Notes under the pieces: model-generated
What the model was told of the DNA's origin: nothing
Databases searched by the model: none
Seen by the model: only the letters and a program-made list of their open reading frames with translations
Shown here: positions 1-64,000 of the stretch, piece by piece
Numbering within the stretch: position 1 is the first letter of the stretch
How the letters are laid out: the number at the start of each line of letters is the position of its first letter
Made by a program: the position numbers and the translations under genes
From: Acidiferrobacterales bacterium
GTDB lineage: Bacteria; Pseudomonadota; Gammaproteobacteria; Acidiferrobacterales; SPGG2
DNA: 64,000 bases
Direction: 5' to 3'
NCBI GenBank assembly: GCA_046759385.1
Contig: JBHICC010000002.1
Location: 19,431-83,430, forward strand

Positions 1-414
1 ATCGCGTTTCTCCGTGTCCCCCATCGCCTGACTTGCGCAAGCCGCACCCAGGTAGTTGAGAAGCGGCGTTTCGCCATACTGCAGTCCGGATAAGAGTTGC
101 GCGCGCGCTCTTGCCCAATCGCCTTCTGCCAACCTGATCAGGCCGCGCATAAGCGCCAGTCGTGCCTTTCGCGTGTTGCGATCGAGCCGCCAGGTGGCAA
201 CGTCTCGCGGGATATTCCAGGTGCGACGCAGCAGGCGCCAAACGATCTGCACTACAATCGCTCCCACGATCAGCAGCAACACGAACAATGTCAGCGGCAT
301 CTCGATGCTCCAGGGCGTACGCGTGATTAGCACGTAGCCCGGGTCCTCGATCGCAAATAACGTGACAAGCACCGAGACGAAAAGGACGAGTAGGATTAGC
401 GCAAGCGTCTTCAC
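1..414 (-). CDS. hemY: HemY-like heme-biosynthesis-associated membrane protein (N-terminal part; gene runs off the window)
   Basis: My own minus-strand translation from the GTG at 414 reads VKTLALILLVLFVSVLVTLFAIEDPGYVLITRTPWSIEMPLTLFVLLLIVG...LIRLAEGDWARARAQL and stays open to base 1. It has two N-terminal TM helices plus the GYVLI and LAEGD features I recall from E. coli HemY. It follows hemC-hemD-hemX. It is absent from the ORF track because no stop lies in the window. Confidence 0.75.
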   Translation of the reverse strand, partial: MKTLALILLVLFVSVLVTLFAIEDPGYVLITRTPWSIEMPLTLFVLLLIVGAIVVQIVWRLLRRTWNIPRDVATWRLDRNTRKARLALMRGLIRLAEGDWARARAQLLSGLQYGETPLLNYLGAACASQAMGDTEKRD

Positions 415-431
415 GAGAATAAATCGTTCGC

Positions 432-1535
432 TTAGGAGCCCGCCCGCCCTTCGGTGATAGCGCGCAGCGTCTCGAGCGATCCTGCTACATCAGGCAGCTC
501 CACAGCGATCTTTGCCTCGAGCAAAGTACTGAGTTCCTGCTGCGCGTTGATAACTGCTTGCGCGTCTGTGTCGAAGTTATCGTTAATCCACCCCTGTGCG
601 GTTTTGATGTTCTGTGTGTACGTACCTACATTCGCCTCTAATAGAGCCAGTTGTGCCCCGTAGAGCATAAGGCGAAGATTCTCGCGGAGAAAATAATCGT
701 GCTCTGGAGCAAGCAACGGACGCTGCACGTCTGTAATACGCCGTATACGCACCAGACCGAGAACGTCTTGCCACATCTGTTGCAACACTGTCCACACGCT
801 TGACACCGTATCCGTGGTCTCACTCGTCTGCGTGGATGGGGGTGGTGGGCGGAAACGATCCTCTACATTCAGCGGGAGATTATCGATGCTGTTCGCGAGG
901 CTGCCGAGTTTAAGCGCAATGCCCGATACGTCAGCGCGTTCAAGTGACTGCAGTTGCGTGATCTCTGCAGCAATCTGTTCTCTAACGGGAAGCAGGCGCG
1001 GCTCGGCCAGTTGCTGCAGCCGCTGATCGGCAGTGCGTAGCGCCTCGGCGGCAGTGTCGGGATCGTGCGCGAGTCGTAAGCGATAATTGGCGATCAGCAA
1101 CAACTGCTCGATTTCCGCCAGCACCCAGTCCGTGCGGTTTCTACCAAGCTCGTTACTGACCTTATCAACCGACTTGCCTAGGGTATCTTGAATTTGCTTA
1201 ATGCTGCTAAGTTGTTCTTCAAGGGCCTGTAACTGCTTTGCGACTTGGTTTTCTTGCGTTGTTAACTGTTGGGCGTCGTCGTCGAGTCGTTTAAGCGTGC
1301 CGAGGACGTTCGCGTTAAACGGCTCCTGTTTTTGGTAGTAGAAATAGCCGCCATAGCCTGTTAGTCCCAGTGCGATTAATGATAGGACCAACGCGAGTCC
1401 GGACCAGATTGCCGTAGCGCGCGTTTTCGCGGTCGTTTTCTTAGTCCGGCTCTTGGTGCGCTTCGGCGGGGTAGTCTTACGTCTGGAGGCGATTTCCTTC
1501 GAATTTGCCGCCTGTTCTTGGTTTTTCTCGTCCAT
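432..1535 (-). CDS. hemX: HemX-like membrane protein (often annotated uroporphyrinogen-III C-methyltransferase)
   Basis: 367-aa ORF with a Lys/Thr/Arg-rich N-terminus and one TM helix (IWSGLALVLSLIALGLTGYGGYFYY). The remainder is long, Gln/Leu-rich and coiled-coil-like. It lies between hemD and hemY as in hemCDXY. Confidence 0.75.
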   Translation of the reverse strand: MDEKNQEQAANSKEIASRRKTTPPKRTKSRTKKTTAKTRATAIWSGLALVLSLIALGLTGYGGYFYYQKQEPFNANVLGTLKRLDDDAQQLTTQENQVAKQLQALEEQLSSIKQIQDTLGKSVDKVSNELGRNRTDWVLAEIEQLLLIANYRLRLAHDPDTAAEALRTADQRLQQLAEPRLLPVREQIAAEITQLQSLERADVSGIALKLGSLANSIDNLPLNVEDRFRPPPPSTQTSETTDTVSSVWTVLQQMWQDVLGLVRIRRITDVQRPLLAPEHDYFLRENLRLMLYGAQLALLEANVGTYTQNIKTAQGWINDNFDTDAQAVINAQQELSTLLEAKIAVELPDVAGSLETLRAITEGRAGS

Positions 1536-1570
1536 TTAGCTTGCCGGCCGTGTGCGAGATGGGGGTCCGA

Positions 1571-2398
1571 TTATAGGGGATTTTGCGATGTGCGCCACGC
1601 CTTGATGGCTTTCACGATGGCTCCATCGCTAGCCTGTTCGGCAACACGGATATGTGCAAATCCCATGCTACGAGCCGCGTGCGCGACACGTTGGCTAATC
1701 ACCACCAGTGGCAACCGGTGCAGAATCGCTCTTCCCGAATCAACTGTAAGAGCAAGCAAATTTCGCAGTGCTTCCACGCTCGTCGCAGTGACGATGTCGA
1801 TCTCGCCCGTACGCAGTAACGGCGTGATATCTATTCTTGGTATCGCACGTCGGTAACATTCGGCGTATTCGATACGTGCGCCTCGCGTAGCGAGCGTTTC
1901 ACCGAGCAATTCACGTCCACCGACGCCCCGGAAAATTACTATCTCTTTCCCGGCAACTTCTGTGAGTTCTGGACACGCGAGCAATCCCTCACTACTGAAG
2001 TTCTGGTCGGGAACAATCGACGGCTCCAAGCCGAGGCGTTGAAGCTCACGCGCCGAGGCAGCGCCTACGCAAGCCACGGTCAGGTTCTCGGGCCACTGTG
2101 ATCGGTTTTTCTTGAGTGCACCGATGCCTTTCGTCGCCGCATTAGCACTGACGAATATCGCGATGTTGAACTTATCGAGACGATTGATCACCGATTGCAG
2201 AGCCTGCATATCGTCCGGGTCGAGGATCTCCACCGTTGGTACGCGAACCGCCTCGCCCCTCTCGGCCTCGATCATCGAGCTTAAGCTCTCGGCCTGGTGG
2301 ACCGGGCGCGTGACCAGCACCCGTACGTCAGCGAGCGCACCTTCAGTTTGCACCGTGCAGCTGTCCGTACACGTGGTCGAGAATCTGTTTGGCGCCAC
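1571..2398 (-). CDS. hemD: uroporphyrinogen-III synthase
   Basis: 275-aa ORF with the VLVTRP start of the HemD fold and a second-lobe TATSVEAL segment, immediately downstream of hemC. The start is uncertain: ATG 2398 overlaps hemC by 56 nt, and GTG codons at 2353 or 2320 are alternatives. Confidence 0.75.
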
Positions 2399-3281
2399 GC
2401 CCTAACAAATCTGCGGCCAGTTGCGTGCCAAGCGCAACAGCCTGGTTTGCAGGCCCTCGTATTTCACCTCGAATCACATCGTGCCCATCGGGATAGCCGA
2501 CCAGCGCACGTACGTGCATGCGCTCACCGGTCGTCTGGGCGTAACCAGCAATCGGTACGTGACAGCCGCCCTCAAGACGCTCGTTCACAGCGCGTTCGGC
2601 GTGGACGCACTGCCGCGTTGCATGGTGGTCGAGCTTTGCAAGCAAGCGATTGGCCTCATGATCAGCCCGGCATTCCACCCCGATCGCGCCCTGTCCGACC
2701 GCCGGTAGTATCTGCTCTGGCTCGATGTATGCGCGGATACGTTGCTCGAATCCAAGCCGCTTTAAACCGGCGACAGCAAGCAGGATCGCATCGAAATTAC
2801 CGGCATCGAGTTTGCGCAAGCGCGTGTCGACGTTTCCCCGAAGATTGATGACCGTCAGCTCGGGAAAGACGGCACGCAGCTGGCATTTTCGCCGGAGGCT
2901 TGATGTGCCGACCCGCGCGCCTGAGGGAAGCGCTGTAAGGTTCTCGTGTCGTGTGGACACAAACGCGTCACGCGCATCCTCGCGCTCGCACACGGCGGCG
3001 ATATGTAGTTCCTTAGGCAGGTCCACGGTCATGTCCTTCATCGAATGTACGGCTAGATCGGCGCGCCCATCTAGCAACGCCTGCTCGAGTTCTTTGATAA
3101 AAAGCCCCTTGCCACCAGCAAGTGCGAGCGGGGTATCGAGTATTTTGTCGCCCTCGGTCGTCAATTTAACCAACTCGATGTCCAGGCTGGGGTCGTGTTT
3201 CAGCAGTCGGGCGCGCACGTAGTTGGCTTGCCACAGCGCCAACTTACTCTTGCGGGTCGCGATGCGGAGGGTTATGGCCAC
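2343..3281 (-). CDS. hemC: hydroxymethylbilane synthase (porphobilinogen deaminase)
   Basis: Contains the hallmark N-terminus [15 protein letters not shown] and the cofactor-Cys region [11 protein letters not shown]. The ORF track extends to 3398, but the family N-terminus fits the in-frame GTG at 3281 ([10 protein letters not shown]). Confidence 0.9.
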
Positions 3282-3405
3282 AGTCAGTGTTTTCAAGCAG
3301 GGCGTGGAATGCCTAGCGTCACTTATCCGCGGGAGAATGACAAGCGCGGCGCGCTTGATTAGAAAGCAGGGTGAGCAAAGCGCGCGTGGAGCGCGCACAT
3401 GTTAT

Positions 3406-4149
3406 CTAGTGCATTGGGCGGTTCCTTGCCCAGCGTCGCACCGCGGCCGCATGGCGCCGGCTGACATCGAGTCGCCTGTCGATATCCTTCAGGGTCACTT
3501 GCCACGTGCCGGACGGACTTTTCTCGATCCCTTTGATATGCGAGGTCGACACCAAAGCGTTGCGGTGGATACGTATAAACTTTTCAGCGAATTCGCGCTC
3601 CAGATTTACTAGCGAGTCTTCGATCAGGTGTTCTTCCGCCGCTGTTCTTACCGCCACATATTTGCTGTCGGCAAGAAAATAGACGATCTCCGGCACCGGT
3701 ACTAGGCGAATGTTGCCACGCAGGTGAACGCTGATATGTGTGCGCGACGGCGGCTCCGGTCGCGCTTGACTAAGCTCTTGGATTTGCTGAGCTGTTAGCT
3801 TGCGCGCCTTGCCAAGTGCATTTGCCAACCGGTCTTTTCTGATCGGTTTGAGCAAGTAATCCACCGCATTGACCTCAAACGCGTCAAGCGCGTGCTGATC
3901 GTACGCCGTCGTGAAGATGACACTGGGTGGGGTGTCCATCCCCAGCAGATGCATAGCGGCCTCGAGGCCATCCATGCCTGGCATGCGGATATCCATCAAC
4001 AGGACGTCCGGGTTAAGTGCGCCCGTCTTCTCTACCGCCTCGTTGCCGTTCATCGCTTCGCCAATAACATCATAGCCGCCGATGTCGGACAGCAGCTCGC
4101 GCAATCGGTCGCGAGCGAGCTTCTCGTCGTCTACTATTAATACTCTCAC
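3406..4149 (-). CDS. algR: LytTR-family response regulator, AlgR-like
   Basis: Receiver domain (VLIVDDE, DVLLMDIRMPGMDG) plus a C-terminal LytTR domain (FIRIHRNALV, VSRRH). It is colinear with P. aeruginosa AlgR as I recall it, and the argH / kinase / algR / hemC synteny matches. The GTG start overlaps the upstream kinase stop (GTGA). Confidence 0.85.
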   Translation of the reverse strand: MRVLIVDDEKLARDRLRELLSDIGGYDVIGEAMNGNEAVEKTGALNPDVLLMDIRMPGMDGLEAAMHLLGMDTPPSVIFTTAYDQHALDAFEVNAVDYLLKPIRKDRLANALGKARKLTAQQIQELSQARPEPPSRTHISVHLRGNIRLVPVPEIVYFLADSKYVAVRTAAEEHLIEDSLVNLEREFAEKFIRIHRNALVSTSHIKGIEKSPSGTWQVTLKDIDRRLDVSRRHAAAVRRWARNRPMH

Positions 4150-5282
4150 GTCTGCTCCCTGCGGGTCGGTAATACTACTGTAACTACAAACTCCGATCCT
4201 TCCTTCCCGAACTCGAGACTTGCCGCATCACCATAATGGCTACGAAGACGCAGCCGGATATCTTCGAGCGACATGCCGTAGCTGTCCTCCGCTTTGCTCG
4301 CCTTCGTCTGCGGCAGCGGGTTCACAATCTTAATATAGATCTTGTCTCCCTGTTCCCAAAGGCGGACCGTGATAACCCCCCCGGTGGCAAGCGGCTCGAT
4401 GCCATGACGAATAGCGTTTTCCAGCAGCGGTTGTAATGTCAATACGGGCATCACTGCCTTGCGCGGAAATTTACCGATATCCCAGTTCACGCGCAGCCGG
4501 TTATCGAGCCGCAGTTCCTCGAAAGACAGGTACTTGTGTGCGAGTTCGACTTCGTTTTTCACCGGTACCAATGTCTCTTCCTGACTCAACATCATGCGGA
4601 AAAGATCAGCCATATCCTCGATCGCCGCCTCGGCCTTGGCGGGGTCGCCTCGGATCAGGCTGGCAATGATGTTCATGCTGCTGAAGACAAAATGCGGGCG
4701 GATGCGCGATAACATCGCCTGCATGCGTGTGCGTTCCTCTGAAAGCGCTGCCTGTTTGAGTTCATGTTTCGCCATAAAGAAGCGCAGCAGTAACGCGTAG
4801 ACAAAGGCGCTGATGGTAATAGCGACGATGTGCAAGTGGCCATACCATTCCGGTCGTGCTGACGGGATTTCGCCGGTAAACCACAATAACCAGATCGTAC
4901 ACTCGGTCACGAGTAAGGTAGTGAACAACAACAGGGCGTACGCGGCGCCCAGCGCGTGCAGTCGCGGGAGTCTATTAAGGTATGGACCTGTCAGGCACAG
5001 CACCGCTGTCCCGCCCAATGCTACCCATTGCACGAAGATCGATATCAATAACAGGTTTTGCATTATGTACGGCGAGATGATGTAGCGCGGTATAACTAGG
5101 GTGATAACAATAGCGAGCATTTCCGCGATGATCGCGACGTTGAAGACAATCCAACCCGTGCAAAAGTTAGGGAGGAATTGGCTGTCGTCAGTGGCGACAC
5201 GCTCATCGTCTACGTTCCCGTCTAAGCGGCGGGCTGTGTTCCTAATCCAGTCTTGAAGCACGCTCTTGTTTGAGAGCTCCAT
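4146..5282 (-). CDS. LytS/AlgZ(FimS)-type sensor histidine kinase, copy 2
   Basis: 378 aa with a polytopic N-terminal half. H-box RIRPHFVFSSMN and N-box LTLQPLLENAIRHGIEP. Paralogous to the upstream kinase. Confidence 0.8.
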   Translation of the reverse strand: MELSNKSVLQDWIRNTARRLDGNVDDERVATDDSQFLPNFCTGWIVFNVAIIAEMLAIVITLVIPRYIISPYIMQNLLLISIFVQWVALGGTAVLCLTGPYLNRLPRLHALGAAYALLLFTTLLVTECTIWLLWFTGEIPSARPEWYGHLHIVAITISAFVYALLLRFFMAKHELKQAALSEERTRMQAMLSRIRPHFVFSSMNIIASLIRGDPAKAEAAIEDMADLFRMMLSQEETLVPVKNEVELAHKYLSFEELRLDNRLRVNWDIGKFPRKAVMPVLTLQPLLENAIRHGIEPLATGGVITVRLWEQGDKIYIKIVNPLPQTKASKAEDSYGMSLEDIRLRLRSHYGDAASLEFGKEGSEFVVTVVLPTRREQT

Positions 5283-5283
5283 G

Positions 5284-6369
5284 TCAGCCTCTGACGATAG
5301 GCATGGCGAGCTTCACATGATACTGACCGCCTTGCTCGAATGCCTGCATGGTTGCGCTATCGCCGAACTGTGTGGACAAGCGCTGTCGTATATTATCCTG
5401 GGCAATCTTGTTGCCTTGACCATGAGAGGCATTGCGCACGTCCGGCAGCGGGTTGCTGATCAGAACGTTCAACGTTTCGCCCTCGGCCCAAAGCTCGACC
5501 CGCACGGTACCGCCCGCGAATCGCGGCTCGATACCGTGGTAGATAGCGTTCTCCAGCAAGGGCTGCAAGGTCAGGGCTGGGATCATGGCGTAGCGTGGCA
5601 CGTTGCTCACGTGCCACTTCACCTTGAGTCGGTCACCGAGGCGCATCTTCTCGATTTCCAGGTACTGGCGCGAGATCTCCCGCTCCGCTGAAATCGGTAC
5701 CAGTTTTCGCGCGTCAGCTAGCAACACCCGAAACAGGTCGGCGAGATCTTGCAAGACGGATTCTGCCTTTGGGGGGTCACTACGAGTCAGGCTGGCGACA
5801 GAGTTCAGGCTGTTAAAAAGAAAATGCGGCCGGATGCGGGACTGCAAAGCCTGCAGCTTTGCTTCCTGTTGCGCTTTCGCGTCGGTCTCGGCGCGGTGCT
5901 GCAGGAAGAGGTAACGCAAGCCAGGGATGCCGATCAGTGCGGCGATAATAAGGCTGCGTATCAATAGCGACTCGCGCCACGGTGGCCAGCGCTCCGAGAT
6001 CAGACCAAAATCAAATGCCGCAAAAATGACGAGTTCCGTAGCGAACGCAGTGGCGCACAGCAACAGGACAAATACAATCGGCGCCGCCGTTAGCGCTGAC
6101 ATCCGGCGGATCAGCGGCGAAGACAGTTTCAAAGCCACGAACACACAGAAAGAGACAAACAGCGCAAACGCCGACAGCATATACAGCTCTTGCCAAAAAC
6201 TATCGTCAAAGCCCAGATGGCGCCCAAGCGTGATGATGATCGCGATCAGCTCGGCAAGCAGGACCAAGCGTAGAGCGATGCCAAAGGAACCGAAGTCGGG
6301 CAGAAAATTGCGGTCCTGGGCCGGCGCTTTAGCCACGGCGCGACTCGCTCGTGTAATCAACGGCGGCAT
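5284..6369 (-). CDS. LytS/AlgZ(FimS)-type sensor histidine kinase, copy 1
   Basis: 361 aa with a polytopic N-terminal half. H-box RIRPHFLFNSLNSVASL and N-box LTLQPLLENAIYHGIEP. Its TGA stop is separated by 1 nt from the ATG of copy 2. Confidence 0.8.
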   Translation of the reverse strand: MPPLITRASRAVAKAPAQDRNFLPDFGSFGIALRLVLLAELIAIIITLGRHLGFDDSFWQELYMLSAFALFVSFCVFVALKLSSPLIRRMSALTAAPIVFVLLLCATAFATELVIFAAFDFGLISERWPPWRESLLIRSLIIAALIGIPGLRYLFLQHRAETDAKAQQEAKLQALQSRIRPHFLFNSLNSVASLTRSDPPKAESVLQDLADLFRVLLADARKLVPISAEREISRQYLEIEKMRLGDRLKVKWHVSNVPRYAMIPALTLQPLLENAIYHGIEPRFAGGTVRVELWAEGETLNVLISNPLPDVRNASHGQGNKIAQDNIRQRLSTQFGDSATMQAFEQGGQYHVKLAMPIVRG

Positions 6370-6697
6370 GATCCCTCTTTGTTCCCTGGACGGCGTAGGC
6401 GTTGGCGGCGCGATTGCCGAATGTGAGGCAACGGAAAGGTGACCGGATGATTGTGACGCAAAGCTCCGTGCGTTCGCAAGATGAAGAATCCCGTAAACCT
6501 AAGCTGATTGAGGCGCTAAGCTGACCGTAGTTAGCGGCCTTGGGCCCTCCACGGCCACGAACCCCAGTCGCAGTGCACAAGTGAGAACCCCTCGATAATA
6601 ATAGACGAGTGATAGCCAGGGGTTATCGACCCCGAGGATCGGAGAAAAAGCTGCCCTTTTTCGCACCCCTGGGTATACTGTGAAATTGCGGGAGAAT

Positions 6698-6721
6698 AAA
6701 AAACCCCCCACGTGTGGGGGG
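6698..6721 (-). terminator. rho-independent terminator (minus strand)
   Basis: Plus strand reads AAAAAA-CCCCCCA-cgtg-TGGGGGG. On the minus strand this is a 7-bp G/C stem with a 4-nt loop followed directly by UUUUUU. No T-run follows on the plus strand, so it is unidirectional. Confidence 0.7.
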
Positions 6722-6991
6722 TTCAAAGGCCTGGTCCGGTATTCGGGGTGGGGGTGCACAAAAGGACAAACCGAACCAGGTAGGATAAAAATACCCCGGT
6801 AGCAGAATCGCAACAACGCGTCCGGGGTCAGTTACCGACAGCCGGGGCGCCGTTGCGGATGGGCGGCGCCCGCAACCACCGGCTCACATCCGAGCGGGCG
6901 TTCCCCTATCTGAGGCCTGGTCACATTAGGGTTGGCGAGGTCAAGGGGATATCCGAGCGCGTAATCGATCATTAAAACCCTTAGTTAAGCC

Positions 6992-8377
6992 ATGTCGACG
7001 CAGAAACCCTGGAGCGGCCGCTTCACCGAGTCTACAGATACGCGCGTTGAAGCGTTCACTGCTTCGGTAAACTTTGACCGGCGGTTGTACCCGTATGATA
7101 TTGCCGCCTCGGTCGCGCACGCGCGCATGCTGGCACATGTAAAAGTGATTAGCGAGAAAGAACGTGACGCAATCATAGAAGGGCTAGAGGCAATCGAGGC
7201 GGAGATCGAGAGCGACCAATTTTCCTGGACCACTGAGCTCGAGGACGTGCACATGAACATTGAAGCGCGTCTGATCGATCGTGTTGGCGAGGTTGGCAAG
7301 AAACTGCACACGGGTCGCTCACGCAACGATCAGGTTGCGACCGACCTCCGATTGTACCTGCGAGATGGTATCGACTGGTTGAGCAAGGCGATCACCGATC
7401 TGCAAAGGACTCTGCTCGACGTCGCCGAGCGTGAGGCCGCAACGATCATGCCCGGTCTCACCCACCTACAGATCGCCCAGCCCATTACGTTTGGACATCA
7501 TCTATTGGCATGGGTGGAGATGCTGCGCCGTGATAACGAGCGGCTCGGGGACTGCCGCAAGCGGGTTAATATAATGCCGCTAGGTGCGGCCGCGCTCGCG
7601 GGAACCAGCTACCCGATCGACCGAGCGTTTGTAGCGCGGTTGCTCGGCTTTGAAGCGCCAGCGGAGAACGCGCTGGATGCCGTGTCGGACCGAGACTTCG
7701 CCATTGAGTTCGCTGCTGCTGCGGCGGTACTGATGACGCATCTGTCACGCTTCGCTGAAGAATTGGTGCTTTGGGCATCACCGGCGTTTAATTTTATAGA
7801 GGTCAGCGATGCGTTCTGCACAGGCTCATCGATCATGCCGCAGAAGAAAAATCCCGATGTTGCCGAGTTGGTGCGCGGCAAGGCCGGTCGCGTCACTGGC
7901 GATCTCGTCGCGCTAATGACCTTGATGAAGTCGCAACCGCTCGCTTACAACCGTGACAACCAGGAGGACAAGGAGGCTGTCTTCGACGCGCTTGACACGG
8001 CGCTCGCAAGCGTGGACATATTTACTGCCCTCATTGGGTCGATTGAACCCAGGCGCGAGACGATGCGTCGCGCTGCCCAGCGGGGTTTTTCGACAGCAAC
8101 CGATCTCGCTGATTACCTCGTGCGCAAGGGCGTACCGTTTCGCGATGCACACGAAGTCGTCGGAACAATCGTTCGTTCCTCGTTGGACGCCGGTAAGGAT
8201 ATCACCGAGCTCACACACGCGGAGCTTAAAGCGCAGTGTAGTGTCATTGAAGATGACGTTTTCGATCTTCTGTCGCTTGAGGGGTCGGTAAACGCGCGCG
8301 ATCATCTAGGCGGCACCGCGCCAGCGCAGGTACGTCAGGCTGTGCAGCGAGCGCGTAGGCGTCTACAGCGAGCCTGA
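6992..8377 (+). CDS. argH: argininosuccinate lyase
   Basis: 461 aa with N-terminus KPWSGRF...DxRL..YDI.AS.AHA.ML and the fumarate-lyase signature [12 protein letters not shown]. Confidence 0.95.
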
Positions 8378-8381
8378 GGAC

Positions 8382-8744
8382 ATGGGAAACCGTGCCCCGC
8401 TTGAAGATCTCAAGGAAACGTTGCGTGCTTTCGTGCGTGCACGCGATTGGGTCCAGTTTCACTCGCCCAAGAACCTATCCATGGCTCTAATGGTCGAGGC
8501 CGCCGAGCTACTCGAGCACTTTCAGTGGCTCAGCGAGCAACAGAGTTCGTGCTTATCGCCGCAAGAGCGGGAGCGAGTCGCCTTGGAAATAGCCGACGTT
8601 TTTATCTATCTTTTGCGGTTGGCGGACACGCTTGACGTCGATCTGATCGACGCGGCACAGCGCAAGATTGAGTTAAACGAGAAACGCTATCCTGCCGAAC
8701 AAGTACGGGGTCGTGCCGTTAAGACTCCGCAAGATTCACAGTAA
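8382..8744 (+). CDS. MazG-like nucleotide pyrophosphohydrolase
   Basis: 120 aa. LRAFVRARDW.QFHSPKNLSMALMVEAAELLEHFQW and ELADV..YLLRLAD are typical of small all-alpha MazG-family NTP pyrophosphohydrolases. Confidence 0.7.
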   Translation: MGNRAPLEDLKETLRAFVRARDWVQFHSPKNLSMALMVEAAELLEHFQWLSEQQSSCLSPQERERVALEIADVFIYLLRLADTLDVDLIDAAQRKIELNEKRYPAEQVRGRAVKTPQDSQ

Positions 8745-8870
8745 TCATACAGAGCGCGTTTCGATACCTTCACCGTGGTGGTTGAGCCATCGATCGACAC
8801 GTACCGATCCTCAGCTCGTTGACAGGTTCGGTGGCAGAGGGGCTGGGAGAAAAGTCTGCTGGGGCTCTAG

Positions 8871-9305
8871 TTACCCAGGATTTCTCAACGCTTTCTCGAT
8901 GCGTATACGCGGGATTATAGAGCCCCGCCCGATGCCCTCGCAGCAGCAACCCTCCGCCTGCCAGCTGGACGGGCTCGCTAGGGCCTCGGGCCAGAACGGA
9001 TAGGTGCGACATTGCTGCGGCCGCACGGGGTATATACGACAGCGGTTGGCAAGGTCGAGGAACGCGCAGCGACCGCTGGCCTCGAGCCGGATGCCCTCGA
9101 TTGCAGCATCGACTTTTATGACGTAGCGCCGGCGAAACCATGGACGGGACACTCCCAAGTGGCTACGGATGCGATCTTGTTCGCGAGCGCTGACTGCGAT
9201 GTAGTGCTCGTCATTGCTTCCGCCGGTACAGCAAGTACCGCAACCCGTGCATTTGAACCGCAGCTTTTGTCGCCGATGCCACATACGCAGGTCCTTTGTA
9301 TTCAA
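8871..9305 (-). CDS. YkgJ-family cysteine-cluster protein
   Basis: 144 aa with N-terminal CTGCGTCC (the CxxCxxCC motif) and a later C-rich segment (CAFLD...RCRIYPVRPQQCRTYPFWP). Confidence 0.7.
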   Translation of the reverse strand: MNTKDLRMWHRRQKLRFKCTGCGTCCTGGSNDEHYIAVSAREQDRIRSHLGVSRPWFRRRYVIKVDAAIEGIRLEASGRCAFLDLANRCRIYPVRPQQCRTYPFWPEALASPSSWQAEGCCCEGIGRGSIIPRIRIEKALRNPG

Positions 9306-9341
9306 GACTAGGTGTGATTATACAGTGACTTGGTTGCGTGG

Positions 9342-9878
9342 CTAAACGCGCCAGAACGATGCGAGGAGCGTATTTCGGTTGACGTTAGTTGGTGAGAAGC
9401 GCCACTGGGAACGCACTATGTGGTCCAGTGCGTCGGCAATCTGTGCAAAGTCAAAGTGCATTCGCCGAAACACATTGCGCCGCTTGGGGTTTAACTCATG
9501 GTGCGCGCAGTGCCAGAATGCGTTTTGTCCGTTGGCAAGATAGTAACCAAGCTCGCCGCGGGCTTGCAGTCTGTCTCTAAACAGTCCACTCATGAACAGC
9601 GTGTAATCACCAAGGTGGCGCGCGACGGAGGCTTGGCGATGTCGATCAGGAATTTCATTGTCCGAGCCAGCAGTGCCGTACCACTCGGCCAGCAGTTCAG
9701 CGATCCGCTCTAGCGGACGACCTTCGCGGTCATGCATCGGGTACAGCGCACGCGTGTGCGCGAAACGCGTCAGCAGTTCACTGACGTAATCGACCGTCGC
9801 CGGTTCTGCAAGCCCACACCGACCAAAGCCGGTTTGGACTTGGTGACGGAAGAACTGATACAACGTCGGTCGTCCCAT
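9342..9878 (-). CDS. hypothetical protein (no family recognised)
   Basis: 178-aa ATG-initiated ORF with protein-like composition, 36 nt upstream of the YkgJ gene on the same strand. Confidence 0.5.
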   Translation of the reverse strand: MGRPTLYQFFRHQVQTGFGRCGLAEPATVDYVSELLTRFAHTRALYPMHDREGRPLERIAELLAEWYGTAGSDNEIPDRHRQASVARHLGDYTLFMSGLFRDRLQARGELGYYLANGQNAFWHCAHHELNPKRRNVFRRMHFDFAQIADALDHIVRSQWRFSPTNVNRNTLLASFWRV

Positions 9879-10059
9879 TGGCGCACCTTAGTCTGCCGCC
9901 TAGTATCGGCAACGCATGCGAAGTTCAGCCCTAGACAGATTAACGCTCTCCTAATCCCTATCGGCGGGCGGCCGAACCCTTCTAACAAAGAAAGCTAGTT
10001 AAAGAACGCTAGCAGGTCCAACCCACGCTTTGCTGCAGCGCAAACGCATGGGCTAAAGG

Positions 10060-10614
10060 TCAGATCGACATCCCCTTGCGGCGAATTTTCTCGTAAAGTT
10101 CGCGGTTCAGCTCCCGGCTATCGCCACCGCCGAATATCAGTGCCCCGGAGGAGTAACTTTTCCCATAAGTAGCAGTAAGGTTGACGGTCTGTGCGAGTCC
10201 CGAGACGAACTGATCGTCGGTCAGGGGGCTTAGTGGATGGATATAAGCACTCCAGAGGGTCCCGCGCGCGATCGCATAGCGAGCATCGAGCGCACTATCG
10301 AAATTGGCCTGCATCATGCGAGCCAGGTCCGCCTCACTCAAGCCAGAAGAGGCCGCGACTGGCACTATGACTCGCATCCGATCCGCGCGTTCGTCCGTAA
10401 TCACTAATACCTGATAGCCTTCCAGCTTGAAGCGCCAAAATCCGGGTTCGCCGGACACATCCTCGGCCACTTTCTCTATCAGCTCGCCCAGTCTCGCGTT
10501 GTTCATTTTCTCGTCCTTTGTGAGAACCGTCTTTGTACGGGAAGACATGCTGGGCGTGATACTGAGGCCGCTGCAAAGCAGTACACTCATGAGGACAGTC
10601 GCGTATCGATGCAT
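10060..10614 (-). CDS. hypothetical exported protein
   Basis: The ORF track starts at 10767, but the internal ATG at 10614 gives a signal-peptide-like N-terminus (MHRYATVLMSVLLCSGLSITPS). The mature part (WRFKLEGYQVLVITDERADRMRVIV) loosely recalls YbjN/chaperone-like folds; this is unverified. Confidence 0.5.
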   Translation of the reverse strand: MHRYATVLMSVLLCSGLSITPSMSSRTKTVLTKDEKMNNARLGELIEKVAEDVSGEPGFWRFKLEGYQVLVITDERADRMRVIVPVAASSGLSEADLARMMQANFDSALDARYAIARGTLWSAYIHPLSPLTDDQFVSGLAQTVNLTATYGKSYSSGALIFGGGDSRELNRELYEKIRRKGMSI

Positions 10615-10796
10615 GATTCGGCTCCTGTTTTGTCTTTGAACACAACCTCGGTCCTGCGGTGAAGTCAGCAGGATCCACTTGGTGGCAGGGTGCTTTGCTA
10701 TGATGCGCTCGCATATGACTTTAGTCTCCTCAGGCAGGAAGCGGGTTCCCCCGTCCGAGCATACCAAGGTTGTGCGACTGCAGCAGGGTTTGATGG

Positions 10797-10824
10797 CTTG
10801 AATCTACTACAGACACCCTTATCT
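10797..10824 (+). promoter_or_regulatory. candidate sigma32 (heat-shock) promoter of lon
   Basis: CTTGAAT-N12-CCCTTATCT compared with the remembered consensus CTTGAA-N13-17-CCCCATNT. It ends about 40 nt upstream of the lon ATG. lon is sigma32-dependent in E. coli. Confidence 0.4.
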
Positions 10825-10865
10825 TGGTTGTTGGCGGAAGGCTGGGGCGTTTCTTGAGGTCTATC

Positions 10866-13310
10866 ATGACGGAACGGGAAACCATAGAAAAGAACGGTGT
10901 GGGTACGAAGCCCGCACAGACTGGCGAGCTTCTTGCGGGATCGCGTACAGCACTTGCGCGGCCCAGTGAGGTTCTGCCGGGCGTTATTCATGTGCTGCCG
11001 CTGACTAACCGGCCGTTCTTTCCTGGCCAAATGCTGCCTCTGGTCATCGACCAAGAGCCGTGGCAACGCACGGTCGAGGCAGTAGTCGAGTCTGGGAACA
11101 AAGTCATGGGACTCGTGCTTGTCCGCAAAGATAATCCAACCGAAGCGCAACCGAAAGATTTCTATTCGATGGGAACGGCGAGTCGCGTGCACAAAGTTGT
11201 GCAGGCCGAAGGCAAGTTGCAGATCTACGTTGAAGGACTGCAACGGTTTCGAATCGACGACTGGATTTCCACAGAGCGCCCGCTCGCGGTGCGTGCGCAA
11301 TATTTCCCCGAGACCAGTTACAAGGATGTCACCGAGCTCAAGGCTTACACAGTTGCGGTGATTAACACGATCAAGGAGCTACTGCCCCTCAACCCCCTGT
11401 ACGGTGAGGAGCTGAAATTCTTCTTAAACCGTTTCGGCCCCGACGAGCCGTCGCGCCTCGCGGATTTTGCCGCTAGCCTCACGACGTCAAGCAAGCAACA
11501 GTTGCAGAGTGTGCTCGAGACCACGCACATTCTGGATCGATTGGAAAAGGTGCTGCTGCTGCTAAAGAATGAAGTCGAGGTCGCAAAAGCGCAAATGCGT
11601 ATACAGAAACAAGTGGAAGAAAGCGTGGAGACGCGCCAACGCGAATTCTTTCTGCGCGAGCAGCTTAAGGCGATTCAGCACGAGTTGGGCATTGCTAAGG
11701 ATGACCGCACGGCTGAGCTCGATCGTTTCCGCGCACGCCTGAAAGATCGTGCGCTTCCGGATGAGGCCAAGAAACGCATCGACGACGAGATGCAAAAGAT
11801 GTCAATACTCGAGGTGGGGTCGCCCGAATATTCGGTGACCCGCAACTACCTCGACTGGCTAACGTTGCTTCCTTGGGGGACGTACTCGCAAGACAATTTC
11901 GATTTGGAGCACGCGCGGGCTGTACTTGACCGCGACCACGATGGTCTCGCGGACGTAAAGGACCGGATTATCGAGTTTCTTGGCGTCGGAAAGATGAGGG
12001 GCGACGTGGCCGGGTCAATCCTCTTGCTCGTCGGGCCGCCAGGCGTCGGCAAAACCTCCGTAGGTCGCTCAGTGGCGGCGGCTTTGGGTCGAAAGTTCTA
12101 CCGCTTTTCGCTCGGTGGCATGCGCGATGAGGCAGAGATCAAAGGACACCGACGTACCTACATCGGCGCCATGCCAGGAAAATTCATTCAGGCAATCAAG
12201 GAGGTCGGCATCGCTAATCCGGTGATCATGCTTGACGAAATCGACAAAGTCGGGGCCTCGTATCGCGGCGATCCGGCGTCGGCGCTACTCGAGGTGCTCG
12301 ACCCCGAACAAAACCAGGATTTTCTCGATCACTACCTAGACGTGCGCTTCGATCTGTCCAAGGTCCTCTTTATTAGTACCGCCAACCAGCTCGACACCAT
12401 ACCTGCTCCGCTGCTGGACCGCATGGAAGTCATAAGGCTCGGTGGTTACATCACCAGCGAGAAGGTTGACATTGCACACCACCACTTGATTCCGCGGCAA
12501 TTAGAGAAAGTCGGCCTAAAGCGGAGTCAGCTTCGGATAGCGCGCAGCGCGATTCGCGAGATTATCGAGCGATATGCGCGCGAGGCGGGTGTGCGCAACC
12601 TCGAAAAGCGTATTGGCGCCATCGCCCGCAAGGCTGTCGTAAGCATACTGAACGGCGCCAAGACACCGATAAAGGTGCGCGCGAGCGATCTCGAGGACTA
12701 CCTTGGTAAGCCGGTATTCCGTCCGGAAAAGCCAATGAGCGGCGTGGGCGTCGTCACTGGGCTTGCATGGACGCCACTCGGTGGGGCGACGTTGGACGTC
12801 GAAGCCACTCGCGTACACGCGTATACACGCGGCTTCAAGCTCACAGGCCAACTGGGCGAGGTGATGCGTGAATCGGCCGAGATTGCTTACAGCTACATAT
12901 CGTCCCACAGCGAGACTTACGGCGCGCCTGCGGATTATTTCGAGCGGGCCTTCATTCACTTGCATGTACCGGCCGGCGCGACGCCGAAGGACGGGCCGAG
13001 TGCAGGCATCACGATGGCCACGGCGCTACTATCACTCGCGCGCGGACGCAAGATCACGCGGCCGTTGGGCATGACTGGCGAGCTGACCTTGACCGGGCAC
13101 GTGTTGCCTGTGGGTGGGATACGCGAGAAGGTGATCGCGGCTCGGCGCACGCGGATCACCGAGCTGATCTTGCCCGAGGCCAACCGCGGCGATTTCGAGG
13201 AGCTGCCAGATCATATACGTGTCGGGCTGACAGCGCGCTTTGTCAGTCACTACAAAGATGTCGTGGACATCGTCTATCCGGAGCCCACACTGCAAATGGC
13301 AAAGCCCTAA
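10866..13310 (+). CDS. lon: ATP-dependent Lon protease
   Basis: N-terminal LON substrate-binding domain (LPLTNRPFFPG), Walker A GPPGVGKTS, Walker B IMLDEIDK, and protease serine motif PKDGPSAG. The start is taken at ATG 10866 (MTERE); the ORF track begins at 10824. Confidence 0.9.
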   Translation: MTERETIEKNGVGTKPAQTGELLAGSRTALARPSEVLPGVIHVLPLTNRPFFPGQMLPLVIDQEPWQRTVEAVVESGNKVMGLVLVRKDNPTEAQPKDFYSMGTASRVHKVVQAEGKLQIYVEGLQRFRIDDWISTERPLAVRAQYFPETSYKDVTELKAYTVAVINTIKELLPLNPLYGEELKFFLNRFGPDEPSRLADFAASLTTSSKQQLQSVLETTHILDRLEKVLLLLKNEVEVAKAQMRIQKQVEESVETRQREFFLREQLKAIQHELGIAKDDRTAELDRFRARLKDRALPDEAKKRIDDEMQKMSILEVGSPEYSVTRNYLDWLTLLPWGTYSQDNFDLEHARAVLDRDHDGLADVKDRIIEFLGVGKMRGDVAGSILLLVGPPGVGKTSVGRSVAAALGRKFYRFSLGGMRDEAEIKGHRRTYIGAMPGKFIQAIKEVGIANPVIMLDEIDKVGASYRGDPASALLEVLDPEQNQDFLDHYLDVRFDLSKVLFISTANQLDTIPAPLLDRMEVIRLGGYITSEKVDIAHHHLIPRQLEKVGLKRSQLRIARSAIREIIERYAREAGVRNLEKRIGAIARKAVVSILNGAKTPIKVRASDLEDYLGKPVFRPEKPMSGVGVVTGLAWTPLGGATLDVEATRVHAYTRGFKLTGQLGEVMRESAEIAYSYISSHSETYGAPADYFERAFIHLHVPAGATPKDGPSAGITMATALLSLARGRKITRPLGMTGELTLTGHVLPVGGIREKVIAARRTRITELILPEANRGDFEELPDHIRVGLTARFVSHYKDVVDIVYPEPTLQMAKP

Positions 13311-13453
13311 GCAACGTAAAGACAAAGGCTTGCTTATTGACTCACGAGGCCTCTGGCTGCTCATTGCTCCTCGCTAGGCGCAGCTCCTTGGCTAGAATTC
13401 ATACTGGGGGGCGCAAAACGTGTAGGTAACGAGGTTTCGACAGTGGGCGAGCA

Positions 13454-14539
13454 ATGAGCGCGAGGGTGCTGGTCTTGGGAAGCGATACAGCCGCGAGCCG
13501 GTGCATTAGCGCGGCGCTCGCTTCGGACCCATCGATCGAGTGTGTCATCGGTGGCCATCGCGTTGGCGCGCTATGCGCCTACGCAGAGGAGATTGGCGCC
13601 GAAGTAAGGGCGATCAATCTGTCGGATCAGGCCTCGCTACGCCAAGCTTTGGACGGCATTTTTGCCGTCGTAAACACACTGCCTGCACATACGCTCGGCG
13701 GCTACGAAGTTGCCGGTCAATGTGCCAGAACGGCTGTGCACTACATAGATCTGGCAGGTAATCCGGCGCATGTCGCTGGCATCACGGCGTTCCGGCGCAA
13801 GGCTGAATCCGCTGCTTGTCTGTTGGTCAGCGGCGCCACCGCCGTTCCGGCGGTTTCGGGTGTACTCGTTGACCTGTTGGCTCAAGAGTTCGAGCGCCTC
13901 AAAGCGATTCACATCGCGATCTTGCCGGCCGACGACGGTCGGTCGTGGCTGGACACCGTGCGTGCCGTTGCACCCAGGGCCGGCCAGCCGCTGCGCGTCA
14001 AGCAAGAAAACCTTTGGCGGGACAGCTACTTTTGGTCGGAACCTGGAGAAGTACTTTTCCCGGCCCCGTTCGGTCGCCGCCGTGTCTATCTGTGTGATGT
14101 ACCCGATCTGCGTTTATTCCCGAGTCGCTATGCCGCCGAAACGGTGACCTTTCGGGTGGGTTTGCAAAGCGCTTTCGCCAATCGCGTGCTCTCGGCCATG
14201 GCCCGCTTCCGCCACCGAAAGCACAGTGCTGACCCGGCACACCAAAGCGTAGAAGCCGATCCGCGCGACGGTCTTCAGCGTTTGCTGGATCGGACCGCCG
14301 CTGTGCACGTCCGGGTGCAGGGACTCTGCGATGGTTTAGAGACGACGCGCATGGCCTGTCTGGTCAACCGTAGCGGTTTGGCGCCAGTGATTTCCTGCAG
14401 CCCGGCCATCGCCCTGATAAAACACTGGGTGCGACGCGGCGTCAGCGGCGCGGGCGCCGTACCGTGTCTTGGATTGCTAAATCTCGAGGCGCTGAAGGCT
14501 GGCCTGCTCGAGCACGACATTGTGCTAGTCCGGAGTTAG
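13454..14539 (+). CDS. saccharopine dehydrogenase-like NAD(P)-binding domain protein
   Basis: 361 aa with an N-terminal Rossmann-like strand VLVLGSDTAAS and overall resemblance to Sacchrp_dh_NADP proteins. Assigned from memory only. Confidence 0.5.
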   Translation: MSARVLVLGSDTAASRCISAALASDPSIECVIGGHRVGALCAYAEEIGAEVRAINLSDQASLRQALDGIFAVVNTLPAHTLGGYEVAGQCARTAVHYIDLAGNPAHVAGITAFRRKAESAACLLVSGATAVPAVSGVLVDLLAQEFERLKAIHIAILPADDGRSWLDTVRAVAPRAGQPLRVKQENLWRDSYFWSEPGEVLFPAPFGRRRVYLCDVPDLRLFPSRYAAETVTFRVGLQSAFANRVLSAMARFRHRKHSADPAHQSVEADPRDGLQRLLDRTAAVHVRVQGLCDGLETTRMACLVNRSGLAPVISCSPAIALIKHWVRRGVSGAGAVPCLGLLNLEALKAGLLEHDIVLVRS

Positions 14540-14627
14540 CGCTCCGCACATATTGGTCAACCTCCGTGACCAAGGTGCGGTAGAATCCCGTCGTTGTTCA
14601 ATCCCTGGGTGCCACGGTCGCACGAAG

Positions 14628-14792
14628 ATGCGCACAGTTAGAGTTGCTTCAGTGATCTTGGTTGTGTGTCTGCTGGTGATGTCAGTGGCCGGGCTCGCTG
14701 GTTGCGGCAACAAGGGGCCCCTCTATCTTCCCGAGAAGAGCGACCAGCAAACCGATCAGACGCAGGGCAAAAAGCAGCCCAAGAAACAGTAA
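14628..14792 (+). CDS. lptM: small lipoprotein LptM (YifL)-like
   Basis: The internal ATG at 14628 gives MRTVRVASVILVVCLLVMSVAGLAGCGNKGPLYLP. This has a lipobox (LAGC) and the GxKGPLYLP motif. It lies directly upstream of lysA/dapF, as yifL does in E. coli. Confidence 0.75.
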   Translation: MRTVRVASVILVVCLLVMSVAGLAGCGNKGPLYLPEKSDQQTDQTQGKKQPKKQ

Positions 14793-14810
14793 TTCCTCAC
14801 TTCGGTTCCC

Positions 14811-16076
14811 ATGGATTGTTTCACCTATCGTAGCGGGCAGCTTTTTGCCGAAAACGCGCCGCTGGCTACCATCGCCGAGCAGGTCGGTACCCCCTGTTAC
14901 GTCTACTCTCGCCGAATGATCGAGGACCAATATCGCGCATTCGATGATGCTTTCGACGCGCATCCCCATCTGGTCTGCTACGCGGTCAAAGCGAATTCCA
15001 ATTTGGCTATCCTCAATATTTTGGCACGACAGGGATCAGGATTTGACATTGTGTCGGGCGGCGAGCTTGAACGCGTGTTACGGGCAGGTGGTGATCCGTC
15101 CACGACCGTATTCTCCGGTGTGGGAAAGTCCGATGCTGAGATCCGGCGGGCCCTAGAGGTCGGCATTCACTCGTTTAACGTCGAATCGGATAGCGAGCTT
15201 TCACGATTGGACGTACTCGCCGGCGAATTTGGCAAGCCCGTATCTATAGCAGTTCGCGTGAATCCGGATGTGGATCCGAACACTCACCCCTATATCGCGA
15301 CCGGGCTGAAGCAAAACAAGTTCGGTGTGCCGATCGGCCAAGCGGCGGCGTTGTACACCCGGGCTCAGGGACTGCGTAACGTTAATGTCACTGGTGTGGC
15401 TTGTCACATCGGTTCGCAGCTCCTCGAATTAGCCCCCTTTCTGGATGCCGTTGGGCGGGTATTGGGCCTGGTGGAGCAGCTCCGCCGTAACGGCTTCGCG
15501 CTCGACACCTTGGACCTCGGAGGTGGCCTGGGGATTCGCTACCGGGCCGAGCGCCCACCTCGGCCGGACGAGTATGTCAGGGTGTTGCTCGAGGCGCTGG
15601 ATGCGTGTGGCGAACATGGGCGCGATCTGCGCATTATGATTGAGCCCGGACGAGCGCTGGTCGGGCAAGCGGGGCTGTTGCTCACGCGCGTGCAATACCT
15701 GAAGCACGGGGAAGCCAAGAATTTCGCTATGGTTGACATGGCAATGACCGAGCTGCTGCGCCCTGCGCTGTATCAAGCCTGGCATGAAGTCACGCCAGTG
15801 TACGATGAGGCGGATCGGCATACGGCGGTATATGACGTGGTCGGCCCCGTGTGCGAAAGCGCGGACTTTCTCGCGCGCGATCGCGAACTCGCGATTGCGC
15901 CAGGTGATCTCCTCGCTATACGCTCCGCCGGTGCTTACGCGGCGTCTATGGGCTCACGCTACAACACGCGCCCACTTGCCGCTGAGGTAATGGTCGACGG
16001 CGATGCAATCCATATCGTACGTCGGCGCGAGACGATCGATGAGATGCTGGCGACAGAATCAATGCTGCCTGAATAG
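14811..16076 (+). CDS. lysA: diaminopimelate decarboxylase
   Basis: 421 aa with the PLP-Lys region YAVKANSNLAILN, GGGLGIRY, and the EPGRALVG and CESAD motifs. Confidence 0.95.
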   Translation: MDCFTYRSGQLFAENAPLATIAEQVGTPCYVYSRRMIEDQYRAFDDAFDAHPHLVCYAVKANSNLAILNILARQGSGFDIVSGGELERVLRAGGDPSTTVFSGVGKSDAEIRRALEVGIHSFNVESDSELSRLDVLAGEFGKPVSIAVRVNPDVDPNTHPYIATGLKQNKFGVPIGQAAALYTRAQGLRNVNVTGVACHIGSQLLELAPFLDAVGRVLGLVEQLRRNGFALDTLDLGGGLGIRYRAERPPRPDEYVRVLLEALDACGEHGRDLRIMIEPGRALVGQAGLLLTRVQYLKHGEAKNFAMVDMAMTELLRPALYQAWHEVTPVYDEADRHTAVYDVVGPVCESADFLARDRELAIAPGDLLAIRSAGAYAASMGSRYNTRPLAAEVMVDGDAIHIVRRRETIDEMLATESMLPE

Positions 16077-16275
16077 GAAAAGCGCAACGCAAAGACGCAC
16101 GACTCCATGCGGCCTACAGAGATGTAGGGAGGTACGACTCCAGGGATGGAGCACGACTACACGGAAGTAGGAAGTAGGGTAACGCCGGGAGCGGTTGCCG
16201 AGTTGCCGAGACGCACCGGAGCGGCCTTTGCGTTGAGAAGGCCTCACTACCGCTACTCGACCGACAACTGACCTT

Positions 16276-16935
16276 ATGGAGCGTATTCCCGAACCTGAAC
16301 TCATGGACGATGCCGAACAGGCACGTGCCTATGCGACGGCGGATTTTTCCGAGCCACACCAGGCATTCGTCGAGCATTTCAAGAGGTGTTTCCCCGAGCA
16401 GCAGCCTCAGAACGTGCTCGATCTCGGATGTGGCCCCGCTGACGTGACGATCCGATTTGCGCGGGCCTACCCAACGTGCCAGCTGACAGGTGTCGACGGC
16501 GCGGCGGCGATGCTGGAATTTGCACGCCAGGCGATACGAGCAGCTCGCCTGTCCTCGCGCATTCGTTTGCTCAACATGCGGCTGCCTGGCAACGTGAGCG
16601 GCCGCTTCGACACCGTGATCAGCAACAGCTTGTTGCACCACCTAGTAGATCCAAGCGTGTTGTGGCAGGCGCTAGCTACAAGTGCGGAGCGCGGTGCGGC
16701 CGCGTTTGTTATGGATCTACGACGGCCGGAGACGTGTGGCGCGGCTACCGGACTCGTCGAACAATACAGTGGTGATGAGCCGGATGTGCTTAAACGCGAT
16801 TTCTTCAACTCCCTGCTTGCCGCCTATCGCCCCGAGGAAATCCACGGCCAGCTCGGCAATGCTGGCCTAAACGACCGCTTGCGTGTCGATGTGGTCAGCG
16901 ACCGACATTTGATTGTTTGGGGTCACCTGCCCTGA
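16276..16935 (+). CDS. class I SAM-dependent methyltransferase
   Basis: 219 aa with SAM motif I VLDLGCGPA and post-I/II spacing typical of Methyltransf_25/11 proteins. Confidence 0.7.
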   Translation: MERIPEPELMDDAEQARAYATADFSEPHQAFVEHFKRCFPEQQPQNVLDLGCGPADVTIRFARAYPTCQLTGVDGAAAMLEFARQAIRAARLSSRIRLLNMRLPGNVSGRFDTVISNSLLHHLVDPSVLWQALATSAERGAAAFVMDLRRPETCGAATGLVEQYSGDEPDVLKRDFFNSLLAAYRPEEIHGQLGNAGLNDRLRVDVVSDRHLIVWGHLP

Positions 16936-17009
16936 ACGCGAGCTCATACCCGTCAGCGGGCTCGGGCGGGCCAGTTTGCTTGTTCTAGGCGACAGGGTAA
17001 TCTTCGGTT

Positions 17010-17849
17010 ATGCTGATTCCATTCACGAAAATGCAGGGAGCAGGCAACGATTTCGTGGTGTTCGACGCTGTCAGTCAACGCGTCGATCTGACGCCTGAGC
17101 GAGTTCGGCGCATCGCCCGGCGACGACTCGGCGTCGGATGTGATCAGGTGCTGGTTGTGGCGCCCACTGATCGGTCAGACGCCGATTTTCGGGTGGCGAT
17201 CTACAACGCCGACGGCAGCCAGGCCGAACATTGCGGCAACGGCCTGCGCTGCATTGCACGTTTTGTGCGCGACCGCGGGCTCAGCGGCAAGGATGCCGTT
17301 ACAATGGCTACACTCGCGGGCATGATCCAGCCGCGCATAGAAACGGATGGACAGGTAACGATTGATATGGGCGTCCCTGAGTTCGATCCAGCCAAGGTGC
17401 CTTTCGAGGCGGATACGCAACAGCTCGTCTATGATCTGGACATAGGAGGCGAATCGATAGCGGTGAGCGTCCTGTCCTTGGGCAATCCGCACGCTGTTCA
17501 GCTTGTCGATGAGCTGGATGACAGCCTGGTCGCTCAGCAGGGACCGTTGATCGAGAACCACCCGCGTTTCCCCAATCGGGTCAATGTTGGATTCATGAAG
17601 ATCTTGAATCCGCGGCGCCTCCGGCTGCGCGTCCATGAGCGCGGCGTGGGTGAGACCTTGGCCTGTGGCAGCGGCGCGACAGCCGCGGTCGTCGCCGGCT
17701 GCTGGCGCGAGCTACTGGAGACGAGGGTGGACGTGGACGTGCCGGGTGGGAGTTTAACGGTTTCATGGGCTGGGGAAGGCCAGCCGGCCTATCTAAAGGG
17801 GCCCGCAGTCGCCACGTTTGAAGGCAACATCGATTTAGACCGCCTATGA
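17010..17849 (+). CDS. dapF: diaminopimelate epimerase
   Basis: FTKMQGAGNDFVV N-terminus and both catalytic Cys motifs (EHCGNG, ETLACGSGA). Confidence 0.95.
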   Translation: MLIPFTKMQGAGNDFVVFDAVSQRVDLTPERVRRIARRRLGVGCDQVLVVAPTDRSDADFRVAIYNADGSQAEHCGNGLRCIARFVRDRGLSGKDAVTMATLAGMIQPRIETDGQVTIDMGVPEFDPAKVPFEADTQQLVYDLDIGGESIAVSVLSLGNPHAVQLVDELDDSLVAQQGPLIENHPRFPNRVNVGFMKILNPRRLRLRVHERGVGETLACGSGATAAVVAGCWRELLETRVDVDVPGGSLTVSWAGEGQPAYLKGPAVATFEGNIDLDRL

Positions 17850-18550
17850 GTCGCAAGCTAACGAGCGGCGAACAACAAAATGAGCTGACCTGGGAGGAGG
17901 CGGTCGGCCGGTATCTCGAAGATAACCCTGACTACTTCCTCCGTCACGGCGACGTCCTCGCCAGCTTGCAGATCCCGCACCCGGAGACCGGCGACGCAAT
18001 CTCACTGGTCGAACGCCAATTGCAAGCCCTGCGTGACCAAAACCACCGGCTGCAGCAGCAGCTGCGTGAGCTTGTGGCGATCGCCCGTGAAAACGACGTC
18101 CTCGGCGAGCGCCTGCATCACTTTGCGCAGGCCATGATCGACGCGGCTTCAATTGACGATGCCCTAAATACAGCGCAGGATCTGTTGCGGCAGGAGTTTA
18201 AGCTCGATCAGGTCGTGATCCGATTTCTCGGCAATGCCCCCGGCACGGCCGGTCGCCCGGAGTTCACGGACGCCGATGATCACCAGCTTAAGTCGCTTCT
18301 GAAGCAGTTTGTCGGCGGTCGTCCCATCTGCGGTGGGAAATATGACGACCGAATGATGGTATCCCTGTTTGGAACGGGAGCGGCCGAGATCAAATCCACA
18401 GCCATGATCGCGCTCGGCGGAGAGATCCCGCGCGGTGTACTGTGCCTGGGGAGCCGCGACCCACATCGTTTTCACCCCGACATGGGAACCGTATACCTCG
18501 TGCGGCTTGGGGAACTGCTAATGCGTGGAGCGGCGAAGTATCTGCGCTGA
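17846..18550 (+). CDS. DUF484 (YigA) family protein
   Basis: 234 aa with N-terminal V..YL..NPDFF, a coiled-coil and a GAF-like C-terminus. It has the canonical position between dapF and xerC. ATGA overlap with dapF. Confidence 0.75.
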   Translation: MSRKLTSGEQQNELTWEEAVGRYLEDNPDYFLRHGDVLASLQIPHPETGDAISLVERQLQALRDQNHRLQQQLRELVAIARENDVLGERLHHFAQAMIDAASIDDALNTAQDLLRQEFKLDQVVIRFLGNAPGTAGRPEFTDADDHQLKSLLKQFVGGRPICGGKYDDRMMVSLFGTGAAEIKSTAMIALGGEIPRGVLCLGSRDPHRFHPDMGTVYLVRLGELLMRGAAKYLR

Positions 18551-18564
18551 CCCCCGCTGTTGCC

Positions 18565-19497
<933 letters not shown>

Positions 19498-19666
19498 GCA
19501 AAAAAATAGCGGCCGGTTTGGGGTCGTGAGAACGCTGTGCTACACTGAAAAAACCTCTTAATTCTGGTGTACGGGGTGTACAGCTTCCCAATCTAGTTAA
19601 AGCAAGAACACGAAATGCTAGATATCAACACGAATAAACCGACATGGTCGGTGCAAAGGGAATTGC

Positions 19667-20596
19667 ATGGCCATTGCCTCTAACTACAGGCAACGCACTC
19701 TAAAGAATTTCATTACGGCGACCGGGGTTGGGCTCCACACCGGGGAGAAGGTGTACATCACCTTACGCCCCGCGCCCATCAACACGGGGATTGTCTTTCG
19801 TCGCAGTGATTTGGACGATCCCGTCGAAATCAAAGCACATCCGGACAGCGTCGGTGACACCAGCTTGTCGACGACCTTAGTCAAGGATGGCGTACGAATC
19901 TCGACGATAGAACACCTACTTTCGGCGCTCGCTGGGCTTGGCATTGACAATGCCTACATCGACGTCAGCGCGGCCGAGGTTCCGATCATGGACGGTAGCG
20001 CTGCGCCGTTCGTGTTCCTGATCCAGTCGGCCGGCATCACTGAGCAGGAAGCCTCCAAGCGATTCCTACGAATCAAGCGCACATTGCGAGTGAAAGAGGG
20101 GGACAAGTGGGCACGCTTCGATCCCTACGAGGGCTTCAAGGTTGCGTTCAGCATTGACTTCGACCACCCCGTTTTCAAAAGCAATTGTCGCAAAGCAGAG
20201 CTTGATTTTTCATCGACTTCTTTTCTGAAGGAGGTCAGCCGCGCACGCACCTTCGGCTTCATGCGGGATATCGAGCACCTCCACGAGAGCAACCTAGCAC
20301 TCGGTGGCAGCCTCGATAATGCAATCGTGCTCGACGACTATCGCGTGGTGAACGAAGACGGCCTGCGTTACGAGGACGAGTTCGTCAAACACAAGATTCT
20401 CGATGCGATTGGCGACCTCTATCTGCTGGGACATAGCCTTGTCGGCTCATTCAGCGGTCACAAGTCGGGGCATGCGTTAAACAACCGCCTGTTGCGCACG
20501 TTGCTCGCTAAGCAAGACGCCTGGGAGCTTGTTACCTATGACGACGCGCGCCCGGCGCCGATTCCCTATCTCCAGCCCGTCGAGACAACTGTCTAA
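19667..20596 (+). CDS. lpxC: UDP-3-O-acyl-N-acetylglucosamine deacetylase
   Basis: RQRTLKN...[12 protein letters not shown]-terminus, the [12 protein letters not shown] motif, and the HxxxxxL tail typical of LpxC. Confidence 0.95.
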
Positions 20597-20611
20597 CGAC
20601 GCCTTGCGTCG
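20597..20611 (+). terminator. possible terminator after lpxC
   Basis: CGACGC-ctt-GCGTCG hairpin starting 1 nt after the lpxC stop, followed by T-rich ACTTACTGTTTGTACTTT. The stem is short and the U-tract is interrupted. Confidence 0.3.
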
Positions 20612-20700
20612 ACTTACTGTTTGTACTTTACCCCTGGCGCTAATCATGCCGCGCGCTCCTGTAGCGTGTACCATATCGAAGGCTGAGCACGTACACGACA

Positions 20701-21321
20701 ATGGCTAGGCAACGCAATCTGCGAGAACGAATTGTGGACGCTGCGCTTGAACTCGGCGAGGCGCGTTCGTGGGAGTCAGTGCGTTTGTACGACGTCGCCG
20801 CAACCTTGAACATCACCCTTGATGATATTCGCGCTCATTTCCGGGAGAAGGAAGACGTCGCCGAGGCCTGGTTCGATCGCGCGGATGCAGCCATGCTTGC
20901 GGACGCGGCCACGCCGGCGTTTCAAAATCTAGCACCACGCGAGCGGCTGCATCGCGCGATTATGACCTGGTTAGATGCGCTGACTCGGCACAAACGCGTT
21001 ACGCGCGAGATTATCTTCGGCAAGCTTGAGCCAGGCCACTTACACGTGCAGATTCCCGGGCTGTTGCGAATCAGTCGAACCGTGCAATGGTTCCGCGAAG
21101 CCGCCCATCGCGATGCTACCTTTTTGCAGCGGGCGCTCGAGGAAACCGGGGTCACGACAATGTATGTGGTGACGTTTTTCTATTGGATGCAAGATGACTC
21201 AGAAAATGCCGCCCGGACGAGAGAGTTCCTACAGCGCTTGCTAGGAGGCGCTGAAACTCTGTCCCGCTGGGTGTACGACAAAGGGTCGTCGACCGGGCCC
21301 AGCACCCGAGCAAACGCGTAG
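20701..21321 (+). CDS. TetR/AcrR-family transcriptional regulator
   Basis: 206 aa with an N-terminal HTH (SWESVRLYDVAATLNITLDDIRAHF). Confidence 0.8.
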   Translation: MARQRNLRERIVDAALELGEARSWESVRLYDVAATLNITLDDIRAHFREKEDVAEAWFDRADAAMLADAATPAFQNLAPRERLHRAIMTWLDALTRHKRVTREIIFGKLEPGHLHVQIPGLLRISRTVQWFREAAHRDATFLQRALEETGVTTMYVVTFFYWMQDDSENAARTREFLQRLLGGAETLSRWVYDKGSSTGPSTRANA

Positions 21322-21383
21322 CGTTTATCGGCAGGCGGGTCCCGAGACTTGAGTCCAGGTTGCGGGAGACAGCAGCGAAGTTT

Positions 21384-22658
21384 TTAGCTGTCGGTGTAGA
21401 GGTGGGCGCGGCTCCACAGTAGGTCGTTGTCCAGCGGGCGTGCGAACGTTACCTGAAACAGCTGCAATGTGCTGGTGGTGAACCCGGCAATCGATCCCGA
21501 CAGATAAAGGCGCCACGCACGGATGAAATCTTGGTCGAACATCTTGGCGATGCGCTCGCCGTGTTGTTCAAACCGATCGAGCCAATGCTCTAAGGTTTTG
21601 GCATAGTGCAACCTCAGATTTTCCACGTCTAGTACCGAGAACTCGCGCGGTTCGAACACAGCCATTATCTCCCGCAACGACGGCGGGCAAGCACCCGGGA
21701 AGATCCGCTTCTCTATCCACGGGTTCAATGTTCCGGGTCTGTTGCGGCCGATCGTATGGATCAGTCCACGCCCGGAGTCCGTGAGAGAGCGGTGAATAAT
21801 CTCTCCGAGTTCCGAATAATGGTTCACCCCGACATGCTCGAGCATCCCGACGGAGACGAAAACATCGTATTGCCCGCGAATGTTACGGTAATCATCTTCG
21901 ATGTATTCAACCCGATCGGCGAGTCCTTCGACTTTGGCACGCTCGCGTGCGTAAACGATCTGCTCATGCGATATGTTGAAAGCCTTGACCTTCGCACCGT
22001 AATGCCGGGCCATGTGGCGAGCGAGCCCGCCCCAACCACAGCCCGCCTCGACCACACTGTCGCCTGGCTTCAATTGCAGCTTGCGGCTCACGTGGTCCAT
22101 TTTCGCGAGTTGTGCTGCCTCGAGCGACATCGAAGGGTCGGGGAAGTAAGCGCACGTGTACTGCATCTCCTTGTCGAGCCACAGCTCATAGAAATCGTTG
22201 GAGATGTCATAATGATGATGGATGTTGTCCTTGGAGCTACGAAGCGTATTGGAACGCGGCCGATTTATCACTGCGTGCAGCGGTTTCAACGCACCCACGC
22301 GCGAAGCGTTGCGTGCAGCGCGGCTCACGGTTTCGAGAAAGTGCACGAAATTGCCTTCTACTTCGATGCGGCCAACGCTGTAAAGATCACCGAAGTGTAA
22401 AGCCGGGTGCACTAGCAGCCTGTAAAACGCACCGCGATCGTGGATACGCGCGCGCGCAACCGGGTTGTTTGATCCGCTGCTAAACTCCTCGCCATTCCAA
22501 AGGGTAATGCTGATCGGTGGGCGGTTCAGCATCGCTAGCATTCGCTGCGCTAGCCACCGATCGACCGCCGTGACACGCTGCTCTGGAGTGCTGGCATCTA
22601 AGGCACCGCTGCCGTTTGCAGCTGGAAGACTAAGTGGTACGGCTTTGGCTTTTTTCAT
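21384..22658 (-). CDS. cfa: cyclopropane-fatty-acyl-phospholipid synthase family methyltransferase
   Basis: SAM motif VVEAGCGWGGLARHMA, HYD.SNDFY and the CMAS-type C-terminal half. The start is taken at ATG 22658, preceded by GGGGGA; the ORF track begins at 22694. Confidence 0.8.
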   Translation of the reverse strand: MKKAKAVPLSLPAANGSGALDASTPEQRVTAVDRWLAQRMLAMLNRPPISITLWNGEEFSSGSNNPVARARIHDRGAFYRLLVHPALHFGDLYSVGRIEVEGNFVHFLETVSRAARNASRVGALKPLHAVINRPRSNTLRSSKDNIHHHYDISNDFYELWLDKEMQYTCAYFPDPSMSLEAAQLAKMDHVSRKLQLKPGDSVVEAGCGWGGLARHMARHYGAKVKAFNISHEQIVYARERAKVEGLADRVEYIEDDYRNIRGQYDVFVSVGMLEHVGVNHYSELGEIIHRSLTDSGRGLIHTIGRNRPGTLNPWIEKRIFPGACPPSLREIMAVFEPREFSVLDVENLRLHYAKTLEHWLDRFEQHGERIAKMFDQDFIRAWRLYLSGSIAGFTTSTLQLFQVTFARPLDNDLLWSRAHLYTDS

Positions 22659-22833
22659 GGTATCCCCCGCAGTGGCCGATGGCTCACGACGCATCGACTA
22701 TATCCTAATGCCAAATCTTCAGTCTGACAATTTCGGCAGTCGTGATCCTGCCTATGGCATGGACCCAGGCGTATACCCCAGCGTATCCTCACGCGACTTG
22801 GGCGCTGTCAAATGCCCCGCGAGCCTGGAAGCT

Positions 22834-23616
22834 ATGCAGGAGACGGAGATCACCCTAGTCCCGGTATGCCCGCGTGCAGGGCAGATTTTGGCCGACGTCT
22901 CGCGCCTGACCCATATCGGACCCTACGCGCTGTTGCCAAAACAGCCGCAGTGGCTTCACGACTATTACTTGGACACAGCCGATCAAGCGCTACGCGCGCA
23001 GCGGTTCGCTCTAAGGCTTCGGCAAGTCGAGCAGCAATGGTGGCTAACCCTTAAAGGGGCGCCCAAGGTTACGGACTACGGTGCACTGGAGCGTCTGGAG
23101 ATCGAGTACCTCTGGTCAGCTGATGGACCGGCACGAATATGCGAGGCGCTTGCGCAACGAAACGTCATTCTGCGAGTCGGTGGCCCAAGTATTAAGGAGT
23201 GCGATGCTCTGACCGCGCTCGCCGCGCTGGGACTGGTCCAGATCCAGGTGCACGACAATAACAGGGAACTGCGCGACGTAGTTACTTGTGAGGGGAAACA
23301 GCGACTCATTGCCGAACTGGCGCTTGATCGCGTGCGCTACCGGTTTGGTCACACTGATCTTCATCATTATGAGCTCGAACTGGAGTCTAAGGCCCGCGAT
23401 GGTAGTAATGTGTTAAGACCAATGAGCCAGTTATTGCTCACACGCTACGGGCCCGATCTTCGCATCTGGTGTCATAGCAAGCTAGCAACGGGTTTAGCGT
23501 TGTGTGCCTTATTGAATGAGCACGCCGTCAATGCTATGCGAGACCATGTGGGCGATGTCTGCCCGAGCGTCTATGATCTGGTCGATCGTTACCTCGGCCG
23601 CTCGGATGTCAGCTAG
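22834..23616 (+). CDS. CYTH domain-containing protein
   Basis: The start is taken at ATG 22834 (MQETEITLV, ExExK-like). YYLDTADQALRAQRFALRLR and WWLTLKG are typical CYTH strands. The 5' part of the tracked ORF overlaps cfa and is discounted. Confidence 0.6.
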   Translation: MQETEITLVPVCPRAGQILADVSRLTHIGPYALLPKQPQWLHDYYLDTADQALRAQRFALRLRQVEQQWWLTLKGAPKVTDYGALERLEIEYLWSADGPARICEALAQRNVILRVGGPSIKECDALTALAALGLVQIQVHDNNRELRDVVTCEGKQRLIAELALDRVRYRFGHTDLHHYELELESKARDGSNVLRPMSQLLLTRYGPDLRIWCHSKLATGLALCALLNEHAVNAMRDHVGDVCPSVYDLVDRYLGRSDVS

Positions 23617-23637
23617 GTCAATCAAATAACGACTGCC

Positions 23638-24348
23638 ATGCTAGTGGATCGAAGTAAAGGTGCGCCATGGAGTCTATCAGTGACTCTAATGCTCGCTTTG
23701 ATTGTTGGTGTCGTGTATTTCGGCGCACAGAACGCAACTTTTCTTTTTGTGTCGCAAGTCGTCGCCGACCCGCGAATAGAGCAGTCGTTTGGTTTGCTTG
23801 TTTCACTCGCGACGATTGTGGCCGCCTCGCTCGGAGTAGGTTTAACCGTTTTTTTTGCAGCTCTGCGTAAAGACTTTCCGCTCAAGGCGTATCTGGCGTT
23901 CCATCGACCGGCTACCGAACAACTACGAGTCTGGGCCGCATATCTAGTGCTTTTTATGTTAGCGCTGCATGCAGTCGCGTACGTGTTGGGTCGTCCGTTC
24001 GTCACCGAATTCGAGGCACAGCTCTACAAGACCGCGCAGAACATACCGCTGCTGCTTCTTACAGTTGTCGCGGCGGCGCCGATATTCGAGGAGCTTTTTG
24101 TTCGAGGCTTTATCTATCAGGGGTTGGCCAGCTCTCGTATCGGACCCACAGGCGCCATCATTGTAACGGCCGCGTTGTGGTCGAGCATACATGTTCAATA
24201 TGACCCGATTGAAATGGGCATGATCTTCGCTGGGGGCTTGTTGTTAGGCTATGCGAGGCTGAGAAGCGATTCGATATTCATCCCTATCGGAATGCATGCG
24301 TTGTGGAACTTGACCTCCTCGGTTGAGACAATGTTGTTGCTAGATTAG
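23638..24348 (+). CDS. CPBP-family intramembrane glutamic endopeptidase (CAAX protease-like)
   Basis: Polytopic, with motif 1 EELFVRGFIY and motif HALWN. Confidence 0.8.
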   Translation: MLVDRSKGAPWSLSVTLMLALIVGVVYFGAQNATFLFVSQVVADPRIEQSFGLLVSLATIVAASLGVGLTVFFAALRKDFPLKAYLAFHRPATEQLRVWAAYLVLFMLALHAVAYVLGRPFVTEFEAQLYKTAQNIPLLLLTVVAAAPIFEELFVRGFIYQGLASSRIGPTGAIIVTAALWSSIHVQYDPIEMGMIFAGGLLLGYARLRSDSIFIPIGMHALWNLTSSVETMLLLD

Positions 24349-24393
24349 GCGCCCGCATCGGTACAACAATCTAAGACAAAGTGGAGGAGCGAG

Positions 24394-24792
24394 ATGCCGG
24401 AGGACGCGCTACCGCAAGACCGACACCCCGCGCTTAGGGTCGTTCCCATGCCGGCGGATACCAACAGTGTCGGTGACATTTTCGGCGGCTGGATCATGTC
24501 GCATGTCGACGTCGCCGGCGCTATCGCCGCGATTCGGCGTGCCCGCGGGCGCGTCGTAACCGTGGCCGTGAATGCACTGACCTTTAGGAAACCGGTGCTG
24601 GTCGGGGATGTGGTGAGCTTTTACGCCGACGTCGAGCGGGTCGGGCGCACATCGATAACCGTCAAGGTAGATGTCTACGCCGAACGGCGGCTCGCATCGC
24701 AGGAATGTGTGAAGGTTACCGAAGCCACGCTCACCTACGTCGCCATTGATGATAATCGGCGACCGCGCGTGGTGCCGTCTGAAAATTCCTGA
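24394..24792 (+). CDS. acyl-CoA thioesterase (YciA-like hotdog fold)
   Basis: 132 aa. MPADTNSVGDIFGGWIMSHVDVAG closely follows the YciA/4HBT pattern. Confidence 0.8.
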   Translation: MPEDALPQDRHPALRVVPMPADTNSVGDIFGGWIMSHVDVAGAIAAIRRARGRVVTVAVNALTFRKPVLVGDVVSFYADVERVGRTSITVKVDVYAERRLASQECVKVTEATLTYVAIDDNRRPRVVPSENS

Positions 24793-24886
24793 GTGCATAG
24801 ATGAGTGAAATGTACATCGCCTTGCCTTGTGATAGAGTCGGCACACACTCCGAACACTAATCGTCGTTGATCCCAACGCCAAAGCC

Positions 24887-25987
24887 ATGGACTTTCTAAA
24901 GGCCATCGATTTCTGGATCGTTCTCGCGGCGGCCCTGATCGGATACATCATAGCCCTTCTCCTGGGTCGCGTTGTCGCCCGGTATGCAAAGCGGTTCGAG
25001 AGCAAGGTTGCGGACGCGCTACTGAGGCACAGCCTCCGTCCCTTGGAGCTTTTCCTACCGTTCTTCTTCGCGCGCGTCGTTCAGCCACTGCTCGAGCTTG
25101 AGGCGACGATCGCGCCCGTTGCGCGGCACACCGTAACGCTGATCCTGATGTTTGCCTTTGCGTGGTTTTTGGTCTCGCTGACAGCGGTCCTCGACGAGTA
25201 TCTCCACCACCGCTTCCTGACGGGCGAACGCGACGATGTGCGTGCCCGGCGGATAATCACGCGAATGGGTGTGCTGCGACGGGCATTGGTCGTTGTCATC
25301 GTCGTCGTGGCAGCGGGGTCGATGCTCATGAGCTTTCCGGCCGCCCGTGCGCTCGGTGCAAGCCTGCTAGCCTCGGCTGGCATCGTGGGTCTTATTTTGG
25401 GTATTGCTGCACGTCCGGCGGCCGAGAACCTGATCGCGGGCCTGCAGATCGCGCTCACCGAGCCCATAACTATCGATGATGCCGTCATCGTGCATGGCGA
25501 CTGGGGCTGGATCGAGGAGATTACGATGACCTATGTGGTCGTCCGCACTTGGGATTGGCGCAGGCTGATCGTACCCATTAGCTATTTCAACAGTCAGACG
25601 TTTCAGAACTGGAGCCGAAAGAGCTCCGACCTGTTGGGTACCGTTACTGTAGAAGTAGACTACATCACCCCAGTGGCTGAGGTGCGCGAGGCGGTAAAAG
25701 AGATCGTCGAAGCTTCGGTCCTGTGGGACAAGAACGTGTGGAATGTCCAAGTGGTCGAAGCGGGAGAGCGCACTGTGCGCCTGCGCATTTTGGCGAGCGC
25801 AAAGGATCCTCCCACCGCCTGGGACCTACGCTGTGAAATCCGTGAGAAGCTGATCGGATATCTGCAGCAGCACCATCCCTATGCGTTACCGCGGCTGCGT
25901 GCGACAGTCGACAGCGATGCGCACGTAAATCTATCTACTTCGACGCCGCGCCCATCGACCGCCAAGCGCAGAAAAAAAGCAGGCTGA
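24887..25987 (+). CDS. mechanosensitive ion channel (MscS) family protein
   Basis: 366 aa with N-terminal TM helices and an MscS pore/beta-domain segment (ENLIAGLQIALTEPITIDDAVIVHGDWGWIEEI). Confidence 0.8.
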   Translation: MDFLKAIDFWIVLAAALIGYIIALLLGRVVARYAKRFESKVADALLRHSLRPLELFLPFFFARVVQPLLELEATIAPVARHTVTLILMFAFAWFLVSLTAVLDEYLHHRFLTGERDDVRARRIITRMGVLRRALVVVIVVVAAGSMLMSFPAARALGASLLASAGIVGLILGIAARPAAENLIAGLQIALTEPITIDDAVIVHGDWGWIEEITMTYVVVRTWDWRRLIVPISYFNSQTFQNWSRKSSDLLGTVTVEVDYITPVAEVREAVKEIVEASVLWDKNVWNVQVVEAGERTVRLRILASAKDPPTAWDLRCEIREKLIGYLQQHHPYALPRLRATVDSDAHVNLSTSTPRPSTAKRRKKAG

Positions 25988-25988
25988 C

Positions 25989-27782
25989 CTAGGATTCGTC
26001 CGGTGGCGGCGCGACCTTGACTACTTCGTCGATCGTCGTTAGTCCCGCGTGGATCTTTTTCGCCCCGCTCAGCCGCAGCGGCTGCATACCCTCCTTAACA
26101 GCCTGCTCGCGTATGAGTGCGACCTCAACGTCAGGTTTGATCGACTGACAGAGCGTAGGCGACATCGTGAGCATTTCATAAATGCCGATCCGTCCCATGT
26201 AACCGGTGTTGCGGCATTCGGAACACCCGTTTGGTAGGAAAACAGACTGCGGTTTCGTAGCCGTCCACGGTTGTACCAGGTTTTGCCAGGCCTCGTTCTC
26301 GAGTACACCGGGTTGCTTGCAGTGTGGGCAAAGCGTACGCACAAGCCGTTGTGCCACGACGCCCAACACGGTGGCGTTAATCAGATACGCGGGGATGCCG
26401 ATCTCGAGCAGACGCGTGATTGCTGACGGCGCATCATTGGTGTGCAAGGTGGAAAGCACCAGGTGACCGGTGAGCGCCGCTTGAACGGTCATTTCGCCGG
26501 TTTCCAGGTCACGAATCTCACCGACCATGATGATGTCGGGGTCCTGGCGCAATAATGCCCGCACCCCCTCAGCAAACCCCAAGCCGATATTCTGCTGTAC
26601 TTGCATCTGATTAAAACTCGCTTCAACCATCTCAATCGGATCTTCGACCGTGCAAACGTTCACTTCGGTTCGCGCGAGCTGCTTGAGTGTCGAGTAAAGC
26701 GTCGTTGTCTTGCCGGAGCCTGTTGGGCCTGTCACAAGGACGATCCCGTGCGGTTGCTCCACCATCGCTTCCCAGCACTTGATCTCGTTTGTGCTCAGGC
26801 CGAGCTCCGTGAAGCTGCGAGCAAGTACGCTGGGGTCGAAAATCCGCATCACGAGCTTTTCGCCGAGCGCGGTTGGAATCGTTGAAAGGCGCAGTTCGAC
26901 CTCATTACCAACCGGCGTCTTGGTTTTGAGCCGTCCGTCTTGCGGCCGCCGCTTTTCTGCAACGTCCATGCGCCCCAGAGTTTTCACACGACTAACGATC
27001 GCGCCCAGTACCGCTGCCGGTACCTGGTAGACGAGATGCAGCACGCCATCGATGCGGAAACGGATGTCGCTCTTGTCCCGCCGTGGCTCGAGGTGGATAT
27101 CACTGGCGCGCTGGTCGAACGCATACTGTAGAAGCCAGTCCACGATGTGGACGATGTGATGGTCGTCAGCATCGAGTCTGCCCGTACGGCCGAGCTCGAT
27201 TAGTTGTTCGAGGTTGGTAATGACGCTGGGCTGTGCGCCTGTTTTGGGATCCAGTTTCGCGCGTCGGATCGAGCGACTAACGGTATAAAACTCCGCCAGG
27301 TAACGATCGATATCAGCCGGGTTGGCAAGCACGAGGACGATTTTCTTGCGCAACACACGGCTGAGTTCATCCTGCCAATCGATGACAAAGGGCTCGCAGG
27401 TCGCGATGACAACACTATCGGCGTTCACCGAGATCGGCAGGATCTTACGGCGAGCGGCGTACGCGTGTGACATCACACCCGTGCAGGCGTCAACATCCAT
27501 TTTTAGGGGATCGATGCGCTGATAAGGTAGACCTACCCTATTGGCTAGCCACATAGTTAACGCCTCTAAGGTCAACCGTTCTTTTTCGTTCTTAGCGCTT
27601 CGCAGATCTTGATTGGCAATGATCGCGAGGGGATGCAAATCGCGACTCCGCTGACCGTTAGCGAGCACTTGACTTACATCATCGCGACTTACTAACCCAT
27701 CGCTAGCCAAGTCATTCAATAGATCACGCAAATTCAGCGTGCCGCTGTGTTTCTTGGCTGATCGTTGGCCCGGGTTCGGCAA
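25989..27782 (-). CDS. GspE/PulE/PilB-family secretion ATPase (orphan)
   Basis: 597 aa with a TTG start. Walker A GPTGSGKTTT, Walker B DPDIIMVGEIRD, His-box GHLVLSTLHTND, tetracysteine CPHC...CSEC, and an N-terminal T2SSE_N-like domain. Confidence 0.85.
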   Translation of the reverse strand: MPNPGQRSAKKHSGTLNLRDLLNDLASDGLVSRDDVSQVLANGQRSRDLHPLAIIANQDLRSAKNEKERLTLEALTMWLANRVGLPYQRIDPLKMDVDACTGVMSHAYAARRKILPISVNADSVVIATCEPFVIDWQDELSRVLRKKIVLVLANPADIDRYLAEFYTVSRSIRRAKLDPKTGAQPSVITNLEQLIELGRTGRLDADDHHIVHIVDWLLQYAFDQRASDIHLEPRRDKSDIRFRIDGVLHLVYQVPAAVLGAIVSRVKTLGRMDVAEKRRPQDGRLKTKTPVGNEVELRLSTIPTALGEKLVMRIFDPSVLARSFTELGLSTNEIKCWEAMVEQPHGIVLVTGPTGSGKTTTLYSTLKQLARTEVNVCTVEDPIEMVEASFNQMQVQQNIGLGFAEGVRALLRQDPDIIMVGEIRDLETGEMTVQAALTGHLVLSTLHTNDAPSAITRLLEIGIPAYLINATVLGVVAQRLVRTLCPHCKQPGVLENEAWQNLVQPWTATKPQSVFLPNGCSECRNTGYMGRIGIYEMLTMSPTLCQSIKPDVEVALIREQAVKEGMQPLRLSGAKKIHAGLTTIDEVVKVAPPPDES

Positions 27783-27924
27783 CTTCTTTCCCTTGTGGCG
27801 GAGAGCTAACGGGATTATAGCGCCGTCCGATTTTTGGGTCTGAATCTCCTGGCGAGTGGTGCAAAGCAGGTGTCAAGTACCCCTCGTGTGTGGAATATTG
27901 AATCGAGGTACCATCCCAGAGCAC

Positions 27925-28947
27925 ATGCGAGCGGCCTACCTGATCGAACCCGGAAAGATCAAAATTCGTGAGGTCCCCGAACCTACGCCGGGGCCGGGCG
28001 AGCTCGTGATTCGGGTTGAATGCGCGCTTACCTGCGGAACAGATCTAAAGGCGTATCAACGCGGTCACCCGCTGATACCGATGCCGGGGCCATTCGGTCA
28101 TCAATATGCCGGGTCGCTTTCGTCCGTTGGCGAGGGTGTCTCTGAGTTCGAAGCTGACATGCCAATATGGGGCGTGCACAGTGGTCCTTGCGGCGAATGT
28201 CAGTATTGTCGAAAGACGCGTTACAACCTCTGCCCGTATCTGCAGCAGCAGATGGCGTTCGGTGCGTTTGGACAGTTCCTCCGTCTGCCCGCGCGGGTGG
28301 CGCGACACAATGTTTTGCCGCGCCCCGTTGGTATGCCGGCGGAGCGTGCGGCCTTTCTCGAGCCCGTCAGCTGTGTGGTGCACGCGCTGGCGCAGATCGA
28401 CTGGCGCGGCGTCGAGCGCGTGCTGCTCATCGGTTTGGGCTCTATGGGCCTTCTGTTTTGCCAGCTCTTGCCGCAGGTCACGAAAGCCAAGGTGGTGGCG
28501 ATCGGACGCAACGCACAGCGGGTCGCGATGGCGCGTGGTGGTGCACTTGAACAAGTCATTGAGGTGACCAGCGGCGGTGTAAATGGGACGATTAGTGACG
28601 CTGGTCCTTTTGACTGCGTGATCGAATGCACCGGGCGCGAAGACGGTTGGCGTAGCGCCTTCGAGTGGGTCATGCCAGGCGGACAGGTACTGTTTTTCGG
28701 TGGGCTACCGGGAAATACAACCTTTTCGATCGATACTTATAAGTTACATTATCAAGAACTGCGCCTCCTCGGCGCGTTTCATTTTGGCCCAACCGACGTG
28801 CGTAACGCCGCCCAACTTCTCGAGCAAGGGAGCTTGCGTGTGGCCGATCTCATAAGCGGTCGGCTGCCCCTCGACCAACTCGATGTCGGCCTTCAGCAAA
28901 TGGAGGCAGGGTCGGGGATCAAGTATGCTATTGATCCATGGGCCTAG
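27925..28947 (+). CDS. zinc-dependent alcohol dehydrogenase family protein (MDR), copy 1
   Basis: CGTDLKAY plus a GHQYAG motif (GHE-type position with Gln). Structural-Zn cysteines CGECQYCRKTRYNLC and Rossmann LIGLGSMG. The start is taken at ATG 27925. Confidence 0.8.
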   Translation: MRAAYLIEPGKIKIREVPEPTPGPGELVIRVECALTCGTDLKAYQRGHPLIPMPGPFGHQYAGSLSSVGEGVSEFEADMPIWGVHSGPCGECQYCRKTRYNLCPYLQQQMAFGAFGQFLRLPARVARHNVLPRPVGMPAERAAFLEPVSCVVHALAQIDWRGVERVLLIGLGSMGLLFCQLLPQVTKAKVVAIGRNAQRVAMARGGALEQVIEVTSGGVNGTISDAGPFDCVIECTGREDGWRSAFEWVMPGGQVLFFGGLPGNTTFSIDTYKLHYQELRLLGAFHFGPTDVRNAAQLLEQGSLRVADLISGRLPLDQLDVGLQQMEAGSGIKYAIDPWA

Positions 28948-28982
28948 CACGCACACCCGAGGCTAGCAATCAGACCAGTCCT

Positions 28983-30011
28983 ATGCGTCAAGCGGTGATT
29001 CGTAGTGCCACAGCCTTCGAAGTCATCGCTGTATCTAAACCAACCCTGCAGTCGCAAGATGAGCTGTTGTTGCGAACCGCCGCCTGCGGTATCTGCTCAG
29101 GCGACCTGATGGGGTGGTATCTCGAGCGCAAGGTGAATACCGTGCTCGGGCACGAGGTAGTCGGCTATGCCGACGAGGTCGGCTCAGGACTCCCTCATTT
29201 GCAGCGCGGGCAACTGGTGTTTGTGCATCATCACGCGCCTTGCATGGCGTGCCGCTTCTGCCGCACGGGCAATCATGTCCACTGTGAGACCTGGCGTAAG
29301 AGCCGACTCGATCCGGGTGGGATGGCGGAGTACATTCGCGTGCCGGCGGTAAACGCGCGCGAGGATGCATTTGCGATTGACGATCTCATGCCGGAGGTTG
29401 GCGCGTTCATCGAGCCATTAGCCTGCTCGGTAAAGGCGTTGGCACGCCTAGGTGAGCGTCCCAGGCAGCATGGTGTCATTGTCGGCTGCGGGGTCATGGG
29501 TCTGCTAAATATCGCCGCTGCGAGAGCCAGTGGTACCGAACTCGTGTGGGCGGTGGAGCCCGATCCGCTGCGCCGCGAGTTCGCGCGCGAGTTTGGTGCC
29601 GACGCGGTGTTCACCCCAGGTGAACTCGGACGGCGGGTGGGTTCATCCGCATTCGAGGGCGCCGATTACGTCATCGTCGGGCCGGGTAGCCCGGGGGTGA
29701 TCGTAGAGTCATTGGCTTACGTCAGGAACGGCGGCATTGTTGTGCTATTTACGCCGACGTCGAGCGATGCACGGACAGCGCTAGATTTTTGCGATCTGTA
29801 CTTTCGTGAGGTCAGTCTGGTGCCTTCGTACTCCTGTGGACCGGCGGATACGCGGCGTGCGTATGAGTTATTGCGTACCGGCGTCGTTAACGTCTCGCCG
29901 TTGGTCACGCACCGATTTCGGATCGACCAAATCCAGCAGGCCTATGAGACAGCAAAGCGGGGCGGACCTGCACTCAAGGTGCTGGTGGTTTTCGAGGACG
30001 GACCGCCGTGA
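28983..30011 (+). CDS. zinc-dependent alcohol dehydrogenase family protein (MDR), copy 2
   Basis: CGICSGDL, GHEVVG, structural-Zn CMACRFCRTGNHVHC and Rossmann VGCGVMG. The start is taken at ATG 28983. Confidence 0.8.
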   Translation: MRQAVIRSATAFEVIAVSKPTLQSQDELLLRTAACGICSGDLMGWYLERKVNTVLGHEVVGYADEVGSGLPHLQRGQLVFVHHHAPCMACRFCRTGNHVHCETWRKSRLDPGGMAEYIRVPAVNAREDAFAIDDLMPEVGAFIEPLACSVKALARLGERPRQHGVIVGCGVMGLLNIAAARASGTELVWAVEPDPLRREFAREFGADAVFTPGELGRRVGSSAFEGADYVIVGPGSPGVIVESLAYVRNGGIVVLFTPTSSDARTALDFCDLYFREVSLVPSYSCGPADTRRAYELLRTGVVNVSPLVTHRFRIDQIQQAYETAKRGGPALKVLVVFEDGPP

Positions 30012-30469
30012 CGCAGCACGAAGCTAAAGCCAAGCACGTTAGCCCAAGTCGCGTTCTTAAGTACGAGAACGGCTTTACGTGGCAGGACGCGGTGCGCAAG
30101 ATTTACAAGGATGAGCCCGGAAGTTGGCAAGGGGTGACGCGAACGGCCCTGATCGGTAGCTCCGATGAAACCCCAACGCCCTTCCACCTGCGTTATTTCG
30201 AGGTGGAAGTCGGTGGGTTCTCAAGTCTGGAAAAACACCAGCACGAGCATATCGTAGTGCTGATACGCGGGCGTGGCGAAGTGGTGCTCGGAGACTATAC
30301 GCATCCGCTGTCGTTCGGTGATGTCGTTTACATCGCCCCGTGGGAAATACATCAGTTCAGAAACGCCCTAGGGCCCGAACCGCTCGGATTTCTGTGTATG
30401 GTGCCGGCTGAACGTGACCACCCCGTGTTGGTGACGGCCGAGAAGCCAAGGCACACCCCCACCGAGTGA
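30008..30469 (+). CDS. cupin domain protein
   Basis: 153 aa with cupin motifs (GGFSSLEKHQHEH... and GDVVYIAPWEIHQF). Its start overlaps the stop of ADH copy 2 by 4 nt. Confidence 0.7.
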   Translation: MTQHEAKAKHVSPSRVLKYENGFTWQDAVRKIYKDEPGSWQGVTRTALIGSSDETPTPFHLRYFEVEVGGFSSLEKHQHEHIVVLIRGRGEVVLGDYTHPLSFGDVVYIAPWEIHQFRNALGPEPLGFLCMVPAERDHPVLVTAEKPRHTPTE

Positions 30470-30567
30470 TCCCGAGAGCGGCGCCAAGGTTGGCGCTGCA
30501 CCTGGCGCCTGAGCCACCACGCCGCTTGATGCTGAAAGAACTTTATGTGCACAACACATCGAACTTT

Positions 30568-30582
30568 TTGAACGATGTTCAA
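30568..30582. promoter_or_regulatory. perfect palindrome TTGAAC-gat-GTTCAA, candidate TetR operator
   Basis: 15-bp perfect inverted repeat 17 nt upstream of the TetR ATG at 30599. A second palindrome, ATGTG-cacaa-CACAT, lies at 30545-30559. Confidence 0.4.
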
Positions 30583-30598
30583 TACCCGACTAGACTTT

Positions 30599-31237
30599 AT
30601 GCCCATGGGACGACGCAGCGACCACAGTCGTGAGGAAATCCGCGAAATGGCGCTGATCGTCGCCGAACGCATCGTGCGGCGCGAAGGCTATGCTGGCTTG
30701 AGCGCCCGCAAGGTGGCCAAACCGATGGGCTACACGGTAGGCACCTTGTACCTGGTGTTCAAGAATCTCGATGATCTGATCCTGCACGTTAATGCGCGCA
30801 CCCTAGATAGCCTCCACGCGACGACGACGCAGGCCTTCGAGAAAACGCAAGACCCCCAGGACCGCGTCATCGCGATCGCTAGGGCCTATATCGACTTTGC
30901 CGCAAAAAACACCCACCGCTGGAGCATGCTTTTCGAGCATCGACAGCCGCAAGGTGAACAACGCCCACCCTGGTACGACGAGAAAGTCGCTCGCAGCCTT
31001 GCTCTCGTTGAAAAAGCGTTGACGCCGCTCGCACAGCATCGTTCCGCAAACGAGATCAAACAGGCCGCGCGCACACTATGGGGGGGTGTTCACGGTATTT
31101 GCATCCTTGCGCTCTCACAGAAGCTCGATACCGCCGACGCTAACTCAGTGCGGGTTCTCGTGGAGTCACTCGTGGACAATTACTTGCGCGGATTCACTGC
31201 TGCAAACGTCCATGCGGCCACACCTACCAACACGTAG
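30599..31237 (+). CDS. TetR/AcrR-family transcriptional regulator
   Basis: N-terminal HTH (YAGLSARKVAKPMGYTVGTLYLVFKN). The start is taken at ATG 30599; the ORF track begins at 30575. Confidence 0.8.
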   Translation: MPMGRRSDHSREEIREMALIVAERIVRREGYAGLSARKVAKPMGYTVGTLYLVFKNLDDLILHVNARTLDSLHATTTQAFEKTQDPQDRVIAIARAYIDFAAKNTHRWSMLFEHRQPQGEQRPPWYDEKVARSLALVEKALTPLAQHRSANEIKQAARTLWGGVHGICILALSQKLDTADANSVRVLVESLVDNYLRGFTAANVHAATPTNT

Positions 31238-31256
31238 TGTATGCCGCGTGTGTGTT

Positions 31257-33140
31257 CTATTTCCAATCCCCGCGTATGGCCAGAACCATCTTCCGCAAAC
31301 GTGCGGCGCTCGCCTGCCGGGGTGCCAGCGGTGATCCGACGACAAGGGCGATCCGGGACCAGAAGCGCCTGGGCAGGTTGCGCATGGCCGGGCCGGCCTT
31401 TCGGCTGAAGAAGCTACCCCAGAGTCCACGCAGTGCAATCGGGATCACGGGCACCGGTCGTCGCTTGATGATGCGCTCCACACCGGGGCGAAACTTGTGC
31501 AGTTCTCCGTCCTCGGTAAGCCGGCCCTCCGGGAATAAGCACACGAGCTGCCCTTGCTTTAAGGCGTCGTCGATCTGATCGAAGGCGCGCTCTAGCATCT
31601 TCGGGTCTTCCTTCGCCGGTGCGATCGGAATCGCGCGCGCCGTGCGAAAGACGAAATTCAGCAAGGGCAGTCTGAAGATGCCATGATACATCACAAAGCG
31701 TATCGGGCGTCGGATACAGCCGGTGATCACGAGCGCGTCGACGAAACTCACGTGATTGGAAACCAGCACTGCCGGTCCGGCGTCGGGAATGCGCTCCAGA
31801 CCTTCTTTTTGCACTCGGTACATTGTGTGGATCAGCATCCACACGATGAAGCGCATCAGAAATTCCGGCACTAACGTGTAGATGTAAATCGCAACCACCG
31901 CATTGAGTACCGCGGTAATCAAGAAAAGCTCAGGAATGCTCAATCCCGAACTCAATAGAGCAATCGCAGTAGCGGCCGACATCACCATGAACAACGCATT
32001 GAGAATCGTATTGCCGGCGATCACACGCGCAAGGTGGCTCGGCGCGCTTCGCTGTTGCACCAGCGCGAAGAGCGGCACGATATAAAATCCGCCGAACATC
32101 CCTAGCAAAACGATGTCCACCATCACTCGCCAGCTTCCGGGCTGTTGTACAAAAGCGGCAGCGCCGATTAGCTCACCGGTGGCCGCACTCGGCACCGCGA
32201 AGAAAATGTCGACGCCGAAGACCGTCACACCGATGGAACCGAAGGGCACCAGGCCAATCTCGACCTTGTGACCGGACAGGCGTTCGCACAGCAGCGAGCC
32301 GGCGCCGATTCCAATGGAAAATAACGTGATGAGAATCGTCACGACCTGCTCGTTGCCGCCCAAAGTTAGCTTGGTGTAGTTCGGGAGCTGGGCAAGGTAA
32401 GTAGCACCGATAAACCAAAACCAAGAGATGCCGAGAATTGATAGGAACACAGTGCGATTGCGGCGCGTCAACTGCAAGATACGCCATGTCTCAGTGAGCG
32501 GGTTCCAGTTGATCTTAAGTTGCGGATCTACTGCAGGCGTGTGTGGAATGGCGCGGCTCGCTAGGTAGCCGAGCACCGCCACCGCCACGACCGTGAGCGA
32601 AACGGAACCAACCCCTACGCCCGATAGCCCGATCAAGAGCGTGCCCGTCATCGTGCCAAATAAGATGGCGAGGTACGTACCCATCTGCACCATGCCGTTA
32701 CCGCCTACTAGCTCTTCCTCGTTCAGATGTTGCGGCAGAATTCCGTACTTCGCCGGCGCGAAAAGGGTCGACTGTGCACCCATCAGGAAAAGCAACCCGA
32801 TCAGCAACGGCACGCTCCGCAGGTAAAAACCCGCCGCTGCGATCACCATGATGACGATCTCGAGCAGTTTGATCAGTCGGATCAGCCTCGATTTCTCGTA
32901 CTTGTCCGCCAGCTGGCCGGCGGTGGCAGCGAACAGGAAAAACGGCAAGATAAACAATCCTGCGCTTAGATTAATCAGCGTATCGGTGCTGATAGAAATA
33001 AGGTGGGCGCTATGAAAGGCGACGAGAGTGATAAGCGCATTCTTGAAGACATTGTCGTTATACGCGCCTAGGAACTGCGTCAAAAAAAACGGCCCGAAGC
33101 GCCGCTGTCTTAGCAACGCATACTGACTGTCCGACCTCAT
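31257..33140 (-). CDS. fusion of MFS lysophospholipid-transporter-like domain (LplT-like) and PlsC-type acyltransferase domain
   Basis: The N-terminal ~400 aa form a 12-TM MFS (FGPFFLTQFLGAYNDNVFK). The C-terminus carries the HX4D acyltransferase motif (SNHVSFVDALV) and FPEGRLT. The start is taken at ATG 33140. Confidence 0.75.
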   Translation of the reverse strand: MRSDSQYALLRQRRFGPFFLTQFLGAYNDNVFKNALITLVAFHSAHLISISTDTLINLSAGLFILPFFLFAATAGQLADKYEKSRLIRLIKLLEIVIMVIAAAGFYLRSVPLLIGLLFLMGAQSTLFAPAKYGILPQHLNEEELVGGNGMVQMGTYLAILFGTMTGTLLIGLSGVGVGSVSLTVVAVAVLGYLASRAIPHTPAVDPQLKINWNPLTETWRILQLTRRNRTVFLSILGISWFWFIGATYLAQLPNYTKLTLGGNEQVVTILITLFSIGIGAGSLLCERLSGHKVEIGLVPFGSIGVTVFGVDIFFAVPSAATGELIGAAAFVQQPGSWRVMVDIVLLGMFGGFYIVPLFALVQQRSAPSHLARVIAGNTILNALFMVMSAATAIALLSSGLSIPELFLITAVLNAVVAIYIYTLVPEFLMRFIVWMLIHTMYRVQKEGLERIPDAGPAVLVSNHVSFVDALVITGCIRRPIRFVMYHGIFRLPLLNFVFRTARAIPIAPAKEDPKMLERAFDQIDDALKQGQLVCLFPEGRLTEDGELHKFRPGVERIIKRRPVPVIPIALRGLWGSFFSRKAGPAMRNLPRRFWSRIALVVGSPLAPRQASAARLRKMVLAIRGDWK

Positions 33141-33286
33141 GCCTATGCCTCCGCGAGGCAAGCATATCAGAGGGAACGAAACACTGACTACGGATGGCAA
33201 TAGCGTTGCGCGATGGCGGGGGGGCACGGCTACGGTATAATGCGCGTTCCTGCCTTTTCGATGCTTCGCGAAGTGAGGGGGATGGA

Positions 33287-33619
33287 ATGAAAAAAACTGT
33301 GATCCTGCTTGTACCAGTAGTAGCGCTTATGCTCATGGGCGCCAAATGGGTGAAGTTGACTCCCGAGGGTGAGAAAGTCCGTGTCCTCGAGGAACAAGAG
33401 GTAGGTACTTGCAAACGTCTGGGTAAGACGAACGTGCGTCTCAAGGATGATTATGTCTTCGGCATCAAGCGAAGCGAAAAGAAAGTGAAGAAGGAACTGC
33501 ATATCCTCGGCCGTAATAGCGCGGCCGATATGGGTGGAGACACGATCGTCGCGGTCACCGAGCCCAAAGAAGGCGCACAGAAGTTTGCTGTCTACAAGTG
33601 TGTGAATCCGGGCGGCTAG
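33287..33619 (+). CDS. small exported protein (DUF4156-like)
   Basis: ATG 33287 is preceded by GAGGGGGA. It has a signal-like N-terminus MKKTVILLVPVVALMLMGA. The family name is from memory. Confidence 0.55.
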   Translation: MKKTVILLVPVVALMLMGAKWVKLTPEGEKVRVLEEQEVGTCKRLGKTNVRLKDDYVFGIKRSEKKVKKELHILGRNSAADMGGDTIVAVTEPKEGAQKFAVYKCVNPGG

Positions 33620-34051
33620 GCACGTGAGGCGTGAGCAGCAAGGGTAGTTAGGTCGTTTGCTTTATCGCCTCACCCCTCACATCTGACCTGCAACCTGGAC
33701 CGAGCGATTCACGGTGCCCTGCCTCCGAAGCGCTCTTCGATGCCTCACGCTTCGCGTTTGTTGATGAAGCTCCGCCCGGAAGTCGCCGCATCGATGCAGC
33801 ATTGATTATTCTTTCCCGACAATACTCGAGGACCGCAGATTACCGCGCTAAACGATGATAGCGTATGATTTCTTGGTCGCAAGAGCAGGGTTCGGTGCGG
33901 TAGGCGATGTCCGTAAGGGTCGGCGTCATGGGGGAGCACGGCGTTCGTGTCGGTAAGCTGGCGCGTCAGCTCAGATTGCCGCTGGCGAGCGGCGATGATG
34001 CCGAACACTACCAGTACCTGTTAGTACGGACCCGAGAACGCCTGGAATTGC

Positions 34052-34573
34052 GTGATAACGTCAGCCGCCGCGCATGCGATCGGAAAACGATCCCGAACGA
34101 TCATCGATGCGACCGCGGGCCTGGGCCACGATGCTTTATTGTTAGCGCTGATGGGCTATGAGGTTACGGCTATCGAGCGCTCCCCTATTATTGCAGCGTT
34201 GTTACGGGACGGCATCATGCGCGCGCAGGAGCAGGAAAAGCTCGCGCCTGCGCTGGGCGACCGTTTCATGTTGTTAGCGGGAGACGCGCGTAAGCTATTA
34301 CCCACACTTGAGACGTGCGCGGACGTGATTTATCTTGACCCCATGTATCCGCCTAGTGCTAAGCGCTCCGCACTCCCCAAAAAAGTCATGCGCACCCTTC
34401 GCGATATCGTCGGCGATGATGCCGACACAGGCGAGTTGCTGTCAGTTGCTTTGAAGCACGCTCAAGGTCGCGTCGTCGTGAAGCGGCCGTCCAGTGCCAT
34501 GCCTATATCTACTCCCTCAACGAGCTACCGAGGCAAGATGGTGCGTTACGATGTCTATATCACCCCCGCGTGA
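34052..34573 (+). CDS. rsmJ: 16S rRNA (guanine1516-N2)-methyltransferase RsmJ, methyltransferase core only (N-terminal domain lies in another frame)
   Basis: IIDATAGLGHDALLLALMGYEVTAIERSP...VIYLDPMYP...VVVKRP is colinear with E. coli RsmJ as I recall it. The upstream frame 33907-34056 encodes the RsmJ-like N-terminus (see findings). Confidence 0.7.
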   Translation: MITSAAAHAIGKRSRTIIDATAGLGHDALLLALMGYEVTAIERSPIIAALLRDGIMRAQEQEKLAPALGDRFMLLAGDARKLLPTLETCADVIYLDPMYPPSAKRSALPKKVMRTLRDIVGDDADTGELLSVALKHAQGRVVVKRPSSAMPISTPSTSYRGKMVRYDVYITPA

Positions 34574-34643
34574 TATGACTGGGCAACACCCAGGGGCGTT
34601 TGTGTCCGACCCGATGTTTTAATTCCCCGGGCTCTCAGAAGCG

Positions 34644-35327
34644 GTGGATACGGCGACACTGGACCCGCAGGAAGCTGGCCACGCCGCCAGCGCGCGGCGG
34701 CTCGACATCGGCGACCGTATCTGCCTATTCGATGGTCAGGGAACTCTGGGGCATGCTACGGTCAGCGCAGTCAATCGGCGGGCAAGGATCCTAGAGGCAA
34801 GGGTCGAACAACGTTTGCATGTTCCCGCACCGCGGCCAAGGATAGAGCTCGCTTGTGCCTTGCCCAAGGGTGATCGGCAGGCGGTGCTTCTGGATATAGC
34901 GACACAGCTGGGGATGATTGTTTTTACACCACTTGAGTGCGAGCGCAGCGCAGTGAAACGGACGGCAGCCGTGAATCGGCGTTGGCAGCGGATCTGTCTT
35001 GAGGCGTGCAAACAGAGTCGACGTGCCTACCTGCCGGCAGTCCGCAACCCTGGCCGTCCTGCGGAAGTCGTCGGCGAAGCGGCACGCGCAGGGCGCACGA
35101 TCTGGGTTGCACATCCATCGGAAATGTCCCGGTCGCTGGACCATGGTGACGAGTCTGCCGATGCTTTGTTGGTGGTCGTGGGACCCGAGGGAGGATTTAC
35201 CGACGAGGAGGTCTTGCAGATGCAACGCGCCGGGGCGCACATTATCTCGCTGGGCTCGGCGATGTTCAGGGTCGAGACGGCCGCCATCGCGTTGCTGGCT
35301 TTCGTTGCACTTCGCCCTGGCCATTAG
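34644..35327 (+). CDS. rsmE: 16S rRNA (uracil1498-N3)-methyltransferase RsmE (5' end possibly frame-disrupted)
   Basis: GDRICLFDGQG, LPKGDR, VVGPEGGFTDEE and RVETAAIA are RsmE/SPOUT motifs. The GTG start at 34644 gives a protein about 15 aa short at the N-terminus. Confidence 0.75.
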   Translation: MDTATLDPQEAGHAASARRLDIGDRICLFDGQGTLGHATVSAVNRRARILEARVEQRLHVPAPRPRIELACALPKGDRQAVLLDIATQLGMIVFTPLECERSAVKRTAAVNRRWQRICLEACKQSRRAYLPAVRNPGRPAEVVGEAARAGRTIWVAHPSEMSRSLDHGDESADALLVVVGPEGGFTDEEVLQMQRAGAHIISLGSAMFRVETAAIALLAFVALRPGH

Positions 35328-35520
35328 CAGAGCCCTATTCGAGCAAAGCCAAATGCAAACGCCCAGTGCCATGCCGGTTCCGAAGTCGCTTTGGGCGATG
35401 GTAGCGTAGGGCCGATGACGCATGAGCAAACAGGTATTATTATGGTAGGGCTTCTCGCCGAGCTGCGGACGGATTAGGCACGCGCAGCCCCTTGCGCATA
35501 CGGAGTGAGAGCTTAAGGCC

Positions 35521-35850
35521 ATGTCTTGGGACACTGAACCGGTCGTAGGACAGTGGTACCGCCAATTGGATAAAGGCTATGAGTTTAAGGTCGTGGCGGT
35601 CGACGAAGACGAAGGGATCGTGCATATTCAGTACCTCGACGATGAGGTCGAGGAGCTTGATATCGACTCGTGGTACGAGTGGGATGTTGAAACGATCGCG
35701 CCGTACGATAAGATCAGTCGGTCAGGTGACACGTTAACGCCAGACGAAGTAGCTGGTGTGCCCAGCGAATCGCGTAGCGATTCGCACGATGAAGACGTAG
35801 ACGAAGAGGAAGACGACAACGATACACTCGACGGCTGGGAAGACCGCTAG
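35521..35850 (+). CDS. small acidic conserved hypothetical protein
   Basis: 109 aa starting with ATG. VGQWYRQLDKGYEFKVVAVDEDEGIVHIQYLDDEVEELDIDSWYEW, followed by an Asp/Glu-rich tail. It resembles a widespread gammaproteobacterial small-protein family; the name is not verified. Confidence 0.6.
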   Translation: MSWDTEPVVGQWYRQLDKGYEFKVVAVDEDEGIVHIQYLDDEVEELDIDSWYEWDVETIAPYDKISRSGDTLTPDEVAGVPSESRSDSHDEDVDEEEDDNDTLDGWEDR

Positions 35851-36551
35851 AAATCTGTTGTCAATACGGAAAGCGCCTATACACGTTTCGGCCGACCGGG
35901 ATCTTTACCCCTCTCATTCGCAACCCTCCGTAAGAGTTATCTCCAGTTTTACGCAGTCGACACCGCGCTCTGTTGAGGCGCGATATGCACGTTGCTTATT
36001 CGGAAGAGCACATTTGCGCACAAATGGATTAAACAACGATTCAACATTGGCCACAGTGTTGAATTGCGTACCGTCTACTGCACGATTTCACATGCGCATC
36101 GAAAATAGGACGAACCGTTTGCATATCGTGTCCAGGCGCGAAGCGTTTCTATCTAGCGTAAACACACGCGAAAGACGGAGTGCAGTGCAGAAAAAACGGC
36201 TGCAAGTAGCACATTCGAGCACCCAAAACAAGTTAGCGTTCCCAGATACAGTGACTAGAATTACATTAAATGGCATGGGTTCAGTGACTTATAGGAGTCA
36301 GGTGATCGTGAGCTATGCGCTGATGCGTTCACGACGACGATGTCATATTTCAGGTCAGATGTCCTTCGTCATGTGTGGGGTTGAGCGATGTTGAATGTTG
36401 TATTCGTGCGTTTTTGCACGTACGCGTTGCGACTTGCGACTGCCGATTTTGGTAAGTACTTGCGCGAAACGCCAATACGTTGGCGTGTGCGTAAATCGCT
36501 TGATTCGTGCAGGGAATGGAGCAAATAGCTGGGATCCCACACTAACTCTAC

Positions 36552-36567
36552 TGGCACAATATATGCA
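36552..36567 (+). promoter_or_regulatory. sigma54-type (-24/-12) promoter upstream of prkA
   Basis: TGGCACAATATATGCA. GG (36553-54) and GC (36565-66) are separated by exactly 10 nt, matching TGGCAC-N5-TTGCA in 10 of 11 specified positions. It lies about 88 nt upstream of the prkA ATG. Confidence 0.55.
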
Positions 36568-36653
36568 GCAAAAGGAACTATATGTGACTGTCGAAGTCTT
36601 CCATTTTAGGTAGTCACATAGCTAACACGGTCGGCAACCGGGGAGTGGCAGCT

Positions 36654-38588
36654 ATGATGCTAGAGGAAAAGAGAAGGTTTGCTGAGCTTATCGAGAAAGA
36701 CCGTGCACAACATGGAAGCCATACGTGGCACGGAACTTTTCTCGATTACCTTGAGAAGGTCAAGGAAGACTCATCAATGCCCAGGCTTTCGCACTCACGC
36801 CTTTATGATGTTGTTATCAAAGAGGGCGTCGAGGACAGCAGCGAATCCGGTGATCCGAAGCTCGCCCGCCTTTTTGGCGATGAACCCGTTAAGGTTTACA
36901 ACTTCTTCAAGGATGAGTTCTTCGGTATTGAACGAACCGTCGCCCACATCGTTCGTTATTTCCACTCTGCGGCCTTGCATGGCGAGGAAAGTCGCCAGGT
37001 TCTGTATCTCATGGGACCGGTCGGTGCCGGGAAGAGCTCTCTCATCGACAAGGTGCAGCGGGGGCTTGAGCAAAGCCCGCCTGTGTACGCGATCGAAGGT
37101 TGCCCGATGGCCGAAGAGCCGTTGCATTTAATCCCGCAGCACCTACGTAAAGAGTTTGAAAAGATGATTGATGTGCACATCGAGGGCGAGCTTTGCCCGG
37201 TGTGCCGCTATCGTCTTAAGGAAGAGTTCAAAGGTCGTTACGAGGATGTGCCGATTGTGCGGGTGCCGTTTTCGCGCCACGAGCGTAGTGGCATCGGCGT
37301 GGTGCCTCCCGTGGATCCAAACAATCAAGATACCTCGGTGCTCATCGGGTCCGAGGACATATCGAAGCTCGACACATACTCAGAGGGCGATCCACGTGTG
37401 CTTGACCTCAACGGCGCCTTCAATGTCGGCAACCGCGGCGTGGTTGAGTTTATCGAGGTGTTCAAGAACGAGGCCGAGTACCTGCACACGATGATCACGG
37501 CCACGCAGGAGAAGTTCATTCCAGCGCCAGGCCGTCACGGTACTGTGTACGTTGACACGGTGATTGTCGCGCATTCAAACGAGGCAGAGTGGCAAAAGTT
37601 CAGGGGCGACAATACGAACGAAGCGATTCTAGACCGCATTGTCGTCATAAAGGTGCCCTACAACCTGCGGCTCTCGGAAGAGATCAAGATATATCAGAAG
37701 ATGCTGCGCCAGTCCGACTTCCGTGCGCACATCGCACCGCATACGCTCGGGGTCGTGAGCATGTTCGCGATCCTCACCCGCCTTGAGCCGACCGCCAAGT
37801 GTGACTTGATGACCAAGTTGCGGTTGTACGATGGTGAAGAGGTGGTCGAGAAAGGCAAGACCCTTAAGATCAACGTGCGCGAGCTTCAGGAGGAGGCGCG
37901 CCGCGAGGGTATGTTCGGCATTTCCACTCGCTTTATTATGAAGGCGTTGGATAACGCGCTGGCCGACAGTCCCGAGGGAATTAATCCAATCAACGTACGC
38001 GAGGCGTTGATTAACATGGTGAAGGCGGCAGACCTGCCGGATGATACCCGCAAACACTATCTGGAATTCTTGCAGGATACCTTGCATAAGGTCTATTTGG
38101 AGCTATTGGAGAAGGAGATCACGAAAGCCTTTGTGTACTCGTTCGAGGAGCAGGCAGACGCGCTTTTCCAGAACTACCTGGACCACGCCGAGGCGTACGT
38201 CAACAAGACCAAGGTGAAAGATCGCAATACCGGCGAGGAGCTGCAGTCAGACGAGGGGTTCCTTAAGTCGGTTGAAGAGCAGATCGCCATCATCGGTTCG
38301 GCAGCGGACGGCTTTCGCCAAGAAGTCATGGCCTATCTATGGGCGGCCACACGACGCGGCAAGAAGGTAAGTTATCAGTCCTACGAGCCGCTGAAGGAGG
38401 CCATTGAGAAGAAGCTAATGAGCTCGGTTCGCGACATGAGCCGCATTATCACCAAAGCGCGAACACGCGACGAAGAGCAGGCGAAGAAGTACGATGATCT
38501 GCTGGCGGCGCTTATTGAGCGCGGATACAACGAGCACGCGGCAGAAGTCATACTGAAGTATGCAGCCAACAACCTCTGGAAGGACTAA
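36654..38588 (+). CDS. prkA: PrkA-family serine protein kinase (YeaG/PrkA)
   Basis: Colinear with B. subtilis PrkA as I recall it (W.GTF.DYLE.VKE, Walker A LMGPVGAGKSSL, AHSNE.EW, VPYNLR.SEE.KIY.K). ATG 36654 has GGGGAG 8 nt upstream; the ORF track begins at GTG 36645. Confidence 0.9.
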   Translation: MMLEEKRRFAELIEKDRAQHGSHTWHGTFLDYLEKVKEDSSMPRLSHSRLYDVVIKEGVEDSSESGDPKLARLFGDEPVKVYNFFKDEFFGIERTVAHIVRYFHSAALHGEESRQVLYLMGPVGAGKSSLIDKVQRGLEQSPPVYAIEGCPMAEEPLHLIPQHLRKEFEKMIDVHIEGELCPVCRYRLKEEFKGRYEDVPIVRVPFSRHERSGIGVVPPVDPNNQDTSVLIGSEDISKLDTYSEGDPRVLDLNGAFNVGNRGVVEFIEVFKNEAEYLHTMITATQEKFIPAPGRHGTVYVDTVIVAHSNEAEWQKFRGDNTNEAILDRIVVIKVPYNLRLSEEIKIYQKMLRQSDFRAHIAPHTLGVVSMFAILTRLEPTAKCDLMTKLRLYDGEEVVEKGKTLKINVRELQEEARREGMFGISTRFIMKALDNALADSPEGINPINVREALINMVKAADLPDDTRKHYLEFLQDTLHKVYLELLEKEITKAFVYSFEEQADALFQNYLDHAEAYVNKTKVKDRNTGEELQSDEGFLKSVEEQIAIIGSAADGFRQEVMAYLWAATRRGKKVSYQSYEPLKEAIEKKLMSSVRDMSRIITKARTRDEEQAKKYDDLLAALIERGYNEHAAEVILKYAANNLWKD

Positions 38589-38685
38589 CCGGCTCTAATC
38601 CGCCGCAAACAGGCGCGTCAGTGGTAGGCGTACGCGCCCGGTTCGGGATATGCACGGTCAGCGACTCAACGGATAGCGCACCAGC

Positions 38686-39876
38686 ATGACCACCGTTTTC
38701 CGCCCCTACTCCCACTCCGACGCGCTGCGCTCCGACCGCAGCGCCGGTGATCGTTTGCGACACCGGCAGAAAGTCCGACAAGCCATACGCGAGAACATTG
38801 CTGACATCGTTGCCGAGGAATCGATCATCGGGCAAGGACGCGACAAGATCATCAAAGTCCCCATCCGCGGCGTCAAAGAATACCGTTTCGTTTTCGGCGA
38901 TAACACGCCCGGTGTCGGCACCGGTGATGGCGACTCGCAACCGGGCCAGGTGATTGGCAAGGCCGAGGGGCATGGGCAAGGCGCCGGTCGCGGCGGCGAC
39001 CAGCCCGGCGTCGACTACTATGAGACCGACGTCACGCTCGAGGAGCTGGTCGAGATCATGTTCGAGGATCTTCAGCTCCCGGAGATGGAACGGAAAAAAC
39101 TGCGCGAAGTATTGGCAGAGCGTTCAAGCAAACGCAAGGGATATCGTCGTGTCGGCGTACGCGTGCACATGGACAAGCGGCGCACAGCAATAGCGCGGGT
39201 GCGCCGGCGTGTCGCCAGTGGTCGGCACGCGGCCGTTGTCGAAATCGCCCCCGAGCCCGAGTCCGAGCGTTTTCCGTTTCACCGAGATGACATCCGGTTT
39301 CGTCGACTGCGCCAGGAATCAAAGCCGCAGTCCAATGCGGTCGTGCTCTGCATTATGGATACGTCCGGCTCGATGGATACGATCAAGAAATACCTGGCGC
39401 GCAGCTTTTTCTTTGTGCTCTTTCAGTTCGTCCGTGCGCGCTACACGAACGTTGAGGTCGTTTTCATCGCGCACCACACGCGTGCGCGCGAGGTAACGGA
39501 GGAGGAGTTCTTTCACAAGGGAGAGTCCGGCGGGACCTATATCTCTTCGGGTTACGTGAAGGCACTAGAGATCGTGCAGGCACGGTACCACCCGTCCTTA
39601 TGGAACATCTACGCGTTTCACTGCTCGGACGGCGATAATTTCCCGAACGATAACGCTGCTGCGCTGCGGGCGGCGCGAGGGCTTTGTGAGGTCGCGAACC
39701 TTTTCGGTTATGGCGAGATCAAGCCATTGAATTCCAGCCACTACGAGGATTCAATGCTGCAGCTCTTCAAGTCGTTAAAGGTGCCGAATTTTCATTCCAT
39801 ATTGATCGAGCGCAAGGAAGACATATGGCCGAGCTTTAAGGCGTTTCTGTCGCGTGAGCGGGAGGAGCAAACTTAG
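38686..39876 (+). CDS. yeaH: YeaH/YhbH family protein (DUF444, vWA-like)
   Basis: 396 aa with N-terminal DR.RH..KV..AI and MIDAS-like IMDTSGSMD. It is second in the prkA-yeaH-spoVR trio. Confidence 0.85.
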   Translation: MTTVFRPYSHSDALRSDRSAGDRLRHRQKVRQAIRENIADIVAEESIIGQGRDKIIKVPIRGVKEYRFVFGDNTPGVGTGDGDSQPGQVIGKAEGHGQGAGRGGDQPGVDYYETDVTLEELVEIMFEDLQLPEMERKKLREVLAERSSKRKGYRRVGVRVHMDKRRTAIARVRRRVASGRHAAVVEIAPEPESERFPFHRDDIRFRRLRQESKPQSNAVVLCIMDTSGSMDTIKKYLARSFFFVLFQFVRARYTNVEVVFIAHHTRAREVTEEEFFHKGESGGTYISSGYVKALEIVQARYHPSLWNIYAFHCSDGDNFPNDNAAALRAARGLCEVANLFGYGEIKPLNSSHYEDSMLQLFKSLKVPNFHSILIERKEDIWPSFKAFLSREREEQT

Positions 39877-39909
39877 CCCTTCTGAACGCGCGCATAGGAG
39901 ATAAGACTC

Positions 39910-41370
39910 TTGAGTCGGCCTTGGAACGTAAAAGATCTCGAATACTGGGACGCGAAGATCCTTGAGAAGGTCCAGGAGTTCAACCTGTCCTGTTTCCCGC
40001 AGGAGTTTGAAATCTGCGATCACGAGCAGATGCTTGGTTACATGGCCTACTCCGGCATGCCCTCGCACTATCCACATTGGTCGTACGGCAAGAGCTACGA
40101 AAAGCTAAAGACACTCTATGATTACGGCGTCAGCGGGTTGCCTTATGAGATGGTGATCAACGCAAGCCCGTCGCTGGCGTACCTGATGGGTGGCAACTCG
40201 TTGTGTTTGCAGGTTCTCACCATCGCGCACGTCTATGGTCACAACGACTTTTTCCGAAACAACTTCACGTTCCGCGACACCCGCCCGGAGCTGACGATAA
40301 ACAACTTTAAGGTTCGCGCCGATCGGGTGCGCGCGTATGCGGAGGACCCGTCGGTCGGCTCCCTCAAAGTGGAAGAGTGCTTGGACGCTGCGCACGCACT
40401 TTCGATGCAATGCCGTCGCAACGTTGCTATCCGCAAGCTTTCACGCGAAGAGCAAGAGCGACAGGCACTCGATGCGGCTAAGCCGCCGCCCGATCCGTTT
40501 CATACGATTCATAAGGCGCCGGAATACGAGGAGCCCGATCTGACCAAGGTACCACTGGAGCCGGAGGACGATATTCTGCTTTTTATCCGCGACCACAATC
40601 CGTATCTCGCCGAGTGGCAAAAGGATCTTCTTACGATCGCCCATGACGAGGCGCAGTATTTCATTCCCCAGATCGAGACCAAGATCATGAATGAGGGGTG
40701 GGCGAGCTACTGGCATCACAAGATAATGAACAGTCTCGACCTGCCGGAAGATCTGCATATGGAGTTCTTGGTGCACCACAATCAGGTGGTACGCCCGCAT
40801 CTTGGCAACGTTAATCCTTATTACCTGGGTTTCAAGCTATGGCACGACATCCGTCGTCGTTATGATGATCCGACGCCAGAAGAGATCGAAAAGTACGGTC
40901 AACCTGAGAAAAGCGGTACCGAGAAGATCTTTGAGGTGCGCGAAGTCGACCGCGACGTATCGTTCCTGCGTCGCTTCCTCAGCGAGGAGTTGATGCGGGA
41001 GATGGATATGTTTCAGCATGAGCGCCGTGGCGACGAGATCGTGATCAGTCATGTGTCCGATGAACAAAGCTGGCAAAAGGTCAAGGACACCTTGCTAAGA
41101 AACGTCGGAATGGGGTCCATGCCAGTCATCCGCATCCTCGACGCGGACTATGAACACAACCGCGTTTTGTACTTGGCGCATGATCACGACAGTCGCGACC
41201 TACAGCTCGAGTACGCGGAGAAGACCCTTGCATACCTGTATCAGCTGTGGGGTCGGGACGTTTTGCTAGACACCAGTATCCAGGGTACCGGCTACCTCTT
41301 TTCCTACGGGAAAGACGGGTTCAACCAGAAGCGCACCGGCCGCAGGGCCGAGTCTACGGCCACCAGCTGA
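39910..41370 (+). CDS. ycgB: SpoVR/YcgB family protein
   Basis: 486 aa with a TTG start. PQEFEICDHEQMLGYMAYSGMPSHYPHWSYGK and NEGWASYWH are SpoVR-family motifs. Confidence 0.85.
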   Translation: MSRPWNVKDLEYWDAKILEKVQEFNLSCFPQEFEICDHEQMLGYMAYSGMPSHYPHWSYGKSYEKLKTLYDYGVSGLPYEMVINASPSLAYLMGGNSLCLQVLTIAHVYGHNDFFRNNFTFRDTRPELTINNFKVRADRVRAYAEDPSVGSLKVEECLDAAHALSMQCRRNVAIRKLSREEQERQALDAAKPPPDPFHTIHKAPEYEEPDLTKVPLEPEDDILLFIRDHNPYLAEWQKDLLTIAHDEAQYFIPQIETKIMNEGWASYWHHKIMNSLDLPEDLHMEFLVHHNQVVRPHLGNVNPYYLGFKLWHDIRRRYDDPTPEEIEKYGQPEKSGTEKIFEVREVDRDVSFLRRFLSEELMREMDMFQHERRGDEIVISHVSDEQSWQKVKDTLLRNVGMGSMPVIRILDADYEHNRVLYLAHDHDSRDLQLEYAEKTLAYLYQLWGRDVLLDTSIQGTGYLFSYGKDGFNQKRTGRRAESTATS

Positions 41371-41490
41371 AGCCCTTTCCTGCCATCGAATAGCGGCGCC
41401 CATGCCGCCTGCACGCTATGGCATGTGTGCTGCCTTACGAGCCGCTTGCGTCTTGCGGCCCGATTCCTAATACTTTGGTCCCTTGCACTT

Positions 41491-41502
41491 AGGACTAGGA
41501 GG
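41491..41502 (+). repeat. 12-mer AGGACTAGGAGG (left copy of inverted pair flanking the EF-G-like gene)
   Basis: The exact reverse complement is at 43704-43715. A third 10-nt copy (GACTAGGAGG) is at 43806-43815. Confidence 0.8.
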
Positions 41503-41520
41503 ACAGTGGGGAGCTAAGCG

Positions 41521-43566
41521 ATGTCCAGCTACGATACTGAAAACATTAGAAATATAGCCCTAGTTGGTCACGCCCTGGCGGGCAAGACGACACTCACAGA
41601 GGCGCTATTGCATGGTGCCGGCGCTATCAATACGCCGGGGTCGGTGGAGAAAGGCAGCACGGTCACCGACTTCGAGCCGGAGGAGAAGGAGTACCAACAC
41701 TCGCTCAATGCGGCGGTCGTGAGCCTCGATCACAGTGGTACCCACGTCAATCTGATCGATACGCCAGGCTTTCCCGACTTTATGGGTCAGGCCCTCAGCG
41801 CGCTGCCGGCGGTTGAAACTATGGCGTTGGTTATCAATGCGCAAGCCGGTATCGAGATGGTGACACAGCGCATGATGGAGCGGGCCACCGAGCGCGATCT
41901 TTGTCGCATGATCGTCATCAACAAAATCGATGCGCATGACATCGATCTCCCAGCCTTGTTGTCGAGAATCCAGGAAAGTTTCGGCAAAGAATGCCTCCCT
42001 ATTAACTTGCCGAGCGGGAGCGGTGAGTCTGTTGTCGATTGTTTCTTCAACCCGGGCGGCGGCAGCGCGGATTTCTCCTCTATCGAGGAGGCCCACACGC
42101 GGATTGTGGATCAGGTGGTAGAGGTTGACGAAGACCTGATGACTGTATACCTGGACCAGGGTGAGGTAAGCCCGGATCAATTGCATGACCCGTTCGAGAA
42201 AGCGTTACGCGAGGGACATTTGATTCCAGTGTGCTTTATCTCGGCACGTACCGGAGCTGGCGTTAAGGAGTTGCTAGAGATCTTCGCCAAGCTCATGCCA
42301 AACCCCAAGGAAGGCAACCCACCGCCGTTTATCAAAGGTGAAGGCGCGGATGCGGAACCCGTCGCTGCGGAGCCGGATCCGAGCAGGCATGTGTTGGCGC
42401 ACGTGTTCAAGGTCGCTGTGGATCCGTTTGTCGGCAAGCTCGGGGTGTTTCGGATTCACCAGGGCACGGTAACGAAGGATACGCAGCTTTATATCAATGA
42501 TTCCCGCAAGCCTTTCAAGGTCGGGCATCTTTTCAAGCTACAGGGTAAAGAACACACAGAGACCGACCTTGGCGTACCGGGCGATATCTGTGCCGTCGCC
42601 AAGGTCGAGGACATCCGTTTCGATGCGGTTCTGCACGACTCGCACGACGAGGATCAATACCACCTGCGGCCGATGGATTTACCCAAGCCGATGGTCGGGC
42701 TCGCCATCGAACCAACAAAACGCGGAGATGAGCAAAAAATCTCGAGCGCTTTGCAAAAGCTAGCCGCCGGGGATCCAACTTTGGTCATAGAGCACAACGC
42801 GGCGATGAATGAGACTGTAATTCGCGGTCTCGGCGATCTGCATCTGCGTGTGATACTCGAGAAGATGAAGGACCGATACAACGCGGAGGTGAAAACCCGC
42901 CCGCCGAAGATTCCGTATCGCGAGACCATCAGTGCGAACGCGGAGGGGCACCACCGCCACAAGAAGCAAACAGGGGGCGCCGGTCAGTTCGGCGAGGTAT
43001 TCTTGCGCGTCGAGCCGTTGCCGCGCGGAAGCGGCTTCGAATTCGTCGATAAAGTCGTCGGTGGCGTGATCCCCAATCAGTTCATTCCGGCAGTCGAGAA
43101 GGGTGTCCGTCAGGTGATGGAATCCGGGGCGATCGTGGGCTACCCCATGCAAGATATCAGGGTCACCGTTTGCGACGGCAAACATCACTCAGTTGACTCG
43201 AAGGAAGTCGCCTTCGTGGCGGCGGGTAAGAAGGCTTTCCTCGACGCCATACAGAAGGCCAAGCCGCTCGCACTCGAGCCCATCGTTAACATCGAGGTGA
43301 TCGCGCCGGATGCTAACATGGGCGATATCACCGGTGACCTGTCGGGTAAGCGAGGCCGAATCAATAACACCGAAACGCTGCCGGGCAATATGGTCTCTAT
43401 CACGGGAACAGTCCCCCTGAGCGAGCTAAACAATTACCAGTCGAAGCTCAAATCTGTCACCGGTGGCCAAGGCTCGTACGCGATCGAATTCAGCCATTAC
43501 GAACCGGTGCCCCCCAACGTGCAGCAGCAGCTCGTCGCCGAGTACAAGCCGGGTAAGGAAGAGTAA
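41521..43566 (+). CDS. elongation factor G-like GTPase (EF-G paralogue, atypical switch II)
   Basis: 681 aa. G1 GHALAGKTT, G3 DTPGFPDF (canonical DTPGHxDF), G4 NKID. EF-G domains II-V are recognisable (e.g. GDLHL..ILE.M, HHRHKKQTGGAGQFG). Confidence 0.85.
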   Translation: MSSYDTENIRNIALVGHALAGKTTLTEALLHGAGAINTPGSVEKGSTVTDFEPEEKEYQHSLNAAVVSLDHSGTHVNLIDTPGFPDFMGQALSALPAVETMALVINAQAGIEMVTQRMMERATERDLCRMIVINKIDAHDIDLPALLSRIQESFGKECLPINLPSGSGESVVDCFFNPGGGSADFSSIEEAHTRIVDQVVEVDEDLMTVYLDQGEVSPDQLHDPFEKALREGHLIPVCFISARTGAGVKELLEIFAKLMPNPKEGNPPPFIKGEGADAEPVAAEPDPSRHVLAHVFKVAVDPFVGKLGVFRIHQGTVTKDTQLYINDSRKPFKVGHLFKLQGKEHTETDLGVPGDICAVAKVEDIRFDAVLHDSHDEDQYHLRPMDLPKPMVGLAIEPTKRGDEQKISSALQKLAAGDPTLVIEHNAAMNETVIRGLGDLHLRVILEKMKDRYNAEVKTRPPKIPYRETISANAEGHHRHKKQTGGAGQFGEVFLRVEPLPRGSGFEFVDKVVGGVIPNQFIPAVEKGVRQVMESGAIVGYPMQDIRVTVCDGKHHSVDSKEVAFVAAGKKAFLDAIQKAKPLALEPIVNIEVIAPDANMGDITGDLSGKRGRINNTETLPGNMVSITGTVPLSELNNYQSKLKSVTGGQGSYAIEFSHYEPVPPNVQQQLVAEYKPGKEE

Positions 43567-43703
43567 CGGACGACCGGCGAAGTGGGCTTTTTGGCCGTGA
43601 TTGCGCGTGAAAAGCCTGTTTTCGGTGGCGCCTGAACCACGCTGAGCGTGAGCAAGAACTCCCTGCCATATTACTGCACCGCAGCAATTTTCTCACCGAC
43701 CCA

Positions 43704-43715
43704 CCTCCTAGTCCT
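43704..43715 (-). repeat. 12-mer CCTCCTAGTCCT (right, inverted copy of AGGACTAGGAGG)
   Basis: Exact reverse complement of 41491-41502. It also pairs with GACTAGGAGG at 43806-43815 across an AT-rich 90-nt spacer. Confidence 0.8.
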
Positions 43716-43736
43716 TTTTAAAACAACCCTGCCCTC

Positions 43737-43765
43737 TTGACAGTTAACGTTTTACTAGCGATTAT
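43737..43765 (+). promoter_or_regulatory. candidate sigma70 promoter upstream of exeA
   Basis: TTGACA-N17-GATTAT inside the only strongly AT-rich patch of the EF-G/exeA spacer, about 180 nt upstream of the exeA ATG. Confidence 0.35.
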
Positions 43766-43944
43766 TTTTTTAAGACAATGTTTTATCGGGATATTTGGTG
43801 TCATTGACTAGGAGGGGGTAGCAAGCCTGTTGCAAGGACTTTCGGGCCGTGAAAAGCACGCATGCTGGCGGCGTTGGGCGAATGCGTGCGTAGGGTTTCG
43901 AGCGACGGCACTCACTCGCGCTCCAAGGTCGTGGAGGAGGGACT

Positions 43945-45726
43945 ATGTATAATCGCCATTTCGGTTTGAAAGAAAACCCCTTCTCGATCGCTCCCGATCC
44001 CCGCTATCTATATCTAAGTCGGCGCCATCAAGAGGCGCTGGCGCATCTGATCTATGGAGTTACGGAGGGCGGTGGTTTTGTCCAACTGACGGGGGACGTT
44101 GGTGTCGGCAAGACCATGCTGATTCGCGCGCTGCTAGAACGTCTTCCCGATGACGTCGACGTCGCATTGATCCTGTATCCCATTTTATCGGTGCAGGAGT
44201 TCGTCTGCGCCATCTGCGATGAGTTGCGTATTCCCTACTCGAAGGAAAGCGTGTCGCTGAAGGTGCTCATTGACGCACTGAATGCATACCTGCTGGAGAA
44301 TCACGCGAAAGGTCGGCGTACAGTGTTGATCATCGACGAGGCGCAGAATCTCAGTCGCGATGTGCTCGAGCAGTTACGACTATTGACGAATCTGGAAACG
44401 AACACAGAAAAACTCCTGCAGATCCTGCTTGTCGGGCAGCCTGAGCTCAGCAACATGCTCGCTCAGCGCGATCTTCGCCAACTCGCGCAGCGGATTACCG
44501 CACGTTACAGTTTGAAGGCGCTGTTCCCACACGAGACGTCGGACTACATCATGCACCGATGTCGCGTCGCCGGAGGAAAGTCACCGATGTTCAGCCGATC
44601 AGCGGCGCGCTGGGTACACAGATTATCCGGGGGTGTGCCAAGAACGATCAACATTGTCTGTGATCGCGCACTGCTCGGTGCCTATGCACGTGGGAAGACA
44701 GACGTTCCTGCAAGCACCGTCCGTCGTGCGGCGGACCAGGTCGGGCGTGACGTGCCGAAGCGCTTCTTCTTGCGGCCCAGCGTGCTGGCGTTGGTGCCGT
44801 TGACCGCGCTGGCAATGGTAGGGGGTTGGCAGTTTTCGCCGACGTTTATGGACATCTGGAACGGTGATGGGCCTGTTGCCCTTGTGTCGTCGCCGTATGC
44901 CCAGGTTGCGACCTCGCTGCCCGAGCCGTCAGCGCAAGGGGTGATCGCAGCACAAGAGAAGCAAGAACCCGTTGCCAGGACCCGCAGCGAGCCCACGGTT
45001 AAGGCCGAGCAAGCCCCTGGGGGATTGCCAGAAGCCGCGGTCGTTGCTAAGTCTGTTTCAGCCGAGGAAGGCAAAACGAAGGAGCCGACCGTTGCGGAAG
45101 TGCTGGCCAGCCCGCAGACAGCGACCGATACGGAAACGGCATTTACTGGATTATTTGCCCGCTGGGGTCTCAATTACGGGTCCTTGCCCGGGAACACAGG
45201 CTGCGCGCGTGCTGCCAAATCGGGTCTACGTTGCATCTTCCGGTCGGGAACGTGGAATAACCTACGGCACTTGAATCGACCCGCTGTTATCGAGTTGATC
45301 GACGACAAGGGCCAAAAACACCATGTACTTGTTTCAGCCCTCGATGGCGACCGCGTTGCCTCGGATTTCGGCGGCGAGCAATACGAGTTCCCGATCAGCG
45401 AACTGGACCGCTACTGGTATGGGCAGTATCTGTTGCTGTGGAAGCCACCCATATCGAGCAAGCGCACGCTTCGTCGAGGCACGCGAGATAAGTCGGTTAT
45501 ATGGTTGCGTAACGCGCTAGCACGATACAACGGTAAATCCGCGTCATCCAGCAACAGCCGCATGTTCGACAAAGATCTTGAAGAACAGGTCAAGGCTTTT
45601 CAGCGCGATCATCATCTGCTCGACGATGGCGTGGTTGGCAGGTTGACATTAATTCAGCTTAATACCTACGACAATGGCAACACGCCACCGTTGCTCTGGG
45701 ATGCGAAGAAGGCGCGAACAGGATAG
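43945..45726 (+). CDS. exeA: ExeA/GspA-like AAA+ ATPase with C-terminal peptidoglycan-binding domain
   Basis: FGL.ENPFSI.PDPRYLY N-terminus, Walker A GDVGVGKT, Walker B LIIDEAQNL, and a C-terminal PG_binding_1-like LEEQVKAFQRDHHLLDDGVVGRLTLIQL. Confidence 0.85.
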   Translation: MYNRHFGLKENPFSIAPDPRYLYLSRRHQEALAHLIYGVTEGGGFVQLTGDVGVGKTMLIRALLERLPDDVDVALILYPILSVQEFVCAICDELRIPYSKESVSLKVLIDALNAYLLENHAKGRRTVLIIDEAQNLSRDVLEQLRLLTNLETNTEKLLQILLVGQPELSNMLAQRDLRQLAQRITARYSLKALFPHETSDYIMHRCRVAGGKSPMFSRSAARWVHRLSGGVPRTINIVCDRALLGAYARGKTDVPASTVRRAADQVGRDVPKRFFLRPSVLALVPLTALAMVGGWQFSPTFMDIWNGDGPVALVSSPYAQVATSLPEPSAQGVIAAQEKQEPVARTRSEPTVKAEQAPGGLPEAAVVAKSVSAEEGKTKEPTVAEVLASPQTATDTETAFTGLFARWGLNYGSLPGNTGCARAAKSGLRCIFRSGTWNNLRHLNRPAVIELIDDKGQKHHVLVSALDGDRVASDFGGEQYEFPISELDRYWYGQYLLLWKPPISSKRTLRRGTRDKSVIWLRNALARYNGKSASSSNSRMFDKDLEEQVKAFQRDHHLLDDGVVGRLTLIQLNTYDNGNTPPLLWDAKKARTG

Positions 45727-45728
45727 CG

Positions 45729-46418
45729 ATGTCCTACATACTCGACGCGCTAAAAAAGTCTGAAGAAGAACGCGAGCTCAGCCACATGCTCGACTCCGAG
45801 AACGACGGACTGAGTGCTTCTCTGAAGCGACCGTTTTGGCCAGTCGCGATCGGCTTGGCACTGCTTTTGATCGTTTCACTGACTTCGCTGCGGGTGTGGT
45901 GGCAGGCCGATGAACCCCAAACAGTTACCATGGCCGAGCCTATAGCGCAGGTCGCGCCTAGTCTTGCGCAGAGATCGTCGGCGACCAAGCTGGAGCCGGT
46001 CACCAAAGTGGCCGTAGGCGATCTGGCCGAGCAGACACGGCTGGCTGCGAAGAAAGCCCAGCGGAGGAAAATTACCCAGACCAAGACGCGCCATGTAGAA
46101 CCGGCCATGCCTAAGGTGTCGCAGGCCGCTGCCCGGCAGACCACGATTCCGGCACTCACACCGCGGGGGCCGCAAGAGCTAGCAGCCGTGCCCTTTCTCC
46201 GGCAGATGCCGAACGAGTTTCGCCGCAGCATCCCGAAGCTCGCGGTGAACGTGCACCTATACTCGGCGGACGAAGCCGAGAACCTGGTGTACATAAATAA
46301 CCGCCAATACCGCAAGGGCGAGCAGATCAAAGGCGGCCTGCGGCTAGAGGAGATCGTAGAGGAAGGTGTCGTCCTCAGCCGTAACGGGGTCTACTTCAAG
46401 CTCCCCAGACCTAACTGA
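45729..46418 (+). CDS. exeB: ExeB/GspB-like protein
   Basis: MSYILDALKKSEEERE N-terminus, one TM helix, and a conserved C-terminal LxLxxIxxxGVVL-type segment. Immediately follows exeA. Confidence 0.75.
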   Translation: MSYILDALKKSEEERELSHMLDSENDGLSASLKRPFWPVAIGLALLLIVSLTSLRVWWQADEPQTVTMAEPIAQVAPSLAQRSSATKLEPVTKVAVGDLAEQTRLAAKKAQRRKITQTKTRHVEPAMPKVSQAAARQTTIPALTPRGPQELAAVPFLRQMPNEFRRSIPKLAVNVHLYSADEAENLVYINNRQYRKGEQIKGGLRLEEIVEEGVVLSRNGVYFKLPRPN

Positions 46419-46619
46419 ATTTCCAACGCAAAGGTCGCTCCTGTGCGTCCCTTCACTTCGCGCGAAGGCGCAAAGATTTACTTTAATTAGGTTTTTTTCA
46501 TCGGCGCTCTGGATCCTAGTGCCTAGTATGCGTCCCCCAAGCACATCTCTACGCTGAAACTGTCTTAAACCCTCCTCGATCTCTGCGCCGAAGAATGGAT
46601 GCATCAACGGCGAAATACG

Positions 46620-47873
46620 CTATTCAGCTAGTTGTAGTCTCGTTTGGACGTCGACTTCGGCGTGCAAGGTTCTGTGAACCGGGCACTTGTCGGCGATCTC
46701 GCGCAACTTCTGTCGCTGTGCTTCGGTCAGATCACCCTCGAGAATAAGTACCCTGTCGATGTGATCGATTTTGCCCTCTTTCGTCTCGCAGTGTTGGCAA
46801 TCCTCGGCATGGGTTTTTTGATGGCTCAGTTTCACCAACACCCTATCTAGCGGGAGCTTCTTGAAACGCGCATACATGCGCAAAGTCATGCTGGTGCAAG
46901 TGCCAAGACTCGCGAGCAGCAATTCGTACGGATCGGGACCGGTGTCACGCCCGCCGTTCTTGATCGGTTCATCAGCCATTAAATGATGCGAATCGGTGAA
47001 AATGTCGTTCGTGAAACTGGGATCGGTTTCCCGCACCAGCACCTCGCCCGCACTGAGCGTACGGCGAGGGCGGATATTGTCAGCCTGCTGCGTGTCCGGT
47101 ATGTATCGACTCGCCCAGGCCGCGATTGTCTCGGCTACATATTGAGAATCCTGTCGACGACTCAGCAAATGGTCCGCGTTGTCCAAGGAAACGAAACTTT
47201 TCGGATGTTTCGCCGCTTCATAGATGTGCCGCGCATTGTCGATGTCCACGATTTCATCGCGCGGCGAGTGGAAGATAAGCAGAGCCTTCTTCATGCGCGC
47301 GATTTGATCATGCAGATTCTGGTGACGAGTGTCCTCCAGAAACTGTTTCTTGATCCTGAAACTGCGACCGGCCAGGTTCACGGTCGCCTCGCCCTGCGCA
47401 TCGATCTCGTCAAGCTTTGCTTCGAAAAGATGGGTCACATGCGCTGGATCGCCCGGCGCACCGATGGTAGCAACCGCCTTGGTCTCTTCAATCCTTTCCG
47501 CGGCTGCTAGGACCGCCGCGCCACCGAGACTGTGACCTACCAGTACGGCCGGCGCGCTCAGTGCATCGCGCATGTAATCGGCGGCTGCGATCAAGTCGGC
47601 GACGTTGGAGGAAAAATTGGTATTCGCGAAATCGCCCTCGCTGTTACCCAACCCGGTAAAGTCGAACCGCACGACGCCGATGCCCTTCGCTGCTAAGGCC
47701 CGGCTGATGCGACCGGCCGCAGCAATGTCCTTGGAGCAGGTGAAGCAATGGGCGAATAGCGCGTAGGCGATTGGCTCACCGGCAGGCCGCTCCAAAAGCG
47801 CTGCGAGCTGTTCGTTGCTTTGGTTTGTAAAGGTCAATTTGTCTCTGCGGACGGTTATCTGCGCTTCTTTCAT
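46620..47873 (-). CDS. bifunctional alpha/beta hydrolase / OsmC-family protein
   Basis: The N-terminal hydrolase has the nucleophile elbow GHSLGG. The C-terminal OsmC-like domain reads [24 protein letters not shown]. Confidence 0.75.
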
Positions 47874-48255
47874 CGTTGCGTCTCAGGTTTCGGCTAGCGT
47901 GCTCGGGAGCAATTGTATTTGTCGGAGCTGTTGATTGGCAGGGGAGTAACAGAGCGAGGCAAAGACCCACCGGGCCGGAACTGTACGAGGGAATAATTGC
48001 GGACACGCGGTAGACTTTCGAAAAACCTTAGTTGGCATACCGTTTTCGCGCTCGCTTGTATTGGTAGAATCGGGCTTCAGGTCGGCTGCTTACTTCGCGT
48101 TTGCCCGACCTAGTCGCGCAGCGGGCACATCGCAGCACTTATAGAATTCGGACGTTTTCGCTTCGTAGGCCAGCAGCGTTGGTTGGAGCATATACCGATG
48201 AGTGTGAGCGCGTGCAGCGACGACTTGTCACATAACGTAAACATGGAGTTAGATC

Positions 48256-49524
48256 ATGATCCGTTTGTTTTGTCTCGCATTGGTTACGACGTTTGCATTG
48301 ATACTGTCTCCAGCACAGGGGCAGTTCGGCGACGACACGCCGGACCGCCCGGAGGAGATCGCTCCCGCGCCGCCGGGCGTGGAGCCGGTGATCCCGCTCA
48401 ACAAGGACGATCCGACCTATGACCTGTGGAAGAAGCGGCGCGACGATCTCCAGGCTGGCCGGGACCCCGGACCCATCGCCATCCAGCGCTACCCGGGCGG
48501 TTGGATGCCGATGGGCATTCCGACGTTCTTCCGCCTGCCGGTGGCGTTGACACCTGAAGACTTACGGGCAGGCCAGGTCGAGGTGGCCATGCTCGGTGCC
48601 TACACTGACATGGGCTTCGGATCCCGGGGCGCCGTCTTCGGGCCCCAGGCGTTTCGCGCACCGCCTGCAGATTACGGCACGTGGGGTGCCTATTCGATGC
48701 CGCACATGCCGACCCTGGTGAATCCCTTCGCGGAGCTAACCATCGTCGACTACGGAGATGCGCCCGTGGATCCGCTCAGCACCGAGCGCTCGGTTCACGC
48801 AATCCGCGAGCTCGTGCGCGAGATTACCGAAGTAAAGCTTAGGAACGGCACGCACGTGTTCCCGCTGATTATCGGTGGCGACCATTCGCTGACTTATCCC
48901 AACGTGGCGGGCGTGACCGACGTCTACGGCAAGGGCAACGTCGGCGTGATTCACTTCGATGCCCATTTCGACGGCTCCCAGATGATGGGTCATCTGATCA
49001 GTCATGGTGCGTGGGTGAAGCGACTGATCAAGGAAGGGCACGTCCCGGGAAAGAACTATATCCAGGTGGCCTTGCGGGGGTATTACCCAGACAAAGAAAC
49101 CTTTGAATGGATGCGCAAAGAGGGTTTCCGCTATCACACTATGGCTGAGGTAGAACGGCGTGGCTGGGACGCCGTGATGAAGGACGTCATCAAGGAGGCC
49201 AAGGACGGTCCGGAATACCTTTTCATCTCCTTCGACATCGACGCCATCGATCCGGCCTATACCCCAGGCACCGGTACACCGGAGCCGGGGGGGGGGTTGA
49301 CCACGCGCGAGGCTTTCCCGCTGGTGCGACGGCTCTGCGCCGAGACCAACGTTATCGGCTTCGACCTGGTGGAGTTGCTGCCGTACCGCGACCCGGGTTA
49401 TACGACGGTGCTGAACTCAAACCGTCTAGTCCGGGAATGCCTGGTGGGACTCGCGATGCGCAAGAAGGGCATCACTGAGGAGCATTACCTCAGCCCACTG
49501 ACCGTGGATGACGGGCGGAAGTAA
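48256..49524 (+). CDS. arginase/agmatinase/formiminoglutamase-family ureohydrolase with N-terminal signal peptide
   Basis: Mn-ligand motifs GGDHS, HFDAHFD and SFDIDAIDP, followed by GTGTPEPGGGLT. N-terminus MIRLFCLALVTTFALILSPAQG. Confidence 0.8.
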   Translation: MIRLFCLALVTTFALILSPAQGQFGDDTPDRPEEIAPAPPGVEPVIPLNKDDPTYDLWKKRRDDLQAGRDPGPIAIQRYPGGWMPMGIPTFFRLPVALTPEDLRAGQVEVAMLGAYTDMGFGSRGAVFGPQAFRAPPADYGTWGAYSMPHMPTLVNPFAELTIVDYGDAPVDPLSTERSVHAIRELVREITEVKLRNGTHVFPLIIGGDHSLTYPNVAGVTDVYGKGNVGVIHFDAHFDGSQMMGHLISHGAWVKRLIKEGHVPGKNYIQVALRGYYPDKETFEWMRKEGFRYHTMAEVERRGWDAVMKDVIKEAKDGPEYLFISFDIDAIDPAYTPGTGTPEPGGGLTTREAFPLVRRLCAETNVIGFDLVELLPYRDPGYTTVLNSNRLVRECLVGLAMRKKGITEEHYLSPLTVDDGRK

Positions 49525-49599
49525 AAAATATATAGCGTAATTTCTATGACCCATAAGTCTGATCTTAAGGACTTACTTTCTCATCTGCGGAGGTCTTAG

Positions 49600-50154
49600 A
49601 TGATCAGATCATCCATTTTCACGTTTGCCCTGCTGATTCTGTGCGCACCAGCGTGGGCCCAAAAGGTCAGCGTTGACTTCGACAAATCAGCCGACTTCGA
49701 GAAATACAAGACGTTTTCCTGGAAAGACTCTAATGAAGATCTGCGCGACACCGATCCGCTGTTTCACGATCGCATCGTTCGCGGTATCGAGCGCCGACTG
49801 CGTGAGGGAGGCATGACTCAGGTGGCCAAGGATCCAGACGCCTATGTGACCTATTACACCGCCGAAAGAGAGGAGACGGCTGTGCACACGGTCAGCATGG
49901 GTTACGGGATGGGAAGCAGTTGGTTTTGGGGCAGCGGGGTCGCTGGTTCGACGTCCCAAGTGGTTAAATACAAGGTGGGGACGTTGATTATCGACATCTG
50001 GGATGCAAAGACCTCAAAGCTCGTTTGGCGCGGCACCGCGTCGGACACTGTTTCGGAGAAACCGGCAAAGGTGGAAAAGCAAATCGAAAAGGCGCTGGAT
50101 AAGCTAGTCAGGAGATGGCATAGAGAGTACCGGAAACTGCAGAAGAACAAGTAA
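49600..50154 (+). CDS. exported protein (DUF4136-like)
   Basis: Signal peptide MIRSSIFTFALLILCAPAWA. VDFDKSADFEKYKTFSW and LIIDIWDAKTSKLVWRG resemble DUF4136 proteins; the name is from memory. Confidence 0.6.
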   Translation: MIRSSIFTFALLILCAPAWAQKVSVDFDKSADFEKYKTFSWKDSNEDLRDTDPLFHDRIVRGIERRLREGGMTQVAKDPDAYVTYYTAEREETAVHTVSMGYGMGSSWFWGSGVAGSTSQVVKYKVGTLIIDIWDAKTSKLVWRGTASDTVSEKPAKVEKQIEKALDKLVRRWHREYRKLQKNK

Positions 50155-50265
50155 TAGGCATTAGCCGATCGCTATTCGAGGGCAGGCACAGGTCGAGTAG
50201 AGAAAGACCGTCCACTCGTAAGCGAAAACGTTAGGACAATCTCGGAGACAGAAGGAGGTATTGGG

Positions 50266-50736
50266 ATGGCATTAACGCTTACATCGTCGGCATTCGCTCA
50301 AAATGGCGATATCCGAAAACGTTACACCTGTGATGGCGATGACATATCGCCGGACCTGTCCTGGACTGGTGTACCGAATGGAACCGAGAGTCTGGCGTTA
50401 ATCGTCGATGATCCTGATGCACCGGATCCGGCAGCACCGCAGATGGTTTGGGTGCACTGGGTACTTTATAACATTCCGCCCAACACCACGGGTCTACCGG
50501 AGGCGGTAAGGTCGAGTGATCTGGCGTCCGGAACCCGGGAAGGGCTCAACGATTGGAAGCGCACGGGCTACGGTGGGCCGTGCCCGCCTGTTGGCCGCCA
50601 TCGTTATTTTCACAAGCTTTATGCGTTGGATGTTACGCTTCCTGATCTCGGCCAACCGACGAAGGGAGCGCTCGAGAAAGCTATGCAAGGGCACATTCTC
50701 GAGCGAGCGGAATTGATTGGGACCTATCAGCGCTGA
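50266..50736 (+). CDS. YbhB/YbcL-family phosphatidylethanolamine-binding (PEBP) protein
   Basis: LTSSAF..G..I...YTCDG.DISP.LSW, DDPDAP and GRHRY.F.LYALD motifs. Confidence 0.8.
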   Translation: MALTLTSSAFAQNGDIRKRYTCDGDDISPDLSWTGVPNGTESLALIVDDPDAPDPAAPQMVWVHWVLYNIPPNTTGLPEAVRSSDLASGTREGLNDWKRTGYGGPCPPVGRHRYFHKLYALDVTLPDLGQPTKGALEKAMQGHILERAELIGTYQR

Positions 50737-51656
50737 AGTCCCTTTCGCTGTTCCTCTAAGCCGTCCCAAAACGCAGCGACACCGTCTAACATCTCATTAC
50801 CATGGCGTATAAAGGCGTCCTCATCCATGTCGGCGCTAAAGTAAAGCTCTTCCAACTCTTCTTGTGTGTGTTGCGCATGTTGCGCTTCGAGTCGCGCATG
50901 CCAGGTAAAGAACGCAAGTGGGAGCTTGGCACCAGTACGCTCGTTGCACTTGTTAAACCCCTCGACAAGCTCATCCCAAAACCCCGCTGCCGCCCAGTTC
51001 TCAACCGCATAGCTAGCGGCCTGGGAGATCAGGTAGTCTTCACTGCCGTATAATCTCTTCAATTCGTCGCAAAAGAAAAGCGTGGACTGGGTTCCGTGAC
51101 GACGTTTACCCACGTCATTGAAATCCAACTCTAATTTCGATGCGATCTGCAGCAACCACTCGAAGTGTGCGGCACGGAACCGGAACGTACCGCCCTCTAC
51201 CGTCCCTTCGCACGAAACCAGCTGTGGATCGACATCGTCATTCGCCGCTAGCGTTGCCCTGGCAGCACCTCCTGATTTGAAAACGACACCGATCTCGTTG
51301 GCAAGGATTTCCTTGGACGCTCGCATTCCCTCAAGCGAATCAGCGTTAATTGTCTTGTACAGCTGCGCGATCAGGAACAAATTAGAGAAGACCGAGAACT
51401 GAACGATGAAAGCCTTGATCTGTTCAGTTGTCTGTCTGCCTTGTTTGAACCAACCGGTATATCGGTTGTCCGTAATGACGCGATGTTGCAATACCTTCGT
51501 GTTAATGCGGGCCTGGAATGCCAGAAACCGCCTCGCCTTCTGGACAGAGTAGCCCGTCTGGCCTTTGACGATTGCCTGCAACGACGGCAATGTCAGGCCA
51601 ACGAGGTCATGCTCCTCGGCAAAGGTCTCCAGTTTCGGGTTCGTCGCTACGCTCAT
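50727..51656 (-). CDS. heme-oxygenase-like fold, putative diiron (iron-containing redox enzyme family) protein
   Basis: 309 aa, predicted all-helical. Carboxylate/His pattern: ANE (helix 1), AAHFEW, YAVENW, and C-terminal WHARLEAQH (H-x3-E-x2-H). Family assigned by motif pattern only. Confidence 0.55.
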   Translation of the reverse strand: MSVATNPKLETFAEEHDLVGLTLPSLQAIVKGQTGYSVQKARRFLAFQARINTKVLQHRVITDNRYTGWFKQGRQTTEQIKAFIVQFSVFSNLFLIAQLYKTINADSLEGMRASKEILANEIGVVFKSGGAARATLAANDDVDPQLVSCEGTVEGGTFRFRAAHFEWLLQIASKLELDFNDVGKRRHGTQSTLFFCDELKRLYGSEDYLISQAASYAVENWAAAGFWDELVEGFNKCNERTGAKLPLAFFTWHARLEAQHAQHTQEELEELYFSADMDEDAFIRHGNEMLDGVAAFWDGLEEQRKGLQR

Positions 51657-51816
51657 GAATTCACCTCGTTATGAAGATTCCGTCCTGCTGCGGGCAGGAA
51701 GTGTCCACCCCATGGCACACCTACCGAAATCAGTGAACACCCCACTACCAAAGGCAGCGTCTTACTGACAATTTTAGACGATGGTGCGCATACCGGGTTC
51801 CTCGGCATGTAAACTC

Positions 51817-52461
51817 TTATTCGGCGTCTGCTTGATTTTCCGGTGCTGCCGCTTGGAATGCCGCGAGGCGCATGCAGTGCTCATGAATTTGCTGAATCAT
51901 CGGATAAGCACTTAGATCGCAGTTGAAACGTTTGGCATTGAAGACTTGTGGTACCAGACATACATCCGCCAAGGTGGGCGAACCACCATAGCAATATGAC
52001 TCGGCGTCTAGATTGCTCGTTAGGTGGGTTTCAAACGCCTCGAACCCCTCATGGATCCAGTGTTTGTACCAATCCAGGCGAGCCTGTTCCTCGTGTCCCA
52101 AGCGTCCTGTGAGGTATTTCAACACACGCTGGTTATTTAGAGGGTGAATATCGCACGCCACGATCTCGGCGAGCGAACGCACGTAGGCACGTTCACCCAC
52201 CGTCTCCGGGAGCAGTGGTGGATCCGGATAGACCTCATCAATGTATTCGATGATCGCGAGCGATTGAGTGAGTACCCGTCCATCATGAATCAAGGTAGGC
52301 ACAAAACCTTGGGGGTTCAGCTCCAGGTACTCTGGTCGCTTGTGTTGACCACCGTCCCTGACAAGGTGTACAGAATGCGATTGGTAGTCGAGCCTTTTCA
52401 AATTCAGCGCAATGCGTACGCGAAATGCAGCGGAACTCCTGAAGTACGTATACAGTTGCAT
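51817..52461 (-). CDS. maiA: maleylacetoacetate isomerase (GST zeta)
   Basis: MQLYTYFRSSAAFRVRIALNLK (SSxxxRVRIAL signature) and position next to the fah/hmgA genes. The start is taken at ATG 52461. Confidence 0.85.
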   Translation of the reverse strand: MQLYTYFRSSAAFRVRIALNLKRLDYQSHSVHLVRDGGQHKRPEYLELNPQGFVPTLIHDGRVLTQSLAIIEYIDEVYPDPPLLPETVGERAYVRSLAEIVACDIHPLNNQRVLKYLTGRLGHEEQARLDWYKHWIHEGFEAFETHLTSNLDAESYCYGGSPTLADVCLVPQVFNAKRFNCDLSAYPMIQQIHEHCMRLAAFQAAAPENQADAE

Positions 52462-52638
52462 AGCGCGCTGCATAATCAGTACCTCGCCATCCAATAACTA
52501 CGCAACGCAAAGGCGCAGAGGTTTTCGGATGGTTGAAGCGACAGCTGTAACGCATAATTTGACGAACCCATCTCTTACACCTACTTCTGTATTTTGATAT
52601 TACTCTGCACGTTCGCGCCTCTGTGTTTGCTGTTGGAA

Positions 52639-53622
52639 TTAGGCTTTGTATTTTTGCACCACCTGTTCGATCGCACCGAAGATACTCGCCCCGGAACTGT
52701 CCAGCATTTCTATGCGCACGCGATCGCCATAATGCATAAATGGGGTTACCGCCTTTCCCGTATCTATAATCTCGAGCACGCGCCGCTCGGCAATACAAGA
52801 ACAACCTCGTGTGAGATCTTCGTTCGAGATCGTACCCGAACCGACAATCGTGCCTGCACTGAGACGTCGGGTTTTTGCCGCATGACTGACCAAGGCAGGA
52901 AAGTCAAACTGCATGTCTGCGCCTGTATCGGGATTCCCGAATAATTCGTCATTGAGAAGGGTGAGTAAAGGCAAGTGAACTTTGCCGCCGTCCCAAGTTT
53001 CGCCGAGCTCATCAGGCGTCACGGCAACAGGGGAAAACGCGCTTGCAGGTTTTCCATGCAGGAAACCGAAGCCTTTCGCGAGTTCTGCTGGGATCAGGTT
53101 ACGCAACGATACGTCGTTGACGAGCATGAGCAGCTTGATGTGACCGCGCGCTTCGGACGGCGCTGCACCCATCGGGACATCGTCCGTGATCACGCTGACT
53201 TCGGCTTCAAAGTCCACGCCCCATTTTTCGTCCGCGACGAAAATGGAGTCACGCGGGCCAAGGAAGTCGTCGGATCCTCCTTGATACATCAGCGGATCAC
53301 TCAAGAAGCTTGGTGGCATCTCCGCCCCGCGCGCCTTACGGACGCGCTCGACATGGGTGAGATAGGCGCTTCCGTCAAGCCATTGATAAGCGCGTGGCAA
53401 AGGCGAGGCGAGCGCATCGAAATCGAGTTCGAAGCCGTTGATCTTCTTTGTGTTAAGCGCTTCGCACACCGCAGCAAGCGCAGGGGCCGTGCGTTCCCAG
53501 TCTTCGAGTGCAGCTTGCAGGGTGAGGGCGTGTTCAGGGACTTTGCAGGCGCGCGTCAGATTGCGGTTTACGACAATCAGGGTACCATCGCTGCCGCCCG
53601 ACTTAAGTGAAGCAAGCTTCAC
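52639..53622 (-). CDS. fumarylacetoacetate hydrolase family protein
   Basis: MKLASLKSGGSDGTLIVV N-terminus using GTG 53622 (GTGA overlap with the hmgA stop) and FAH-fold C-terminal motifs (GTIVGSGTISN). Its role as fumarylacetoacetase is inferred from context. Confidence 0.75.
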   Translation of the reverse strand: MKLASLKSGGSDGTLIVVNRNLTRACKVPEHALTLQAALEDWERTAPALAAVCEALNTKKINGFELDFDALASPLPRAYQWLDGSAYLTHVERVRKARGAEMPPSFLSDPLMYQGGSDDFLGPRDSIFVADEKWGVDFEAEVSVITDDVPMGAAPSEARGHIKLLMLVNDVSLRNLIPAELAKGFGFLHGKPASAFSPVAVTPDELGETWDGGKVHLPLLTLLNDELFGNPDTGADMQFDFPALVSHAAKTRRLSAGTIVGSGTISNEDLTRGCSCIAERRVLEIIDTGKAVTPFMHYGDRVRIEMLDSSGASIFGAIEQVVQKYKA

Positions 53623-54755
53623 GTGTTGCTGTTTTTCCAAGAATCGACATAACCGGTCCACTCGACTTCCGCCAATCGTGTCCCGACGTCTAGCGCATCG
53701 CGCGTGTCGATCATAACGGCAACTTCGTTCGTTTCCTTGCGGGTAGCCTCTTGCCCGGCTGCAAAGGCCTTCGGGTGCGGACCATGCGTAATACCGCTTG
53801 GATGCAAGGTCAGCATCCCAGGATGGATGTTATCGCGAGAGAAGAACTCGCCACGATGGTAAAAGATCACCTCGTCGTAATCGTCGTTATTGTGAAAGAA
53901 AGGCACCTTAAGTGCCCCGGGGTCGCTTTCGATCGGGCGCGGACAGAACGTGCAAACCACGAAGCGATTGGTGAGGAACGTGGTATGCGCAGACGGTGGT
54001 ACATGATAACGATGACTCATGAGTGGTCGAATGTCGCGCCAGTTCAAGCGCACTGGGACTAAAGTGCCATGCCAACCAACAGCATCGAGCGGGTTGAACG
54101 GATAGGTAACAGTACTCAAAGCGCCGCGTCGCTTGACAACGATCTGCCATGGACTGTCAGTCTGCTGGGCGGCGAAGGCGTCGTCGATCGATGGCGTCTT
54201 CAGTACTGCAGGATCGAAAACAGCGTGATGACCTACAATGCCTTTGTCGGGCAACCGGTAGCTGTCATCGCTGGCCTCGATCAGTAGAGCGATAAGCGGA
54301 TCTTTGATCTCCATCCGCCACAAGGTGCCTCTCGGCAACAGCACGTAGTCACCGTCGCCAAACGCGATATGACCGTAATCGCAGAACAGATCGCCCTTTC
54401 CTTCGTGAATGAATAGCAACTCGTCCCCGTCGGCGTTTCTCACAAGCTCGCTCATCGCCCGTGTAGCCTTCCACAGGCGAACACGCGCACTTGCATTGGC
54501 GAGCAGCTCGGTCGCTTCCCAAGGCGACTCTGACTGGCGCTCGAGCTTGGTGGTGTCGAACGCACGCGGTCGCAGGGGCCCGTCAACGGACGTCCAGCTT
54601 GTAGGCGGATGTCGGTGATACATCTGCGTCGATGGACCATAGAAGCCTTGCTTCCCGAGTTCGCGTTCGTAGGTATCTTGCGGAAGATCAGCGTGGGCTT
54701 GCCGAGACACGTTCCCTTCGATCTTGGGGAAGGAGATCCAGTGCGACTTCGCCAT
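53619..54755 (-). CDS. hmgA: homogentisate 1,2-dioxygenase (short form)
   Basis: 378-aa cupin-type protein (GFYGPSTQMYH, FIHEGKGDL, HPSGITHGPHP) between hppD and fah. Assignment relies partly on context. Confidence 0.7.
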   Translation of the reverse strand: MAKSHWISFPKIEGNVSRQAHADLPQDTYERELGKQGFYGPSTQMYHRHPPTSWTSVDGPLRPRAFDTTKLERQSESPWEATELLANASARVRLWKATRAMSELVRNADGDELLFIHEGKGDLFCDYGHIAFGDGDYVLLPRGTLWRMEIKDPLIALLIEASDDSYRLPDKGIVGHHAVFDPAVLKTPSIDDAFAAQQTDSPWQIVVKRRGALSTVTYPFNPLDAVGWHGTLVPVRLNWRDIRPLMSHRYHVPPSAHTTFLTNRFVVCTFCPRPIESDPGALKVPFFHNNDDYDEVIFYHRGEFFSRDNIHPGMLTLHPSGITHGPHPKAFAAGQEATRKETNEVAVMIDTRDALDVGTRLAEVEWTGYVDSWKNSNT

Positions 54756-54756
54756 T

Positions 54757-55812
54757 TCAGATCACTCCGCGAGCCACTTGATCGCGCTCGATCGCCTCGA
54801 ACAGAGCCTGGAAATTGCCCTCACCGAAACCCTGATTGCCCTTGCGTTGGATGATCTCGAAGAAGATCGGACCGATTACGGTCTCGGTGAATATCTGCAA
54901 CAGCAAGCCGAGATCCTTACGAGGTGCACCGTCAATTAGAATGCGATTGCGCCGTAGCCGCTTCAAGTCTTCACCATGGTCTGGAATGCGCTTCTCAATC
55001 GCCTCGTAATAGGTGTCAGGCGTGTCCATAAACTTGACATGCTGGCCACTTAGCGCTTCGACGGTGCTGTAGATGTCGTCCGTGGCGAGCGCGATATGCT
55101 GAATTCCCTCCCCGCGGTAATCCTCCAGGTATTCCTGAATCTGCGATTTCGCATCCGAAGGTTCATTAATGGGAATACGGATTTTCCCGCAGGGACTGGT
55201 CATCGCGCGCGACTTCAGCCCCGTCGCCTTGCCGTGGATGTCGAAGAAACGCGTCTCGCGGAAGTTAAACAGCCGCTCATAAAAGCTAGCCCAAAGATCC
55301 ATGCGACCCTTGTGCACATTGTGAGTGAGGTGGTCAACATACGCGAGCCCGACACCTGTCGGACGCGAAGGCACGCCGTCGATCGGCACGAAGTCAACGT
55401 CATAGATCGAGCGGTCACCATAGCGATCGATGAGATAAATAAGACTGCCACCGATTCCACGGATTGCGGGTATGTTTAGCTCCATGGGCCCGACGCGGCC
55501 TTCATAAGGTTCGGCGCCAAGCTCAACGGAACGTTCGTACGCATAGGCCGCGTCTTTGACTCTTATCCCAAATGCGCACACGGAGGGCCCGTGTACTTTC
55601 GCAAAGGCCTGAGCAAAGCTTTGCGGTTCGCGGTTGACGATGAAGTTGATATCACCCTGACGATAAAGCATCACGTCCTTAGAGCGGTGATGCGCTACCG
55701 CGGTGAAACCCATCTTTTGGAATAGCGCCTCGAGTAAGCCGGTATCAGGCCCCGTGTACTCGATGAACTCGAAACCATCTGTGCCCATGAGGTTTTCGGC
55801 AGGAGAGCTCAT
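54757..55812 (-). CDS. hppD: 4-hydroxyphenylpyruvate dioxygenase
   Basis: GFEFIEY N-terminus, GIQHIAL, and the C-terminal signature [24 protein letters not shown]. Confidence 0.9.
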
Positions 55813-55927
55813 AAGCAGCCTCTGTTCGGTCTAACAGATCCTTGCGTGTTCAAATGCACCCCTGAAAAAGTCTATCCGTTTACTTCCTGGGTCGAGGAGT
55901 CCCTAGCCAAAATATAGACCAACCGAC

Positions 55928-57163
55928 TCAGCCGGCGTTCCGTTCGCGAACGCCTCGTTCGCTCCGCAGGGTCTGGGCCAAGCGCGCCACAGCCTCTGTA
56001 AGCTCTTGTTCTGTATTGAGAATATCTGGACAAAGGCGCAGCATCCGCTCGCGTGCGTCGGCGATAACGCCTTGTTGCCGCAGCCGTCTAGCGAGGTCCA
56101 CGCTGCGTTCGTGCGGGGTTGCTAGAAATGCGCCGCGCTGCTCCGGCGTGCCGATGACCGACACGCGTTGCTCGGCCAGCAGTTCTTCCAGGTACCGCTG
56201 CTGGCGCAAGGAATAGTCGCGGAGTCGTTCGACACCCAGCGCAAGAACGAACTCAAGCCCCGCACGTGCCTGGTAAAACGGTAGGATTGCCGGTGTAGAT
56301 TCCAAAAAAGCATCGCCTCCCCCGGAAAATCGTGGCCTCGCTGTACGCTCGAAATCAAGGGGCGCCGCAAGCGCGAACCAGCCTGTGTCGAGTGTTTGAA
56401 ATGTGCCATCAAGATGTCGTGGATGCAGATAAAGCCAGCCTGCACCCGTGCCACCGCGCAGATATTTGTAACAGCCACCGATTGCAAAATCAGCGTTCAG
56501 CTCTTGCACATCTACTGGCATTGCACCGGCGGCGTGATAGAGGTCAACGAGCACCAAGGTGCCGCGCGCCTGTGCGTTGGCAATGGCAGTCTGTAGCCCA
56601 TGGAGTAACTGACCAGTGCTATACAGGACTAACGATACCACCAGCAATCGGGTGGACTTGTCGAGCGCGTTCAGTATGTCTTCTACCTGGTATGAGCCAG
56701 TGGCGTCAGGTTCTACATACGTTATGTCAATGCGGCCGCGTTGTGCATACACTTTGAGAACGGTGTCGATCGAGTCGAACTCGTCGCACGTAGTCACGAC
56801 ACCAATGCGTTCGTCAAAGCAGTTCAATACAGCCCGCAACCCCTGCCCAGCACTAGCTTTGGGTACGATACAATCAGCGCGTGCCGCTTTAATCAGTCTC
56901 GCAACGCGGTGGCGAAATGCCTCGCGCTCACTAAGCCAGTCGTCCCAAGCTGCATCCATGCGCTCATACCAGAACCGCATCGCTTCCTGGACATCGACGG
57001 AAGTCTGATCTAGTGGACGGCCCAGCGAATGATTGGCTAGGTAGATTTCTTTGCCGGCATGCTGCAATGCCCGTGAGAACAGCGGGTGGATGTGTTGAAC
57101 CAATGCGGCTTCGGAGAACGCTGCGTCACCCAGACCGGCGACGGCGCCTTGAATATCAGTCAC
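55928..57163 (-). CDS. kynU: kynureninase-like PLP-dependent enzyme (aminotransferase class V fold)
   Basis: [16 protein letters not shown] and the PLP-Lys region [14 protein letters not shown] parallel Pseudomonas KynU motifs as I recall them. GTG 57163 overlaps the kynA stop (GTGA). The sequence is divergent, so function is partly contextual. Confidence 0.65.
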
Positions 57164-58083
57164 TGCTCCGGGCCGATCTCGGTGCGTACATCGTATAGCT
57201 CCGGGAAAAATCGTTGGTCCAACACACGGCGTAGGAACGCTACCCCGGATGAACCGCCTGTTCCGCGCTTGTAGCCGATGATGCGTTCGACCGTTTTCAT
57301 ATGACGAAAGCGCCACAACTGAAATTGCTCTTCGACATCGACCAACTTTTCGCACATAGCGTAGGGATCCCAGTGGTCATGCGGCGCGTCATATATCTGT
57401 TTAAACACAGGAATGAGTCCTTCGTTGCGCTGATAAGGACGCGACCAGTCGCGCTCTACGCTACCTTCAGGTACGGCGTAGCCTTGTCGATGGAGATGAC
57501 GTAAGAACTCGTCGTAGATACTGGGGCTTTCCAATGTTCGCTTAAGCTCGTCATAAGTCTCGCGATCGTACTGGAAGACCGCAAGCATGTCTCGATCCTT
57601 GTTGCCGAGAGTGTACTCGATGGCACGATATTGCGGCGATTGAATTCCTGAGGCATGGCCCAGTACATGCCTAAACTTGACGTATTCACTCGGTGTTAGC
57701 GTAGACAGAACGGCCCATTGCTCGAACAGCTGGAGTTGAATTAGCTTGACTCTTGCAAGGATCTTGAAACAGGGGTTCAAGTTGTCAGCCTTGATATGCT
57801 CAATAGCAGCACGCAACTCGTGAAGCACGAGCTTCATCCATAGCTCGGACGTCTGGTGTTGTATGATGAACAGCAGCTCGTCGTGGTGCGGTGGGCTGCT
57901 AAGCGGCTTTTGCGCGTCGAGCAGTTGATCAAGGCGCAAGTAGCGCGCATAGGTCAACTGACCGCGGAGGTCAAACTCGATTGCCTCGTTTTGCGCGCTG
58001 TCCTTTTTCGTATGACTGGCCACGCTCAGTCTTGAGCTGTTAGATGGGAACCCTTGTCCGCAAGCCAGCGGTTGCACATACAA
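57160..58083 (-). CDS. kynA: tryptophan 2,3-dioxygenase
   Basis: [40 protein letters not shown] is the TDO signature. The start codon is uncertain: TTG 58083 in the track, with in-frame GTG alternatives downstream. Confidence 0.85.
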
Positions 58084-58230
58084 CGGCTATAATAAGTCTA
58101 GCAGAAGCTCTGGCCTTGAAAGCGGACCGATGTTCGTGTCCACCGAGGGCGCGTTTTGGGCTAGCGAAACTCCGGCTTCGTGCGCCAATGGTGAAGTCTT
58201 CATAAGGTTTCAGTTATCCTTATATAGGGT

Positions 58231-59328
58231 ATGACTCTCCCGCAGGCAATGCAGTCAGCCGCAGCGCCGAAGCGACCCCTCGGCACGGGCGCAGACGTGT
58301 TCGAGCAAGCCCTTGCGCAGGGCTTTGGCGATGTCCACTTTAAGGTCGATTCGACCACCGGCCTGGCAGCGATCATCGCAATTCACAATACACAGCTCGG
58401 ACCGGCATTGGGTGGATGTCGCTGTATTCCCTATCGCTCCGCTGAAGCCGCATTGTTTGACGCGATGCGACTTGCACGTGGCATGACTTATAAGGCCGCC
58501 ATCTCCGGTTTGGCCTCCGGTGGCGGCAAGGCGGTATTAATACGGCCACCGGAAATCAACGATCGCGAGGCCTATTTCGAAAGTTTTGGCCGCTTCGTCG
58601 ACCAACTCGGCGGACGTTACATCACCGCCGTCGATAGCGGCACAAGCGTATCGGACATGGATATCATAGCGCGCTGCACCAAGCATGTAGCCTGTACTTC
58701 AGAAAGTCGTGCCGGCACCGGCGACCCCTCGCCGCACACGGCGGTAGGCGTGCGCCGGGGGATCGAAGCGGCGGTGAAATTCAGGTTGAATAAAGACGAT
58801 CTCGACGGTGTGCACGTGGCGATACAGGGCGTCGGCCATGTCGGTTATTCACTCGCGAGAGACTTAGCTGGGCGCGGCGCGAAGCTTACTGTTAGCGACA
58901 TGAATCAGCGCGCCACCCAACGTTGCGCTGATGAGTTTGGTGCCGTTGTGGCGGCGCCAGAGCGGATCTACGACATACCAAGCGACGTGTTCGCGCCCTG
59001 TGCGTTGGGTGCGATCATCAACGACGATACTCTGCCACGGCTTAATACCCGCATCGTCGCCGGCGCGGCCAATAATCAGCTTGCCGAGGTCCGACATGGC
59101 GATGAGTTACACAAGCGTGGAATAGTGTACGCTCCAGATTATTTGGTTAATGCCGGCGGTATTATTCAGATCATCATCGAAGATGAATCCGAAATAAACG
59201 AGAAGATTCTAAATATTTATAATACGCTTGCGAGCATCTTGGAGCGATCAGCGGCAACAAACACCGCTCCCCATCGCGTCGCAGACATCATGGTCGACGC
59301 GATGCTATCGGGGCAGCGCTCATCTTGA
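58231..59328 (+). CDS. Leu/Phe/Val dehydrogenase (Glu/Leu/Phe/Val dehydrogenase family)
   Basis: LGPALGGCR, catalytic-Lys motif SGGGKAVLI, and NAD-binding IQGVGHVG. Directly upstream of the branched-chain keto-acid dehydrogenase genes. Confidence 0.85.
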   Translation: MTLPQAMQSAAAPKRPLGTGADVFEQALAQGFGDVHFKVDSTTGLAAIIAIHNTQLGPALGGCRCIPYRSAEAALFDAMRLARGMTYKAAISGLASGGGKAVLIRPPEINDREAYFESFGRFVDQLGGRYITAVDSGTSVSDMDIIARCTKHVACTSESRAGTGDPSPHTAVGVRRGIEAAVKFRLNKDDLDGVHVAIQGVGHVGYSLARDLAGRGAKLTVSDMNQRATQRCADEFGAVVAAPERIYDIPSDVFAPCALGAIINDDTLPRLNTRIVAGAANNQLAEVRHGDELHKRGIVYAPDYLVNAGGIIQIIIEDESEINEKILNIYNTLASILERSAATNTAPHRVADIMVDAMLSGQRSS

Positions 59329-59383
59329 GCTGACATAATTAACACCAATAACGAGCAATCCGCGTCTGGAAGGAAACAACGCG

Positions 59384-60532
59384 ATGACCCACATCGATAA
59401 AACGGCCGTTGGCCAACGGGTGCCAGATAGTGATGCACAGGCGACAGTGCCCGCAGGCGAATGCGTCGCGAGTTTCGAAATCCTCTACACACAGTTCCTT
59501 GACTCTACTTCGCAAGTAAAGGGCCCGCTCCCAGATTTTGCGCAAGATCCAAACAATCTGCTGTCGCTTTACCGTGCCATGGTGCGCACGCGCCTTTTCG
59601 ATAAAAAGGCGATCGCATTGCAGCGAACCGGACAGCTTGGCACATATGCTTCAGCATTAGGGCAGGAAGCCAGCTTTGTCGGGGTCGGCGCCGTAATGCA
59701 GCCCGAGGATGTGTTACTGCCGACCTACCGGGAGTGCGGCACGATGTTCGAGCGCGGCGTCAGTATGAAGGAACTGCTACTTTACTGGGGGGGTGACGAA
59801 CGTGGTATGGATTATGTTGGACCGCGCGAGGATTTCCCGATCTGTATCCCGATCGCGACCCATGTGGCGCACGCTGTCGGTGTGGCCTATGCGATCAAGC
59901 TAAGAGAGCAGCCACGTGTCGCGGTTTGTATGCTGGGTGACGGTGCCACGTCTAAGGGCGACTTTTATGAGGCGCTGAACCTCGCTGGCGTGTGGCAGCT
60001 CCCTGTGCTTTTCGTCGTATGTAATAACCAGTGGGCGATCTCGGTACCGCGAGTTGCCCAGACCTCCGCCGAGACCTTGGCGCAGAAAGCTATTGCCGCC
60101 GGGATCGAGGGCAAGCAAGTGGATGGCAACGATGTGATTGCGGTGCGCTACGCTGCCGAGCAAGCCATCGCGAAGGCGCGGCGTGGCGATGGCCCGTATC
60201 TTATCGAAGCCCTGAGTTATCGCATGGGTGATCACACCACGGCAGATGACGCCAGCCGCTATCGAACCGAAGCGGAGCTTAACGAGCAGTGGAAATTCGA
60301 CCCGATCAAACGGCTGCACGATTATCTGGTGGCAAACGGGCATTGGAGTGATGACGCGGAAAAGAAACTAAGTGAACAATGTAGTGCCGAGATTGACCAG
60401 GCAGTCAAGGAATATCTAGCGACACCCGCGCCGCCCCCGGAGGCCATGTTCGATTATCTCCATGAGACTCTGCCGACTGCCTTTGCGGAGCAACGTGAAC
60501 AAGCTCGTACCCGAGGACCACGTGGTGCCTGA
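59384..60532 (+). CDS. bkdA1: 2-oxoisovalerate (branched-chain alpha-keto acid) dehydrogenase E1 alpha
   Basis: TPP-binding motif GDGATSKGDFYEALNLAGVWQLPVLFVVCNNQWAIS. Confidence 0.85.
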   Translation: MTHIDKTAVGQRVPDSDAQATVPAGECVASFEILYTQFLDSTSQVKGPLPDFAQDPNNLLSLYRAMVRTRLFDKKAIALQRTGQLGTYASALGQEASFVGVGAVMQPEDVLLPTYRECGTMFERGVSMKELLLYWGGDERGMDYVGPREDFPICIPIATHVAHAVGVAYAIKLREQPRVAVCMLGDGATSKGDFYEALNLAGVWQLPVLFVVCNNQWAISVPRVAQTSAETLAQKAIAAGIEGKQVDGNDVIAVRYAAEQAIAKARRGDGPYLIEALSYRMGDHTTADDASRYRTEAELNEQWKFDPIKRLHDYLVANGHWSDDAEKKLSEQCSAEIDQAVKEYLATPAPPPEAMFDYLHETLPTAFAEQREQARTRGPRGA

Positions 60533-61505
60533 GGTCACCTTGGTCGAAGCGGTTAACCTGGCGTTGGCGCATGAGATGCAAGCGGATGGGGACGTGGTGG
60601 TATTAGGGGAGGATGTCGGCACTAACGGCGGGGTGTTCCGGGCCACGGTGGGTTTACAAGAGCGCTTCGGCAAAGCGCGCGTGATGGACACGCCGCTTGC
60701 CGAGGCATTGATCGCGGGCATGTCGATCGGCATGGCAGCTCAGGGGTTGCGGCCGGTGCCTGAGGTCCAGTTCATGGGGTTCATCTATCCCACAATTGAT
60801 CAGATGTTGAACCATGCCGCGCGTTTGCGCTACCGGACTCGCGGTCGGCTCACGTGCCCGATGGTGCTGCGCGCACCGTTCGGCGGCGGTATCCATGCCC
60901 CTGAGCATCATTCGGAAAGTACGGAATCGATGTTCGCGCACATCCCCGGTCTACGAGTGGTTATTCCTTCGTCACCTTCACGCGCTTACGGCCTGTTACT
61001 GGCGGCGATTCGCGATTCTGACCCGGTGGTCTTTCTTGAGCCCAAGCGTATCTATCGTCTGATTAAACAAGACGTCGAAGACAACGGCGAGGCGCTACCG
61101 CTGGATGTCTGTTTCGTGTTGCGGGAAGGAACGGACATTACGTTGGTAACTTGGGGTGCGATGACACACGAAACGACTCTGGCTGCGGAGCAACTTGCCA
61201 ATGAAGGGATCAGCGCGGAGGTAATCGATGTAGCGACGATTAAACCGCTAGACATGGAAACGATCCTTCAGTCGGTAGCGAAAACGGGACGCTGTGTGAT
61301 CATCCACGAAGCGGCGCGCACAGCGGGGATGGGCGCCGAGATTGCAGCACAGTTGGCGGAACGCGGTCTACTTAGTCTGTTCGCACCCGTACAGCGTGTC
61401 GCCGGCTATGATACGGTGATGCCGTTATACCGACTAGAAAAGGAGTACATGCCAGATACGGAGCGCATTATGGCGGCTGCGAAGCAAACGATGGAGATGA
61501 CATGA
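60522..61505 (+). CDS. bkdA2: 2-oxoisovalerate dehydrogenase E1 beta
   Basis: TLVEAVNLALAHEM..D..VVVLGEDVG..GGVFR.T.GL is a typical E1-beta N-terminus. GTG 60522 is chosen so the gene begins at the end of E1 alpha; the ORF track begins at 60462. Confidence 0.85.
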   Translation: MVPEVTLVEAVNLALAHEMQADGDVVVLGEDVGTNGGVFRATVGLQERFGKARVMDTPLAEALIAGMSIGMAAQGLRPVPEVQFMGFIYPTIDQMLNHAARLRYRTRGRLTCPMVLRAPFGGGIHAPEHHSESTESMFAHIPGLRVVIPSSPSRAYGLLLAAIRDSDPVVFLEPKRIYRLIKQDVEDNGEALPLDVCFVLREGTDITLVTWGAMTHETTLAAEQLANEGISAEVIDVATIKPLDMETILQSVAKTGRCVIIHEAARTAGMGAEIAAQLAERGLLSLFAPVQRVAGYDTVMPLYRLEKEYMPDTERIMAAAKQTMEMT

Positions 61506-62611
61506 GCATCTTCAAGCTACCTGATCTCGGTGAGGGCCTCCAAGAGGCGGAAATCCGAGAATGGCATGTGTCGGTGGGTGAAGAGGTTAAGGAAGATCAA
61601 CCGCTAGTCTCGGTTGAGACTGCGAAGGCCATTGTCGATATTCCCAGCCCTCGCAGCGGCCGTATCCAGAAGTTAAACGGCAGTCCGGGCGAGATCCTGC
61701 AAGTGGGTGATCCGCTGATCGAGTTCGAAGGTAAGACCAATGAGCAGCCGTCAGATAAGGGAACCGTCGTCGGTCGAGTCGAGGTCGGTAAGGAAGTTGT
61801 CACCGAGAAGCCGACAACGGCGGGCAAAGCTGTCGATGGCGTCAAGGCGGTGCCTGCGGTACGGGCGCTGGCCAAGAGACTGAACGTAGACATCTCCATC
61901 ATTAAACCGAGCGGCCCCGACGGGACAGTCACTGCTGCGGACGTCCAACGCGCAGCCAAGGTATTGGAAGACGTCGGGCCGATTGAGCCCCTACGGGGTG
62001 TGCGACGCGCAATGGCACGTAGTATGACGCAAGCTCATGACGAGGTCGCCGCCGTAACTGTTGTTGACGATGCAGATCTACACGCTTGGGAAGAAGGGCA
62101 AGATGTTACCTTACGACTCATTCGTGCGATCGTGGCCGGTTGCAAAGCGGAGCCGGCGCTCAATGCTTGGTACGACAGTCACGCAGTCGGGAGGCGTGTG
62201 ATCAAGAAGATCGATCTCGGTATTGCCGTCGACACCGAAGATGGTTTGTTCGTACCGGTATTGCATGACGTTGCGAACCGAGATCCGGCTGATTTGCGCA
62301 AGGGTTTGGAGTTACTCAAGCAAGATGTAAAGGCACGGACTGCACCGCCTGAAGAGCTGCGCGGTTATACCATCACACTCTCGAACTTCGGAACATTCGG
62401 CGGCCGTTACGCAGACCCGGTTGTCGTACCGCCGACGGTTGCAATTCTAGGCGCCGGCCGTGTACGCGATGAAGTGGTCGCTGTCGATGGTAAGCCGCAG
62501 GTCCACCGCGTCCTTCCGCTTTCTTTAAGCTTCGACCATCGCGCAGTTACTGGCGGAGAAGCGACCCGTTTTCTGATGGCGGTTATAAACGACCTGCGGT
62601 TGACCAGTTGA
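61502..62611 (+). CDS. bkdB: dihydrolipoamide acyltransferase E2 (branched-chain)
   Basis: Lipoyl domain with VETAKA, the E3-binding PAVRALAKRLNVDISI, and catalytic SFDHRAVTGGEA. ATGA overlap with E1 beta. Confidence 0.9.
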   Translation: MSIFKLPDLGEGLQEAEIREWHVSVGEEVKEDQPLVSVETAKAIVDIPSPRSGRIQKLNGSPGEILQVGDPLIEFEGKTNEQPSDKGTVVGRVEVGKEVVTEKPTTAGKAVDGVKAVPAVRALAKRLNVDISIIKPSGPDGTVTAADVQRAAKVLEDVGPIEPLRGVRRAMARSMTQAHDEVAAVTVVDDADLHAWEEGQDVTLRLIRAIVAGCKAEPALNAWYDSHAVGRRVIKKIDLGIAVDTEDGLFVPVLHDVANRDPADLRKGLELLKQDVKARTAPPEELRGYTITLSNFGTFGGRYADPVVVPPTVAILGAGRVRDEVVAVDGKPQVHRVLPLSLSFDHRAVTGGEATRFLMAVINDLRLTS

Positions 62612-62677
62612 CGCACACGTATCAGTCGAAGCACACCCGCGAAAGAGCAACCTCTCGTGTCAAGGCAGACAGCTGGC

Positions 62678-64000
62678 ATGCCCGTCATTAAGTCCAAGCT
62701 CGACACGTCATCAGGTCAGTTCGCCGACAACGCGGCGAACATGCAATCCTTGGTCAATGATCTCAAGGCACGTCTCGAAAGGGTAGCAGCAGCTGGACCC
62801 GCAAGCGCGCGCGAAAAGCATATGAAACGCGGCAAATTGTTGGCGCGCGATCGCATTAAGATCCTGGTCGACAAGAACAGTCCTTTCTTGGAGTTCTCGG
62901 CACTAGCTGCTAGTGGCATGTATAACGATGAGGTACCCAGCGCCGGCATTGTCACAGGCATCGGCCACGTCCATGGGCAAGAGGTCGTGATTGTCGCCAA
63001 TGACGCGACCGTAAAGGGAGGTACGTATTATCCGATCACAATCAAGAAACACCTACGTGCGCAAGAGATTGCCCGTGCGAACCGCCTACCCTGCATCTAT
63101 CTAGTCGATTCCGGTGGAGCGTTCTTGCCGCTTCAAGACGAGGTGTTCCCGGATCGCGATCACTTCGGGCGCATCTTCTATAACCAAGCAACCCTGTCAG
63201 CCAGACGCATCCCGCAGATCGCCGTTGTACTGGGCTCGTGTACGGCGGGGGGTGCATATGTACCGGCGATGGCAGATGAAACCATCATCGTGAAAAACCA
63301 GGGCACGATCTTTCTAGGCGGCCCGCCATTGGTCAAGGCCGCAACGGGCGAGGTTGTTAATGCAGAAGAACTCGGTGGAGGCGACGTGCACACGCGCATT
63401 TCCGGTGTTGCTGATTATCTCGTCGACGACGATGCTCACGCGCTGCGCACCGCCCGAGCGATTGTCGCCAATCTGAACTACGAAAAGAAGGGACGCCTAG
63501 ACCGGAGCCGTGCGGTCGAGCCCAAATATCCGGCAAAAGAGATCTACGGCATCATCCCGCGCGATGCACGGTATCAGTACGATGTGCGCGAGATCATCGC
63601 TCGCCTAGTGGACGGCTCGGAACTTCTAGAGTTCAAGGCGCGCTATGCTAAGACACTGGTTTGCGGGTTCTGTCGCATAGACGGCTATCCGGTCGGGCTT
63701 ATCGCTAACAATGGTATCCTGTTTTCAGAGTCGGCATTAAAAGCTACGCACTTCATACAACTGTGTGAGCAACGCGGCATACCGCTTGTATTCTTGCAAA
63801 ACATTGCCGGTTTTATGGTTGGCAAGAAGTTCGAGAATGAAGGCATATCGAAGGATGGCGCCAAGATGGTCACAGCAGTCGCGTGTGCCAAGGTGCCCAA
63901 GTTCACGGTGATCATGGGCGGGTCTTTCGGCGCCGGAAACTACGCGATGTGCGGGCGAGCCTACGAGCCACGACAGCTCTGGATGTGGCCGAACGCACGT
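62678..64000 (+). CDS. methylcrotonoyl-CoA carboxylase carboxyltransferase (beta) subunit, 5' part (runs off window)
   Basis: My own translation from ATG 62678 reads [33 protein letters not shown]...[25 protein letters not shown]...[44 protein letters not shown]...[12 protein letters not shown] and stays open to base 64000. It is absent from the ORF track because no stop lies in the window. Confidence 0.85.

Follow-up and report, generated by a model that had tools for sequence, protein, structure and literature searches.

Gene organisation of the locus

The window, which is the whole 64-kb stretch of DNA analysed here, carries a gene for an EFG II-type elongation factor G paralogue of 681 aa at 41521–43566, as supported by ORF, domain and profile evidence. 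All features described below are on the forward (+) strand of the window unless stated. The product of 41521–43566 was 100% identical to the NCBI protein 'MAG: elongation factor G [Acidiferrobacterales bacterium]'. The gene was found outside any str operon and no second EF-G was present within the 64-kb window. Upstream, a prkA-yeaH-spoVR operon was identified at 36645–41370, comprising prkA (36645–38588), the DUF444 gene yeaH (38686–39876) and spoVR (39910–41370) with internal gaps of 97 nt and 33 nt. A sigma-54-type promoter site, TGGCACAATATATGCA, was located upstream of prkA at 36552–36567 and was the sole match in the window, where 0.17 matches were expected. In loci L081, L082, L085 and L086 the site was conserved, in the same position relative to prkA. 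The YeaH homologue also cleared the cutoff of the TIGR02877 'spore_yhbH' model (471 vs 467.95).

Downstream of the EFG II gene, an A/U-rich hairpin followed by UGUUUUC was found at 43584–43622, starting 18 nt past the stop codon. It is a weak terminator candidate, since its stability was not above that of shuffled sequence and the terminator scan gave no flag. The next unit (43737–46418) consisted of a sigma-70-like promoter hit from the promoter scan (TTGACA-17-GATTAT, 43737–43765), a GspA-like gene with AAA_22 and peptidoglycan-binding domains (43945–45726) and a GspB-like gene (45729–46418). The GspA-like/GspB-like pair was syntenic in the close clade only.

Domain architecture and family assignment

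The domains GTP_EFTU, EF-G_D2, EFG_III, EFG_IV and EFG_C were identified by Pfam in the 681-aa protein, which thus has the five-domain architecture of EF-G. The G1, G3 (DxPG), G4 (NKxD) and G5 (SA) motifs were present, and they vary little or not at all across the family. An AlphaFold model (pLDDT 85) was aligned with full-length EF-G structures over about 690–706 columns. The ORF call, the Pfam domains and the motifs thereby bore out an earlier note on this DNA, made from the letters alone, which had described a 681-aa ORF with five EF-G domains and intact G1 and G4.

The 'elongation factor G' equivalog model NF009891 (PRK13351.1-1) scored 1039.9 bits against a cutoff of 597, with profile positions 1–678 of 681 covered. 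The canonical EF-G model TIGR00484 scored 492.5 bits, under its cutoff of 659.4, and the Bacteroidetes-specific model NF058620 scored 500.7 bits, under its cutoff of 1000. Canonical EF-G (EFG I) was also not indicated by the catalytic His column, which holds F84, by the G2 motif YQHSL, or by the neighbouring genes, spoVR and the gspA-like gene. The EFG II subfamily and its signatures were taken as defined by Margus, Remm and Tenson 2011 (PMC3150367). Five of the six type I signature positions (Gly16, Leu25, Ser61, Thr291, Gly333 and Lys352 in 1WDT numbering) were retained as G16, L25, S61, G342 and K361, with V298 replacing Thr291, the residue of most EFG II proteins. For type II (D216, V250, L264, K471, K472, E513 and G603), six of seven positions were retained as D203, V237, L251, K481, K482 and E526, and N616 replaced Gly603. 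Column 616 is Gly in half of the protein's own family (60/120 EFG II relatives) and Asn in 37/120.

The closest PDB matches of the G domain were the three solved EFG II proteins, 9k0z, 1wdt and 7uvp. A fold search with the predicted model did not separate EFG I from EFG II, as both were among the top matches, and the scores of domain II alone were higher with EFG I structures than with 1WDT. The subfamily was for this reason assigned from the G domain, the signature positions and the NCBIfam model. The dN/dS ratio against clade relatives was 0.07–0.14.

On these sequence criteria, the protein is an ordinary EFG II member of the beta/gamma-proteobacterial sub-subgroup (PMC3150367; NF009891) and not a new kind of protein. 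It has in common with this sub-subgroup the five domains, an xxHSL motif with Ser for Thr, a position outside the str operon and the signature residues Gly16, Leu25, Gly342, Lys361, Lys481, Lys482 and Glu526. Phe84 differs from the residue of most members, Tyr, and nothing essential differs. The view of the earlier note that this is an unusual EF-G paralogue did not hold, as the catalytic His was missing in 120/120 close and 107/113 distant relatives of what is a routine EFG II. The protein is one more member of a family described in 2011, and the understanding of that family is unchanged.

Nucleotide-binding motifs and switch II

The G1/P-loop motif GHALAGKTT (residues 16–24, 41566–41592) starts with the EFG II signature Gly16, invariant in EFG II relatives, and is followed by the signature Leu25. 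Position 19 is Leu here and Asp in canonical factors (AHIDAGKTT); among 120 relatives in the family it was Gly in 63, Leu in 29, Ala in 13, Asn in 7 and Asp in 4. The G2/switch I motif (residues 58–62, 41692–41706) reads YQHSL instead of RGITI and fits the 'xxHSL' pattern of beta/gamma-proteobacterial EFG II. Ser61 takes the place of the Mg-coordinating Thr and was found in 118/120 relatives, next to H60 in 116/120 and L62 in 118/120. The guanine-specificity motif G4, NKID (residues 134–137, 41920–41931), was intact, and its columns were conserved among the relatives (N 118/120, K 113/120 and D 120/120).

The G3/switch II motif DTPGFPDF was located at 41758–41781 within the wider motif LIDTPGFPDF (residues 78–87), as the earlier note had read it when reporting the loss of the catalytic His. 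The codon of F84 is TTT (41770–41772). The alignment that had been proposed as a check placed F84, residue by residue, opposite the catalytic His of Thermus thermophilus EF-G (DTPGHVDF) and of TetM (DTPGHMDF). Residue 84 was Tyr in 94, Leu in 17, Phe in 9 and His in none of the 120 close relatives, and only 6 of 113 distant EFG II representatives had His in this column. The survey shows the generality of catalytic-His loss across EFG II. Tyr, encoded by TAC or TAT, is the residue of the nearest relatives, so that Phe84 is a recent single-base change, and the interchange of Tyr, Phe and Leu makes this residue a hydrophobic or structural one and not a catalytic one.

A functional His shifted along the chain, which would have undone the reading of the earlier note, was excluded, as neither the 8 residues before F84 nor the 8 after it include a His. 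H75 was rejected as a substitute because it aligns with a non-catalytic His that is present in canonical EF-G too.

By alignment, the catalytic centre has three losses, namely the switch-II His, the P-loop Asp and, in switch I, the RGITI motif with its Thr changed to Ser, while the predicted guanine-nucleotide binding motifs (G1, DxPG, NKxD and SA) are retained. With His, P-loop Asp and RGITI all missing, impaired canonical GTP hydrolysis is plausible, and Mycobacterium smegmatis EF-G2 (Tyr for His) and Bacteroides thetaiotaomicron EF-G2 (Ser for His) provide experimental precedents. However, the missing His by itself is no proof of a dead enzyme, and a hydrolysis deficiency is not guaranteed, because T. 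thermophilus EF-G-2 is without the His and the P-loop Asp yet is reported to hydrolyse GTP. The proposal of the earlier note, that the protein binds GTP and ribosomes but does not hydrolyse GTP in the canonical way, thus agrees with the motifs kept and lost, although its main argument, the missing His, is not decisive.

Domain IV

The domain IV loop KKQTGGAGQFGE comprises residues 481–492 (42961–42996). K481 and K482 were invariant in 120/120 relatives, the set in which these two columns were checked, and the other columns of the loop were invariant in a 24-sequence alignment except for the nearly invariant T484. H556 (43186–43188) was also invariant. Together, the loop and H556 are the counterpart of the tip with which domain IV of EF-G extends into the decoding centre. 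Domain IV was the most conserved domain of the protein, with a mean of 0.845 and 37% of columns invariant. Such strong selection on the tip favours a role in translocation over mere occupancy of the ribosome.

The spoVR-EFG II gap

The gap between the end of spoVR at 41370 and the start of the EFG II gene was exactly 150 nt, the length given in the earlier note. The terminator scan flagged no terminator-like site in it and its predicted fold showed no extra stability over shuffled sequence (z = −0.6), in line with that note, in which only weak GC hairpins and no U-tract terminator had been seen in the gap. No Rfam match was found across 41200–44000 even at E ≤ 1. A Shine-Dalgarno-like GGGAG was identified at 41509–41513, 7 nt before the ATG, where the clade relatives also keep an AGGAG or AGGGG element.

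The only conserved stretch in the gap was a promoter-like block, CGCTTGCGTC-N-GATTCCTAATACT, at 41444–41475, with a −35-like TTGCGT at 41446–41451 and a −10-like TAATAC/AATACT at 41468–41474. The block was kept although the rest of the gap was unalignable and synonymous sites were saturated between the compared genomes. TTGCGT-N16-TATACT was also found 75 nt upstream of a 71%-identical orthologue in L087/L088, a sister lineage with unrelated neighbour genes, where prkA is not nearby. In addition, 10/73 loci had TATACT on the coding strand in the upstream 150 nt, compared with 0 for the opposite strand and 1.1 for shuffled sequence. The hexamers of the block fit the sigma-70 consensus weakly (approximately 7/12 positions), and the promoter scan did not flag the block. 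From its conservation we infer that the EFG II gene is transcribed from its own candidate sigma-70/sigma-S-like promoter in the gap. A promoter in the gap had been named in the earlier note as grounds for giving up co-expression with prkA, and this block had been missed there.

Linkage with prkA-yeaH-spoVR

The order prkA-yeaH-spoVR-EFG II on one strand was conserved in the clade of the window. In a non-sister Steroidobacteraceae-like clade, prkA-yeaH-spoVR was also found directly upstream of EFG II on the same strand, with spoVR upstream in 61/67 loci and all three genes in 30/35 loci with enough flank. Between the two clades PrkA was 37% identical and EFG II 61% identical, the prkA operons being of different, non-orthologous types, and the surrounding genes were entirely different. 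Within the Steroidobacteraceae-like clade PrkA was more conserved than EFG II, and this, together with the 37% identity of PrkA between clades, argues that the genes came together twice, independently. In the Steroidobacteraceae-like clade a small ORF, conserved and on the minus strand, lay between spoVR and EFG II, and insertions of 2–5 kb separated the two genes in about 9 loci. Because the whole region was syntenic inside each clade, conservation of the order within a clade says little.

Elsewhere, prkA was absent within 10 kb of EFG II in 77 of 80 genome loci and also in 8 further contexts; the three loci outside this count were two Steroidobacteraceae loci and L010, which is without upstream flank. 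Adjacency to prkA was found only in the clade of the window and the Steroidobacteraceae-like clade. Clustering of flanking ORFs from the 80 beta/gamma loci gave no widely conserved EFG II neighbour, as none was common to more than 5 loci. In the literature search, no paper mentioned elongation factor G alongside yeaG, yeaH and ycgB, and nothing relevant was found on fusA2 in relation to RpoS and stationary phase. EF-G was not mentioned in a Burkholderia thailandensis stationary-phase omics paper.

Overall, obligatory co-transcription with prkA is improbable, as the promoter-like block in the gap is common with the orthologue in an unrelated context and prkA has its own sigma-54-type site. Co-expression with the PrkA module, as put forward in the earlier note, would still be allowed by the lack of a terminator after spoVR, while these two sites count against it; the adjacency survey proposed there likewise gave a second, non-sister clade with the adjacency and a large majority of loci without prkA. 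The chance of the second-clade adjacency was estimated at roughly 1%, which is a rough figure for the second clade only that takes about 40 lineages as sampled and about 1 in 3000 per given neighbour. Adjacency in two clades suggests a functional link between EFG II and PrkA. Specific functional coupling of EFG II with PrkA-YeaH-SpoVR, for example as a PrkA-controlled switch from canonical EF-G to a low-hydrolysis EFG II in starvation or with EFG II as a substrate or effector, is nonetheless doubtful. If true, it would tie the PrkA/YeaG starvation pathway, whose output is still sought, to translation elongation. The presence of prkA-yeaH-spoVR beside EFG II in two independent lineages is a cheap and testable lead into the output of that pathway.

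Comparison with characterised EF-G proteins

Biochemical or structural studies of EFG II are those of T. thermophilus (2007), Bacteroides thetaiotaomicron (2023) and Mycobacterium smegmatis (2025), and this support for EFG II biochemistry comes from members outside the beta/gamma-proteobacterial branch. The His column of these proteins holds Tyr in M. smegmatis EF-G2, Ser in B. thetaiotaomicron EF-G2 and Tyr in T. thermophilus EF-G2. Two of the three are without ribosome-dependent GTPase activity and one keeps it.

[quoted passage not shown] In M. smegmatis EF-G1, the substitution H88Y abolishes or nearly abolishes GTPase activity. Like the window protein, M. smegmatis EF-G2 has an aromatic residue (Tyr98) for His, is without the P-loop Asp and has kept both its nucleotide-binding motifs and its domain IV loops. 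The two are about 37% identical, and M. smegmatis EF-G2 differs in belonging to the actinobacterial sub-subgroup with G2 qqRSV and in having TKLD as G4, where the window protein has NKID. Its function was established experimentally, whereas the window protein is known from its sequence.

B. thetaiotaomicron EF-G2 (PDB 7UVP/8DMF; Han et al. 2023, EMBO J 42:e112372) is described, in papers that summarise that study, as an alternative elongation factor that is induced by carbon starvation and translocates without GTP hydrolysis. It is likewise an EFG II protein without the His (DCPGSDDF) and without the P-loop Asp. It differs from the window protein, with about 32% identity, in having Ser and not an aromatic residue in the His column, in its G4 (NQLD) and in its control by Cur.

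T. thermophilus EF-G-2 (PDB 1WDT/2DY1), in contrast, is reported to have ribosome-dependent as well as raised intrinsic GTPase activity and to translocate (Connell et al. 2007), and is the counter-example to the idea that a missing His means no hydrolysis. It is an EFG II protein with DAPGYGDF and GHAGSGKTT and its N-terminal numbering is identical to that of the window protein. Gly16 has been linked to higher intrinsic GTPase activity by Margus et al. (PMC3150367). Canonical EF-G (FusA, EFG I) and Tet(M)-type proteins are like the window protein in overall fold and ribosomal binding site, but they retain DTPGHxDF, the P-loop Asp and RGITI, and FusA lies in the str operon. The scores of the window protein against canonical EF-G and Tet models were all under the cutoffs.

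Proposed function and alternatives

The explanation that we favour, with confidence a little above even, is that the gene encodes an EFG II second elongation factor that acts as a non-canonical translocase with low or no GTP hydrolysis and is expressed from its own promoter. The protein would bind GTP and the ribosome through its retained motifs and would dock in the ribosomal factor site, as it has domains II–V and is conserved most strongly at the domain IV tip. It would then translocate slowly with little or no GTP hydrolysis and may serve as a low-cost elongation factor in slow growth or starvation, a role modelled on B. thetaiotaomicron EF-G2. Transcription would proceed from the sigma-70/sigma-S-like promoter, and membership in the sigma-54-driven prkA-yeaH-spoVR operon as its fourth gene would not be obligatory. 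Any tie to PrkA would be due to starvation control acting in parallel or to a putative functional interaction.

The strongest of the alternatives, though still unlikely, is a ribosome-occupying stress factor like M. smegmatis EF-G2, which in stationary phase would occupy the factor site of idle 70S or 50S particles and silence or protect them without translocation or recycling. This is close to the idea of the earlier note. M. smegmatis EF-G2 was the best solved-structure sequence match (451.6 bits, DTPGYADF), and the description of this top match as a stress-specific regulator rather than a translocase, with minimal ribosome-dependent GTPase, no recycling and binding to the non-rotated 70S, counts against the favoured explanation. 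A precedent for EF-G or eEF2 on hibernating ribosomes is also given by PDB 9pyc. However, the two proteins are only about 37% identical and belong to different EFG II sub-subgroups, no hibernation partner gene was found near EFG II, and conservation was highest at translocation residues of the domain IV tip, which are not obviously needed for occupancy. A fully active back-up translocase, in which GTP is hydrolysed through an alternative active-site arrangement, was considered distinctly less probable than ribosome occupancy. In its favour are the invariant Gly16 and T. thermophilus EF-G-2, which is reported to hydrolyse GTP and to translocate although both the His and the P-loop Asp are missing from it. 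The Tyr, Leu and Phe found at residue 84 share no catalytic group and so do not provide a substitute general base, H88Y nearly abolishes GTPase activity in a canonical EF-G background, and of the three EFG II proteins characterised, two have no ribosome-dependent GTPase activity.

At a similarly low level, and ranked just after the active back-up, stands a functional fourth component of the PrkA-YeaH-SpoVR module that would link PrkA signalling to ribosome activity, by read-through or as a target or effector. The conserved gene order in the window's clade and in the non-sister Steroidobacteraceae-like clade, the apparent independence of the two juxtapositions given the divergence of PrkA, and the possibility of read-through past spoVR, after which no terminator was found, speak for it. 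The order within each clade is, however, uninformative given the region-wide synteny, and the promoter-like block is common to an orthologue that does not adjoin prkA. The absence of prkA near EFG II in most other loci, the small ORF and insertions that split spoVR from EFG II in the second clade and the literature search, in which no paper tied yeaG, yeaH or ycgB to EF-G, also weigh against it. By far the least probable reading is that the protein protects ribosomes from antibiotics in the manner of Tet(M)/Tet(O). Although the EF-G-like five-domain fold, partial matches to tetracycline-protection models and the deposition of B. thetaiotaomicron EF-G2 (PDB 7uvp) as TetQ are in its favour, the model NF012153 scored 308.1 bits vs a cutoff of 775, all Tet-specific models were far under their cutoffs, TetM retains DTPGHMDF and AHVDAGKTT, and the domain IV loop of the window protein is EF-G-like. 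The beta/gamma-proteobacterial branch of EFG II could serve as a tractable system.

Identity and fold of the EF-G paralogue

The gene at 41521-43566 (+) contained an ORF of 681 aa with G1 (GHALAGKTT) at residues 16-24, switch II (LIDTPGFPDF) at residues 78-87 and G4 (NKID) at residues 134-137. Pfam matched the complete set of five EF-G domains. The domains and the G1 and G4 motifs of the ORF translation were as the earlier note had described them. The AlphaFold model (pLDDT 85.1) aligned with full-length EF-G structures over approximately 690-706 columns. The loss of the switch-II histidine that the note had pointed out was also confirmed. In residue-by-residue alignments F84 aligned with the catalytic His of both T. 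thermophilus EF-G (DTPGHVDF) and TetM (DTPGHMDF), and a shifted catalytic His was excluded because the window protein has no His within 8 residues of F84 in either direction. The protein was 100% identical to an entry which NCBI names as from an Acidiferrobacterales MAG.

Bacterial EF-G has been divided into EFG I, spdEFG1, spdEFG2 and EFG II, of which EFG II is defined by a G2 that no longer has the RGITI motif, Ser standing in for Thr, and by signature positions, while xxHSL is the G2 pattern of its beta/gamma-proteobacterial sub-subgroup (Margus et al. 2011, PMC3150367). The G2 of the window protein was YQHSL. Five of the six type I signature positions were present (G16, L25, S61, G342 and K361, with V298 instead of Thr) and six of the seven type II positions (D203, V237, L251, K481, K482 and E526, with N616 instead of Gly). 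The protein scored 1039.9 bits with NCBIfam NF009891 (cutoff 597), 492.5 bits with the canonical EF-G model TIGR00484, below its cutoff of 659.4, and under the cutoffs of the EF-G2 models of other phyla. The G domain alone had its top three PDB hits in M. smegmatis EF-G2 (9k0z), T. thermophilus EF-G-2 (1wdt) and B. thetaiotaomicron EF-G2 (7uvp), and TetM and all canonical EF-Gs ranked below these solved EFG II proteins. The NF009891 score, the signature positions and the G-domain ranking make the assignment to EFG II secure. The gene adds one further member to EFG II and its novelty is low.

Catalytic residues and sequence constraint

Absence of the catalytic His is, judging from the relatives sampled, the norm in EFG II. 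Of 120 cluster representatives (67-100% identity), 94 carried Tyr at position 84, 17 Leu and 9 Phe, and none had His. A wider sample comprised the best 150 representatives of 50%-identity clusters (34-67% identical, some of them fragments); among the 113 with a recognisable G3 motif the residue was Tyr in 64, Phe in 17, Ala in 9, Ser in 6 and His in only 6. The G3 motifs of solved EFG II members were DTPGYADF, DAPGYGDF and DCPGSDDF. EFG II proteins were also without the P-loop Asp of canonical AHIDAGKTT, the position being occupied in the 120 relatives by Gly (63), Leu (29), Ala (13), Asn (7) and Asp (4). In translational GTPases this Asp reportedly takes part in coordinating the monovalent cation used in catalysis. 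Codon 84 was TTT in the window and Tyr (TAC or TAT) in all four nearest relatives with DNA compared, hence Phe is a recent change here. Since Tyr, Phe and Leu interchange freely, the side chain at this position is hydrophobic, not catalytic.

The nucleotide-binding residues G16, G21, K22, T23, D80, P82, G83, N134, D137 and S241 were invariant or nearly so, and dN/dS values of 0.07-0.14, where dS was measurable, showed strong purifying selection on the gene. Domain IV had the highest conservation of all domains (mean 0.845, 37% invariant columns). K481, K482 and H556 were invariant in 120/120 relatives, and the domain IV loop KKQTGGAGQFGE was invariant in a 24-sequence alignment except for T484, which was nearly invariant. 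These residues and the loop correspond to the EF-G tip elements that reach the decoding centre.

Linkage to prkA-yeaH-spoVR

The EFG II gene follows prkA (36645-38588), a DUF444/yeaH gene (38686-39876) and spoVR (39910-41370). In the window's clade (76-86% identical) the order rsmJ-like, rsmE, DUF6763, prkA, yeaH, spoVR, EFG II, gspA-like, gspB-like was retained, and as the whole stretch is syntenic the kept adjacency says little. The two rRNA methyltransferase-like genes at 34052-35327 (+), upstream of the DUF6763-prkA region and syntenic in the close clade, comprise an RsmJ-like SAM_MT gene, whose listed ORF may be short at the 5' end, and an RsmE-like Methyltrans_RNA/PUA gene. After EFG II, at 43945-46418 (+), lie a GspA-like gene (AAA_22 ATPase, C39-like and peptidoglycan-binding domains), which matched an XrtA/PEP-CTERM-associated ATPase model below cutoff (258 vs 324.5), and a GspB-like gene.

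At 70-73% identity the contexts were unrelated to that of the window. The conserved linkage raised by the earlier note was found in two lineages but not in most relatives: prkA-yeaH-spoVR lay upstream in only 2 of 80 genome loci (59-78% identity), both Steroidobacteraceae, where one locus of the window's own clade had no upstream flank to judge, and no prkA was found near four more distant EFG II genes (41-57% identical). Any one flanking gene was common to 5 of the 80 loci at most. Among the papers searched, none linked yeaG, yeaH and ycgB with EF-G.

A metagenome scan produced 80 loci of the Steroidobacteraceae-like clade. Of the loci whose flank reached 800 nt, 61/67 had spoVR upstream on the same strand, and of those with at least 4.9 kb, 30/35 had the full trio. 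This clade was not sister to the window's clade, its nearest relatives had no prkA adjacency and its flanking genes differed (TonB-domain protein, glycogen phosphorylase). Between the clades PrkA was 37% and EFG II 61% identical although PrkA was the better conserved within the second clade (92-95% vs 86-90%), which indicates that the two PrkA operons are non-orthologous. The window's operon is of the Bacillus-like type, as its YeaH homologue passed the Bacillus 'spore_yhbH' model TIGR02877 (471 vs 467.95) and its PrkA fell below the enterobacterial YeaG cutoff (429.6 vs 576); the Steroidobacteraceae operon represents a third type that has diverged further. That chance alone would twice independently produce this order and orientation is unlikely, with a roughly estimated probability of ~1% if only the second clade is counted as a test.

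Transcriptional organisation

The gap between spoVR (end 41370) and the EFG II gene was exactly 150 nt, a scan detected no terminator-like site in it and its fold had no extra structure compared with shuffled sequence (z = -0.6), so the spacing and missing terminator of the earlier note were borne out. No Rfam match was found in the gap. Four members of the clade had gaps of 150, 176, 182 and 256 nt, in which the sole alignable part was a promoter-like block, at 41444-41475 in the window (CGCTTGCGTC, variable spacer, GATTyCTAATACT), which is under selection because it is conserved although synonymous sites are saturated between these genomes. The -35-like TTGCGT and -10-like TAATAC/AATACT were kept around a variable 15-17-nt spacer, a promoter-like arrangement; resemblance to the sigma-70 consensus was weak and the scan tool gave no flag. 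The same element, CCTTGCGTC-N16-TATACT, precedes the 71%-identical orthologue by 75 nt in L087/L088, the sister lineage in a neighbour-joining tree, where the neighbours are unrelated (nitroreductase, cold-shock protein) and prkA is absent. TATACT occurred within 150 nt upstream on the coding strand in 10 of 73 distinct upstream regions, compared with none on the opposite strand and 1.1 for shuffled sequence. In E. coli, C followed by TATACT is a sigma-S-favoured -10 element, and by analogy the block may be read by a sigma-S-type factor.

A sigma-54-type motif, TGGCAC-N5-ATGCA (TGGCACAATATATGCA), was present as an exact match at 36552-36567 (+), ~78 nt upstream of prkA. It was unique in the window, against 0.17 matches expected, and was kept upstream of prkA in 4/4 clade relatives. 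E. coli yeaGH is reportedly RpoN-dependent under nitrogen starvation, and the conserved site suggests that the PrkA operon of the window's clade depends on RpoN. The ~800 nt at 35851-36644, between the DUF6763 gene (35521-35850) and prkA, may hold sigma-54 enhancer sites or a non-coding RNA; their only ORF (35858-36394, TTG start, no Pfam match) may be spurious. The most economical model is one of three separately transcribed units. A sigma-54 promoter would drive the prkA-yeaH-spoVR operon, EFG II would have a promoter to itself, with a weak hairpin then U-run lying past its stop codon, and the third unit would be the gspA/gspB-like pair, with a sigma-70-like promoter match at 43737-43765. 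Co-expression with the PrkA module, as formerly proposed, might still arise by read-through from spoVR, because no terminator was found, but the conserved block in the gap and the separate sigma-54-type site point to independent control.

In the Steroidobacteraceae-like clade a minus-strand small ORF lies between spoVR and EFG II (65 aa at 9672-9869 in locus L039; ~60-65 aa across the clade, containing KIQRQLDEALADSFPASDPVSIVTS). It was kept at that position in most loci and had no Pfam match, and its substitutions, mostly at third codon positions, suggest a real gene. Approximately 9 loci carried 2-5 kb inserted between the two genes (L097, L100, L101, L106, L108, L122, L161, L164 and L168). 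A block ~90 nt upstream of the EFG II ATG (GTAGCC, ~20 nt, GAGTA(G/C)GCTTTT; alignment A3, columns ~645-685) persisted regardless of the more distal DNA, including in loci with insertions. Its sequence is unlike the TTGCGT...TA(A)TACT seen in the window's clade, and it may serve as a promoter of a different sigma factor or as a site where a regulator binds. The opposite-strand ORF, the insertions and the persistent block argue against an operonic link in this clade.

Probable function

The window protein is an EFG II member which keeps the nucleotide-binding motifs and has lost three canonical catalytic elements, namely the switch-II His, the P-loop Asp and RGITI. It retains all five domains of the EF-G fold and a strongly constrained domain IV tip, and its gene is under purifying selection. 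M. smegmatis EF-G2 is reported to have Tyr98 directed away from the gamma-phosphate, minimal ribosome-dependent GTPase and no ribosome recycling, to bind non-rotated 70S and to be a stress-specific factor, and H88Y in EF-G1 almost abolishes GTPase activity (primary reference Baid & Sengupta 2025). Papers that summarise Han et al. 2023 describe B. thetaiotaomicron EF-G2 as catalysing translocation without GTP hydrolysis, its gene being induced by carbon deprivation while fusA drops. These precedents make the proposal of the earlier note, binding of GTP and ribosomes but no canonical GTP hydrolysis, reasonable though not new. Sequence alone gives no guarantee of hydrolysis loss, because T. thermophilus EF-G-2 has Tyr in place of His and no P-loop Asp, yet is reported to have ribosome-dependent and elevated intrinsic GTPase and to support poly(Phe) synthesis.

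The protein would bind GTP and the ribosome and act with little or no GTP hydrolysis, most likely, as for B. thetaiotaomicron EF-G2, as a slow, low-cost translocase when cells starve or grow slowly, probably expressed from its own promoter. A ribosome-occupying stress factor of the M. smegmatis EF-G2 type is rather unlikely, since selection on the domain IV tip favours translocation over pure occupancy. It is improbable that the protein is a still-active back-up translocase of the T. thermophilus EF-G-2 type, and slightly more doubtful that it is a true partner of the PrkA module, for which the adjacency in two independent lineages speaks, against the opposite-strand ORF, insertions and persistent upstream block of the Steroidobacteraceae-like clade. 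A Tet-like protection protein can hardly be entertained, as every tetracycline-protection model scored below its cutoff. Overall, the observation behind the earlier note held and its interpretation was supported in part; the adjacency to prkA-yeaH-spoVR in two lineages is a testable lead, not a finding.

Other EFG II loci

Loci labelled 'uncultured Streptomycetaceae' (L001, L002) and 'Phycisphaeraceae' (L048) carried beta/gamma-type EFG II with 62-70% identity to that of the window, which points to mis-binned contigs or lateral transfer. Finally, in L175 (5031-8058) an EFG II gene (45% identical) directly followed rplM-rpsI (L13, S9) on the same strand, a ribosomal context unique among those sampled.

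Follow-up and report, generated by a model that had tools for sequence, protein, structure and literature searches.

Roughly a dozen heme-oxygenase-like dimetal oxidases (HDOs) have been validated, all of them in natural-product or cofactor biosynthesis (PMC13108848), and their ligand set is defined as three histidines and three carboxylates (3H/3C; PMC7848743, PMC13108848). The CADD/NePabS proteins (PDB 1RCW, 8VA9 and 9PJ4; NCBIfam TIGR04305) are 4-aminobenzoate (pABA) synthases, with sacrificial roles for Tyr27 and Lys152 in CADD (PMC13108848). The amino-acid-oxidising HDOs (BesC, HrmI, PolF, AetD, SktA, MboA and SznF) use as substrates free amino acids that chelate Fe1 (PMC13108848); BesC is a 4-chloro-allylglycine synthase (PDB 7TWA), and enzymes of its type are encoded in secondary-metabolite clusters. 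PqqC (COG5424) and TenA/thiaminase II have the same seven-helix heme-oxygenase-like fold and are metal-independent.

The window (the full 64,000-nt stretch of DNA that was analysed) contains a 309-aa ORF, here called X (50727-51656, minus strand), beside genes of the homogentisate route of Tyr and Phe catabolism, a textbook pathway that is considered complete.

Genomic setting of X

The genes and sites in this part of the window are as follows:

50266-50736, convergent with X: PEBP gene
50727..51656, minus strand: X ORF, ATG start, 309 aa, read from the sequence and its translation
51664-51667, minus strand: ribosome-binding site GAGG, 7 nt before the X ATG, read directly from the sequence
51657..51816, minus strand: maiA-X spacer, 160 nt
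51817..52494, minus strand: maiA, maleylacetoacetate isomerase, next gene upstream of X; passes the TIGR01262 equivalog cut-off (297.6 bits vs 171)
52639..53661, minus strand: FAH, fumarylacetoacetate hydrolase family, FAA_hydro_N_2 type by Pfam, with no match in an NCBIfam search
53619..54755, minus strand: hmgA-like gene, a short, divergent homogentisate 1,2-dioxygenase-like ORF; partial PF20510 match, TIGR01015 at 87.6 bits vs a 510.75 cut-off
54757..55812, minus strand: hppD, 4-hydroxyphenylpyruvate dioxygenase (HPPD); passes the TIGR01263 equivalog cut-off (414.7 bits vs 277)
55928-57355, minus strand: kynU-like gene
57160-58083, minus strand: TDO gene

X is a real gene and looks expressed. 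The first-pass annotation had placed it on the same strand as maiA, FAH, the hmgA-like gene, hppD, the kynU-like gene and TDO, and the sequence confirms this, with exactly 160 nt between the maiA stop codon and X and an overlap of exactly 10 nt with the convergent PEBP gene. On this strand the maiA-X spacer has neither a terminator-like nor a sigma-70-like site and no Rfam match. As the spacer is terminator-free, X possibly shares a transcript with maiA, and as the gap between them is usually 75-450 nt among X loci, X may also have a promoter of its own. Within the window no biosynthetic-cluster genes were found flanking X, and no pqq or thiamin genes were found in its neighbourhood.

Superfamily placement and candidate metal ligands

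X alone has no Pfam match at E<=10, TenA and PqqC models included, and its only NCBIfam match is a marginal one to the CADD model TIGR04305 (E=0.07, 12.7 bits vs a 200-bit cut-off), so its superfamily membership rests on profile and fold evidence; a single-sequence phmmer search of the PDB gives only a spurious match to EsaI. The family search yields 4,802 homologues, and the resulting profile matches BesC (E 2e-4), the pABA synthase 9pj4 (4.6e-4) and the CADD-like Npun_F6505 (2.5e-3) in the PDB, with H164, E219 and H253/E257/H260 of X aligned with the corresponding His or Glu of these proteins. With hhalign a pABA-synthase chain is recovered at 87.8% probability, and the similarity spans nearly the whole protein. 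PF14518 (Haem_oxygenas_2, iron-containing redox enzyme) is matched by 13 of 28 diverse family members (best E 2.2e-9), and one member of a short-spacer subfamily has a precomputed match to the same model. Of the Pfam models named in the first-pass annotation, none matches X itself, and PF14518 matches part of its relatives.

The AF2 model of X is all-helical and confident (pLDDT 90.1, pTM 0.87), and predicts the seven-helix heme-oxygenase-like fold. When it is compared with the PDB using Foldseek, the best 50 matches are all proteins of this fold, headed by CADD (E 3.5e-5, TM 0.79-0.83 normalised to target length) and followed by PqqC, TenA, HrmI, PolF, BesC, FlcD, UndA and HamA. The profile and hhalign matches, the PF14518 matches among relatives, the fold matches and the ligand conservation described below together support the proposal that X belongs to the HDO superfamily. 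Neither the literature nor the curated collections describe the X family, for which there is no Pfam or NCBIfam model. The published HDO census began from InterPro heme-oxygenase-like annotations (PMC7848743) and may have missed the family, with its thousands of copies in a superfamily noted for unusual O2 chemistry.

Many family members carry the JGI name 'PqqC'. This label is an over-transfer: X has no PqqC match in Pfam or NCBIfam at E<=10 and no neighbouring pqq genes, and it conserves a full dimetal ligand set, unlike the metal-independent PqqC and TenA. An assignment to TenA/thiaminase II was also rejected, as PF03070 does not match X and there is no thiamin context; three of the 28 relatives match PF03070 weakly. 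The practical consequence is that many database copies bear a wrong name.

The predicted protein features, with ligand conservation scored in an alignment of 119 close and 44 distant homologues, are:

51549..51656, minus strand: N-terminal extension, residues 1-36, two short helices with high model confidence
51294..51296, minus strand: E121 (N-E-x-G, at the C-terminus of helix 108-121), possible first carboxylate ligand; Glu in all 119 close homologues and in 32/44 distant ones
51168..51293, minus strand: 42-residue spacer, residues 122-163, between E121 and H164, splitting a ligand-bearing helix that is single in canonical HDOs
51207-51278, minus strand: variable-length, low-pLDDT part of the spacer, residues 127-150
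51195..51197, minus strand: E154 ((E/D)-G-G, 9 residues ahead of H164), candidate carboxylate in place of E121 or besides it; Glu/Asp in 118/119 close homologues and in 32/36 distant ones without a gap here
51165..51167, minus strand: H164 (A-A-H-F-E-W), N-terminus of helix 164-174, first His candidate; 119/119 close, 36/44 distant
51000..51002, minus strand: E219 (A-V-E-N-W, core helix 2), second carboxylate candidate; 119/119 close, 34/44 distant
50877..50900, minus strand: H253-x3-E257-x2-H260, the canonical core-helix-3 H-x3-(D/E)-x2-H; each residue 119/119 close, 30-32/44 distant

The seven candidate positions are conserved in roughly 70-85% of the 44 distant homologues. H164 pairs with the His of the ligand segment in both BesC and pABA synthase, E219 with the Glu of BesC 'YADE' and pABA synthase 'AFES', and H253-x3-E257-x2-H260 with BesC HIDVEVGH, while E154 sits opposite D-E-E of pABA synthase in the HMMER alignment. 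The candidate set fits the 3H/3C pattern, with the first E...H pair 42 aa apart, or 9 if E154 is the partner; the first carboxylate is ambiguous between E121 and E154. All four motifs quoted in the first-pass annotation, ANEIG (E121), AAHFEW (H164), YAVENW (E219) and WHARLEAQH, are present, the last with the H-x3-(D/E)-x2-H spacing (H253-x3-E257-x2-H260) attributed to it. The estimate of ~35 residues between the first Glu and the first His has to be corrected to 42 (E121-H164), since the string quoted is 37 residues long and the addition of IGV before it and AA after it gives 42. A second conserved acidic residue within this stretch, E154, had been overlooked. The family also carries a conserved cysteine, C196.

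The inserted segment is real, although it was not described correctly. The Glu-His stretch is at least about 21 residues in every intact family member, and X and its orthologues have an extra, variable ~20 residues of low model confidence (pLDDT <50 at residues 130-137 and 150-153). Spacer lengths are 37-45 in all but one of the 119 close homologues (the exception is 52) and 21-23 in the short-spacer subfamily, and in the hhalign alignment the insert falls inside the E-E-x-G-x-x-x-H segment of pABA synthase. The equivalent spacing in CADD is 6 (E81/H88), and we know of no precedent for the spacing of the X family among characterised HDOs. The first ligand-bearing HDO helix thus appears to tolerate an insertion of 20-40 residues, which bears on the assembly of labile cofactors.

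The CADD/NePabS proteins are the closest to X in fold, with profile and hhalign similarity over nearly their full length, and share the 3-His/3-carboxylate pattern, the H-x3-(D/E)-x2-H motif and a conserved auxiliary-helix Gln, although CADD and X are only 14-16% identical. X differs in its longer Glu-to-His spacing (42 aa, or 9 from E154) and its extra 36 N-terminal residues. It is conceivable that X is a self-sacrificing or cofactor-forming enzyme of this type (a pABA synthase or similar) whose position among tyrosine genes is incidental or regulatory, and CADD as best fold match, pABA synthase as second-best profile match, TIGR04305 as sole NCBIfam match and the many invariant Trp and Tyr residues of the family would all agree with this. 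We consider it very improbable, because the TIGR04305 score is far below its cut-off and the equivalents of the sacrificial Tyr27 and Lys152 are missing: in X the Lys, expected 10 residues beyond the Glu of core helix 2, is replaced by L230, and the Tyr by T67, next to a Y66 that is freely swapped for Phe across the family. The linked genes are moreover catabolic rather than folate genes.

BesC, the best profile match, shares the fold predicted for X and aligns ligand for ligand at H164/E219/H253/E257/H260. Identity between X and BesC-type HDOs is about 12-14%; these lack a long split of the first ligand helix and belong to secondary-metabolite clusters, whereas X adjoins a primary catabolic operon.

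Linkage to hppD and homogentisate genes

Linkage was counted in the 24 loci where X is at least 62% identical and each flank is at least 5 kb long; in 22 of them hppD is no more than 6 kb from X. The arrangement hppD-hmgA-fah-maiA-X is shared by about 40 loci of Gammaproteobacteria, among them Nitrosococcus halophilus and Methylocaldum, and X is ~70% identical across gammaproteobacterial orders. The 169-aa genes downstream of X in these two organisms are mutually unrelated, which leaves X as the final conserved member of the unit. Elsewhere the order is rearranged. X is divergent from hppD in three loci (L045, L049, L051), convergent with the homogentisate operon in Alkalimarinus, and divergent from an HPPD 32-33% identical to that of the window in Delta-type MAGs (L050, L053); the orders X-hppD-fah-hmgA (L055) and X-hppD (L065) also occur. 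In the cyanobacterium Kovacikia X is mid-operon (hppD-hmgA-X-AACS-aminotransferase). Members of the short-spacer subfamily (X', 35-40% identical) are divergent from HPPD in L086 and L089 and convergent with hmgA-FAH in Melainabacteria (L090), and the linkage extends to a Fibrobacteraceae-labelled MAG and one Krumholzibacteriia.

The X-HPPD pairing is therefore seen in six or more arrangements, spread over four or five phyla and two X subfamilies, with HPPDs only ~33-38% identical to that of the window; all three divergent-type HPPDs tested (L053, L055, L089) pass the 4HPPD equivalog cut-off. X is an accessory member of the homogentisate gene cluster by conserved linkage, and the gene neighbourhood strongly supports a coupling of X to the tyrosine/homogentisate catabolic module, most tightly to HPPD. 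The earlier suggestion that X would act on a metabolite derived from an aromatic amino acid gains strong support from the same conservation. A UbiA prenyltransferase gene beside X' on L086 raised a link to homogentisate prenylation, which was rejected as incidental since no such gene is seen in L089-L092.

The proximity to hmgA in Kovacikia and Melainabacteria could instead mean that X acts on homogentisate or its quinone, either as a hydroquinone oxidase driving pyomelanin formation or in benzoquinone-acetate handling, in parallel to quinol oxidation by PqqC. PqqC ranks high among the fold matches (TM 0.60 normalised to query length), and in Methylocaldum, which has the order hppD-hmgA-fah-maiA-X, a tyrosine-derived melanin is attributed to the cluster (PMC10974252). 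However, X has the full metal-ligand set that the metal-independent PqqC lacks, homogentisate autoxidation is spontaneous, and the hmgA-fah-maiA genes encoded with X remove homogentisate. In the rearranged loci X stays with hppD in seven cases and with hmgA in two, and we judge a role in quinone chemistry to be quite unlikely.

Not every copy of X is linked to HPPD. For about 27 orthologues of the Krumholzibacteria type (56-63% identity), no pathway gene lies within 10 kb; these align with X only from about residue 37, whereas the N-terminal extension is present in the proteobacterial and cyanobacterial-type orthologues. A Pfam scan of one such locus gives only unrelated genes, and de novo ORF clustering of the Krumholzibacteria-type loci, swamped by spurious high-GC ORFs, gives no conserved neighbour. 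The Gloeothece orthologue, 70% identical to that of Kovacikia, lies in an operon beside a PF10014 2OG-Fe dioxygenase and a class-V PLP enzyme. The amino-acid substrates that chelate Fe1 in BesC-type HDOs would suit X both here and among amino-acid catabolic genes.

These exceptions give some weight to a reading in which nothing more than shared regulation or history lies behind the neighbourhood, and X acts on an amino-acid-derived substrate outside the pathway, as the HDOs validated so far all do in secondary metabolism. The Gloeothece operon, the fusion of a family member to a methyltransferase (P0131), and the Krumholzibacteria-type, Elusimicrobia and Litoribacillus copies, for which no pathway neighbours were found, are all consistent with it. 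It is nonetheless improbable given the recurrence of the HPPD pairing across arrangements, phyla and subfamilies with HPPDs as little as ~33% identical, the ~70% identity of X across gammaproteobacterial orders, which suggests a housekeeping-like constraint, and the absence of biosynthetic-cluster genes from the X flanks in the window.

Proposed role of X

We favor the interpretation that X is an HDO, and probably an electron-requiring oxygenase that feeds or serves HPPD. X would most likely bind a two-metal cofactor (Fe2 or Fe/Mn) through H164, E219, H253, E257 and H260 together with one or both of E121 and E154, and would activate O2 with electrons from an external donor. The family-specific loop (42 aa in X, down to ~22 aa in the shortest relatives) would split the first ligand-bearing core helix and probably covers the active site. 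An external donor is most likely required, as suggested by a natural fusion of cytochrome b5 (HPGG motif) to X in which all of the ligands are kept (P0128) and by the gene for a CDGSH Fe-S protein located 60 nt after X in Alkalimarinus. Both observations also lend indirect support to the predicted metal binding and O2 reactivity of X. No pathway genes were found on the contig of the b5 fusion (L093).

The other genes of the Kovacikia operon account for the whole canonical route from Tyr apart from maleylacetoacetate isomerisation, and in gammaproteobacteria maiA coexists with X, which together point to an extra, non-canonical function. X might nevertheless replace or assist a canonical step, as a glutathione-independent maleylacetoacetate isomerase, an O2-dependent oxidative deaminase converting Tyr to 4-hydroxyphenylpyruvate (4-HPP), or a factor maintaining the Fe(II) enzymes HPPD and HmgA. 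GST-type maiA is missing from non-gammaproteobacterial clusters (L053, L055, L090, L095), the gammaproteobacterial operons are without an aminotransferase, such that X would complete a five-step set, and HDOs commonly bind alpha-amino acids via Fe1 (PMC13108848). These roles appear unlikely when set against the bona fide maiA alongside X in about 40 loci, the aminotransferases alongside it in L053, L092 and L095, the ELFV amino-acid dehydrogenase near X in many loci, and an isomerisation reaction that needs no redox-active dimetal site with a b5 fusion. Two specific assignments were rejected: the Tyr-to-4-HPP transamination step, by the aminotransferases co-encoded with X in those three operons, and kynurenine formamidase, by the Methylocaldum, Kovacikia and Delta-type clusters that have no TDO or kynU beside X.

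As an oxygenase linked to HPPD, X would most likely be a peripheral 'feeder' acting upstream of it. Our leading guess, a tentative one, is a pterin-independent para-hydroxylase of Phe or phenylpyruvate yielding Tyr or 4-HPP; hydroxylation of a hydroxyphenylacetate to homogentisate is less likely. To our knowledge no HDO hydroxylates an aromatic ring, which is why the specific reaction is a guess. That X is the founding catabolic HDO, a pterin-independent diiron aromatic hydroxylase with one or the other of these activities, is doubtful as a complete proposal.

A feeder hydroxylase clustered with hmgA has been described in OhpA, a P450 2-hydroxyphenylacetate 5-hydroxylase (PMC8449657). OhpA and the pterin-dependent Phe hydroxylase PhhA/PhhB have folds and cofactors wholly unrelated to those of X, and resemble it in genomic logic as accessory oxygenases beside hppD/hmgA, from which a resemblance in role may be drawn (PMC8449657). 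In our literature search no paper named a heme-oxygenase-like or diiron enzyme alongside homogentisate or 4-HPP. A regex scan of 1.36 Mb of X loci for the iron motif of pterin-dependent hydroxylases gave no match, a result that speaks to the clustering of phhA and not to its genome-wide absence.

If X is a hydroxylase of this kind, primary metabolism would gain its first HDO and the superfamily its first aromatic-ring hydroxylase, acting through a ligand helix that a 22-42-aa lid divides. X would then take on the Phe-to-Tyr function in the many autotrophic and methanotrophic Gammaproteobacteria, Cyanobacteria and candidate phyla that have X and no phhA in their homogentisate operons. More generally, a catabolic, housekeeping-type HDO would widen the scope of the superfamily, and aromatic amino-acid catabolism, in which the strongly conserved X accompanies HPPD across several phyla, would gain a step or entry point that had gone unrecognised.

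The X gene and its surroundings

The first-pass annotation had placed the 309-aa ORF studied here (its protein is called X) on the strand of the aromatic catabolic genes, 160 nt from maiA and overlapping a convergent PEBP gene by 10 nt; the sequence confirms the ORF and its strand, and both distances are exact. A GAGG ribosome-binding site precedes the X start codon by 7 nt.

50727–51656, minus strand: X ORF, ATG start, 309 aa, read from sequence
Upstream from X, all minus strand, in this order: maiA (maleylacetoacetate isomerase), a fumarylacetoacetate hydrolase (FAH)-family gene, an hmgA-like gene (homogentisate 1,2-dioxygenase), hppD (4-hydroxyphenylpyruvate dioxygenase, HPPD), a kynureninase-like gene (kynU) and the tryptophan 2,3-dioxygenase (TDO) gene
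52639–54755, minus strand: hmgA-like and FAH genes, atypical pathway enzymes (Pfam, NCBIfam)
55928–57355, minus strand: kynU-like gene, atypical pathway enzyme (Pfam, NCBIfam)
58231–62611, plus strand: ELFV-family amino-acid dehydrogenase gene, then E1alpha, E1beta and E2 genes (branched-chain 2-oxoacid dehydrogenase-like)

X is a real, conserved gene. A word-indexed search returned 4,802 homologues; none of the best 120 has less than 68% identity, and their sources include Acidiferrobacterales, Nitrosococcus, Methylocaldum and Chromatiales. An exhaustive search of 50%-identity representatives gave 433 clusters at E≤0.001. One homologue, a hypothetical protein from an Acidiferrobacterales MAG, matches at 100%; public names for homologues are 'hypothetical protein', 'PqqC' (JGI, by COG transfer) and, once, 'heme oxygenase-like domain-containing protein'.

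Among the neighbors, maiA and hppD score above the NCBI equivalog cut-offs (NCBIfam) and TDO falls slightly below (381 bits vs 390.7), whereas the hmgA-like, FAH and kynU-like genes are divergent, sub-cut-off versions: the 'hmgA' encodes a short protein (378 aa; 87.6 bits vs 510.75), the FAH, an FAA_hydro_N_2-type protein, had no match in the NCBIfam search, and the 'kynU' scores 86 bits vs 246. The kynU ORF, read from a GTG, runs into TDO by ~195 nt, so it probably starts further downstream in reality; between the hmgA and fah ORFs the overlap is 43 nt. The ELFV/E1/E2 module is divergent from TDO and lies beside the hppD cluster in 12 or more further loci, which suggests a larger conserved supercluster for aromatic and branched-chain amino-acid catabolism. 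The best NCBIfam match of its dehydrogenase is the tryptophan dehydrogenase ScyB (329 bits vs a 600-bit cut-off).

At 46620–47873 (minus strand) the window also encodes a 417-aa protein joining an alpha/beta-hydrolase domain to a C-terminal OsmC-like peroxiredoxin domain; it is kept downstream of the PEBP gene in two related Acidiferrobacterales loci (L005, L007).

Superfamily placement and a split ligand helix

The assignment of X to the heme-oxygenase-like diiron superfamily, for which the first-pass annotation had proposed an HMM search, is supported by several deeper comparisons, which concur. X alone has no Pfam match at E≤10, and its sole NCBIfam match is CADD (TIGR04305, 12.7 bits vs a 200-bit cut-off), but 13 of 28 family members individually match PF14518, 'iron-containing redox enzyme' (best E 2e-9). 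In the PDB, a profile of the 28 sequences matches BesC (2e-4), a 4-aminobenzoate synthase (4.6e-4) and a protein resembling CADD (2.5e-3), with an hhalign probability of 87.8% for the pABA-synthase chain. The AlphaFold2 model, a confident one (pLDDT 90.1, pTM 0.87), shows a predicted fold that heme-oxygenase-like dimetal oxidases (HDOs) share; its top Foldseek match is CADD (E 3.5e-5; TM 0.79–0.83 on target length), followed by PqqC, TenA, HrmI, PolF, BesC, FlcD, UndA and HamA. A self-sacrificing enzyme like CADD is a disfavored rival reading, with TIGR04305 far under its cut-off, Leu in X at the sacrificial Lys position, and Thr or Phe at that of the sacrificial Tyr. The X family is a new clade of a known superfamily, without an existing model.

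All four motifs quoted earlier are found: E121 (ANEIG), H164 (AAHFEW), E219 (AVENW) and H253-x3-E257-x2-H260 (WHARLEAQH). H164, E219 and H253/E257/H260 coincide with His/Glu positions of BesC and pABA synthase, corresponding to the 3-His/3-carboxylate pattern by which HDOs are defined (PMC7848743, PMC13108848). Over 163 full-length relatives the candidate ligands are present in 119/119 of the close set and 30–36/44 of the distant set, showing a conserved, putatively dimetal-binding set.

The Glu-to-His spacing is 6 in CADD and 9 in SznF. In X, 42 residues separate E121 from H164, rather than the ~35 first counted. In canonical HDOs a single core helix bears this Glu and His, spaced by a few residues (PMC7848743), whereas in the X model helix 108–121 terminates at E121 and helix 164–174 starts at H164, the segment between them including short strands and forming the model's sole low-confidence region. 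The spacer is 37–45 aa in close orthologues (52 aa in a single exception) and still 21–23 aa in the shortest intact relatives; the split is therefore a feature of the whole family, and as a ligand-helix arrangement it is unprecedented. The inserted segment proposed for X is present, but what is variable in X is a ~20-aa extension (residues 127–150) on top of the family-wide split. HMMER and hhalign conflict as to which acidic residue of X corresponds to the CADD ligand Glu; E154, which is E or D across the family in an (E/D)-G-G motif 9 residues N-terminal of H164, is a candidate alternative or additional carboxylate ligand.

An AT-rich branch from Tara/JGI marine contigs (P0164 cluster, 72 members) has lost the N-E-x-G segment and has Asn for both core-helix-3 histidines while retaining H164 and E219, perhaps representing a derivative that is mononuclear or metal-free. 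In another homologue (P0131, 555 aa; three members of identical length, Logan contigs) an N-terminal SAM-methyltransferase domain is fused to the X domain.

Linkage to hppD and the homogentisate genes

The window's own proteins served as tblastn queries against 83 loci. The order hppD-hmgA-fah-maiA-X is present in ~40 gammaproteobacterial species, including the isolates Nitrosococcus halophilus and Methylocaldum, and hppD lies within 6 kb of X in 22 of 24 loci (X orthologues of at least 62% identity, at least 5 kb on each flank). Linkage also recurs in other arrangements.

Rearranged associations of X homologues (L numbers denote loci; the short-spacer subfamily has 35–40% identity to X and a 21–23-aa Glu-to-His stretch)
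L045, L049, L051: X divergent from hppD
Alkalimarinus: X convergent with the operon
L050, L053 (Delta-type MAGs): X divergent from an aminotransferase-hppD unit
L055: X-hppD-fah-hmgA
L065, Krumholzibacteriia contig: X-hppD
Kovacikia minuta (cyanobacterium) megaplasmid: hppD-hmgA-X-(acetoacetyl-CoA-synthetase-like)-aminotransferase, with divergent FAH
L086, L089: short-spacer member divergent from HPPD
L090, Melainabacteria: short-spacer member convergent with hmgA-FAH
L092: short-spacer member, then aminotransferase

The HPPDs in these rearranged and sister-subfamily pairings are just 32–38% identical to that of the window, and those of L053, L055 and L089 (the three tested with NCBIfam) pass the 4HPPD equivalog cut-off. 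X is recurrently linked to HPPD and the homogentisate pathway. Overall, the first-pass observation is confirmed, and its interpretation is supported once corrected. Exceptions are ~27 Krumholzibacteria-type copies, one Elusimicrobia copy, one Litoribacillus copy and Gloeothece verrucosa PCC 7822, where the orthologue WP_013334551.1 (plasmid Cy782201; L094 8935–11830) is first in a tight three-gene operon whose other two genes encode a PF10014 2OG-Fe dioxygenase and a class-V PLP enzyme annotated as a 'cysteine desulfurase-like' aminotransferase. This context, which differs from the hppD-hmgA context of the 70% identical Kovacikia orthologue, would fit the rival reading that X is an unrelated amino-acid-modifying enzyme whose linkage is incidental.

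A catabolic, cross-phylum genomic association is unprecedented for an HDO clade. In a review of March 2026 the validated enzymes number ~12, and each of them belongs to secondary-metabolite or pABA biosynthesis (PMC13108848); our literature search found no paper that connects homogentisate or 4-HPP with a heme-oxygenase-like or diiron enzyme.

The Methylocaldum sp. GT1BB replicon with hppD-hmgA-fah-maiA-X (NZ_CP194902.1, 5.3 Mb), titled 'plasmid unnamed', is very likely a mislabelled chromosome.

Proposed role of X

X would be an O2-activating dimetal enzyme needing an electron donor. Such a need is supported by P0128 (L093 10001–11176), in which a signal/TM segment and a cytochrome b5 domain (HPGG motif) precede an X domain with all ligands kept, on a contig that looks eukaryote-like or giant-virus-like (trypsin, TIL, MIOX and DUF5871 genes), and by Alkalimarinus coralli, where X is followed after 60 nt, with no change of strand, by a gene for a 79-aa CDGSH-type iron-sulfur protein, a candidate donor (L084 9988–10227).

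X could substitute for a canonical step, as isomerase, deaminase or in Fe(II)-enzyme maintenance, and in Kovacikia the isomerase alone is missing. The Kovacikia genes for aminotransferase, HPPD, HmgA, FAH and acetoacetate activation are however all beside X, and maiA and X coexist in gammaproteobacteria, which points to X adding an extra function to the tyrosine/homogentisate pathway. In shuffled clusters X stays with hppD more often than with hmgA; Phe-to-Tyr hydroxylation is the sole classical function never encoded in X clusters, and no pterin-dependent hydroxylase motif was found in 1.36 Mb of X loci. There is precedent in peripheral hydroxylases such as OhpA, which channel aromatics into the homogentisate pathway and cluster with hmgA (PMC8449657). 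Together these points favor X as a feeder oxygenase that would act upstream of HPPD. Pterin-independent hydroxylation of Phe or phenylpyruvate is our leading specific guess, if on balance an improbable one. Aromatic-ring hydroxylation is, to our knowledge, known for no HDO. A rival to the feeder oxygenase is a homogentisate or quinone oxidase linked to pyomelanin, in keeping with the pigmentation of Methylocaldum (PMC10974252).

Four homogentisate clusters outside Gammaproteobacteria (L053, L055, L090, L095) are without a GST-type maleylacetoacetate isomerase. In two of their operons a Flavin_Reduct-domain protein is encoded instead (L053 5832–6686, L055 14076–14690), which might stand in as an alternative isomerase or act as X's reductase partner.
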